A stretch of 63,815 nucleotides of DNA, filler included, from Intoshia linei (Eukaryota > Animalia > Orthonectida), in NCBI GenBank assembly GCA_001642005.1. It is 4 parts of 4 records of this genome, joined end to end, with 100 filler letters (N's around TTAATTAATTAA, not from the genome) between each part and the next. Parts side by side here need not be neighbours in the genome. Positions count along the whole stretch, not along the records: positions 1 to 8,522 come from LWCA01001496.1; 3 more parts are not named here. The stretch is one strand, 5' to 3'. Within the stretch, counting starts at the first letter, position 1. Every line of letters begins with the position of its first letter. Shown piece after piece: positions 1-63,815 of this stretch. The notes under the pieces were generated by a model, which searched no databases, was not told where the DNA came from, and worked only from the letters and a program-made list of their open reading frames with translations. The position numbers and the translations under genes are program-made.

Positions 1-31
1 AAAACCACTAAAATAATATTAAATATTTATT

Positions 32-124
32 TTATTTATTTTTTTTCTTTGAGATTTGGTCTTTGAGAATAATTGTTCCAGCGACATAGAGACCCAAGGT
101 CAAAAACAAAAGAAAAACAGCCAT
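32..124 (-). CDS. Putative micropeptide (30 aa, MAVFLLFLTLGLYVAGTIILKDQISKKKNK), member of local small-ORF family
   Basis: Hand-translated ORF. ATG directly follows the conserved leader TCAGTTTCATTATATTAGAAATCAAGAATTCAAAAT shared with 5391 and 5854. The stop is followed by the family's conserved 3' flank. Confidence 0.4.
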   Translation of the reverse strand: MAVFLLFLTLGLYVAGTIILKDQISKKKNK

Positions 125-246
125 ATTTTGAATTCTTGATTTCTAATATAATGAAACTGAATTAATTTAGTTAACAATTGAAATTTAATACAAACAAAAT
201 TATTTAATAAATAAAATTAAATGCGAAAATGAAACTACATAATGTA

Positions 247-445
247 CACTGCGTTCCAAGTTATTATGCAAACATTAATAATTTAAAAAGTAGTCACTTA
301 ATTCTATTAATTTTTTTATCATATTTATATATTCAACTAATAATAATTTAACGTCCCAAGAAAAATTTAATGTATTCAAAAAAAATGAATACACGAAGAT
401 TTAAGAAAATTTTATGATTTTTGGTGTACCAAATTATTATGCAAA
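247..445 (+). mobile_element. Tc1/mariner-like left terminal region with IR/DR-type internal direct repeat
   Basis: TA|CACTGCGTTCCAAGTTATTATGCAA start; CCAAATTATTATGCAAA repeated at ~429-445. Matching right end not found. Confidence 0.35.
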
Positions 446-1809
446 TGAATATTAAACTATAATTTCAATGTTAATACGAATAAATAAATATTTTTAAATA
501 TTTAAATAATATAATTCATTGTATTTTAAACCAAATTCAAGCAAAAAAATGTAATTAAAGTTTTTATTTCTTGTAACCTAGTAGTTTCGATTCCAGCTAA
601 GTTATGTAATGCTTTTATTTTTTATTTTCATCTATTTCAATAGAACTTAGTTCAATGTATGATTCAAATTCTATAAAGAATGTTTCTGGATCTGTAACAA
701 TGATGCCATCTGCACTCATTATTTTTTGTGGTTTATTGAAGAGGTTCATGTCGTCGGCGCCAATGTGTTATTCGATGTGTACAATTAAGAAGTATAAAAA
801 TTTTTATTTCTATTATCGTTATTTTCCGTTACTTTAGTAATCATTTCTTTAGTTCGATATCACAATATCAATCTGTCATAAATATGAAATGACTTGTTAA
901 ATCGCAAGTGAATGTAAATAATTTTTTATATAACGATATTTATATTTTAAAAAAAATGTACCTTAAAATCAATTGTTTCCTTATGTAACTTTTAAAATAA
1001 AAATGTAACTTTTGTAACTATTAAATTTTAATTAGCTAATTAATATGCATAATATTAATATCATCATGCTTGTAATTTCATGCCGATAAACATAACAAAA
1101 ATTAACTTTATTAACTTTTGGCCGCCCTAATTATAACTTAATTTATAAAAATTCGATTGGTCATTAATATATACGCGTTTTAAAAAGTTACAGAATTAAT
1201 TTTCCCATACGTTATTTAAGAAAATTAATAATAATGCTGATGAATTTAAAAAGCATCCCACAATTTACGTTGTATAAAATTATAAGACTTGTCTAATTTT
1301 AACTAAAAAGAGTAATTTGGTAAAATGAGAGTGTAAAAAGGTTAAATCCTAATAATATTAACAATGATGATTAAACAGTGATTGGCTTGTATATATGTAC
1401 ATTTGTGATAATTTCATACTAGGTTTTAGGTGTTATGTCAAAATGGGCCTACACATTAATTGAATTATATCTGGTAAAAATAATTGCTGATGTATAAATA
1501 AATTGAAAATCTATTTAAAATTTAAATAAGTATGTAGGTTTAAATAAAAATGAATAACCTAATATGAAAAAAATGATCTAAATTGAATATTGATAATGGA
1601 ACAACCAATTTATACAAAAATGGTTACGTAAGTTAAAAAAGTACATATAGTGTATAAATTTTAAACGTAATCAAGATAAAAATTCATCAATCAAACATAA
1701 AACGAGATGTATATTCAAAATTGTTTAGCTCCATAATGTACAGAAAATTTGTATTAAATTTCAAAATCTATCATTAAATTGATTCACTTTAATTAAATTG
1801 GAAAGTTAG

Positions 1810-2735
1810 TAACATATTCTAATATCGTTTTTCGAGGGTGATGTTTTATCGTTTAATTTAATTATCAGAAATTGAATCCTTCAAGGTTAAAAATACTAAT
1901 TGTACTTTTTTTAAAATTCAAACGAGTTTTAGAATTATAAAAAATACACAATCTAATAATTTTAAAAATCAAATTTATCAATGTTGATGATTTTAAAATC
2001 TTACATTTTCACGTCCAAAACCCCAAATTACCCTTTTTTGTAAAATTAAAAAGTCCTAAAATTGTATACAAGAGTGCTTTCCAACCATTTTTGGTTGACG
2101 ACACACATTTTTATCTTAAAAATTTTCTCGACAAACCAGTAAAAAAATAAACTATTGAATAATAAATTTGGTGAAACCAATTTTTTTCTAATACTAATCT
2201 CAAAATAAGCTATATAAAATTAATCTTTCTCATCATTTACTTATATAAAATTGAATGTTTGTGTTACTGTATATTATAAAATTTAACCGTCGTAGAATTC
2301 AAAAAACCCATTTTCTAATAGAGTTTTTCGCTGGGGGTGTTGATATCTATTTTTCAGATTATTGAATAGTCTTTTCTGCTATTGAGTGTGGCTTTTTAGT
2401 TTTTGTTACTATTTGAGCAACCAGTCACTGGCCTCCTAACTCTATCTTATATTTTCACTGTCTCGTAAAAATTTCACATTGCTTTTTTACACATTGATTC
2501 TTATATTTTATGTTACCTGTGTGGGGTATAATAAAATTTTCTTGGAAATTGGTGGTTCGTGTATAATTTGAATTGGGAACCACTGCTTTAAAATTTGAAT
2601 GGTAACATGTTTGCTAATACATGTATTTACATGTTTATTTAAAATTAAATTTTATTTTTTGGAGGTAAAATTTGAAACATATGCCCTCGGCAGAACTAGC
2701 TAGTTTTTATACGAAGTACAAATCAGTCAAGCTAG
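1810..2735 (+). mobile_element. Nested Helitron-like repeat segments (5' terminus at 2233, 3' terminus at 2735) with hAT-like MITE remnant (~2072-2585)
   Basis: A|TCATTTACTTATATAAAA at 2233; TACGAAGTA hairpin then CAAGCTAG|T at 2735; TTGGGAACCACTG hAT-like end at ~2585. Confidence 0.55.
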
Positions 2736-2980
2736 TATAATATAATAGTATCTAAGAATATATTTGTAAAAGATGAATGTTTGTGCATATGTTAATACAT
2801 ATAATTCATACTAGATCCTAGTAACTAGGGTGTCAATTTTTTTGACAAATTGTCGAATTTTGTTGGCGCCTAGTTTTAATAGTGTGCATTTTTGGATTTA
2901 TAATATTATTCTGCATTCTTGTTTTATAAATTAACGATTCTATCAAACCATAATGAAAAAACCACTTAGTTCAATTTTTC

Positions 2981-3819
2981 ATATGTTTTGTGATGCATAA
3001 TGCGATTAAACCAGAATAAGAATGTTATGGTATTGAAGGAGAATTCGACGATGTTTGAAATATATTAAATACGATAAAGATATATACTACATGGTGACGT
3101 ATCGTATATCATGGGATTACAAAAAAATGATCGGAAACGAAATAATGACTTGGTTTCATGTTGAAATATATTCCGAAACATTTATGAGTTATTTGTGCAA
3201 AAGGAACAATATATCAGGAAGATATTTATGAAATGTATAAAACCANAAAACTTGGAAATAACAAATTTTATATATTAAACATTAACATTGAATTTTGTTA
3301 AACTGATCAAGTAAACAATCGAGCTAATACCTCTTGAATTCTTGATTTCGTTACATATATAAAATTAAAAATTTGTCCAAATTTTTTTTTTTAAAACCAA
3401 AATTCAGAGAAGTAATTTCATTTTCTTTAAATAATTTTGTTTTAGTATGGAATTAATTACAATTCCTATACAATTGGAAGGAAGGATTTTAAGAGCCTTA
3501 ATTGATTCCGGAAGTGCAGATAGCTACATATCGGAACAATATACGGGTAATAACATATGTTTTGTGATGCATAATGCGATTAAACCAGAATAAGAATGTT
3601 ATGGTATTGAAGGAGAATTCGACGATGTTTGAAATATATTAAATACGATAAAGATATATACTACATGGTGACGTATCGTATATCATGGGATTACAAAAAA
3701 ATGATCGGAAACGAAATAATGACTTGGTTTTATGTTGAAATATATTCCGAAACATTTATGAGTTATTTGTGCAAAAGGAACAATATATCAGGAAGATATT
3801 TATGAAATGTATAAAACCA
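2981..3819. repeat. Near-identical ~265-bp direct duplication (2981-3245 and 3556-3819)
   Basis: Direct sequence comparison; the first copy ends at the single N at 3246. Confidence 0.85.
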
Positions 3820-3838
3820 CTAAAAAAATATTAAATAT

Positions 3839-3943
3839 TTATTTACATTTTAAACATTTACATTGTTGGACTTTCTTATTTTTAGATTCGTTAACAGCAA
3901 CACCGGTACCAACACAAAGAACAATTCCACATGCGACAGCCAT
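3839..3943 (-). CDS. Putative micropeptide (34 aa, MAVACGIVLCVGTGVAVNESKNKKVQQCKCLKCK), possibly a degenerate family member
   Basis: Hand-translated. CGIV...GVAVNESKNKK aligns with CGIV...GVAIYEARNRKK of the 5854 ORF. The family start upstream reads ATA rather than ATG, and the signal-like segment is in another frame. Confidence 0.35.
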   Translation of the reverse strand: MAVACGIVLCVGTGVAVNESKNKKVQQCKCLKCK

Positions 3944-5390
3944 TGAAGAATATCAATAATTTCAACGGTAAGCCAACTTAATAGTATAGGAATTATATTT
4001 TGAATTTTTTTAACTTGATTTCCAATATAATGAAACTCATTTAATTTAGTTAACGACTTTACCGTTGCAATACAAACAAAATTTTTTATGTAATGTGTTA
4101 ATATAAACTGATTATAATCAGTATCGAACTTACTGTACCTGAGCCCTCTTCGGGTTCTCGTCGAAATATTTGTAAAATGGGGCTTCATTTTTCCAAATCA
4201 AGCATTAAAAAATTATATTCTTCAATATAATAACTATTTAATGTGTTATTTTTTAAATATCAAGTCAAGAGTTTTAGAGAGATTGTTGGGTTATATGACA
4301 CTATGCATTGCATAGTTTGTTCAAAAAATATTTTAGGATTTTACAGTGAAAATGTTTTGAATGTTTCATTATAAATCTTTTTAAAACAATATGAATCAAA
4401 GAAACTTATGTTTATCACATAATATTTGGGGAGTTTATTTATCTCAATTTTTGTAAATTCTTATTTCTGTATACTACATCGATTCTATACACTCACAGTT
4501 GTACTGTATTTTTATTCAAATTATAGTTTCGTTGTCACATGTAATATTTATTTATCAGAAAATTATATTTGTACAATTTTTTGTTAAATTTCAATCCTTG
4601 AGTAAATGGTTTTATTTTATAATTTAATTAATTTAATTAGTTATTAATAATTTGTTTTTAAATTGAGCATTAAAAAAATGATTTCTTGAATATCACAACT
4701 ATTTTGTGTAAAATTTAAAATAACAAGTCAAGAGCATTAGTGAGATCGTGATAATGGGTGTATAATCTTAAAAATTGTCATAAATAGCTTAAATTCCAGA
4801 AAAAAACATTTGGTATTAATAATTAACGGAATCAGCCCTTTAAAACATATTTCGGGTATATTTTACCAACATTGTTATACGTATAGATATTTGTATCAGT
4901 ACAATATTTTCTTTCATTTGTAGGATGGTTAATTATTTCAAATTTTTTGTTTTAATAAAATAGTTTCGAAATAAAAAAAATTAATACTATACTGCTTTTT
5001 TCACCGTGAAGGCGTCATTTAATCAGATTAAAATTTTTGGTGTGTGTTAGCAGGATACAACTGTACCACCTGTAATTTTTTTTAAATTCTACGGTTTTTT
5101 CTCAATTATAAGCAGACCACTGAAATACAAATTTAACCATACATTTCAATTTTTAAAATTTGATTCTAACTTGATTTTTGTGGTTTTTATTGACGTTCAA
5201 ATTTCGGTCATTTGAAAACGTCTATAAACATTATTGCATAAATAACAGAAATTTGAACGTCGATAGGGCTCATTGTGTAATTTCGTTTTGGCATTTAATT
5301 TTATTTATTAGAAAATTTTGTTTGTATTAAATTTCAATCGTTAACTATATTCATTCAGTTTCATTATATTAGAAATTAAGAATTCAAAAT

Positions 5391-5543
5391 ATGCATTCTA
5401 TTTTACCTTTTCAAATCATTTTACTTATTGGATTGCTGATAAACAGAGTTCAAGGGTTTCTTTTTATGTGCACTGTGCTATGCTGTATAATGGGAAGAAA
5501 CTCATGTTTTTCACATTATTTTGGGATGGGTTTATTTACCTAA
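5391..5543 (+). CDS. Putative secreted Cys-containing peptide (50 aa, MHSILPFQIILLIGLLINRVQGFLFMCTVLCCIMGRNSCFSHYFGMGLFT)
   Basis: Hand-translated. Signal-peptide-like N-terminus nearly identical to the 5854 ORF; same conserved leader. Confidence 0.4.
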   Translation: MHSILPFQIILLIGLLINRVQGFLFMCTVLCCIMGRNSCFSHYFGMGLFT

Positions 5544-5853
5544 GTTTTATTATATTAGAAGTCAAGAATTCAAAATTTATTTGAAACACTTGCTGACTGT
5601 ATTATTTTGCTTTCTAATAAAAATATATCTTCTAGATTCTTTGGACAATGTTTTGCATAGATTTTATCCTTTCTTAATTCTTCTACATTGGTTGTATACA
5701 CTAAAAGTCTTAGTTTTAAAGTATACATTATGTAGTTTTGTTTTAGCATTTAATTTTATTTATTAGAAAATTTTTGTTTGTATTAAAGTTGAATTGTTAA
5801 CTAAATTGATTCAGTTTTATTATATTGGAAATCAAGTTAAAAAAATTCAAAAT

Positions 5854-6051
5854 ATGCATTCTATTTTACATTTTCAAATCATTTTACTTATTGGATGGCT
5901 GACTAACAGTGTTCTAAGCTGTATTTTTACTTGCGCTGGATGTGGGATTGTCATGGCGTGTAGTGTTTCAGGTGTTGGAGTTGCCGCTGTTATTGCTGCT
6001 GTCGGTGTTGCTATTTACGAAGCTCGGAATAGAAAGAAAAAGAAAAAATAA
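5854..6051 (+). CDS. Putative small secreted/membrane peptide (65 aa): signal-like N-terminus, Cys cluster, Gly/Ala/Val helix, polybasic tail
   Basis: First ATG in the 5794 ORF; GC-richer than surroundings; AATAAA downstream; paralogous segments nearby. Confidence 0.5.
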   Translation: MHSILHFQIILLIGWLTNSVLSCIFTCAGCGIVMACSVSGVGVAAVIAAVGVAIYEARNRKKKKK

Positions 6052-7029
6052 AAATTTATAAAATAAATATTTAACATTATTTTAGGGGTTTTATACATTT
6101 CATAAATACCTTCCTGATATATTGTTCCTTTTGTAAAATTAACCCATATAGTATGTAGATTGAATACAATCAGTTTCGAACCTACTGTACCCGATCTTTC
6201 TTTGGGTTCTCGACAAAATATTTATCAAATCAGATTTCATTTTTGATTCAAATTGAGCATTAAAAAAATGATTTTTTAAATCACAACTATTTTGTGTAAA
6301 ATTTAAAATATCAAGTCAAGAGCCTTAGTGAGATTGTGATAATGGGTGCATAATCTTGAAAATAAAGTCAAAATAGTACAATCCTAAAAATTGTCATAAA
6401 TAGCATAAATTCCAGAAAAAAGAAAATTGTATATATACCGGTATTTTCTTTTTTAAATATGATGGTATATATTCAGATTTGCTTTGGATAAGAAAAAAAC
6501 ATTTTTTATTAATAATTAACATAATCAGCCGTTTAAAAACATATTTCGGGTGCATTTTACCAACATTGTAATATGTATAGATATTTGTATCAGTACAATG
6601 TGTTTTTTTCATTTGTAGAATGGTTAATTATTTCAAATTTTTTGTTTTAATAAAATAGTTTCGAAATGAAAATAATTAATACTATAGACAATAGTCTATA
6701 GTGCTTTTTTCACCGTAAAGGCGTCATTTAATCAAATTGAAATTTTTTGTGCGTGTTAACAAAATATAACTGTACCACCTGTAATTTTTTTTAAATTCTA
6801 CTGTCTTTTCTCGATTATAAGCAAACCACTGAAATACAAATTTTCAGTGAAATTTTTAACTAAATAAAATTTGAATATAAGCAGTTTCTGCTTGACAAGA
6901 AAGCAATTAAAAACTGACAAATATATAATTGAATACTGACAAAATACTTTTTATAATTGATATTTTAGTGTGTATACTGACAATTTTATGTTGAAAATAC
7001 AGTTAATTTTTTATTAAAAAATGTCAGTA

Positions 7030-7776
7030 TTTTAAAAGTTCCGAAGGAATTAATTATATAGATTTTCGCCCATATTTCTTTATTGGAAATGTGTAGATGT
7101 TCAATGCACATTTTTATTGAAATTGTAGGATCAATATTTACATTTTCAATTATTTTAATTGAAATATTTGAAAAATATTGGTTGAGAATATATTAAAAAT
7201 TATTTTTTATCGGGAATGCGTAGATTTCTCGGGTTGAACTTTTGTATTTATATCAACTGGAATAAGCTCTATCAGAATAATTTTTTTTTTTAATTTTCGG
7301 ACTGTTAATTATTTCACATTTTTTGTTTTAATAAAATATTTCAAAAAAAAAATATGAATACTAAAATTCTTGCTCGACAGAGAAGTCTTCACTTATTCGG
7401 ATTTAAATTTTCTGTGTGTTAACAGGATACAACTGCACCACATGTAATTTTTTCAAATTATAGGGCTGTTTTTATTAAAAAAAAAAGGTAATTTGTGGTT
7501 TTGGCCTGAAAATATTTTTTTTAAATTTAAATTTATGATTTTAAAATCTGTATTAGAGTGTACATTTTTTTAAATTCTTGAACTCGTTTGATTTTCAAAA
7601 AAAAGGATAATTGAGCTTTTTAACCCGTAAGATGTGAGTTTAGGAGGTTGAAATTTATCTTACTTTTACCCGGAAAAAACTGTAATAGAAATGTGGACTT
7701 TATAAAATTCTAAGACTGGTAGTTATTGAAATAAACGATAACACAGACAAACAAAGCATATTATATAAGTAAGGAT
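7030..7776 (-). mobile_element. Non-autonomous Helitron-like dispersed repeat copy
   Basis: Shares GTTAACAGGATACAACTG and CTGGAATAAGCT cores with many other copies; ends in TATATAAGTAAGGA|T (reverse of the 5' A|TCC terminus). Confidence 0.6.
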
Positions 7777-7938
7777 ATGCAGCAGTTAAAAAATATAGAA
7801 ATGCTAACAAATTTCAAATGTTTCCAACACGCATAGTATTAATTATTTTTGAAAATAAAACATTATTTTTTACTCATTTTAACACATTTATAACATAATA
7901 TCTATAAATAACAAATGTATAAGGCAACTCCAAAACAT

Positions 7939-8263
7939 GATGGGAAGAAACTCATGTTCTTTACATTATTTTGGGATGGGTTTATTTACCTAAGTTTTAT
8001 TATAGTAGAAGTCAAGAATTCAAAATTTATTTGAAACACTTGCTGACTGTATTATTTTGCTTTCTAATAAAAATATATCTTCTAGATTCTTTGGACAATG
8101 TTTTGCATAGATTTCATCCTTTTTTAATTCTTCTACATTAGTTGTATACACTGAAAGTCTTAGTTTTAAAGTATACATTATGTAGTTTCGTTTTCGCATT
8201 TAATTTTATTTATTAGAAAATTTTTGTTTGTATTAAAGTTGAATTGTTAACTAAATTGATTCA
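7939..8263 (+). repeat. Near-identical copy of 5489-5813
   Basis: ATGGGAAGAAACTCATGTT...CTAAATTGATTCA matches with few substitutions. Confidence 0.9.
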
Positions 8264-8522
8264 ACCATACTGTATTATCATAAATTATGATATATGTATT
8301 ATCATATATGTAAATTATCATAATTATATTTTTTAAAAGATTCCTGAATGAATCCATCTTCATCTATAGATCTTTTTGCTAAATAATTATCTATCATTGG
8401 TTGATTTCAATTTTTATCGTCACGAGTAATATTATGTACAACCTTTAAATAGTATGATAAAGATGAGGTAGAACCACCACCACATTTAATTTTTTTGGAA
8501 CACGCAGTACATGTGGCTTCAC

Positions 8523-8622
8523 NNNNNNNNNNNNNNNNNNNNNNNNNNNNNNNNNNNNNNNNNNNNTTAATTAATTAANNNNNNNNNNNNNNNNNNNNNN
8601 NNNNNNNNNNNNNNNNNNNNNN
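8523..8622. other. Assembly gap with TTAATTAATTAA spacer
   Basis: N run with the same central spacer as the other two gaps. Confidence 0.97.
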
Positions 8623-9028
8623 CTTCCTAATGACATATCGAAATAACATTTCAAAAAAAATGGCATCTCTCCAGCCGAAATACTTTATGGTTACAGAATA
8701 TCTATGCCTTCTTATTTCCCAAGTCAAGCCTCAAATTACAACATATTCAAACAATGAAAATACAACAGGAAAAGTACCTCTGCAGAATAAAACGAAATTA
8801 CGACAAAAACGTTGCAAAAAAACCAAGCTATCACCATCTAAACTATACAGAAAACTTACCAAAACTCTCAAAAACACAAGAAATTTACAAACGCCATTCC
8901 ATCAAGATACCCAAACGTTTTAATGAGTATGCATTTTTTTGAGAAGGGAACTGTATCAATATAACTGTAATATTAATAAACTACAATTCGATTTAGATCT
9001 AGCTTATAGCCACGAGAAACTATATTCA
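8623..9028 (+). mobile_element. Possible 3' end of a degenerate LTR (Gypsy-like) retrotransposon
   Basis: ORF ends ...KRHSIKIPKRFNEY, resembling Gypsy pol C-termini; purine tract GAGAAGGGAA at 8941-8950 precedes TGT at 8952; AATAAA follows. Confidence 0.3.
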
Positions 9029-10999
9029 AAATATAATTTTTTGTATGCTTAATTAATATGTTTATGTATGTTTAATGTTTAATGTATGTTAAAGTATGTT
9101 TAATTGAATATTTGAGATAATTGCCAAAAACTTTATATGAATCCTTACTTACGCAAAATTACATATCTGTAAAAATGATTCGTAAATTAAAGTTGTTCTA
9201 CGGGTTTATTCTAAAATTTAAATCAAAACATTTATTAGGAAGCTATCTTAAATTTTATATTTAATTAAAAATTTTGTATCAGAAATGTAAATCTAAAGTT
9301 TACACTATAAAATAATTATAATTTAAATAAATTTTTTTTTTTATTTCTATCAACATTTCATTAAATTATGCAATATTAAAACATTTGTTTCATGGATCTT
9401 ATGCGACAAAGGTATTACTCACGAAAAAGTTATTACATATTACTGTTATCAAGTGACACATGCGTACAAAAAATATTTTCCTTCCAACCTTTCAAAAAGG
9501 GACTTGCCACTACAATGTCGCCAATCAATTAGTATAACAAAAATGATGGTAATAAATCTAACCTGTAATAATAAATATAATATATAATTGAACATAAAAA
9601 AGTTATCAATTTTGTAATCTATTAAATCAAAATTTCTAAATCTTTTGTGCTCATAAAATAAATATTTACATATGAAACGATTTAGTAGTTGTCAAAAAAA
9701 GAAGAAATTAATTAAAAATATTGATTATACATATTCAGTGTGTTATTAAAAATATTGAAAATACATTTATCATGAATACAACTTTTTGATTTACACTACA
9801 TTATAATAAAATTATAATTTTACAATTTTACAATTACAATTTTTACAATTTTAATACATCAAATATAGTTAAATCATATTAAACTTTTAAATTTTATAAT
9901 TCATAATGACTTATATGAAAGCTTTACATTGAAGAGTCAAATTTAAAATTTAAGAATAGCAAAATCAATTTGAAACAAATATGTCGATTAAAAAGCATAC
10001 TATTGAATACTTTTAATAACGTAAAACTATTGCATGTCTTTAAGTTATATTTATAGTGTTTTGAACCTGTACTTTGAACACAACAGTTTAATTCAATCAT
10101 ATATTTAGTGGATACGACTCTATACTTTGTCTTGTACCATTCAAAAAATTATTCAATATTTTGACATTTATTATAATTAATCAATATGGTGTACCTAATA
10201 ATTATAATGCATTTGGATTAAACGTAAAATATTATTGAATTATTTTATTAAAATAATACTAGACTTTGCTGGAATTGGAATTATATTTATTTTTGTATTA
10301 TAGTATATAGCCGATACATCTCTCAATATTAATTTACTGGATTAATGGAGAATAAAAAAAAGTTTTTTCACTTCATTTCAATTCTTTTTACTATTGCTAC
10401 ATATATAAATACCATCATGTTTGCCTTTGGAAAATATAATGACAGTAATCATATATAATTAATAATTTTATTCTTACGTATAATAATATATTTCCATAAT
10501 AAAAACTACAATATTTTTGAACATATCAATCAAGATTTGAATATAATATGTTTGAATTAATACAATTCTTGTTTTAAGTAATATTTCTCGGTTTGCATAT
10601 ATGTTTGTACCATTGTCAATGGTCCATTCTACTTTTAAAATGTTTTAAATGGTAAAATGTGCACAAAGCTATAGTTAAATTAAAATAATTACCATATTCG
10701 GGCATATAAATACAGTGCAGTACATTTTAATAAATAATATTTGATACAAACCGTGTATTGTTCGGTAAATAAACTATGAGTCAATGAATGTATCCAAAAA
10801 ACAATTTTTCATGCATAAAAAAACAAATTAATTATTCATAAATATGAAGTATATATTTTATATACCGTGTTTGGTCATATATGTCCCAGACATATAAGTA
10901 TCAGTAACTCATTTTTTTGTAATTGTAATTATTGATCTGTTCTATAATATTCTTATTTACTATATATAAGCAAGTAAACTGTACATTGTACGTAAATTA

Positions 11000-11490
11000 A
11001 TTATTTTATATTTTTTGTTTTAATAAAATATTTCCGAAAAAAAATATATGAATACTAAAATGCTTTTTTGACCGTGAAATCGTCACTTATCAGATTGAAA
11101 TTTTTTGTGTGTGTTAACAGAATACAACTGTACCACCGGTAAATTTTTTTAAATTCTAGGGCTGTTTTCATTAAAAAAAAAGGGTAATTTGTGGTTTTGG
11201 CCCTGAAGATATAATTTTTTTTAAATTTAAATTTATGATAATGTTTATGATTTTAAAATTTGTATCACAGTGTATATTTTTTTATATTCTCGAATTCGTT
11301 TGATTTTAAAAAAGAGGGGAAATGGGGGGTTTGACAGGTAAGATGTAAATTTCGAAGGTTGAAATTTATATTACTTTAACTTCCGAAAAAAACTGTTATA
11401 GAAATGTGGACTTTATAAAATTTTAAGATTCGTAGTTATTGAAATAAACGATAACACACAGACAAGCAAAGCATTTTATATAAGAAATGA
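11000..11490 (-). mobile_element. Helitron-like dispersed repeat copy
   Basis: Highly similar to 7305-7776 and 58620-58928. Confidence 0.6.
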
Positions 11491-11999
11491 TAATAAAATT
11501 AAGCATAATTATGCTTATTTGAAAGAATTTTTCTCTAAATGATTGATAAAATCCGATTTTCTCAAAATTAATTGATACAAAATTTATAATAAATTTTAAT
11601 TGATTGACAGCATTACCTGCGCATCATTGAAATCTACAAGTTTTGTTCATTCCATTGAAAAATTTGCTTAAAAGTGTTACTCATTTTCTCTCATATACAA
11701 CGTATAATATACATTGTATAATATACATATTGGAAGGTTATAAACTTTTAATTTAATTTTTTCTTTAATAATAAATTAATTTATAAATTTTTTTAATAGA
11801 ATAGGCTAAACATTATTATAATATAAACTATTTTAATGTTATGGTAAATATTAAATTTCATTTTCCAAAATTGAGTTATTCAGTGTCAAACACTTAATTT
11901 TATTTTTTTATAAATGAAATGAGCACAAAAATTAAAAAATGACATATCTTTTGGAAGGCGTTTGAAATTCATTACAATTTTTCAGACTTTCAAAAACTT

Positions 12000-13349
12000 G
12001 TGTGGACCAATGGGGGTCCATATGGACCCCGTTTTATAAAAATTGCATGCTTTAAGTGTGTTGTATCTATCATAAATCAGAATATTTGTATATATTATAA
12101 TTTAGTATTACATATTGATTCGAACCGACTATTTCAATTTTCGTTATCTGGAAGACCACCATCAAATACTCATTTTAATGATTTTCTAAAGTATTATCTA
12201 TTTGCTGTGTCTTATATATGGCAAGGATCGTGGTTGCTTTATGGTTTATACGATTTCGTCAGAAATTGTACGATACGTTATAATTCTGATAAAACAATCT
12301 ATCCTTATAAAGACAATGTCTTTAGTTTGGTAAAATACTTTCAATATAAATTACGTCTAAATTCCTATTTACAACAAGAAAATAAAAAAAAAATTTGGAA
12401 TACACAAAGACAGGTGGAAAATAATTATTTTTTAGAAAAAATAAACGATGATAAACCATCGACTTATATATACAGTAAAATTTACCAAAATATGAAATAC
12501 CTACATAATCTAACTACATTTAATAAAAATTGTAAAAAACTAAATAATTACATGTGTTTAAGCATGGGAAATTTGCAATACAGTAATATTTCCCTAATAA
12601 AAAAAATGGATAGTAAAAAATCAAAATCTTTTGAAAATACAATAGATTTCGGTAATGAATGTCCATTAAATAAAAGCACATCAAAATCAATCAAATTATT
12701 GCGAAACTTAAAATTTGAGTCGAATAAAGACAATAAGACGGAACATGCCCTAGCGATACCTACATTTTTGTACATCATTTTTGCATTCTCTTTAGCTAGC
12801 AATATTTCTTGGTTGCTCATTTGGCAACAAAATAATATCATTGTAGCATTAATATTTGTCAACATTATGGACGCCACACTTTACGCTACGTTGATTGTAA
12901 GTGTAAATCACTTGAAATGTGTAATGACGCAATTAAATATCGAAATTTGGATGTTTCGATTATTTTTGCAAAACGGATTGGCTTTTTATGCTACTGTTGG
13001 TTCGGTTGCAGCTTTGTATATTTTTTCAAATACCATGTCAAATGGACCGTATGAAGAAGAAGAAATAATCAACTCTTCAGATATTTCAGCTACAATAATA
13101 TTTTGCATTAATGCTGTAGGGTGGTGGATTGTTGATACGTTTATATATCTTAATGAGTTGCGATACATTTATACACCTTACTTTGTTTACATTATTACTC
13201 TATTCTATTTATTAATCGTTGAATACCATGTTGAATTGAATTATCACAAAATTATGGTCATTATTCTTTTAATCATTGTTACTTCAATGTTTATTTTGAA
13301 AATTGTATTCTTGTGTTTTCATGTTTATGTTAAAAAATTCAAAATTTGA
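12000..13349 (+). CDS. Multi-pass membrane protein of an uncharacterised metazoan family; true 5' end uncertain
   Basis: 449-codon ORF with about 7 hydrophobic segments; motifs YIWQ and WMFRLFLQNGLAFYAT; long hydrophilic N/K-rich insert. Confidence 0.7.
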   Translation: MWTNGGPYGPRFIKIACFKCVVSIINQNICIYYNLVLHIDSNRLFQFSLSGRPPSNTHFNDFLKYYLFAVSYIWQGSWLLYGLYDFVRNCTIRYNSDKTIYPYKDNVFSLVKYFQYKLRLNSYLQQENKKKIWNTQRQVENNYFLEKINDDKPSTYIYSKIYQNMKYLHNLTTFNKNCKKLNNYMCLSMGNLQYSNISLIKKMDSKKSKSFENTIDFGNECPLNKSTSKSIKLLRNLKFESNKDNKTEHALAIPTFLYIIFAFSLASNISWLLIWQQNNIIVALIFVNIMDATLYATLIVSVNHLKCVMTQLNIEIWMFRLFLQNGLAFYATVGSVAALYIFSNTMSNGPYEEEEIINSSDISATIIFCINAVGWWIVDTFIYLNELRYIYTPYFVYIITLFYLLIVEYHVELNYHKIMVIILLIIVTSMFILKIVFLCFHVYVKKFKI

Positions 13350-14567
13350 AATGTTACATCAACTATTATTTAATTGTTTAAATTGTATTTATATAATAAT
13401 AAATTGTTATACCGTTTTCATATTTATACCTGATTTTATAAAAAAAACATTACATTATAATTCTGAATATCTCAATTTATATAAAATTTTTTGTTGTGTT
13501 TTTTTATCGTAATTTTTTGGTATTAAGATTTTAAAGAGGATTTGAGGGATCTTTTTTATACGTATTTGAAAAAGGATTACACTTTTTTAATTTTGTTTGT
13601 TACGTCTTATTAACGAAACTAAGATGTGTAAATTTTTAAAAACACTAATTTCTAATATGATTTTTCAATAATCAAATTTCAAAAATTTAGTGAATAGTAG
13701 CATTTTTATGTAATATTTTATTTTTGGTAGAATTAGAAAAGTCCGCCCTCGGTAGAGCTATGTGTTGATTGTACGAAGTACAAAAAAGCCAAGCTAGTAA
13801 ATATATAAAATATGAATGAATATAAAAATGATATTTATACAGAATTTTTTTGCGGTCAAATAAATTTTTAATATCATAAATTTCAAAAACACACAGCTTC
13901 ATGGTGAAAACCATCAAGATACTTATTTTAAAAAATTATAAAAAACTAATAGTTCCAGAATTTAAAATAGACATTTAATACAACTTTTTCCAGTTAAAAT
14001 ATATACAGTGGCATCCGCTTATACGCTACACCGGTTATAAGGGACAAAAATCAGCTTATAGTGGACAGGCAGACACCCCCTTGAAATTATATCTACTTGC
14101 AGAATTTAAAAAAAATCATAGCTAATTTTTTTTTCAATTATCATTTAATATAAAATTTAAATCTACGATATTAGTGCCAAAATTTCTTAACTTTATCATA
14201 AAATTAATTGTAGGTGATACGTGAAATTTTTAATCAATGGAAGATAAGTGGAGAATCTGATATAAGAATAATTTAATTCTAAAAAATAATTGATTCGGTT
14301 GAGTATAAAAATTAGTATCGCAGATTAATTTGATGCAAATAATGTTTGTTAATTCACAATTAGTTAAATCCTAATTGAATAAAACAAGAAAAATATCACT
14401 TTGTCAACGGTGCAAGTGTTAATTAGTGTTATATGACTCATGCATTAATTTCTAATAAATTTCATTGGTGATAAACTGATAATATCCGTTGGATATAGTT
14501 CATAAATCAATACATATACGTTTAAAATAACGGTTTCGTATTTAAATAATCGATATATTACGTTTAT

Positions 14568-15920
14568 TTAAATGTACAAAGGTTTACGAGAAATTCTCTT
14601 GGCTCGTTCTTCTGCGATGGAAATTTTAACACCTTTTCCTCTTGGCAAGCTAACCCATGAGTTACCGTCTGTACCAATAATGAAAACATTCGATAGTCTA
14701 TTTAAATAAAATAATGTAAAATATATACATAAAAATCGTTTACCTCGTAGCAAATGTAACACCGCTAGTATCTTTCAAGTGTACAATATCAAATGATCCA
14801 GGGTGTTTTTCTCTGTTAACAACAACACCAACACGACCTATATTGTGTCCACCAGTAATGAGTGCCATTTGACCGTTTTCAAATTTAAGAAAATCCAAAG
14901 GTCTACTAGTCTCCAATTCAAACCTAATTGAATCGTGTGTTTTAACACCAGGATCAACGTAAGGAATGGTTCTACCGTCGTGAGTGATACAATACGGCAC
15001 ACCTTTATGACCAACTCCAACTTTCTTAACACGGCAAAGTTTATACTAAAAAATTAATAAAAAGTAAAATTAAATTTACCTTGGCTTCATCATTAGAAAT
15101 ACGATGCAAAGTGAATCGACCTTTTACGTCATATATTAATCGAAAATTTTCATTACATTTGTCGATTGTTAAAACGTCTAAATGTAAAAATTAGTCCAAT
15201 TTAAAAAAGTGTAGTTAAATTAATTAAAAAATCAATATAAAAATTAGTATATGGCTAGTTTGAATATTAAATAAACTAACGTCTTTGAAATGTACAAAAC
15301 AAGAAAAAATCTTAAAAAAATAAAGTGTAGATAAAGTAATTAAAAAATTAATAGAACAATTAGTATAGGACAATTTTGAACATTGAACAGATCCAACATC
15401 TTCGAAATGTACAAATTAATACATAAAAAATAAAGTGTAGTTAAATTAATTAAAAAATTAATAAAACAATTAGTATAGGACAATTTTGAACATTGAACAT
15501 ATTCAACGTCTTCGAAATGTACAAATTTTCAAATTAAATTTTTAACATTAATAATATACCCATAACTCCAACGGGAAAAGTTTTATCAGTTCTAATTTTT
15601 CCATCAATTTTAATTAACCTTCTCTTGACAATAGAAATGACTTCATTATACGTTTGAGCATACTTCAATCTGTTTCGAATTAAAATTGCTAATGGTAAGC
15701 ATTCTCTCTTTTTATGAGGTCCAGGACTAGGTTTAGGAGCCTAATTAAATTTTAAAAAATTCATATTAAAATTTTACAAATTTTCCTGATCTTTTGTCTA
15801 ACATCCATTTTTTTGGAACGTTTAGTCGTTTTAAATGTTTCTTGCAACCTCTACCCTATAAAAATCCATAATTATGAATTAGACATATTTTATTCTAAAT
15901 AAAATAAAAAAGCATACCAT
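14568..15920 (-). CDS. RPS4: 40S ribosomal protein S4 (eS4), 6 exons: 15918-15920, 15778-15855, 15560-15740, 15080-15177, 14744-15045, 14568-14697
   Basis: Spliced translation [22 protein letters not shown]...[17 protein letters not shown]...[11 protein letters not shown]...HPGSFDIVH...SLPRGKGVK; all introns GT-AG. Confidence 0.97.
15207..15295 (-). ncRNA. Intronic H/ACA snoRNA copy 3 (diverged)
   Basis: Same layout as copies 1-2 with H box ATACTA and ACA+3; substitutions in the guide pocket. Confidence 0.55.
15323..15412 (-). ncRNA. Intronic H/ACA snoRNA copy 2 (SNORA16/snR46-like guide)
   Basis: Hairpin ATGTTGGA/TTCAATGT, pocket TTCGAAG + TCAAAA, H box ATACTA, second hairpin, ACA-CTT. Confidence 0.7.
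15433..15522 (-). ncRNA. Intronic H/ACA snoRNA copy 1 (SNORA16/snR46-like guide)
   Basis: Hairpin ACGTTGAA/TTCAATGT; pocket complementary to LSU rRNA UUUUGA-UN-CUUCGA; H box 13 nt from the base of the upper stem; ACA 3 nt from the predicted end. Confidence 0.72.
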
Positions 15921-16136
15921 TTTCACGATAATATATTAGTATAAATTGAGTTTTATTTTTTGCCAAATTTAAGTTTATTGTTACAAATAATATTTTATAT
16001 AAATAAATTTATTACAGAATCAATTTGAATCAATTTCAGTTGTAGATTAAATTTTACAGTTTAATATTTAAATACGATGCACATTAACGAAAGGTTTTAT
16101 TTCGATAATGTGAAAATTTAATTTTTGTTAAAAACA
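15921..16136. promoter_or_regulatory. Probable bidirectional promoter between RPS4 and NKAP-like
   Basis: Divergent ATGs only ~216 bp apart. Confidence 0.55.
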
Positions 16137-16922
<786 letters not shown>

Positions 16923-17218
16923 ATTATCTTGATATTTTGTATATATAAACCTACAATCTTATATGTATATCGTCATTTCTCAGTTTTAGAGGGTCTAAAT
17001 TGCTGGTTCCATGCGCCGAAACAATTTTAATATTTTTTACATTTTCCATTTTACAAAAAAAAAATATTTTTATCCAAAGAGGTATCGGGTACATTAGGTT
17101 TGGCGCTGTAGACAAACAAACTTACATTTGGGGCTAATTTAAGATACTAAACAAACATCGTTTGTATATTATTGTAAGTGAGGATTAGTTTATATATAAC
17201 TTTATTTTGTTAACTGTT

Positions 17219-20200
17219 ATGGACGAAAATAATAATTTATGTTTGATCAAACCCTGTCGATACTATGATGCTGAATATTCTGAATGTAAAAGTAATATTA
17301 ATTAAAGTAAACCTAATAAGAAATGTAGCATTTAAATTTTTTAGAATAATGAAATTTAGAACCATCTTCGTAATTTACAATTAGACATGGTAGTGTTTCT
17401 CAGCCAGCTCACTCCACAATTATATAATTGGACCCATTTAAGAATTTATATAAAAAAATATTAATGACAATACTTGGATTCCCTTGGCAGTGTTTTTCCA
17501 TCTTTTTTCTATTGGGTGGACTTGGAAGCAATTAAAAACATTTGGCACACTAGTATATAACAAAATAGTAAAAGTTATATATTTGTTTGGTGCATACTGA
17601 AAATCTTTACTATAGTTTAACATTTTGCAAGGAAAAGCTACAAATTAAGAAAAAAAGTTGTTTTGATATGAAAAACTGATTAAATTGTAGAGCTCGTTTT
17701 CAATTTTTCGCTTGCCACACATAAAATGTCCTAGAGCGCACCGTTTTGAGAAACATTGTCTTAAGGGTATAGGATCTTGGTATTTCTAAATATCATTTGA
17801 TCAAATCAATAGAAAAATGTAATTATCTACAAAATGTACAAAAATTTGAATTTGCTTCTATGAATTTAAATGTACTAGTAATGGTATTCGAAAATCGATA
17901 CAAAAAATCTCAAAATTGTATTTTTCGGGTTGATTGGAATTTGTTATTTTACATTTTATTTTTGGAATTCATTTCTCGTCTTTTATTTCGCTAAAATCAT
18001 ATCATTCCCAACTTTGTCGAACTTTTACAAATTAACATAGTACATGTACTATCTTGTAACAGCTGACTTTAGTCTTATCTTTAATTATACATACATTAGT
18101 TTTGCAATAAAATAATATCAATGTCACATAAATAATTAAAAATGGAGTGAAAAATATTGCATCCAAAACAATTATGTTTTAATTTTTGTAATCAATATTC
18201 TCTTAACTAATATAATTTATTAGGCATCAACGGTAAATTTATGCATGAATACATTTATGGACAAAGAACATACAAATGTAGCATATTTTTGAATTTTTAT
18301 AAACAATGCATCAAATTTCAACAAACTAAAAACGAACAAGATGCAACAGGTATTTAAATTTGTAGAGTGATACTTTTACATCTTGTGGAAAATTTTTTTA
18401 AATTAAAAAATTAAATCATTTTTTTAAGTCAAAAAATTAAATTTGAATACTACATTGTATCACGCATTTTGTAATTATGTTTAATCTTGCAATCTTTTTT
18501 GTACATTTTGACAATTATGTATTGATAACCATCATTTATTTCTGTCTTATATTGACAGTACAGTATTGTAGTAAAAAGTAATGTTTGATTTTATTAAAAT
18601 CTAGTTATTAGTTCGAACAGTTATACATTGTGGTTAAATTTAAACGTTTTTCAATGTATTTATATTTATCCCAATTATTTGTATTTTTTTAAATCAATTT
18701 TATATCAATAATTAACGGAATCAGCACTTTAGAAACATATTTCAGATGAATTCTATAACATTGCAAAACATTGGGGGTCTTACTAAATTAATTAATTCAG
18801 TGAATTACAATGAATTACAGTAAATCTTAGTGAATCACAGTAAAAATTTTTCTGAATCAGTCATTTTGGCATTTCAGTCATTATGAAAATTTTTCTTTTA
18901 TTTTAAATTTTTTCAATATTTATCATTCAAAAATCCAATTTTCCTTTGATATTGTTCAATTTCATTACTGAATATTAATAATACTTGATAATATATTAAA
19001 AAAATTTTTTTACCCGGAATATGTAGATTTTATAGGTTAAAATTTTGTATTTATATGTATAAATCAACTGGAATAATCTGTATCAGAAAACTCTTTTTTT
19101 TTTTTTAATTGTACGACCGTTAATTATTTCAAATTTTTTGTTTTAATAAAATTGTTTCGAAATAAAAAAAAATGAATATTAAAGTGCTTTTTTGACCATG
19201 AAGGAGTCGCTTATTCAGATTGAAATTTTTTGTGTGGGTTAACAGGATACAACTGTACCATCTGTAAATTTTTTAAATTCTAGGACTGTTTTTATTTTAA
19301 AAAAAAAATGTAATCTGGGTTTTTGACCGTGAAAATTACCTTTTTTCAGGTTACTATTTATGACAATGCTTATGAACAGGGCTGTATTGAATTTCTGATG
19401 TCAGCGACGTTGGCTGGTAACAGCAACAGCGGCTGCTGTACCGGTATAGCAAGGCTGTTTTTCCAGCATAAAATTTCATATATTACATTGAATTTTAGCA
19501 GATGTAAAATGAAAATATCACTAAAACCTTGTCAACCGTTTATTGTCTATACAAGAAGCGATAAGATTTAGAAAAAAATTTCTATGAAATATACGTGAAA
19601 TTTGCTAATTAACAATTATTCATTTATAAAAAAATCATAGGTTCATTAATAAGTTTTAATTGTATGTACTTAAATTTTTTTTTAGTAAATAATATGTCGT
19701 TAATCAAATGAAAATCTAGGAATAATACGCAATTTAAAACAATTTTGGGTTTACCCCTCAAACATTAGTATAAGTAATTTTTTATTAAATTAATTCTATT
19801 TTTCAAAATGTGTCATCACTTTGTAAGTTTTTTTTCTTTGGCAGACAAAAATAAATTAAATATTAACATTATATATATTCTTCCATATATCTTATATATA
19901 AAGAATCATACAATGTTGATTCAAATGGGCTGTTTCTAACATTTGAGTGAATATTTCTGTGTTGTGAAAAACATCTTTCTATAGCCGCTTAACTGAATAC
20001 ATATATTTTAGTTTTATTTTGCATAGATTACATATTCACAATTTATTTTTTCAAAGTAATTTAACAAACATTTTGAAACTTGAACGATATATATTCACTT
20101 TAAATTAAACAGATTTATAACAAAATCAAATTCTAAAATAAACGATTTTGATTGTAAAATATTGCTGTACTTTTTGCTGCATGCAACACAGCAATGCTTT

Positions 20201-21433
20201 GTTGGAAAAATGTACAGCACTTGCTGTATGGACAGCAAAATACAACATTGCTGTTACCACCCCTGCTTATGAATTTAAAAACCATTCCAGAATTTATGTT
20301 GTATAAAATTCTAAGACTTTCTTAATTTTTAGAAAAAAGAGTAATTTGGTGTTTTGGCTGTGAAGATATAAGATTTTAAAAATTATCATAATATTGATGA
20401 ATTAAAAAAATTTATTACAATGTATATTTTTTTATAATTCTAGGACGGATTTAAATTTAAGAACAAATTATATTATATTTTATCCTTGAAGAACTTAATT
20501 TGAAGTTAAAATTTACGATAAAACGTCCCTCGAAAAACTATTATAAGAATATGGAACTTGTAAAACTTGACTCCCCTTACGTTCTTAAATAAAATTGAAC
20601 AAATAAACAGAAATACATTTTAGAACCATTTTACTTTATATAAGTAAGGATTAATTACAGAGTAAAATTGTTTATCTACATTAATGTAATTAAATTAAAT
20701 TAAAATAACATATTAATGTCAAGATTATGGTATCATAAAATATAGTGACATATAAATAATCCCTATTCGATATCTAGTCAGTAGTATAGTAGAATTTTTA
20801 AAATAGAGAGAATCGACTGTATCAGTTTTAAAGTTATAAAAATAATAATTTAATTAAATTTTCATAATTTTGATATTTTCTAATTTTTGGATTATTAAAC
20901 TCAATTGTAGTACAAATGATCCCATTGATATTGTTTGATTTAGTCTTATTAACTCAACGTGACATTATGCAGGGAAATTTCTAATAAAACTCTTTAAAAA
21001 TGGAATGTATTAGTAAATGTCCCAATGGGTTAAAATTAATTAGCAATAAGTCAACTGAAAGATGTTTTTAGAGATTAGAAATATGGCATGATTAAGTGCA
21101 TTCATTCAAACATAAACATCGCCCCAGGATATACGTACAATATCAGTCCCAGTTTACGCAATTTACTGTTTTTCACTATTATTGAATAATTATAATATTT
21201 TTGGGTTTAAATAAATATTAACCCTTCTTCAAAATCTAATCTTTCTCTGGCGTTATTAATTTTTTTAAAATTTTGTAAAAACCTTGTGCTATTTTTACTC
21301 ATTATTACAGAATAGAATACAATACAATTAATTTATTGTTAAAGATAATTTAGATTTACTAGAATTTGAAAAGAAAAACTTACAACAGAGACTGGCATCA
21401 ATCAAAAACAACAATGTATGGCAATACACATAA
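17219..21433 (+). CDS. C22orf39: UPF0545/C22orf39 (PANTS)-like protein, 3 exons: 17219-17291, 18224-18349, 21354-21433
   Basis: Phase-consistent spliced translation: KPCRYYDAEYSECKSINGKFMHEYIYGQRTYKCSIF...YKQC...DLLEFEKKNLQQRLASIKNNNVWQ. Confidence 0.75.
18990..20650 (-). mobile_element. Helitron-like repeat copy split by a hAT insertion
   Basis: Family sequence resumes after the TSD; ends TATATAAGTAAGGA|T at ~20650. Confidence 0.6.
19377..20265. mobile_element. Non-autonomous hAT element with 8-bp TSD CTTATGAA
   Basis: CAGGG...CCCTG termini; perfect TSD at 19369-19376 and 20266-20273; many subterminal ACAGC/GCTGT motifs. Confidence 0.85.
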
Positions 21434-21821
21434 GTTTACATTTTTAATACACTTGAAACATGAAACCTAATATGTTTATCCTAGGAAGACTATTAAATTA
21501 TTAAACCATTTGTAAACTGACTAATGTGGTAAATTCCATTGTAACCTTATAAAACAAAAGATTAAATTGCCATTGACTGACAAAATTAATTTCTGTGTAT
21601 TTAGCATCGTAATTTAATATTTAAAGGTCATAGAAACGTTGATTTCAATTGTTTATAAATCAACTAAAACTAAAACTCAATAAAGTCCAATGTTACATTT
21701 AAAGATCTCATTTCGCGCTTTTTTGTCAATAATTGAAAAATAATTAATAAATTAATTTGCAAATGTTAACTAATAATCTACTTACTAAAACTACATTACA
21801 CTGCTTGTAAAACTGGAACAA

Positions 21822-27146
<5,325 letters not shown>

Positions 27147-27202
27147 TTGTATATTTTATCTAATAAATGTACATTGCGTAGTTTTTATTTTATCATATAT
27201 AA

Positions 27203-28344
<1,142 letters not shown>

Positions 28345-29470
28345 GAAGTAAAGTGATAATTAAGAATGCAAAAAGTTCATAATGTATTGGAATTATCGAC
28401 AAATAGTAAAATTAACATTTGTATCAAAAAAGTAGTCGAGGAAACTACTTTTATCAATGTTACTTTCGTTGTGATATATGCTCCAATTTATTTAAAATGG
28501 TTGCTATTATTATTTTACAGGTCATAATTGTTTGAATTAAACTTCTCTTTTAAGAAATGAGATTATCATTTAGTATATTTCAATAATTTAAAAAAACGTT
28601 GAATTTTGGTCTACGATGAGTGCGTCAAGAATAGTTAATAATTTATCAAATAATGTATCGAAAATCAATTAATTAACCCAATTATTATAATCAATATTCT
28701 AAATAGGATGCAATGCAAACCTACAATCATAATTATAATACAAAATTTTTAATTTTCATTAATTCTCTTTCAGTTTAATTTTAATTGAGTCAGACATGTC
28801 GTTAGTGAGGAAAGCTCACTAAGCATTATTAAAATTATCATTTATATTAGAAATTATGCTCGAGTATATTTTAAAATTATATTTATGCAAAATTTAAACT
28901 ATAAATATATCAGTATTTTTAGCTATTTAATTAATTCAGTTTTTTTTTAAATTTGCAGCTTTTCTTCCCAAAATATAATACTATAATAAAAAGTTTCAAT
29001 AATCATTCAACAAATATAAAGTTTTTATTATTTTCTTTATGCTTTTCAATGTTATTTATTAAGTGCGACTAGGAAAAAAAATAGGTTGAAGAAAACAGAA
29101 GTAGTCCAGAGGTCTCTTAAATTTAAATTTAAAGCAGTGGTTCCCAAAAAAGGTCAATAAATCCTTTGAGTCCAAAACTATATTCCTGGTCTGTGATATT
29201 CAAACCAAAATTGGATGAAAATTAAATGACAAGTGAAAATAACCGATTTGCATCTTTAGGTTACATAATAATAGTGAGATTGGCAAACATAGCAAGAAGT
29301 GTGACACCGCAAAAATGCAATGTTTTATTAATAATGCATTTTTTCATGAATAATTTCATTAAACCACTATTATTTCTCCCGATACCATCAGTATATAAAC
29401 TATCAAAATGCACCATATTTTTAAAATTGAAATGACGCAAAAATATTTTAATAAATATAAATGTAATAAT

Positions 29471-29719
29471 TTAATCGACTTCTTCAATCGTTGGTCCAGA
29501 AGCTCCAGCTCCAGCTGCATCAGACATACCAGCACCATTGGCAGCAGCGCCTCCCATTCCACCGGGCATATTAAAACCTCCAGGCATACCACCGGGCATT
29601 CCTCCTGGCATACCGCCGGGCATTCCACCACCAGCTCCACCATATAATTTGCTAACAATTGGATTATAAATATCTTCCAATGCTTTCTTGTGACGGTCGT
29701 AAACTTCTTTGGTTTCATT
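29471..29719 (-). CDS. HSP70: Last exon of cytosolic HSP70/HSC70; upstream exons presumably in the gap at 30024
   Basis: [12 protein letters not shown] repeats and terminal GPTIEEVD; AG acceptor at 29721-29720. Confidence 0.9.
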
Positions 29720-29837
29720 CTAAAATTCATTATAAATACTTATTATTTTGTGAATATAATCACAAATATATTCTCATCAATAAAAAGTGTGTAAAACATT
29801 GAATTTCATTAGACAGTTAATCAATCACAAAAATAAA

Positions 29838-29909
29838 TCAGACTTCTAATGTGGTATTAACTTTCATAGCAAAAAGCTCAAATTAAACCGCGAAATTATT
29901 AATCATTAC
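29838..29909 (-). ncRNA. U14-like C/D snoRNA, diverged copy
   Basis: Variant box C, domain A ATTTCGCGGTTT, altered domain B, box D CTGA. Confidence 0.55.
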
Positions 29910-29920
29910 AAAAAATTAAA

Positions 29921-29993
29921 TCAGACTTTCAAGGAGGTATTTACCATTCATAGCAAACAGCTCAAATTAAACCGCGAAATGGTTAATCATCAC
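29921..29993 (-). ncRNA. SNORD14: U14 (SNORD14)-like C/D snoRNA
   Basis: GTGATGA box C, CATTTCGCGGTTT (U14 domain A), ACCTCCTTGAAAGT-CTGA (domain B + box D), sense strand in an HSP70 intron. Confidence 0.78.
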
Positions 29994-30023
29994 AAAAATG
30001 TTAAAATTAATAAAAATAAAATA

Positions 30024-30123
30024 NNNNNNNNNNNNNNNNNNNNNNNNNNNNNNNNNNNNNNNNNNNNTTAATTAATTAANNNNNNNNNNNNNNNNNNNNN
30101 NNNNNNNNNNNNNNNNNNNNNNN
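30024..30123. other. Assembly gap
   Basis: N run with TTAATTAATTAA spacer. Confidence 0.97.
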
Positions 30124-31054
30124 TGTTTTTAAAATTCTTTACGCAAATGTTAACAAAAAAAATTAAGATGGAATAATGTATGTATAAAAAATACCCGTAA
30201 TTGTTATAATGTTTGTAATTAATCATAGTGTCCAACCGTTTTTTGGGAACATCAACATCTATTTTAAGAATATGAATATTTGATATATAAATTTTTTAAT
30301 GCAGTATATACACCTAGAACAAGAACCTGTAGGATGTTGACCGTGTCCACCTGGTCCATGAGTCGAGTTAAAAATAGATAAATGGAACAATTTTCATAAT
30401 AATTATATACTGATCCAGAACCTAACCTAATCCGAAGCCACCCGAAAATAAAAAAATAAACCAAAAATTTTTGGAAACAATGTGTAGTATCATATAGCCC
30501 TAGTCATCTCTCCAATAGTCTTATCATGACATTTTAAATTTGGCACACAAAATAGTTGATATTAAAGAATCTCAAGAATATATTTTTTTTAAATGTCACT
30601 TTGGAAAAATAAACTCCAATTTTACAAAAATTTCATTGAACCCGAAGAAAACCGCGGAGTACGGTAGGTTCGGATCTATACAAATTAAAAATATACGTGT
30701 ACGTGTATATGGGTACGATTTTTATATATTTTATACGTATCCAGAAATTTTCCATCGGTATAAAGCTCCAATAAGCCATACAGTCCTAGTTTACGGAATT
30801 ATCGTGTTTTCGAAGAGTAGGAGATATCATTATGCAAATTTATTATTATCAAATGTTACAGGTAGGCGAATATTTTAGTCAATGAACATTCCGGCCATAA
30901 TATACATTTTATATTATAAAAAATATTCCTAATCCGCCGTAACCGTCTTTCATTTTTATAACTTTTATTCGGTACAACTTCATGAATCATGATAATGCCC
31001 GAAATTTCTTTATAAAGCAAAAAAATATTAAACCATAAAGTCTAACGATATGAC

Positions 31055-32160
31055 TGTTAAAAAATTAACAGTCGTAGAATTAAAAAAACCCAATTTCTAA
31101 TATAGTTTTTCGCAGGTGATATTTATAGGTGAAGTTTAATTTTCCGAAATTAAGTCGTTCAGGGTCAAAAACTCAATTGGCTTATTTTTTAAACAAATAT
31201 CCCCAAAAATTTAAAATATAAATTCTGGAACGCATTTTGAAATCATTAACATTGTCGTCAATTTAAGCTTCAGGAACTTATATCTTCGTGGTCAAAACCA
31301 CAAATTACCAATTTTATTTAAAAATAAATAAAGTCCTAAAATTTTATAAAACCTAAATTTTGGATTGTTTTTAAAATCATAAGAATTGTCATAACTCACA
31401 ACTACAAAAACAACATTTTCACAATGAAAACCCAGATTACCCTTTTTTAAAAAATAAAAAGTCTTAGAATTTAAAAAAAAATACAGCTGATAGTGATATC
31501 CAGTTAACACACACAAAAAATTTTAATCTAATAAAGTGACGCCTTCGCGGTCAAAAAAGCACTTTATTATTCATTTTTTTGTAACTATTTTTTTAAAACA
31601 AAAAATATTCAATAACTAAGCCCTAGAATTTAAAAAACGATTATTCTCATACAGCTTATTCCAGTTCATTTAGAGACAAAATTTTAACCTCAGAAATCAA
31701 CGCATTCTCAGTGAAAAATAACTTTAAATATATTATCAACCAATATTGTTCAAATTTTCGAATTGACAATTTGTGAAATTAAAAATTAAAATTTAAATAT
31801 TCATTTTACAATTTCAAAAAAAGTAGGTATTGACCGTATACATATTTGAAATACAGAAATATAGGTTTCAATCTAATAAATTGATTCCTTCTATTTTTTT
31901 ATCATTGCTACCCAATTTCTCAAAAGCAATTTTCAAAAACTTTCAGTATCAATCAGAATCAACTTCAGTATAACTTTGTTAGTATAATTTTGATTTGTTT
32001 CAATTTACAATTTTACCTAATTTTATTTTTAATATTTTACTTTTTCTGGAATTCATGTTATTTGTGACGATTTTTTAGGGTTTTAACTGTATTTTGATTA
32101 TAAACAATTAAAAATTATGCCCTCGGCAGAGCTAGATGCTATTTGTACAAAGTACATACA
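31055..32160 (+). mobile_element. Helitron-like repeat copy
   Basis: Family core plus 3' subterminal GCCCTCGGCAGAGCTAG...GTACAAAGTAC. Confidence 0.6.
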
Positions 32161-32217
32161 ATGGATCTTAATATATAAATTAGCTATGAGACTATATAAT
32201 ATTTATCCCGACGTAGA

Positions 32218-38993
<6,776 letters not shown>

Positions 38994-39999
38994 TTATAAC
39001 CCCGTGGTAAGTTTTTCACAGAAATTAAAATTTCATATATTTAGCAAATTTATACAAGTCTGCAAGCTATTTATTCATATTAAGTATTATATATTGTTGG
39101 CTTATACATCTATAATGCAGAATAGAGTATTAGACAGAGAAGGTAATATTATTCTTGGAGACAGATTATTGATTCTTTCAACAAATATTTCATTTCTTTA
39201 GTATAATTCAGCTCACGTTGTCTCAAATACGTACATGTATGTAGGAACGCCTATGTAATTTTACATTATCGATTTGTTTTTAAATTTTTAAAGTTAACTT
39301 TTCCATTTGTGAAATTTTCTTGTTTTATAAAAACAACATACATTATTATTTTATTTGGTTTGTAGTTAAAATTAAGGTTGCATATATACAATTTAATGAC
39401 GTGATTAAATAATTGGGTTTTTAAGCAAATTTACCTTATTTATCCTGTTTTGTTTAAAATCTCATAAAAGCCTAATTGTCTAATGTTGTAATCTAATTAT
39501 CTAAGGTTCATATTTTGAGTCAACGCATGATCCATTGAACTGTCGTAACTATTTTCAAAGTAAAAGTACTAATTGAAAAAATCAATACATAATAATAATA
39601 CACCACTACATACATTGCATACTTTTTTAGGATACCTTATGTATGCAATCTGATGATTTTATGTTTAGTTTTTGACAATTTTTCTCAGATCAACATATAT
39701 AATACAATTCAATATCCTATTACCATTATGACAGATGATTTATTACGTTCATTGAAGTGTTTATCTAAATTTTTTAAATAAGAATGTAAAATTTATATTC
39801 TGTGATACAAGTGAGAAGTGAACCCTTTATCCGTGAATCACGGACCGTGATACAGTGTATTGTAATGCATAATAAACATCAAAAGGTATTCCTCATATGA
39901 CTATGTTTTCATATTTAGAATAATGTTTATATTTGTACCCAATATAACCGTTAGTACGTTACTGTCGTTTAATTTTACTATTTTGTGCATAGTCTAAAC

Positions 40000-40500
40000 C
40001 AGTGGTTCTCAAGGGGGGTCCATGTGGACCCCTTAGTGGTTTACAGTAAATGTTTGGGGGTCGACAGAAGAAATTACACATCTAGGGGTTCACAGATAAA
40101 TTTTGGAGCAACCAAAAAAATTCATGACTAGAGTATTTTACAAAACTACGTGACAATTTTAAATCGATTGAAATGAACAATATCTTCAATAATGAAGTTA
40201 TCAAGAAAGATAAAGGTTTAACAGCTTCTTATGAAATTTCAAAAATTATAACAAAAGCTTGTAAAACTCACACATTGGGAGAAACTGTAATTTTACCAGC
40301 TATTTCTGTAGTTAAAATTTATCAGGGGGGTCGTAAGAATTTGAACACAGTATAAAATATAAATAAAACTGAATATGCTTTTTTAATATTTTCATTTATG
40401 TGAATTTATAAAATGTTTGGAGTATATAGAAAATTTTAGGGTCGCAAAAATTTTTTATGTTTATAAGGGGTCGCTAACACAAAAAGGTTGAAAACCACTG
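40000..40500 (+). mobile_element. Internally deleted hAT Charlie/Buster element with transposase remnant
   Basis: TIRs CAGTGGTTCTCAA / TTGAAAACCACTG; imperfect 8-bp TSD GTCTAAAC/GTCTACAT; ORF 40173-40355 ASYEISKIITKACKTHTLGETVILPA resembles Buster/ZBED5 transposase. Confidence 0.85.
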
Positions 40501-43500
40501 GTCTACATTTTTTACTATTCAAATTTGCACTCGTTTTATTATATTGTCAAAATTTTAACTGAAGGGTTAACAAGAAGTGTACTTTAAAACAGTTGTATAA
40601 AAACTATTTTAAATCGAAAAAACTATGGTCAAATATTTTATAAAACAATACAAGCATCGATTTATAAGGTAGCGTACGACTAAGATTTTTTTATAATAGG
40701 GGGTCCACGAATAATATAAAATAGCGTTAACGGTAGTGGAAAGTAGGAAAAGTACCGTCTCCAATAGATAATTCAATATTTTAAAATGCTTCATACACAT
40801 ATTTTTGTTACGATTTAACATCATTTGACCTGAATTAGATGATTTAAAATATATATATTTTATAATATATGCAAGAATTATTAACAATTATGTAAATAAA
40901 TTATATTCTAAAATATCATATTTATTTTTGATGTTAAATTAAATATGTTGTAGGACTATTCGACACTACGCATCATTTGCTAAAATTTGTAGCGCCTATT
41001 TTTCATTTTTGGGTAGCCTCGAGTTTGATAGGTTTGGCTCTGTTTGTCATATTCATACTAATTATCATAAGGTAAGGTGTCACATTTTTTTTTTTTTTAA
41101 ATTATAAGCATGTACCAGATACTATCTGTATTATTGAAAAAATAAAGATCTGATGACTAAACTCTGATAATAATTCTAAGTTTGTTAATAACGATAATAA
41201 CATGTAGACAAAAAATCTATTAATATCCATGTAGCTAACATCACTGTAACATGAACGAATGGATATAAAATATTAATTTTTCTCTGGGATGATAGATAAT
41301 AATATAAATTGTACCACTGATACAATTAACAATATATTGTAAACTGCATCGCCAAGAGGTTGTAAGAAATTGTAGATGATTGGGCGAATAAGGATGAATG
41401 ATAAATTTTTAGCTTATTTTATTCAATCATTGAATTTAGTAAAATAAAAAAAATGATTTTGAAAATACTATTTCAAAAAATATTCAAAACCAAAAATTTA
41501 CCAACCCTTAAAGAAAAAATTCGGGTTTCCGATGTTTTTTTGAAAAATCCTATTTTACCAACTTTTTAAATCGAAAATCCCTCTATCTGACCCAAAAGAA
41601 TTTAAAGTGTAAACAATATTTAAAAAACATGTTTAATTTTGCCAAAATTAGCGGTATAAAGGTTAAGGATATTTGAATTCCTTAGAAATTAAAAAAAAGT
41701 AACTTTTATAAAGCCATAACAAATGATCTAACAAAACTAACCAATCAGAGCAAAGACTAGGAGACTCGAGGCCACTTAAAATGAAAAATAGGTCCCTAAT
41801 AGGGACTCCCTATACACCTCTCTAATGCTGTTGACTTGACATTTAAATTTTAACACACAAAATAATTGAATTGAGTTTCAAGAATATAATTTAATCTAAT
41901 CTAACAAACTATTTAAGTGGATTTTAAATTTTAAATATGTAAATACATAATGTACGTGTCAAATAATATCTAATAGAAGATTTAAAAAAACAAACAGTTT
42001 CATTTTTTTTCAAAAAATATTTTACCTTAATTATTTGAATAAGGACTTTATGAAAATTTTCAAAATTTGAAGATTGCGATGTACTCAGTTTCCCTGTAGT
42101 TTTCAACCAAAATTAGTCAGATTGTTTTCAAAATATTTGAAAATGTTCAGTGAATAAATATAAATTAATTATTTTTATAAACTACAACACTATTCAAGGT
42201 CGTACTTTCCCCACCTTTGTATTAGTGCATGTAAAATACATATCAGCAGACTTTAAAATTGGTGTTTCCATTGGTGGATGTAAATAACAAACCATGGCAT
42301 AATACTTGAAAAAACTTTAAAAATTAGTTATTTCAACTTGTGATTATTAAACATTTTGAATTTTATTGACATTCTACTACACATGTAGATTTACGATTAC
42401 ACAATTGTAAATATTTTGTGTAAAATATATAAATCAATATATTAATACTTGTGGGATACTTTGTAAATATACTTTTTAAACCAAAAATTTTTACAAAAAC
42501 ACTGTCTGAAATTCTCTGCATATAATATATGTAATCAAAGTTTACTTATAGGGAAAATTTTTACAAGAAAATTGTTTATTAATATACGAAAATGTAGTTT
42601 TAATCAACACTCACGTCAATGGTTAGTACTATAAGCTAATTTGATTATATATTTAATTATTCTTCCTGAGAACTGTTATAACACTACTTTAATCTAATAA
42701 TAACACGGTGCAACAAATAGAAACTTTTTTTGAGGGTTTTTAAAAAAAAATCAGTACTGTTTCTCATACATTGTACAAAGTTACTAAAAAATTTTTAAAC
42801 AAATTTATCTTGCAGAATAGAAACTATAGCTATTGTAATGTGGTGATTTATTGGTTTTACAGTAACAAGAGTGTTTTTAATAATTTGTCTGTAAAATTGT
42901 GAATTTTTAAACGATTTCAATATACTTGGTACTCATTCGATTCCGTTTATCCTAAAAACTACAATGAAATGATAAAAAAAATACAAACTTAACTTTTTAT
43001 ATAAAATTTAGTTAAAATATTAATTAAATTTTTCTATAAAATTAGTTGACCGTTCATTTCGCTACTATGGAATTCAGGGATCTTCAAAAACGCAAGTATA
43101 TATTAAATATAGAAGATGAAAGTATTTTATTCGTACAACTTTCTAAGTGACCGTATAGGTATTTTATAATAATCAGTTAAAATCGAAAAAAATGATTATA
43201 ATCATTACTTAAAATTACCATCCAAAATTCTAAAATGTGAATAGCCAACATCACTTGAAATTTGGAAACCTTAGTTAAATCCTGATTTATCAATTTCATT
43301 GTGGAAAGTCGCCACTGCTAACACTTTAAAAATAAGTCTTTGAAGGATACAGCAAGAATCACGTAATTTTGATTTTTAACAAAATTAAAATATTCAGGTT
43401 AAAGCCGAAACAAACATGCTCTTTCCTTCCGTAAATCAAAAATAGACCCTATTATATTTTTCTAAAACGATGCGTAATGCCATAATAGACATGAGAGTTT

Positions 43501-43828
43501 AAATTTAACTCTCAAAATAATTGATATTCAAAAAATCAATTTATTTTAAATGTACAATACGGAAAAATAAGCGCTAATTTTAGAAAAAATTTGTTGGTTA
43601 TACCAATACACCTTATAAGGTGAAAAGAACCTTATTTATCAGGTACTAAGTGTTAATTATAAGGTTATAAGGAAATTATTCTATGGTCTTATTTCCACAA
43701 AGTAAAATTATTCTATGTGAAACTAAAACATTGAATCAATTTAATGTTAAATTTATTGTAAAACTTTGCATTAATATTGTCATATAATTTTTGAGTGATA
43801 ATAGGTTAAATTTTAACGTGAAAAATAA

Positions 43829-44313
43829 ATGGAAACTGAACAAAAATTCGAAACCGTAGTTGATTTGATAGGGAAATCTAGCAATAAAATAAAAAGCTGC
43901 GATCAAAAGGCTGGAAGACTATACGCTAGATCTATATTTATTGGATTTCGAAGAGGACTTAGAAATCAACACGAAGCAACTTCCTTATTAAGAGTAGAAG
44001 GATGTGATAATAAAAAAGACGCAAGATATTATATCGGAAAGCATTGTTTTTATCTATATAGAGGACCAATGTATTTATATCATAATATACTGTAATTACT
44101 TTTATTAGGAGAACATTGAAAAATGGAAGAAAAACAAGAGCACGTTTGATTAAAGGAAAAATAGTCAATGCCCATGGTAATTCTGGAGTGGTTAGAGCTA
44201 GATTTAAAAAGAATTTGCCTGCTTCAGCTATGGGAAATAGAGTTCGAGTGGTATGAATATATTTATTTATCTTTTAAGTTCTGGTTTAGATGCTTTATCC
44301 TTCATTCACCTAA
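43829..44313 (+). CDS. RPL35A: 60S ribosomal protein L35a (eL33), exons 43829-44070, 44109-44250, 44290-44313
   Basis: [30 protein letters not shown]...[32 protein letters not shown]. Confidence 0.96.
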
Positions 44314-44515
44314 AATGTTTATATTTGACAATAAATGTGTTTTAAATGTGTTAATTGTACCGAAATTCAATTACCAATTTTGTATTTAATGCATTATATT
44401 GATTTTTTATTATATTCCCTTGCTGTATTTCAATAAATTTGATCATTGCTTGTGGACAATTTAATTGATGTTTTATTCGTAAATTTTCAATAATAGTTTA
44501 ATATTTCATTTTATC

Positions 44516-47500
44516 ATGATTTATTTGTTGGTTTTTTGTTTTTTTCGAATTTTTTACGCAGGTAATTTGGTTTATTAAGAGTGTATACTTTTAGAATCTA
44601 CTTGGAATGATTGGTGGTCGTATTCTGGAATTTCTGGTTATTTATATTAATTAAATAATCAAGCATTTATAAGATTTATTTGGTATTCATAGGACCGTCA
44701 ATTTGGGGAATAGCTAACCCTGAATGGAAAATGTGCAGGTTTAAAATCTTTTTTGTCTCACTTGTTATTGTATAGTAATGGTAAATTTCAATCTCCTATT
44801 AATATTGATTTAAATCGGGTTGTTTATGATGCATCACTTCCTAATTTAAACATTAAAATCAATATCAAAGATTATGTAACATTTCAATGTATAATTTGAA
44901 AATTGAATTGATTTATAGACGTCCGAATTGTATAATAATGGTAGACACATAGTTGTCAATTTAAATGACTATATGACGCTAGAACGTGCATCTAATTATA
45001 ATTATGCTTCTCAATCACTCACTTTTTTTTTTGGTAAAGATAATGATTTTGGATCTCAACATTCCATTAATCAACACTTTATGCCTGGAGAGGTTATTTT
45101 ATATGTACATTATTATCTATAATTTTTTATAAGGCAGTTAAAATAATTTATTTTATCATTAATGACACATGAGTGTTTTTCCACTTAAAGCAGGGGTCGA
45201 AACCTTTTGCACGTCGTGGCCACTTTATTATGCCCAAAAATATAACTCCCATCGTTTTTGAAAATTTATTTATAAGAAATTTTAACTGAATTGAAACGGT
45301 TCCAGTATATTCAATAAAATCCAGGCAATCTGAAAATTCAGTATGATTATAGTAAAGAATAAATAAGTTACTCAAAGGCCCACCAAAAAAATTACCGCTT
45401 TCGGTCCGCGGGTCACTGATGGCTGATCACTAATTTACAATAACGTATTGCTTAAGTTTTTTTAATAATTTCTTTTTTGTATATCACGCACGTGGTACCT
45501 TTAATGATAATATGATTTTTACATAAACCCGTGGTTTTAACGGTAACCCAGTAGCTTTGCTTATTGTCTAACTTATGTTAGATTATTACTCTTCGAATAC
45601 AAGTGATATCTAATAATTAATTTGTCTAGTATAGATGCCATTGCTGCATCAATCTATAATAGTTTCTTTGTTTGGTACGAGTAATAATAATTTATATGGG
45701 TGCAGATTAGAGCCGTTTTAAGGCATGGGCTATAGCCCAGGGCTACTCATTAAAAAGGGCCCCCAAATTAATAAAAGTACTTCACACTTATATCTTAAAA
45801 AGAGGCCTACATTTATTAAAAAATACTTCACATTTATATCTTAAGAAACAGTTTATAAGTTTTGAAGTGTGGAAATTCAAATAGCTAGAAAGAAAATAGT
45901 TTAAAAAATCAAAGTTCTTGTAAATTTTCAATTTAAAATATTTTCTACAATCTTCATCATATAATATTGACATAAAAACTGTTTCAAATAATAGTATTAA
46001 ACACTAAAATCTTTCTATTCAGTTAATATTCAAAAAAGAAGATAGGAAATCTTTGATTTTATCTTATTAATTTTCAAAAAAAAAGCTCTAAAATTTTTTT
46101 ATAACTTCGCTCGAAATATTTTTTTGCTTCGTTCAAAACTTTAAAGGGTCTCCGGCCCTTTGCTTATCCCAGGACCACGAAGTGGTTTAAGACGGCTTTG
46201 GTGCAGATCCGAATCTACTGTTCTTATAAATCTCTTTGGTTTCGTCATATTTTCCGAATTGAATGTTTAAAAAAATAATTTTTTTCAATGATTAGTTTTG
46301 TGTGTCAAATTTAAACTGCAAGCAAACATTCCAACATCAAAGTTGTTCGAGGCTATAATGTATGTATTGGTTGAGAAATTGTTTAGGATCCTATTTTTGA
46401 TTTTCGGAGGCCTCGAGAATGGAAGGTTCAGCTTTTTATGATAGTGCAGTATGCAGTTTCAATAAAGTATTTAAGGATAAAAGGGAATATGTACATTGAT
46501 TCTCGGTTGAAACAAATCCATTACTCGTTTGGTAGTGACGTTGGATGTAAAAAGTGATTGAATTTATTTCTTGGTTTAAAAATTCTTAAAAGAAAAAATA
46601 CTAAGGAAATTTTGTGTGTTTAAATGGGATTGAGAACATTCATTATTAAATTAAAACCACTTAATTCATACAATAGATTTTATTTAAATTTTACAACAAA
46701 GGATTATATACGAATTATAAAGATGCCACCAACAAACCACATGGATTATTACACATTACCATATTTTTAAAGGTAAAATATTTAACAATAAATAAGTAAA
46801 TATACAATTTTCGAATTATTTTATTCAAATGTAAATAATAAAGTCAGAATTAAAAAAATATAAGTACCGTATTTTTCGGAGTGTAAGGCGCACCCTGTAT
46901 ATAAAACAATTTACAACACCAAATTCACATATAATGCGCATTGGCTTATAACGCGCGAGAAATTTTATTAAGAGAATTTTTAAAAAAATTTAGAATGAAA
47001 TAACACAATATATACTTAGATCAAAATTTTCCCTTGCAAAATCCTCGTATAAGGCGCATTCCTAATTTTTCATGTAAAAGGGTGCGCCTTATACTCCAAA
47101 AAATACGATATAAGGCAGTTTATTTGACATTAAACTATTATGGAACTAACCATAAAATTTTTATTTGCATGCAAATTTAAACATTCCATCAAGTTATAAT
47201 TTAAAATGTAGCTCAATGTCAATTACTCACAAGAATTGAACACTATTTATTCCAATTTGGATAAAGTCAGATTTGTGGGTGAAATTAAAAAAAAATTTGA
47301 AATGTGAATAATAAAATGCCTATCATATTTAGGTAGAAAACACGAAATAAAAGTTACACTGGATGATATTATTACCTCAGATTCGGATTATCTTACATAT
47401 AATGGATCTAAAACTGTACCAGATTGTGCCGAAGGTGTAGAATGGATTATTTTAAACAATCCTATTTTCATTACAAGTGAATACGTAAATATTTTTAGTT

Positions 47501-47991
47501 TATGGAAATGATTTTGATCGCAAAATCATTGGCGGAATTCAAAATAACAATTTCAGTTATCTAAAGCCACTATTATACCATTATCCTCCTTTTCGTGTGG
47601 CTGAACGAAAATTAGCCTCATTTTTCCAAATTGAGCATGTCAGTTATCAATGATATCAAATCAATGTGACCTTTGGTGTTGTTTCAGTTGTACCAATTTA
47701 CTTTTTAATTTAATTTTTTTAAAAATGAAATTTCCAAATGTCTAGCCCTTATATAATGAATACACTTTATGGAAATTTTTGCGATTAAAATATACCATTA
47801 TTTTTTTCGTTTTAATTTGATAATGCTTGTATTAGATGGAAAAATTACGACTTTGTATAAAAGGAGACCCAAATAATAACAAACTATCACTACAAGATAA
47901 TATTCGACCTATTCAAAAAACCAACAATCGAGTCATTTTGAGCAATATACAACCGGATTCTGTAATTGCACAAAATATAAATGCATCATAG
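44516..47991 (+). CDS. Secreted carbonic anhydrase-related protein (CA10/CA11-like), multi-exon; 3' end approximate
   Basis: Signal-like first exon, WWSYSGISGPSIWGIANPEWKMC, QSPINID, GSQHSIN, YLTYNGSKTVPDCAEGVEWIILN, DNIRPIQ; TFFFG replaces the HxH zinc ligands. Confidence 0.85.
45708..46200. mobile_element. hAT-type MITE with perfect 8-bp TSD GTGCAGAT
   Basis: TIRs TAGAGCCGTTTTAA / TTAAGACGGCTTTG; TSD at 45700-45707 and 46201-46208. Confidence 0.88.
46867..47108. mobile_element. Tc1/mariner-pogo type MITE, TA TSD
   Basis: ~29-bp TIR CCGTATTTTTCGGAGTGTAAGGCGCACCC / GGGTGCGCCTTATACTCCAAAAAATACGA; internal TATAAGGCGCA-like repeats. Confidence 0.85.
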
Positions 47992-48764
47992 CCACTAAAT
48001 TTGCAAAAAGCGTCAATTTTTAGAAAATTCTATAATTATAAAGGCAACTTAATTAATTAATCCAACTGGTCAAGAAAAAATTTAAAAATCAGTCCTTAAT
48101 TAAAATAAATTTTTTGAAACTATGATTCCCACGAGTTTCTTATTATTTACTCATCAAACTTGGTTAAATGGAGATTAATTTTAAAACTAATTTTTATTAT
48201 TTATTTCCATTGTGTGATTCCGATCGGGCCATTACACAACACTGCTAGTTGGTGCTAAATTTCTTCCACAATTATATTGGATTTTAATAAAAATCTCATC
48301 ATATACACTATGTACTTTTATGACGTTTCTTAAATACGTCCATTAACTTAAAATTAAAATATAATTAGGAAGGATGCAAAGTATTAAAAAACAACGAGTA
48401 TAAACGTAAACAATATTTAATTTAATGTCATTCAAACCAGTAGTACCGGACTGTACACTTTATAAAAAAATTAAAACTAATTTTTCAGATACTCTTATGC
48501 ACATTTTTCTACGAATTTATAAATTTAAAAAAATTAGCCCTATTGCAAAAATTTTGTTAACCCCAAGACGGTTATTTTGTGTATTAAATTCTGCTATGAT
48601 CCAATCCTTTTTTAATCTAAAAATTGTCCACAACAGAATCGTATTTATAATGGTTTGAATGCCATTTATAAAATTGACAAATCTATATTAAAATCATATT
48701 TTAGTGAATTCGTGAAAGATGTAAAATTTTAATTATAATAAAAATATTACAAGTTTTATTAAAT

Positions 48765-49804
48765 TTATCGATAAGATTTTTGATATCGAGCTCTTGGTCC
48801 TGGACCACCAAACTTTTTAGGTTCGCACCTTCGAGGATCCGAAATTAAAAGACTTTTATCATAACTAGCTAATAATTTGTAAACACTTCGTTTTGCATTC
48901 TCGTCGGCATCTAGATATTATTAAATTGTTAAAAAATGTTTTTTACGTTTATGAAGATAAGCTACAATTCCGCGAGAAATGGCTTGTCTAATAGCTAAAT
49001 GGTAAAAAGTTGATAGAATATAAAGTATTAAAAAATAAATTACCATATATTTGGGAAACCTTTCCACCGCCTTTTACAGAGATCTTCATATTGATTTTAG
49101 AAACAGCAGCAGAACCCAAAATGTACAATGGCTCCAATGTCTAATGTTTTATTAATAAATATAACTTTTAAAGTTAACTTTCATTCGCAAGCACGCTGGC
49201 TCAATCAGTGTCAGAGGTCGACCATTAACACGGATCATTCCTGATCCATTTTTGATGTGTGCTACGGCCACAGCTGTTTTCTAAAATACATGAGTTTTGT
49301 TTAAACTTTAAACGACTAAATTCTAATAAAGTAAAAACGTAAATCATGTTATCAGAGATTAGAAAATATACTCGACACAGACGCCTACATGTGTAATAGT
49401 GTAATAAAAAATTTAAAATAAGTAAAAGTTCAGTTATTAAAAATTTATATTACGTGAATATGTATTTATTATTACGTATCTTATAAAAGATGCAAGTGAT
49501 TATTTTCTGACATAATTTTCATATTGATCAGATTGTAATCATGTAAAAAATGGAACCCAGATCGAGAATGTAAATTGTTGTAAATTTATTGAAATAGAAC
49601 CATAAATTTTATATTTATTTTATTTTACGTTCCACCTCACTTTCCACTTAACGTAAACATTATAAAATACCTTTTTTCCAAAGACTTGAATGACTCCCCT
49701 ATCTATAATCTTTTTATTCATAACATTGAGTTCACCATTATTAGATATATCGTCTTTTTGAGACTGTTCAAATAAGTTAAATTAAATATAAAATTATTTA
49801 CCAT
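48765..49804 (-). CDS. RPS16: 40S ribosomal protein S16 (uS9), 6 exons
   Basis: [15 protein letters not shown]...[10 protein letters not shown]...[16 protein letters not shown]...[24 protein letters not shown]. Confidence 0.96.
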
Positions 49805-50613
49805 TTTCAATACTTTAATTCAAAATACACGTGATAAATTTTCGAAATAAACTAATTTTTCTTTTAAATTAATATTAAAATAACTTTAGTGGTTATAAAA
49901 AATAGAAATGTATTGTTTTATGGAATTTATATTTATTTAGCCGTCCTTATTTTATAGATTTTGAAAAATTTCAGATTTTAAACTTACAAATTATTCATAA
50001 TTACACCATTTAATAGCACAGTAAATACGATTGCTAAATCGTATGTAATAGAAGAAAACTTTATTTACATTAAAGAATTGAAAATCTAAATTTAGATACC
50101 AAGATATTTCAAGATTTTTGTCGAAATATATAAAATTTCTGGTTATCAACTAATTTTATTTATGTCCTTGGCTGTGTATCTAAGTCATGTTTTGTAAATG
50201 ATAATTTTTCTTTTGTAGAATGTGATATTTGTATATTTAAATACCTATAACAATATTTTGTCAGTTATACAATTCTTGGAAACGATTAATACTTTGTTAC
50301 ATAAACAATTCAAAAATTCAGAATTATTTTTATAATCTTCTGAGTACGGCCTGTACGTACAATAAGCCAATGGGTTTCAAAGGTAGAGTTTTAATTTATA
50401 TTTTAATACTGAAAAAATAATTGCGGGTAATCTTTAATAGATAAACTATAATAGTCTTAATAATGTTTAGTGTAATAATTCCAAATTTTACACTGGTTTT
50501 TGACCGTATGAATAAAAAATAATTTTATCAATTTAAAGGTTTTTTCATATCAAAAATTCCTCCACCCGTGTTAAAAATAGTGAGAATCTTTTAAAATAAA
50601 ATGATTTTTTTAG

Positions 50614-53600
50614 ATTCTAAAACACCAAAAACCATACCATTTTCCTTTGGAAACCCAAATGTATTAATTACAAAGGGGTTAATTCATTATTATAAGTAAG
50701 ATTTCAAATATATTTATATTTATACAAAATACATCAATACTTTGATTAATTTCAATATTTTAGAGATGAAAAAGATGCTGATTTATCTAAACTAGAAAAT
50801 ATTAAAACATTATGTATGATAGAAATACCTACCACATTCACAATTCATAATTTGTTATATTTTTTACGATGTGAAAAGTAATTTTTAAAAAAGATTCAAG
50901 TACTTGTTTTAAATTAATCAATGTATAGTAATCACATTGAATCTGTTACAGTTTTATCCGACAGTTTGCCTGAATCATATATGGTTCTATTAACTTTTGA
51001 AAATGTGGTAATTAAAAATTTATCCAGTATATTTTTTGTATTTTAATTGTATTTAGAAATATATGAAAAGTTTTTACAAAAAAAACAATACTCAAGATTT
51101 GAACGGTTTTATTGTTGCAAAGTGTCAATTGATTTTTATATCAAAAATTGACATTTATCGTAAATCGGATGTATAATTTTATTTTATTTTAAATTATTCC
51201 ATCAAAGATTTTTTAATGTACATTATTATTTTAAAAGATGGGTCAACTCTTTTAGAAAAGGGTGTGTTTTATGACAACGACTAATTAGTCGTTAAATTAT
51301 AATTTATTATAATTATACATTTTATTTAGGAGTCACAATCTCTATTAAATTTTGTTGAATTTCCAACCTGTCCTGTTTGTTTAGAAAAATGGGTAAAAAT
51401 TTAAGTTTTTTTTATTTATTTCAGTTTAGAAAAATGATACAATTTTACGCATAATATGTAACCACACTTTTCATTCGAATTGTTTACGTAAATGGAAAGA
51501 TTTAACGTAAGTTTGAATACTTTTTAGTTCTGTTTTCAAATTGACTTTAAATATTGTGGTGTATTTTTTGTGAATCTATCACAGGGGTGGGGAACGTGTG
51601 GCCTAATGGTCAGGTTGAGTGGCACCTAGCTCTGCCGAGGGCACATTTTTATTATACCAAAAAAATAAATTCACGTTGAAAATCTAACTTAAAAATCCTA
51701 CTATTCACTATTATCAATCCTTTAAAGGAGTGGTTCTCAAAACTTGTTTCAGGTGGGACCATCATATCACATTACTTTTTACTTTAAAGTGAATTATTCT
51801 ATCTTAATTTTTTTTTTGTTAACATTTGCGTAAAGAATTTTAAAAGCAATTGTTATCCCATTTTTTTAATTTTTAGACAGAATGTGTATATAATATAAAA
51901 AATAAAGTAAAAAAAGTCCAATCCTAAAAATTTTCATAAATAGCATATTTATTATTAATTAATACCGCATACCAAGATGTTACGCAAAGAGAAATCAATT
52001 TGGAATATTCGTTGTTTTTAATATAAAATGTCTCTCTCCTCCCTATCCTCTTACTACCCTCACTGTCTCCCTTTCGCCCATTTCTGTGGTCGGAATCTGT
52101 TTGTCTATTTATGTCCTTCAATATCCAGTATTTTCATTTGTTTGAAAAATTTGAAAGGTAAGTGATTTGAACCGAGTACTTCTCTAGATTATAGTCTGTC
52201 ATAGTAGTCACTACAAAATCGTCATCGCAAAACTTATTTTTTTTTATATAATGAAATTTTATCAATATATATTTAGATATTTTAATTTTTGTGTTTAAGT
52301 GTTAAACTAATTATTTAATTGAAAAATTGATTAAATATCATAATCATGAACTTCATTTTATACTTTCTCATCTGTCAACCTTAAATGTTAGAAGCAGATT
52401 AATTCAATTTAAATATAAAATTTACAAACACCAGTATGACATTATAAGTCAAACTATTTACCACATATATGAAAATAAGGTATAATTATCTGAAAAACGG
52501 TGTTTACACCATAAAATGTTTTTATTTTGTAATATTAGTTGGTTCTGCAGTTTTTCAGTCTTAACTTTGGTACCACATTGATCTTGAATCGATTTAAAAT
52601 TTAAATGAATATAAAAAAGACAATTAAACAGGACACGATACATTTAAATATATAAAAAACAAATTTAGTTAATTTTTTTAATTCTATTACTATTAACATA
52701 TAATACAATAGAGTCAGATTCAATTCAACAAAATAATCGAAATCATTCCAACGAACAATTACGTAAGTTTCGGTTTAATATACCATCTCAAACGGCTTTT
52801 TTCTTGTTTTTTGGTTATTATCGAAATCCTTTTTTAATTTTACTGTCACCTAAACACCATAATATAAACAATAAATGAATACACACATATAACAATATTT
52901 AATTTTTTAGTATTTGCATTAGCATCTGAAATCATTTTTTCTATATACGGCGTCGTTTCACCTTCGTGGTTATCCNTCAATTCAACAAAATAATCGAAAT
53001 CATTCCAACGAACAATTACGTAAGTTTCGGTTTAATATACCATCTCAAACGGCTTTTTTCTTGTTTTTTGGTTATTATCGAAATCCTTTTTTAATTTTAC
53101 TGTCACCTAAACACCATAATATAAACAATAAATGAATACACACATATAACAATATTTAATTTTTTAGTATTTGCATTAGCATCTGAAATCATTTTTTCTA
53201 TATACGGGGTCGTTTCACCTTCGTGGTTATCCACTATATCAATATGACTAAGAACGTTTTAGTATGTCCACTAGAATGTATATACGAATTAAAGCCAGGA
53301 GTATTCATAAATAATGAAAATGGAGTTTTATTTGTGGCACGATAAAGTTATATTGTACTTCCGTACAACTCCAACCAAAATATCGATCCAACATTTGCCT
53401 CCTTGTAACGTTTTTGCTAACCATCTTTTTATGGTTTGGTTTGCTCTAAAATAATATGAGAAAAAATAAAGTATAATAAACCTCTCTATCTGTCCTTGTG
53501 ATTGGGGATGCCGAGGTCTGCCATGTATTATTCCAACTTTCATTTGATTGCATGTCTATTATTTCTGAATTTTTAAATTCCCTCCCGTTATCTGTATGCA

Positions 53601-56600
53601 GTGTTTTTGGAGGTCCAATTATCGAAAACAGTTTTTCAAATTTGGATCTCAGGTTCACAGCACTTTTGTTTTTTAATTTCGTTACCCACATATACTTCGA
53701 ATAGCAATCAATTACATTCAAAATATACTTGTAGCCCCGATTTTCCCCCTCATATTCCAATAGACTTATGCAATCTGCCATATATCTTTCCCTTGGTTTC
53801 ATTGTTATTATTGGCTTAATTCTTGAACTGTGACCAAATTCATACTCATTTGACAGAAATTACAATTTTTGATAACCTGTTATGAAACATTTTACATAAA
53901 CCATAATTTAATGGAAACCTCCGCAATATCACATCTTTTAATGTTATATGATATATTGTCGATATGCTCCTTTGTCTAAGTATAAATTGATACAATTAAA
54001 TTCGTATTGCAACCTTAATAACTCCACAATGACCAATTTTATGAAAATTATTGATGAATTCATACTTTTTTTCCATCTCATTATCAGAAAATACTATCAA
54101 TTTCTCACCATCTATGCATAGTATATTGAAATACATGTTAAAATACCTTTTAAAAAAACAATTCACATTTACAACTGTAAAATAAACCGTCTTTTCTTTT
54201 AAACGTTTTTCAGCTTGTCTACTTTTACACTCACAGTTTCCGTCCGTAATTAAATTAATTTTATCTTGAAACGTTTTGAAAGAAAATTTGCACACCATTG
54301 AGTGATATTGTGAAATGTTAATTAAATGTGATCAAATAAATAAATGTTTTGGTATTTATTGTTGTCACAATAGAAACATGATATGTAACATCTTGGTATA
54401 CGACAATTAATTTAATTATTTAACATGTTTGTTGATGTAGTTTAAGTTGATTTATTTGAAACAAAATGTTTTGAAAATGAGAATTTAAAAATTGCGTAGC
54501 AATGAAAAAAAATTCCGAAGGAATCAATTATATAAATTTTCACTTATATTTCTTTATTGGAAATGTGTAGACGTTCAATGCAAATTTTTTTTTGAAATTG
54601 TAGGATTAATATTTACATTTTAAATTTTTATTAATTATTATTAATCGAAGTATTTAAAAAATATTGGTTGATAATATATTAAAAGTTATTTTTCACTGGG
54701 AATATGTAGATTTCTGGGTTTAAAACTGTTTATTTACAAAAACTGGAATACTTATCAGCATAATTTAAAATGATGGGTAATTTGTGGTTTTAGCCGTGAA
54801 GATGAGGTTTTTGAAATTGAAATTTATCATAATTTTTTTTATTTTAAAATATATATCAGAGTGTATATTTTTTATGAATTCTAGGATTTGTTTTATTTTT
54901 TAAAAAGGATAATTTTTGGGTTTTTAACTCTGAAGGACTAAATTTACGAAAATGAAATTGACAAAAAACTGTATTATAAATAGGTGTTTTTAAAAATTTA
55001 CACTTCTTATGTTCTTAAATAAATGGTAACAAACAGATAGACATGTATGTTTATAGTTAAATCCTAAACTTACTTAAAATTTAATATCTGTGTGTGTTAC
55101 CGTTTATTTAAAAAATTAAATGTGTAGAATTTCACAAAATTTAATATCTAAGACATATTTTTGCGGATAATGTTTTATCTAACTTTTATTTCACGAATTT
55201 GAGTTATTCAAGGTCAAAACCCAATTTCCCCTTTTTTTAAAAATAAAATCAGTCCAAAAATTTAAAATAACATTTAAAAATTCTGGGACGCGTTTTAAAA
55301 TCATTAACATTTTCTTAAATCTCGGCCTCGGAAACGCACACCTTCATGGTCAAAACCAAAATTATCCTTTGTTTTAAAAATAAAAATTTTATAAAACATA
55401 CATTCTAGAATACTCATTTTAAAATCATAATCATTATCATAAATTACAACCTATAAAAATTTCAAAAAAGTGGATTTTCACGATCAAAAGCTCAGATTAC
55501 TTTTTTTATAAAAAATGACAATAGTCCTATAATTTAAAAATAAATACGGCTTATACAGTTATCTTCAATTAACACACACAAAAGATTTTAATCTCACAAA
55601 GTAGTGCCTGCACGGTAAAAAAGCCATTTCGTGGATTTTTTTTATTTGTTAACTATTTTATTAAAACAAAAAATTTGAAATAATTACTTGTGCTAGAATT
55701 TAAAAAAGATTTCCTCTTATACAGCTTATTCTAGTTTATTATTATTATACTGCTATTATTTTATTTGATCATTTTAATTTTTTTATTCTAAAACTATATT
55801 TAGGTGTCCTATTTGTAGATACAGTCAACTGCCTAATACTACAACAAAAAATTGCTGTTCTGGTTGCGGAGTAATTCAGAATTTGTGGATTTGCTTAGTA
55901 TGCGGAGATATTGGTTGTGGTAGATATTTGGATGGTCACGCTTCAAAGTAAATATTTTAATAAACACGTAAATTATTATTCACTGATGATTATCAGTCTA
56001 TCACCTTGACAGTTGTAAGGTCTTATGTCACCTTGTATGAAAATCTTTTAAAATTTACAAATTTAAAATGAAACGCAAAATTTTTAGTTCATTCTAATAA
56101 TATATTTCCTATCTGATGGGCCACTTTCGATAAATACGATGACGAGAACTTGAAATTTGAAAAAAAATTGTTTATTTTATGGTAAAAAAGGTAAAAACAT
56201 TTTCAAATTATATTACCATTCTGACCCATCTAATATCACAATAAAAATCAATTCAACTTCATGTTATCCCCTTTATGGACCTCTTATGGATGAAGTGAAT
56301 AGTATGTGATCAAAATATTTTCCTATTCGATCACATGTAACATTCTATAACCACTAGTTTACGGCACATTAAATTTCATCTTTACAACTGAAAAGGTCTA
56401 TTACTATTATCCATTATTTTGCTAATTTCATTAAAATAAAAATATTATTATATTTACAATATTAATATAAATAATAAAATATAATTTAGACATTATGAAT
56501 TGACAAAGCATACATATGCCATGAATATAAATACTGACGAAGTTTGGGATTATTCTGGAGACAATTTTGTTCATAGATTGATTCAAAATAAAAAAGATGG

Positions 56601-58017
56601 ATCACTGATTGATTCTTTAAAAGTTAATAATACTTCAAATTTATATAGAAAAATGGATGAAACAACTTCAGAGGTAATTGATTATGAAATTGAATTTGAT
56701 TCAATTAAATTGGTGGCGCGCAAAGTGTGGAAAATTTTCAGATATCAAGTTACGATAGCATTAATTTGGGGATAAATAAAATCTGATTAATTAAATGGTT
56801 AATTAACTTTTTATTTTAGATAATCTTTCGGTTTTCTCGAGAACTCAATATGCAAAGAAAATTTTATATTTGTAAAATGAACGAAATGAAAAAAAAGGCT
56901 GACGACATTGTATTTTTATTATTTATTATCAATCCACACTGCAATATATTACTAATATCAGGGACTAATCTACATACTCAAGACCCCTAAAAAATTAGCA
57001 AACGGCGTGTAATGTCAAATAACCGCTAGCAACCCTTCCATGAATCTGGTGTTTACACTTTAAATTATTAAAATTAATAAATAAAAATTCAATTAAAATT
57101 AATTTTTAATTATAATAACTACAATAATCTTAAGAGGCCACAATTTAAAAAATTTTTCTTCGAAGTCCCGAAGTAAGTCTGGGAGTAAAGTATATTTGGC
57201 TCTGTCTAATATTATAACTTAACAGTTATAACGGCAAAATTTTTCTTTATTTTTTGTAGTTTTGAAAATTTTGATTATTTTTTGAGTTTTGAAATGTATT
57301 TTTAGTGTCTAATCGATTGTGTACCTCTGATAGAAGGTAAAATATTTATTTGTTTTTTAGATTTTGGAAAAGAATTTGAAATTGATTAAATCAAAGAAAT
57401 CACTATTAGACTTTAAAGTTGAAATAGATTCCTTAAAAAACAAAAAAATATGTTTGGTATGTCTATTAATATTATTTTGTTATATATGAAAACCCAAATT
57501 ACCGATATTGTTATTTTTAACATGTTACAGTACCGTCTAAAGTTTAGACTCTAAACTGGTTCCATTATATGTATCACTTATATTTTATTTATTTAGCAAG
57601 AAAATCATCAAAAAGAATTAAATAAAATCCACAGTAATGTGATTATTGGACATGCCGCCAATTTAAAGAAATTGACTGAAAAAATTGCCGTAAATAATTA
57701 AAATAATTTAAAATTGACTAAAAATTTAGAAACTTGAAAGTTGTATAGCTGATGAAAAGGAAATGAACCAATGCTTTCATGTAAAATTGAAACATTATGA
57801 AGAATGCGTTGAAAAGTCAAAGAATGACGTTATTGAAAAAGACAAGGAATTAAGAGAAGTAAAAGAAATGAATAGAGATTTGATGTTTTCCATTGACGCT
57901 TCCAATAAAATAAATGAAATCAAATCAAATCTTAATGACAGTGAAAAAATGGATCTACGTGAATCTAAACTAACTGTAAATAAACAAAAAAAAAGAAATA
58001 AACCTAAAAATAGATAA
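50614..58017 (+). CDS. BRAP: BRCA1-associated protein BRAP/IMP (BRAP2 domain, RING-H2, zf-UBP, coiled coil); additional 5' exons probably lie towards ~49900
   Basis: [90 protein letters not shown]. Confidence 0.88.
51963..54405 (-). mobile_element. Ginger-like (integrase-type) DNA transposon in a BRAP intron
   Basis: TIRs TACCGCATACCAAGATGTTAC / GTAACATCTTGGTATACGACA; ATTAA on both flanks; encodes an rve-type integrase. Confidence 0.75.
53328..54298 (-). pseudogene. Intron-containing, frameshifted DDE integrase (KRBA2/SCAND3/Ginger-like)
   Basis: HKIGHCG...CNFCQ zinc motif, YILNVIDCYSKY, LHTDNGREF, GRPRHPQSQGQIER|ANQTIKR; about four short GT-AG introns; two apparent frameshifts. Confidence 0.8.
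54480..55740. mobile_element. Two oppositely oriented Helitron-like repeat copies
   Basis: Family core in minus (54480-55050) and then plus (55060-55740) orientation. Confidence 0.55.
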
Positions 58018-58409
58018 TTTTAATGTGATTGTACAATGTACATTTAAATAAATGGTTTGAATTAATATTTAATCTTGTCAAAATTATAAATTAATCAATA
58101 TGACATGTTAAATGCATCTTTGATTTTGTATAAAAGAAATGAAAACACCCTGTTTACAATATATTGACTTTCAAGTGAATTATGATGTATTTGTCAATGT
58201 CACAATTGGTCGTTGTAACTTCAAAATTATGCAATCAAAATTTTTTTGTTTTATCACAATTTATTTCATTATTAAATGTACGTTTACTCCTTTATTCTTT
58301 GAGAAATCGAGTGGATGTATCTAAATTAGGGTGTATCTTATATTTATACAATAGTTTATGAATATAACAAGTACCAATGTAATTTAGCTAAAATTATACA
58401 TTTATAGTG

Positions 58410-59660
58410 ACATGTCTGTTTGTAACATATTATTTAAGGAAGTTATAAGCGTAGAGTTTTAAAAATACAAATTCTGAGAAAATGTTATATTTAAAATTAC
58501 ATATTTTGCATTTACAAGTATACAAAACCCCAAATTAACCTTCTTTTTTTAATGAAAACAACCCTAGAATTGCGGAAAAATTTACAGGCGGTACAGTTGT
58601 ATCCTGTTAACAAACATTTATGGTTTTGGCCCTGAAGATATAATTTTTTTAAATTTAAATTTATGATAATGTTTATGATTTTATAATCCGCATCAGCGTA
58701 TATATTTTTTAAATTCTTTAACTTGTTTGATTTTCAAAAAGAGGGACAATTAGGGTTTTTGACTCGTAAGATGTGATATTAGAAGGTTGAAATTTATCTT
58801 ACTACACGTCCGGGAAAAAACTGTAATTGAAATGTGGACTTTATAAAATTCTAAGACGGGTAGTTATTTAAATAAAGCTGGGCACACACACAAACAAAAA
58901 TCGCGTAGAATATTATATAAGTTAGGATAACATTAATATAATAAACATAATGCATATTAAAAATTATTTTTCACCGGCATGCATAGATTTCTGGGGTTGA
59001 AATTTTGTATTTATATCAACTGGAATAAGCTGTATCAGAATAATTTTTTGTTTTAATTGTAGGACAGTTAATTATTTAAAAATTTTTGTTTTACAAAAAA
59101 AAATTATGAATTTATGTTGCATAAAATTTTACGACTTTATTAATTTTTACAATAAATGGAAATTTGTGGTTTTAGCCGTGAAGATATAAGATTTTGAAAT
59201 TGAAAATTATCATAAATAGATAAATTTAAAACTTTTTATTAGAATGTGTATTTTTTTAATTCTATGACTGATTTGAATTTAAAAAAATGGACAATTGGGG
59301 TTTTGACCTGTAAGGACTCAATTTCTGACAATGAAATTTGCGTCAAAATATTAGTTTCGAAAAAACTTAATAGAAATATGGCATTTTTAAAACTCGATTC
59401 GTGTTAATTTCTTAAATAAACAGGAACAGACAAATAAACAAACATACATTTTTAACTAAATTACTTTATATGAGTAAAGATTACGAGTTAATTTAGTTTT
59501 ATAAAACTCATATTTTAGGAAAATTTTTAAGAAACTGTCTTCGTTTATCATAGCTTTGCATCTTTCAGATATAAATCATCACAACTAACTTGACTGTTAT
59601 GTACTTCGTACAAACGTGTTTAATGTACGACGTGTTTCTAGTTCTGCTGAGTGCGGAAGT
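58410..59660. mobile_element. Cluster of Helitron-like repeat fragments
   Basis: Reversed 5' termini at ~58928 and ~59481; reversed 3' region at ~59585-59655. Confidence 0.55.
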
Positions 59661-59914
59661 TTGCCAGTTTTTACATACATACGTACATATTTTTACAAAT
59701 TATCCCCCAAAACAATTTAAAGGGTAATTTTTGGTTTTGACCATGAAGATAAAAACTTTTCATATTGACATACATATTAATTTCTGCGGCGGATAAAATT
59801 AACTTGGAATTTGTGTTTTTTAAATTTTTGAGACGACTAGTTTTTGAATTTAACTTGAAATGTAATTTAAATTATATTTATAAAAAAAATTTTATTTTTT
59901 TTATTTTTATTTTA

Positions 59915-60014
59915 NNNNNNNNNNNNNNNNNNNNNNNNNNNNNNNNNNNNNNNNNNNNTTAATTAATTAANNNNNNNNNNNNNNNNNNNNNNNNNNNNNN
60001 NNNNNNNNNNNNNN
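59915..60014. other. Assembly gap
   Basis: N run with TTAATTAATTAA spacer. Confidence 0.97.
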
Positions 60015-60389
60015 TTAATAATAATTATAATTATTAAACTATGTAGAAAATATAATTATATTATATATATGATTATTAATAATATACATATATAATAAAT
60101 ATAATAATATATGTATGTTATAAATATAATACTAAATTATTAATTTTTAATAGAAAATTTTTCATCTTGGTATGTTTTCACCCCATGATAAAAATAACAT
60201 TTTTCATAAAATTCACACCGATGTAGAGGACCATGTGTTATTAGTATTATTAAAAAAATACTATATTTTGAGTATTGATTTGAGTAAATATTAATGAAAA
60301 TATCACATTTCAAAGGTTAAATTAATTGAAGCGTAATTTAATTTTACGGATTGAAAACAATTATATGCACTTGTAATTAATATTTTAAA

Positions 60390-62415
60390 TTACCGAATTA
60401 ATTTTGAGTCATATCCAATATATAACGAGAGGATAATGGTATAGAAACGTTTATCAAACTCATTTCTAATTTTTAGTACGTCTATATATTTTTTGAGAAA
60501 CAATGCCCAACTTTCCATTAAAGCGGGGAATTTATTTAAAAGTTGAATTGATTTTGTATTGTAAATTTGATTATAAAGATCATCATATAGAAGAGAAATG
60601 TCAAATTTCACTTGATTTAGATATATAATGAAATCTATAATTTCTATTTTGAATTTGATTTGACAATCTTCAAGACACTTTTTTATATAATCAATCAATA
60701 TTGAATCTTTATAAGGAGGTATTATAGTCTAAATTTCGATTAAATCATTTAAATGTGCAAATTTATCTCAACTTACATTAATTGTGATAAATGGAAAAAT
60801 ATCTCTGAACCATGTTTGACTCAACAATTTAACAAAAGTTTCAGGTAGTTGAGGTAGTTCAATATTTGGTTTATTGAACATTTCAATTTTACTTTCAATT
60901 TCAGGAATTTCGGCTAAACTTGAAATGTCTTTAACTTTTTGTAATATTTTCAATTTTTGATTCATTTTATGGTCTGTAGCAGCTATTGTTGCATTTGCAA
61001 CAAATTTTACGACTTTTATCGATTTAGATCGGCTCATGGTCATTTTCTTACGTAAAACTGGTTTTATTGCAATTTTTTCTTCTGGTACCTATAATTTCAA
61101 TTATTATAATTCAAATTGTTAAATTTTTATATTATATATTACTTCAATTTCAATATTTATTTCGGACATTAACATTGATTGGCTTTTATCCACAATTTGA
61201 TTAATTTTATCCGCTATCGTATTTTTGTCTTGATTAGAATTATAAATATCCCTCATTGTTGAAGATTCAGAGGATAATTCTGAAACAGATTTCTTTTTAA
61301 CACTTTCTTCCAATTCTTTTTGTTCTTGTTCAAACTTACGATTTAATATGGCTTTTCTTGTTTTCTCTAAAAATGAAGCCTTTGAGTTGGCTCTCATTTT
61401 TTCAATCTAAATTAATTGTTTTAAAAAAATTCACAACTTGATATAATCAATGACTATTTCAACATTCATATCTTTATAAATGTATTTAATTTATGATATA
61501 TTTAGTACCACACTTAATTCAATGCATCCATCTTCGTCAATTGGAGGCGTAGGAACTTTCGGCGGTACGTATTCTTCTATATTGTCAATTGCCTTTGGAA
61601 TAATTGCTTCTTTGTCCATAAATTTTCTAGTAAAGGTTGAATTTGGCACAAAAACGTTCATTAAATTGAATTTCATCTTTTTACTTTTTGGGAAAAAACC
61701 GTCTGAGCAACTATCATCTATGATTATATTAATAATTATTATAAATGGCAAATCTAAGTGTTATGAAAATGCATACAGTATTCTCTCGCTAATCATGGAA
61801 ACTTTTCGAATAGCACAGAATATTACAAAATATAAAATCCACACAAAATAAATTAATTTTTATATGAAAATTTTTAGTGCTTTGGTCCATCCTGTTAACA
61901 AAATAAAATTTCCAAAGTGACGGTAATGTAAAGAATTGGCGAATTTTCGATAGAATACTGTATTTATGATAATTAGCAATAACCATTTTTTTTATGTTTA
62001 ACTAACAGTTTACACACATCGTGCATACTATGAACAATTGTAATGGACTTTGTTTCAACTTCTTTTTCATCTTTCAAAACCACTTTACCCTACGATTAAA
62101 TTAATATAATTTTAAGTTATATTACCGGTAAATCAAATAAACTCTTAAAATAGTTTTCGAACGCTTCATTTTTAATTTCCTGTTTTTGTTGTTTACTTAA
62201 TATTAATGAGTGCTTTTTTCTCTTTATAAGACCTTTAATTATTTTTTGCAATTCCTCGTTTCGAAGATCAATTTTGAGGAATGCCTAGTTTAATTTAATA
62301 TGGAATGTTCAATTTCTAAGTTACTTCCTGTCTATCATTCTCCTCTTTTAATATTACTTTTCGGTCTTCCAATTTTATACCATCAATAATTTTATCTTTA
62401 AAATTTTTGAATCTA
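60390..62415 (-). CDS. Internal exons of an unidentified large multi-exon protein (charged/coiled and Pro-rich segments)
   Basis: Consecutive minus-strand ORFs separated by ~35-45 nt GT-AG introns. DGFFP/FVPNS motifs weakly recall WDR97/WDR87 C-termini (unverified). Confidence 0.65.
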
Positions 62416-63566
62416 TATATTTTGTTAATGTGTAGACACCAACCAATTTAACGTATTGTTGATTTATTATTAAAAACATTATTAGTTATTTAGATGGGTA
62501 AAAACAGTATTATAAGCTCACATAGTAATACCCCATAAATTCATTTACTTTATAAATTCGTTGTATATTTATTATAATGCTTTGCAATATTAGTTTTGAA
62601 AATAACAAAATAAGTTTTTATAATTTTATTTTTTCTAGAAAATATGCTATTTATGACAATTTTTAGGATTGGACTGTTTTTACTTTATTTTTAATATTAT
62701 ACACAGTAGAATACACACCTTAGGTATAATAAATTAAAAAAATGGGATAATTGTTTTTAAAATTCTATACGCAAATTTTAAACAATCAAAAAATTAAGAT
62801 GGAATAATTCAGTTTAAAGTAAAAAGTAATGTAATATGATGGTTCCACCTGAAACAAATTTGGGAAACACTCCTTTAAAGGATTGATAATAGTGAATAGT
62901 AGGATTTTTAAGTTAGATTTTTGTAAATTTATTTTTTGGTAGTATAAAAATGTTCCCTCGGTAGAACTAGGCTACGGGGATTGATAATAGTGAATAGTAG
63001 AATTTTTAAGTTAGATTTTCAACGTGAATTTTCTGGTAGAATAAAAATTTCCGCCCTCGGCAGAGACAGGATGCTTTTTGTACGAAGACACAACAGTCAA
63101 GCTAGTTTTATATAAAAATCACAATTTACCAACCCTTAAAGAAAAAATCTAATTCTAAATCCGATTCTAAAACACTCTCTCATTTCATTGAATTAGATTG
63201 CTTTATACAACCATGAAATTCCGTTTAGTTTACAAAATGTCAGTCGGTATGTTTATCAAGCCTTACTTCCTTGTTAATTTATTCCTTTAACTAATGATTA
63301 AACCAACTAATATGATACGATATGTAAAAAAGGTTGGGAAACACTGCTCTAAACTAAAGCCTCTAGTATAAATTTGTTGATAAATATTTTTTTAAATGTT
63401 TTTTATATAAATTTCAAATAATTTTAAACATAAAAAAATCAAAATAAAACGATAAACTGTGTAACAGTTAACGGTGGCTTTTTAATTTTTTTTAAAAAAT
63501 CCACTTTTTATATTTGGTAAATCAAAAAAACGAAAATCCAGCTAATATTTTTAAATAGAATATTCT

Positions 63567-63642
63567 TAAACCCAACCATTTTTACTAAAATCCAACCATT
63601 TTTACTTAAACCCAACTATTTTTACTAAAAATCCACTTTTAC
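63567..63642. repeat. ~20-bp tandem repeat (AAAYCCAACYATTTTTACT) x3-4 within a dispersed repeat also at ~32830-33320 and ~41490-41600
   Basis: Direct inspection. Confidence 0.75.
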
Positions 63643-63815
63643 AAACCCCTAAAGAAAAATCCCAATTTTATCCACCATCATGGCAAAACCCACTTTTACC
63701 AACCTTTAATGGAAAAATCGAGTTTTTGTTTGTAAGTTATATCATCCACGACAGACCCAAATTAAAACTGAAATATTAAGATACCATATTATACCTACAA
63801 ACCATATTACAAAAA

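Follow-up and report, generated by a model that had tools for sequence, protein, structure and literature searches.

The analysis supports a real, lineage-specific, fast-diverging family of small hydrophobic proteins in Intoshia linei. Duplicated units, two intact genes with their pattern of conservation, RNA-like contigs over one of them (ORF4), and breaks in two further copies (ORF2 and ORF3) were found in an analysis that started from a 63,815-nt stretch of DNA (the window). The explanation we favor, with a probability of about 0.5, is that the family has spread through local duplication, that its intact members are membrane-anchored proteins of 65–66 residues, and that ORF2 and ORF3 are decayed copies. 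Few animals are as reduced as the orthonectids, whose parasitic plasmodium lives inside host tissue (PMC12249979, partial text). A family found in this lineage only, constrained as a membrane peptide and turned over by duplication, is a candidate lineage-specific innovation, and its products are small enough to be synthesized and tested; having no assigned function, it also represents a common kind of orphan family.

Organization of the Locus

The sequence-only reading of this DNA had proposed a cluster of four short, variable ORFs between conserved flanks. The ORFs lie at the coordinates claimed (products of 30, 34, 50, and 65 aa) and the leader and 3′ block are real, but the four are not equal variants: ORF2 and ORF3 look like decayed copies. 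The features are, in window positions:

1–41, minus: 3′ block of unit 1, truncated at the contig end (contig of 8522 bp); 90% match to the block behind ORF4
32–124, minus: ORF1, 30 aa, probable gene, unannotated; one hydrophobic helix and a KKxx-type end; interior unalignable to the other copies
125–250, minus: leader copy 1 (L1), likely promoter/5′ UTR; TCAGTT at 160; adjoins the ATG
3183–3349, minus: decayed unit; 16-nt leader remnant (3334–3349) and 3′ block copy (3183–3244); single N at 3246, beside a 271-bp duplicate (within 2980–3824) that may be an assembly artefact
3757–3844, minus: 3′ block of unit 2; 80/88 matches to the block behind ORF4
3839–3996, minus: interior of unit 2, likely a decayed paralogue; ORF2 (3839–3943, 34 aa) and 53 nt without a leader-adjacent start
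3997–4088, minus: leader copy 2 (L2); initiator-like motif altered
4399–4623, plus: decayed upstream-plus-leader copy without ORF; 68–79% matches to 5495–5823
5271–5390, plus: leader copy 3 (L3); TCAGTT at 5355
5391–5543, plus: ORF3, 50 aa, likely a truncated paralogue; family sequence for about 28 codons, beyond which the frame runs on into the duplicated upstream block
5487–5813, plus: upstream block of unit 4, including a leader fragment (5543–5576); 97% duplicate at 7937–8263
5726–5853, plus: leader copy 4 (L4); TCAGTT at 5811
5854–6051, plus: ORF4, 65 aa, intact gene; signal-like 1–22, variable 23–37, conserved helix 38–55, basic KKxx-type tail
6061–6148, plus: 3′ block of unit 4, likely 3′ UTR/polyadenylation region; AATAAA at 6062
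7937–8263, plus: duplicate of the upstream block (5487–5813) with partial leader, without ORF

Leader copies L1–L4 share 86–92% pairwise ungapped identity and the 3′ block copies 91–97%, in agreement with the conserved flanks described from the sequence. A 16-nt leader core occurs five times in the window (0.02 expected), always within 1–8522; the occurrences include remnants at 3334–3349, 5558, and 8008, matching the empty or degenerate leaders noticed earlier at ~3335, 5543, and 7992. The leader was said to stand directly before every ORF, and it does abut the ATG in three of the four, but the ATG of ORF2 lies 53 nt downstream and TCAGTT is altered there. The 327-bp block starting at 5487, duplicated at 7937–8263 and related to 4399–4623, is upstream DNA, so the leader fragments at 5543 and 7993 represent one duplication. 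The lysine-rich ends of ORF1 and ORF4 are partly inside the common 3′ block. The region is rich in dispersed repeats and partial duplications, and most local units have no intact ORF. The window also contains an Abl exon, 97% identical to I. linei A3Q56_04772.

We infer that the conserved flanks are co-duplicated promoter/5′ UTR and 3′ UTR DNA. A transposon consensus or the intron boundaries of a larger gene, either of which had been named as fatal to the family, did not emerge in the window: the flanks look like duplicated promoter and UTR sequence rather than a high-copy transposon or intron ends. Of 66 inverted pairs, the 25 longest include no leader-versus-3′-block pair, nor does a self-BLAST of 1–8522 show one, and within the window no copy of either element lies outside 1–8522. 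Summed DNA contig depth, a rough measure that does not give copy number, is 19–60 on the leader versus 760–5800 on neighboring dispersed repeats.

ORF4 and Its Unlinked Paralogue

ORF4 is found letter for letter in NCBI and UniRef as a called gene; the description of the family as unannotated thus fails for ORF4 and applies to ORF1. A phmmer search of 1.84e9 representatives returned three matches, namely ORF4 itself, the I. linei hypothetical protein A3Q56_02337 (OAF69946.1, UniRef A0A177B6S1; 66 aa, 58% identity, E 7.5e-12), and a repeat protein (P0122, 1719 aa, 20 repeats) whose match we set aside as an artefact of composition. A profile search with 62 candidates yielded the same two proteins, and neither search detected relatives outside I. 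linei or similarity to any viral protein. For the four ORFs and A3Q56_02337, Pfam gave nothing above cut-off; PDB sequences gave 0 matches and Rfam two weak ones, both below the gathering score. No literature on the family was found, also none under "A3Q56"; a 2024 RNA-seq study has reportedly dealt with I. linei plasmodium proteins, and these genes may already be listed there or in its supplements.

A3Q56_02337 is full-length and colinear with ORF4 (66 vs. 65 aa) and shares its signal-like start, the VSGVGV...GVAIY helix, and a KKKxK end; unlike ORF4, it lies on another contig (39,982 bp), differs almost completely in residues 23–37, and has one Cys instead of four. Identity by successive segment is 12/14 in the signal-like N-terminus (residues 1–14), 4/8, 4/15 in residues 23–37, 13/18 in the C-terminal hydrophobic helix (residues 38–55), and 5/10, so that 23–37 is the only variable part between the intact genes. 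The Cys residues of ORF4 are at 23, 27, 30, and 36, of which A3Q56_02337 has the last only. Because the N-terminus, the C-terminal helix, and the KKxx-type end are kept, only the middle varies, and one Cys in four is common, the pattern fits membrane-anchored micropeptides and not conotoxin-like secreted peptides, and the earlier picture of a conserved signal followed by a variable, Cys-rich mature peptide is not supported. What survives of the proposed rapidly diversifying secreted or membrane-active family is a small, hydrophobic, lineage-specific one with an unlinked intact paralogue; the toxin- or antimicrobial-type pattern does not. Random nucleotide change to the same divergence left no stop and at most one charged residue in 1.3% of 3000 runs, in a crude neutral simulation with neither indels nor transition bias.

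Basic residues cluster at R58 and R60–K65 in ORF4 and at K57, K62–64, and K66 in A3Q56_02337. Lysines occupy positions −3 and −4 from the C-terminus in these two proteins and in ORF1, not in ORF2 or ORF3. Among 200 window ORFs of 28–70 aa, three have a KKxx-type ending, three combine a hydrophobic 19-mer with a basic tail (ORF1 and ORF4 included), and two combine the 19-mer with a KKxx end (ORF1 and ORF4), counts to be read with the caveats that Lys codons are favored in a 25% GC genome and that the tails of ORF1 and ORF4 are common by descent and not independent. By the −3,−1 rule for signal cleavage, applied by eye, a site after residue 22 is plausible in ORF4, ORF3, and A3Q56_02337, which have V at −3 and either S or G at −1. 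The predicted fold is a two-helix hairpin, in weak models (pTM 0.34), and the best hit of a fold search (Z 6.1) was to generic helices. An atlas search gave no feature match for ORF4, one of 0.80 (chance level) for A3Q56_02337, and structurally only generic hairpins.

The Other Copies

The hydrophobic stretch, Cys counts, and basic tails of the four ORFs are as reported, and so is the start MHSILxFQIILLIG common to ORF3 and ORF4. That the interiors differ strongly is true of four of the six pairs, all three with ORF1 among them, which are unalignable (p = 0.33–0.90), but ORF3/ORF4 and ORF2/ORF4 align (p = 0.001 each). Between ORF3 and ORF4, 1/42 nt differ in codons 1–14 and 12/42 in codons 15–28 (Fisher p = 0.0016, with the boundary chosen post hoc); pN is 0.17 and pS 0.11 over 28 codons, a length at which neutral decay and selection cannot be told apart.

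ORF2 matches ORF4 in two blocks that lie in separate frames (tblastn E 0.045 each), and a family profile run on window segments recovered it only at E 0.62; it is likely a decayed paralogue. From 5487 onward, the final 19 codons of ORF3 are part of the duplicated 327-bp upstream block, and ORF3 has no C-terminal helix, basic tail, or 3′ block; it is likely a truncated paralogue that reads into the upstream DNA of the next unit.

ORF1 has no segment like the signal-like residues 1–14, and it is not among the 30 window segments, of 3581, that the family profile ranked highest. It is probably nevertheless a real third product of the family, because its flanks are intact (~92% identical) and its interior, although unalignable, still encodes a helix and a lysine tail. 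Of 126,158 25-codon frames, 157 match ORF1 in the hydrophobicity of the helix they open with, a chance of ~0.001 that is optimistic, since the cut-off was taken from ORF1's own value. ORF1 suggests that a 30-aa member escapes annotation.

Evidence from RNA-Like Contigs

Four of the six listed runs were examined (X1, X3, X4, and X5; X2 and X6 were left out). Contigs of X3 and X4 skip a GT..AG intron at 3547–3588 that is retained by a contig of the DNA run X1, and both runs therefore behave as RNA; this assignment is inferred from one splice joint in two runs of one study, found with this stretch. One contig from each crosses ORF4 without a gap (5801–6025 in X3 and 5814–6023 in X4), so that the absence of transcripts, which would have spoken against the family, is not what these RNA-like runs indicate. 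Run X5, whose kind is not shown, adds one contig over ORF4 (5839–6025). The three variants in X1, X3, X4, and X5 all change an amino acid, three of three being within chance. Runs X3, X4, and X5 have no contig over ORF2 or the 5′ part of ORF3, and none of the four runs, X1 included, has one over ORF1; neither was counted as evidence.

The X4 contig begins at 5814, beside the initiator-like motif at 5811–5816; contigs cannot show a start. A spliced RNA-like contig runs antisense across the 3′ block. We rejected a poly(A) loose end at 6067 in X5, which came from one A-rich contig of 55 nt showing 4 differences over 35 nt.

Proposed Topology and Alternatives

ORF4-type proteins likely enter the ER via the N-terminal signal, which may be cleaved after residue 22 or retained as a first helix, and the conserved C-terminal helix and lysine tail likely keep them anchored in the membrane. 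The fast-changing residues 23–37 would lie on the lumenal or exterior side and the KKxx-type end on the cytosolic side. This end would return the protein to the ER, and there the protein would be a small partner for some other membrane protein. ORF1 probably carries the same tail on a single helix.

The sequence-only reading itself favored a secreted or membrane-active peptide; on this model the signal would be cleaved, releasing a hydrophobic, cationic-tailed peptide of 43–44 residues that acts on host or microbial membranes. The signal-like segment, which in three copies could plausibly be cut, the near-identity of codons 1–14 of ORF3 and ORF4 followed by divergence, the exclusively non-synonymous variants in the runs examined, and the parasitic stage of I. 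linei inside host tissue (PMC12249979, partial text) would suit this reading. We nonetheless consider it unlikely: the mature part is without charge over ~33 residues and ends in a conserved helix of 18 residues with basic residues behind it, a stop-transfer layout, there is neither a conserved Cys frame nor a basic processing site before residue 56, and the variant count is within chance. Basic C-terminal residues behind a helix also form a known targeting pattern for the mitochondrial outer membrane. A two-helix or tail-anchored protein of that membrane or another organelle, targeted by its basic tail and keeping its N-terminus, would fit this pattern and the helical hairpin models; it is quite improbable given that conservation is highest in the strongly hydrophobic N-terminus, where three copies have a small-residue pattern at 20–22.

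A minimal cell-surface fusogen or membrane remodeller of the plasmodium or gametes, comparable to the reovirus FAST proteins, would be in line, provided that the signal is cut, with a very short Gly/Ala/Cys-rich outer segment and a single helix containing many Gly and beta-branched residues, and with the juxtamembrane basic cluster of ORF4 and A3Q56_02337. It is very unlikely, as the KKxx end would favor the ER over the surface and viral similarity is absent from the searches above. The broader idea of parasite-specific membrane-active micropeptides, in which a fixed promoter/UTR cassette carries a hyper-diverged or replaced interior and the products act as fusogens or membrane-perturbing effectors at the plasmodium–host interface, we regard as decidedly doubtful. 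That the unit is non-coding duplicated or mobile DNA, or the intron boundaries of a larger gene, with incidental ORFs, is hardly credible: the repeats and partial duplications filling the region, the many units without an intact ORF, and the antisense spliced contig could be taken that way, but the full-length colinear paralogue is under constraint, RNA-like contigs span ORF4 gap-free, leader depth is far below that of the dispersed repeats (roughly, and not as copy number), and in the window the flanks are confined to 1–8522 and are not mutually inverted repeats.

Comparison with Known Systems

The proposed membrane-anchored family can be set against four known systems. MITEs, non-autonomous DNA transposons, have terminal inverted repeats, which the leader/3′-block flanks do not form among the 25 longest inverted pairs or in the self-BLAST of 1–8522. 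Conotoxins are grouped into superfamilies by their signal sequence and disulfide arrangement (PMC11860864, partial text). Like conotoxin-type precursors, the family is multicopy, with a conserved signal-like N-terminus (12/14 residues between ORF4 and A3Q56_02337; cleavage judged by eye, and the segment lacking in ORF1) ahead of a faster-changing segment. Unlike them, it has no propeptide processing site and no Cys framework, only the last Cys of ORF4 recurring in A3Q56_02337, and in place of a hypervariable soluble mature region it has a conserved, strongly hydrophobic C-terminal anchor (38–55, 13/18 identical). The FAST proteins p10, p14, and p15 are small and carry modules like those noted above, with a short outer segment and one helix (PMC7412057, partial text); a single pass with an outer segment of <40 residues would hold for ORF4 only if residues 1–22 are cleaved, and the models show two helices. 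At 65–66 aa versus ~100–200, and with a 10-aa tail in place of an endodomain of 40–140 residues with an amphipathic helix (PMC7412057, partial text), ORF4 is much shorter than these proteins, and it has a signal-like N-terminus and no homology to them was found. A matching KKxx may not work, since Cisd1 ends in KKET without COPI binding and the last residue matters (PMC8482578, partial text). ORF4 differs from the KKxx ER membrane proteins in having no folded domain, a tail that is a lysine run (a candidate COPI signal), and no homology, but like Cisd2 and yeast Wbp1 it combines a membrane helix with a C-terminal KKxx (PMC8482578, partial text).

Gene Family and Conserved Flanks

The first contig (1–8522; the N run starts at 8523) carries a real but small orphan family, with one intact annotated gene here (ORF4), one elsewhere in the genome (A3Q56_02337), a probable third member that lacks annotation (ORF1) and several decayed copies; the elements on this contig are:

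32–124, minus strand: ORF1, 30 aa
3839–3943, minus strand: ORF2, 34 aa
5391–5543, plus strand: ORF3, 50 aa
5854–6051, plus strand: ORF4, 65 aa
3183–3349: decayed remnant
4399–4623: decayed remnant
7937–8263: decayed remnant

The four ORFs reported by the sequence-only reading are present at these coordinates, and the conservation it described on both sides of them was borne out, as copies of the upstream leader are 86–92% and those of the 3′ block 91–97% identical, all ungapped. A 16-nt leader core occurs five times in the window (0.02 expected), always inside 1–8522. The ORFs had been placed directly behind the leader, which fails for ORF2, whose ATG lies 53 nt past a leader with an altered initiator-like motif. 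Leaders claimed at 5543 and 7992 do exist as fragments (at 5543 and 7993), but both belong to one 327-bp duplication (97% identity). Similarly, the family had been considered unannotated; this is correct for ORF1–3, which are absent from the protein collection, but ORF4 was already called as a gene.

The Intact Pair

A phmmer search with ORF4 against 1.84 billion representatives retrieved three proteins: ORF4 itself, the 66-aa I. linei paralogue A3Q56_02337 carried by a 39,982-bp contig (58% identity, E 7.5e-12), and a third match rejected as a repeat artefact. A profile of the pair matched the same two proteins alone among 62 candidates of 35–116 aa, the range to which this search was limited, longer fused forms being covered by the phmmer search alone. 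Searches of Pfam, PDB, Rfam and Atlas gave no assignment, and a literature search, beyond whose reach lay a 2024 I. linei RNA-seq study, found no paper on the family.

Identity within the pair is 12/14 for residues 1–14, 4/8 for 15–22, 4/15 for 23–37, 13/18 for 38–55 and 5/10 for 56–65, with one of four cysteines in common and zero and one charged residues, respectively, within 1–55. When random substitution was simulated to the pair's divergence (3000 runs), a stop arose in 78%, and only 1.3% of runs combined freedom from stops with at most one charge. Because random substitution so seldom keeps such a frame, the pair is, judged from its sequences, constrained as a hydrophobic peptide. Structure prediction gave a two-helix hairpin at low confidence (pTM 0.34).

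Transcript Evidence

Runs X3 and X4, whose kind is not on record, behave as RNA, because their contigs skip a 42-nt GT..AG segment (3547–3588) that is kept by a contig of the DNA run X1. ORF4 is covered by one ungapped contig in each (5801–6025 and 5814–6023) and in X5 (5839–6025), a run of a kind not shown, with a different study and organism label. As the runs were found by means of this stretch, coverage shows presence, not level. The contigs differ from the window at the same three sites, also in X1, with conservative residue changes at codons 15, 24 and 45. Their ungapped course argues against the ORF4 interior being an intron and against use of the 3′ block TTTTAG there as an acceptor, the alternative that the earlier reading had raised.

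The X3 and X4 contigs also give a spliced plus-strand transcript (3247–3820; intron 3547–3588) that crosses the family's 3′ block antisense; an aspartyl-protease-like short ORF from 3447 (DSG motif; Pfam E 0.04–0.25, below cut-off) meets an early stop, spliced or unspliced. At 5714–5847 and 5982–6115, X4 is deeper than the ORF4 contig accounts for (first bin: 62 vs 6), and a loose end lies before 5788; the excess may stem from other transcripts with leader- or tail-like sequence or from AT-rich chance matches. Depth arithmetic assigns to both X3 and X4 a contig over about 98 nt, beginning at the leader-fragment end (5576–5673 / 8026–8132), and an X1 contig skips 5549–5682; the segment may have been inserted from some other transcribed sequence. 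A minus-strand 59-codon ORF there (5570–5749; 8020–8199) had no Pfam, PDB or exact match.

At contig depth 17, X1 further has joints that connect the signal region, where its codon 22 ends (5456), with the 3′ block, and that block with the repeat lying downstream, the intervening letters not being shown; these joints may represent the A3Q56_02337 locus bearing the same flanks.

Probable Decayed Copies and ORF1

ORF3 has about 28 codons in common with ORF4 (13/84 nt differ; pN 0.17, pS 0.11), past which it enters the block upstream of leader 4 that recurs at 7937 and 4399, and it lacks the anchor helix, basic tail and 3′ block. An X1 contig (5302–5650) spans this junction, which is thus not an assembly error. 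Unit 2, containing ORF2, has no start codon adjoining its leader and holds two ORF4-like blocks in different frames (E 0.045 each, the top window matches after ORF3; DNA p=0.001). We read both as decayed copies.

ORF1 has a well-preserved leader and 3′ block. Its interior aligned with none of the other ORFs (p=0.33–0.74) and had no match elsewhere in the window. It encodes a 19-residue helix (hydropathy 2.4) with a KKxx-type end; 157 of 126,158 frames in the window open like it, at a cut-off set from its own value, and helix plus basic tail occur together in three of 200 short ORFs, including ORF1 and ORF4. No run covers ORF1, which is probably a genuine family member with a single helix that annotation has missed.

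Genomic Setting

Intoshia linei is an orthonectid that obligately parasitises marine invertebrates and passes through a plasmodium stage inside the tissue of its host (PMC12249979). The window is AT-rich (GC 22–33%) and contains genes of animal type, for Abl kinase, ribosomal protein S4 and an ion channel; the Abl exon at 23206–23772 is 97% identical to I. linei A3Q56_04772, the remaining matches listed reaching 41–63%. High-copy dispersed repeats, probably non-autonomous transposons, fill intergenic DNA (4900–5100, 6340–6800, 7030–7780, 10985–11530, 18977–19375 and others), with summed X1 contig depth up to about 5800. Further features are:

53446–54331, minus strand: retroelement fragment with integrase core (rve, E 6.8e-11)
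11943–13349, plus strand: 468-codon open frame with hydrophobic segments, no Pfam match
33604–34869, minus strand: 421-codon single-domain ion-transport protein

The gaps (8523–8622, 30024–30123, 59915–60014) consist of two 44-N runs flanking a 12-nt AT-only spacer, seen at 8567–8578, and are assembly linkers, not biology. Duplicates of 99% identity adjoin single Ns at 3246 (2980–3250/3554–3824) and 52976 (52720–52975/52977–53232), and are possibly scaffolding artefacts.

Proposed Mechanism and Comparison with Known Systems

Most likely, a complete small gene, comprising promoter/5′ UTR, ORF and 3′ UTR, undergoes birth and death through local duplication. Residues 1–22 would target the product to the ER. 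Judged by eye with the −3,−1 rule for signal cleavage, three copies have V at −3 and either S or G at −1 of a putative site after residue 22. Helix 38–55 would anchor the product in the membrane, residues 23–37 forming a luminal part free to vary, and it would serve as the small partner of another membrane protein. The lysine tail, predicted to stay cytosolic, matches the KKxx retrieval motif, although a matching motif can be inactive (PMC8482578).

Other explanations carry less weight. A released membrane-active peptide, which the conserved signal would suit, is unlikely; the toxin-like pattern first proposed survives in that signal but not in a Cys framework or a variable soluble mature region, helix 38–55 being 13/18 identical. 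The hydrophobic helix and basic tail could also be those of an organelle tail-anchored protein, although the signal-like residues 1–22 speak against it and it is less likely still. Non-coding or mobile DNA, for which the nearby repeats and decayed copies might speak, is highly improbable beside the constrained frame of the pair, and a FAST-like fusogen, discussed below, is improbable.

Compared with conotoxin-type precursors (PMC11860864), the conserved signal is the sole likeness; their Cys framework and variable soluble mature part are absent here. With FAST proteins the family shares a basic cluster but differs in size and endodomain (PMC7412057). The family is one of lineage-specific small proteins of a parasite, probably membrane-anchored.

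Follow-up and report, generated by a model that had tools for sequence, protein, structure and literature searches.

An intron of the ribosomal protein gene RPS4 of Intoshia linei, a highly reduced orthonectid parasite, carries a tandem array of three short units (copies A, B, and C), and copies A and B are predicted to be guide genes for the uridine equivalent to yeast U2865 in large subunit (LSU) rRNA, a reading that we hold with a probability of about 0.88. The array is a real feature of the sequence, and it very likely consists of genes for H/ACA guides of a conserved pseudouridine. It was analyzed within a window of 63,815 nt, in which four parts of the genome assembly are joined by filler letters, and all positions count along this window (Table 1). 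Tandem Repeats Finder (TRF) reported a repeat of period 110 with 2.9 copies and 84% matches at 15206-15527. Together with exon identity and splice joints, this repeat confirms what a preliminary description had proposed, namely three tandem units on the host sense strand within one RPS4 intron.

Table 1. Coordinates of the RPS4 host gene, the three predicted H/ACA units, and the U14-like pair in the window.
Feature	Position	Strand	Evidence
RPS4 (eS4) host gene	14570..15920	-	exon identity, Pfam S4e, splice joints
RPS4 host intron, 382 nt, GT..AG	15178..15559	-	splice joint 15177-15560 in contigs
Copy A, predicted two-hairpin H/ACA guide, 91 nt	15433..15523	-	boxes, pocket, fold
Copy A pocket strands	15515-15510 and 15489-15484	-	
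Copy A upper stem	15509-15490	-	
Copy A H box	15476-15471	-	
Copy A mini 3' hairpin	15470-15439	-	
Copy A ACA	15438-15436	-	
Copy B, predicted guide, 91 nt	15323..15413	-	pocket and boxes as in copy A
Copy B H box	15366-15361	-	
Copy B ACA	15328-15326	-	
Copy C, 90 nt	15207..15296	-	boxes intact
Copy C H box	15250-15245	-	
Copy C ACA	15212-15210	-	
Two tandem U14-like box C/D RNAs, 73 and 72 nt (box C to D)	29993-29921 and 29909-29838	-	

The identity of the host gene is well supported. On the minus strand, the exon 14743-15045 has 100% identity to P0001, a protein of Intoshia linei named 40S ribosomal protein S4 that has S4e Pfam families, and the next-best protein match shows 67% identity. 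The joint across the host intron was found in contigs of runs X2 and X5 in a first set of four runs and of X3, X4, and X5 in a second set of four, these runs belonging to two studies, P1 and P2. Runs X7 and X10 do not have the joint because their contigs stop short of crossing the intron. None of these runs is registered as RNA, and we infer from the spliced joints that these RPS4 contigs are cDNA-like. Since they skip 15178-15559 entirely, the whole array lies in a single spliced intron on the sense strand of RPS4, as an intronic snoRNA should, with 36 nt between the donor and the start of copy A and 29 nt between the end of copy C and the intron end. The spliced introns of the gene measure 37, 382, 34, and 46 nt, and the small ones are spliced in the same contigs; the length of the host intron against the 34-46 nt of the others supports the guide reading. 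The median intron of I. linei is 57 bp (PMC6543705, in excerpt). An ATG exon at 15920-15918 with a 62-nt intron is predicted from the sequence, where ATG followed by GT is read at 15920-15916, and that exon is absent from the spliced contigs.

Several other joints and contigs were observed at this gene. In a spliced X5 contig, the RPS4 exon-2 acceptor 15855 was joined to the upstream same-strand donor 17473, and in X2 it was joined to a 29-nt end that matches 27224-27252, a stretch within the final coding exon of a gene that we take to be PDE6D-like. These joins may reflect read-through or chimeric splicing, or assembly paths. In addition, a spliced RPS4 contig of X10 over 14553-15178, intron not included, had 20 differences in 546 nt (~96% identity), and it derives from another population or another species of the genus. 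DNA support for the three copies comes from X1 only, in contigs at 14550-15384 and 15355-15494 that have no differences and span the C-B and B-A junctions; X1 is not independent evidence, as the window may derive from it, and 15495-15519 lie outside the X1 pieces listed. The spliced runs matched the copies only through 39-nt pieces of unrelated contigs, which are uninformative on expression.

The three units share one architecture. Each runs from UGUACA to three nucleotides past ACA, in the order 5' strand of the lower stem, pocket UUCGAAG, upper stem (8 bp with a 4-nt loop), pocket UCAAAA, and 3' strand of the lower stem, followed by the H box AUACUA, a stretch of 32 nt that can fold as a hairpin, ACA, and CUU. 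The small 3' hairpin is AU-rich and has a UUUU loop. The spacers between the units (19 nt for A-B and 26 nt for B-C) are U-rich and have no evident stem. The H box is invariant in all three copies and fits the class consensus ANANNA after the first hairpin (PMC7277114, in excerpt). ACA plus CUU is likewise invariant in 3/3, always 32 nt past the H box, and conservation drops beyond it, where the 3' end is predicted. From the upper stem to the H box there are 13 nt in every copy, which puts the first A of the box at position 14; the excerpted sources give the distance from pocket top to box as about 14 nt (PMC5778458) or about 15 nt (PMC7277114). Thus, the boxes (ATACTA, and ACA plus 3 nt) and the unit size of about 90 nt given in the preliminary description were both recovered, the units being 91, 91, and 90 nt long.

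Copies A and B differ at six positions, none of which is in the pocket, the lower stem, or the boxes; two of the six fall in the upper stem, and both are wobble changes that keep the pairs. Their pocket strands are as given above, whereas copy C has UUCAAAG/UCAAAC, one altered base per strand, and is also changed at three positions of the 3' strand of the lower stem. Variable columns made up 18/91 of the core against 14/19 and 12/19 of the two flanks (ungapped, three copies), and the Fisher p values of 1e-5 and 2e-4 for the flanks are overstated because the comparison is ungapped, with limits placed by eye and indels scored as differences. Conservation apparently stops at the predicted unit ends. 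A covariance model of the three copies found no fourth copy in the window, the next match reaching 20.5 bits (E 0.15). A candidate at 14541-14580 that overlaps the RPS4 stop (70% over 40 nt) was unsupported by this model and was rejected.

The pocket has a predicted target in LSU rRNA. In reference eukaryotic LSU rRNAs, rather than that of Intoshia, the A/B pocket forms 6 + 6 Watson-Crick pairs with the two arms of UUUUGA-UN-CUUCGA, a bipartite pairing above the class threshold of at least 8 pairs flanking the unpaired UN (PMC7277114, in excerpt). The pocket of copy C forms 5 + 3 contiguous pairs at U2865 of the same references. The LSU loci were taken from metagenome contigs and found by motifs flanking the site, with the site itself unused; the 14-letter target was perfect in 99/104 eukaryotic LSU loci among the matches listed. 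Rfam identified locus L006, the one locus that its confirmation covers, as LSU_rRNA_eukarya with 371.7 bits, the same consensus, and the target U at model position 2874. In the register that assigns this U to yeast position 2865, 14/14 listed yeast modification sites fell on the right base in 23/27 long loci, against at most 8 sites for alternative offsets of 1-6. U2865 was the top site for the A/B pocket in 6/6 LSU references (6 shown of 27), and no bipartite site for this pocket was found in 6/6 small subunit (SSU) references (6 shown of 10; contaminant contigs). Pseudouridine 2865 of yeast lies in the peptidyl-transferase centre, is guided by snR46, and is conserved in human (PMC8307265); the human counterpart is ACA16/U4412 (PMC3542256, in excerpt). 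Both the complementarity and the assignment to the snR46/SNORA16 pseudouridine, as first put forward, therefore agree with the predicted pairing to reference rRNAs.

For copy C, the altered pocket was confirmed on both strands, and it had been attributed to either decay or retargeting. A retargeted copy C was not supported, as no bipartite site was better than U2865 in the 6 LSU and 6 SSU references shown, and a one-sided 6-pair match to an SSU site had zero pairs on the other side. Judging from these pairings, decay seems more likely than retargeting. An extra SNORA16 copy was retargeted by a point mutation in Xenopus (PMC6984369, in excerpt), which is a precedent, by analogy, for what copy C could do.

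Folding gave a less uniform picture of the hairpin-hinge-hairpin-tail fold, with two stable hairpins, that is expected of the class. Compared with shuffles, whole-unit folding had z scores of -1.73 (A), +1.14 (B), and -1.18 (C), and copy B folded no better than shuffles. The upper stem of copy A alone beat 199/200 shuffles, and its 3' hairpin, a stretch picked by eye, beat 200/200. The energy of the 3' hairpin was -4.7 kcal/mol in A, -2.5 in C, and 0.0 in B, where no fold formed. Thus, the second hairpin is reduced, as first described, but not strictly AU-only, since copy A has one G-C pair, and it is unfolded in B. The lower stem of the first hairpin has just 3 bp plus one, and it is broken in copy C. 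The guide conformation of the first hairpin had -5.8 (A) and -2.8 (B) kcal/mol against minima of -8.4 and -8.0, a difference of 2.6 and 5.2 kcal/mol. Selection of the guide fold over the minimum-energy fold would thus fall to proteins and substrate. Pairing with the target contributes about -2.9 and -6.4 kcal/mol for the two arms. The RNAalifold consensus, in which the 5' end pairs with the 3' pocket strand, was rejected as the guide fold, its pocket being 22 nt from the H box, and is kept as a possible alternative conformer.

Covariation adds little to the fold. The upper-stem changes C-G to U-G and A-U to G-U are present, as had been claimed, and so is the mismatch (C.A) in copy C. However, the compensatory change from G-C to A-U holds less firmly than first described, because it depends on where a one-base gap is placed in copy C and requires that the gap be set in the loop. 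In the MAFFT alignment, 89% of cells pair and 0/22 pairs change on both sides.

Chance matches were estimated at two levels of stringency. A loose scan asked for a pocket forming at least 12 pairs around any one of 1173 rRNA uridines, a simple stem, and a box at 13-16; it gave 14 matches in the real window, and the shuffled windows had about 16 apiece (40/40). Twelve pairs were reached by 98/3000 shuffles of the whole intron and by 16/6000 shuffles of the 110-nt unit. A lone 12-pair pocket is common by chance in the AT-rich DNA of the window. The strict filters, chosen with knowledge of the copies, further required that the upper stem fold, that a lower stem and an ACA downstream be present, and that the target lie in a conserved context. 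In the real window they were passed by copies A and B only, while shuffled windows gave 0.89, 0.47, and 0.20 matches each under successive filters (150 shuffles); at the last level, 30/150 shuffled windows had one match and 0/150 had two. Our own estimate of the strict chance is ~0.02 per window (0.20 x at most about 45/456), where 45 is our count of yeast pseudouridine sites (PMC8307265) and 456 is the number of conserved-context uridines, and the figure was set before the sense-strand position in a ribosomal-protein intron was counted. A search of the whole window for further mini H/ACA guides gave two candidates, at 10341-10392 (+) and 5896-5828 (-), with 11 pairs, a level easily reached by shuffles.

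Rfam did not recognize the array. No family reached its gathering threshold in the array region, E-value scans of the region gave only chance bacterial sRNA or miRNA matches, and the snR46 and SNORA16 models had no match, whether at the gathering threshold or with E values up to 10. Within 15190-15545, a search that allowed E values up to 10 matched a single family, TB11Cs5H3 (RF01544), a trypanosomatid H/ACA guide, with 13.4 bits against a threshold of 50 and E 4.6. Its consensus has the same pocket letters as copy A and, in register with it, a comparable ACA/UGU lower stem; however, TB11Cs5H3 is a single hairpin that ends in AGA, whereas the copies have AUA and then a conserved 38-nt extension to ACA, which together with the low score places them outside the trypanosomatid single-hairpin AGA class. 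The literature search found no paper that names TB11Cs5H3 or confirms its target. This match is suggestive only.

Four other explanations were weighed against discrete guide RNAs. The working RNA could be a single hairpin of ~53-56 nt ending after the AUA of the H box, with the rest a duplicated spacer, by analogy with trypanosomatid and archaeal guides. The best Rfam alignment does cover the complete 65-position trypanosomatid single-hairpin model, over 15523-15474, and the second hairpin is tiny, unfolded in B, and far under the human loop-to-ACA distance. That alignment, however, is far under threshold, and conservation over the 38 nt past the H box matches that of hairpin 1 (5/38 variable columns in the 3' hairpin and ACA against 13/53 in the hairpin 1 part). 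A fixed 32-nt spacing to an invariant ACA and the advantage of the copy A 3' hairpin over shuffles also speak for a second hairpin, and eukaryotic RNPs perform best with both hairpins (PMC5778458, in excerpt). We consider a single-hairpin RNA improbable. It is also conceivable that the array is an ordinary tandem duplication of AT-rich intron DNA and that the rRNA match is coincidental, given how often shuffled windows yield loose 12-pair pockets, an overall folding that is not significant, and the lack of an Rfam family. But such a coincidence would have to hit a pseudouridine conserved between yeast and human, with an H box at the proper distance, in the sense orientation of an intron in a ribosomal-protein gene, and at the only locus that passes the strict scan (chance about 0.02 per window), which makes it quite implausible.

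The remaining two explanations accept a real guide. The copies might be silent relics, with the active guide, if any, elsewhere in the genome: damage in copy C affects the lower stem and both strands of the pocket, the 3' hairpin of B has lost its stability, and the copy search spanned this window only. Against this, A and B are identical in pocket, lower stem, H box, and ACA despite the six differences elsewhere, and a compact genome still retains a 382-nt intron; the relic reading has little probability. More weight, though still well short of even, goes to guides for the same uridine that are left uncut, as one multi-hairpin RNP of ~200 nt (A+B) or ~317 nt (A+B+C), trimmed by exonucleases to its outer ends only, like a very short sno-lncRNA. 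The short U-rich spacers without an evident stem fit such a form, fusion would let the weak 3' hairpin of copy B be tolerated, and mammalian two-snoRNA introns can give snoRNA-ended composite RNAs (PMC11028025, in excerpt). On the other hand, every copy has kept its own ACA plus CUU and 5' end, and intronic H/ACA clusters are usual in Drosophila (PMC3089462, in excerpt).

In the preferred reading, that of H/ACA guides, the array would be transcribed together with RPS4, dyskerin, Nop10, Nhp2, and Gar1 would be loaded on the copies, and the RNA would be released from the excised intron, as in the known H/ACA pathway. Intronic H/ACA clusters of Drosophila give separate RNAs. With three units in one intron, a composite RNA would result unless the spacers are cleaved. 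The copies would be parted by cleavage within these U-rich spacers of 19 and 26 nt, together with exonucleolytic trimming, and the A and B RNAs would pseudouridylate I. linei 28S rRNA at the U2865 equivalent. The 32-nt 3' hairpin, which has no pocket, may act as a stability and ACA-anchoring element only, and copy C is probably a decaying duplicate. The whole statement, guides for this uridine that are made as separate products of ~91 nt with a vestigial second hairpin, seems to us somewhat more probable than its negation. The odds are about even that orthonectids shrank the two-hairpin H/ACA RNA to ~90 nt and release it from arrays spaced 19-26 nt apart, giving a natural minimal animal H/ACA RNP whose 3' half is asymmetric or partly empty.

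The small size is what sets these units apart. The distance from terminal loop to box is 21 nt in the 5' hairpin and 13 nt in the 3' hairpin, compared with 24-28 nt in human H/ACA RNAs, for which an excerpted source proposes this length as a recognition hallmark and reports that off-size hairpins impair accumulation (PMC5207380). H/ACA lengths are commonly quoted as 120-160 nt (PMC2656528, in excerpt), and the shortest fungal H/ACA RNA is 115 nt (PMC5824354, in excerpt). The loop-to-box distances of 21 and 13 nt and the length of 90-91 nt are thus below norms that are typical rather than defining. A U lies ten bases above the pocket top in all three copies, a position noted for yeast (PMC5207380, in excerpt), and this is weak evidence in a U-rich RNA. 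The literature search found no table of minimum H/ACA lengths for animals, so 91 nt is not a demonstrated record. Guides of similarly small size may exist in protists, for example in Giardia. Among the papers listed in a search of the non-subscription literature, no prior account of an Intoshia or other orthonectid snoRNA turned up. What is novel is the miniature 3' hairpin and the tight packing, the function and the intronic clustering being already known. The 3' hairpin is about half the length thought to be needed by the human dyskerin-Nop10-Nhp2 ruler, and how copies 19-26 nt apart get separated is a question that the array raises. If the 91-nt RNA accumulates, it would be a natural test of what purpose the second hairpin serves and of whether that hairpin must bind the complete set of proteins, and compact pseudouridylation guides could be modelled on it. 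Since snoRNAs of orthonectids escape detection at Rfam thresholds, it is likely that the snoRNA set of this group is unannotated, not lost.

Clustered H/ACA units of Drosophila are of ordinary size, whereas those of Intoshia are ~90 nt with spacers of 19-26 nt. The presence of several H/ACA genes per host intron is common to both (PMC3089462, in excerpt), so three copies in one intron are less unusual than the preliminary description had held. Animals mostly have one snoRNA per intron (PMC11028025, in excerpt), and H/ACA clustering within introns also occurs in Plasmodium and plants (PMC2656528, in excerpt). The predicted target of copies A and B is shared with yeast snR46 and human ACA16 (SNORA16), and also with Entamoeba ACA-Eh-LSU3008 and Plasmodium Pfa ACA 41, which are grouped with snR46/ACA16. 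The array is thus a functional counterpart of snR46/SNORA16 that is not filed in those Rfam families. Vertebrate SNORA16 resides in the non-coding SNHG12 (PMC6984369, in excerpt), whereas the Intoshia copies are in RPS4. One off-size hairpin is also found in human AluACA RNAs and the telomerase H/ACA domain; there the aberrant hairpin is the 5' one, and the 3' hairpin compensates through its GC-closed BIO motif (PMC5207380, in excerpt), whereas in Intoshia the 3' hairpin is short and the 5' hairpin bears the guide pocket.

A second snoRNA array in the window consists of the U14-like pair upstream of the terminal Hsp70 exon 29719-29471. Rfam SNORD14 matched the first unit with 18.1 bits (E 0.38, cut-off 64) over box C, both antisense regions, and box D, and the second copy is changed in box C and the 3' antisense region. 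The Hsp70 intron is deduced for the pair because a run of N near 30000-30130 cuts off the upstream exons. U14 is known from introns of Hsp70-family genes. Tandem, shortened, sub-threshold snoRNAs thus occur twice in the window, which strengthens the H/ACA reading. An X5 contig has a variant U14-like copy.

Other features of the window were noted. The RPL35a gene at 43829-44320 (+) has introns of about 40-50 nt by eye, which leave no room for a snoRNA. A tyrosine kinase gene at 17291-27284 (+), presumably Abl-like and with Pfam PK_Tyr, has tiny introns (36-40 nt) and long ones (932-3004 nt), the long ones with dispersed repeats. A 257-bp direct duplication with 99% identity (52720-53232 and 53449-53859) adjoins an integrase-core fragment (Pfam rve) and is likely a transposon remnant or an assembly duplication. 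Finally, a tRNA gene at 38585-38666 (+) has the anticodon UAG and a long variable arm, and so it is read as tRNA-Leu.
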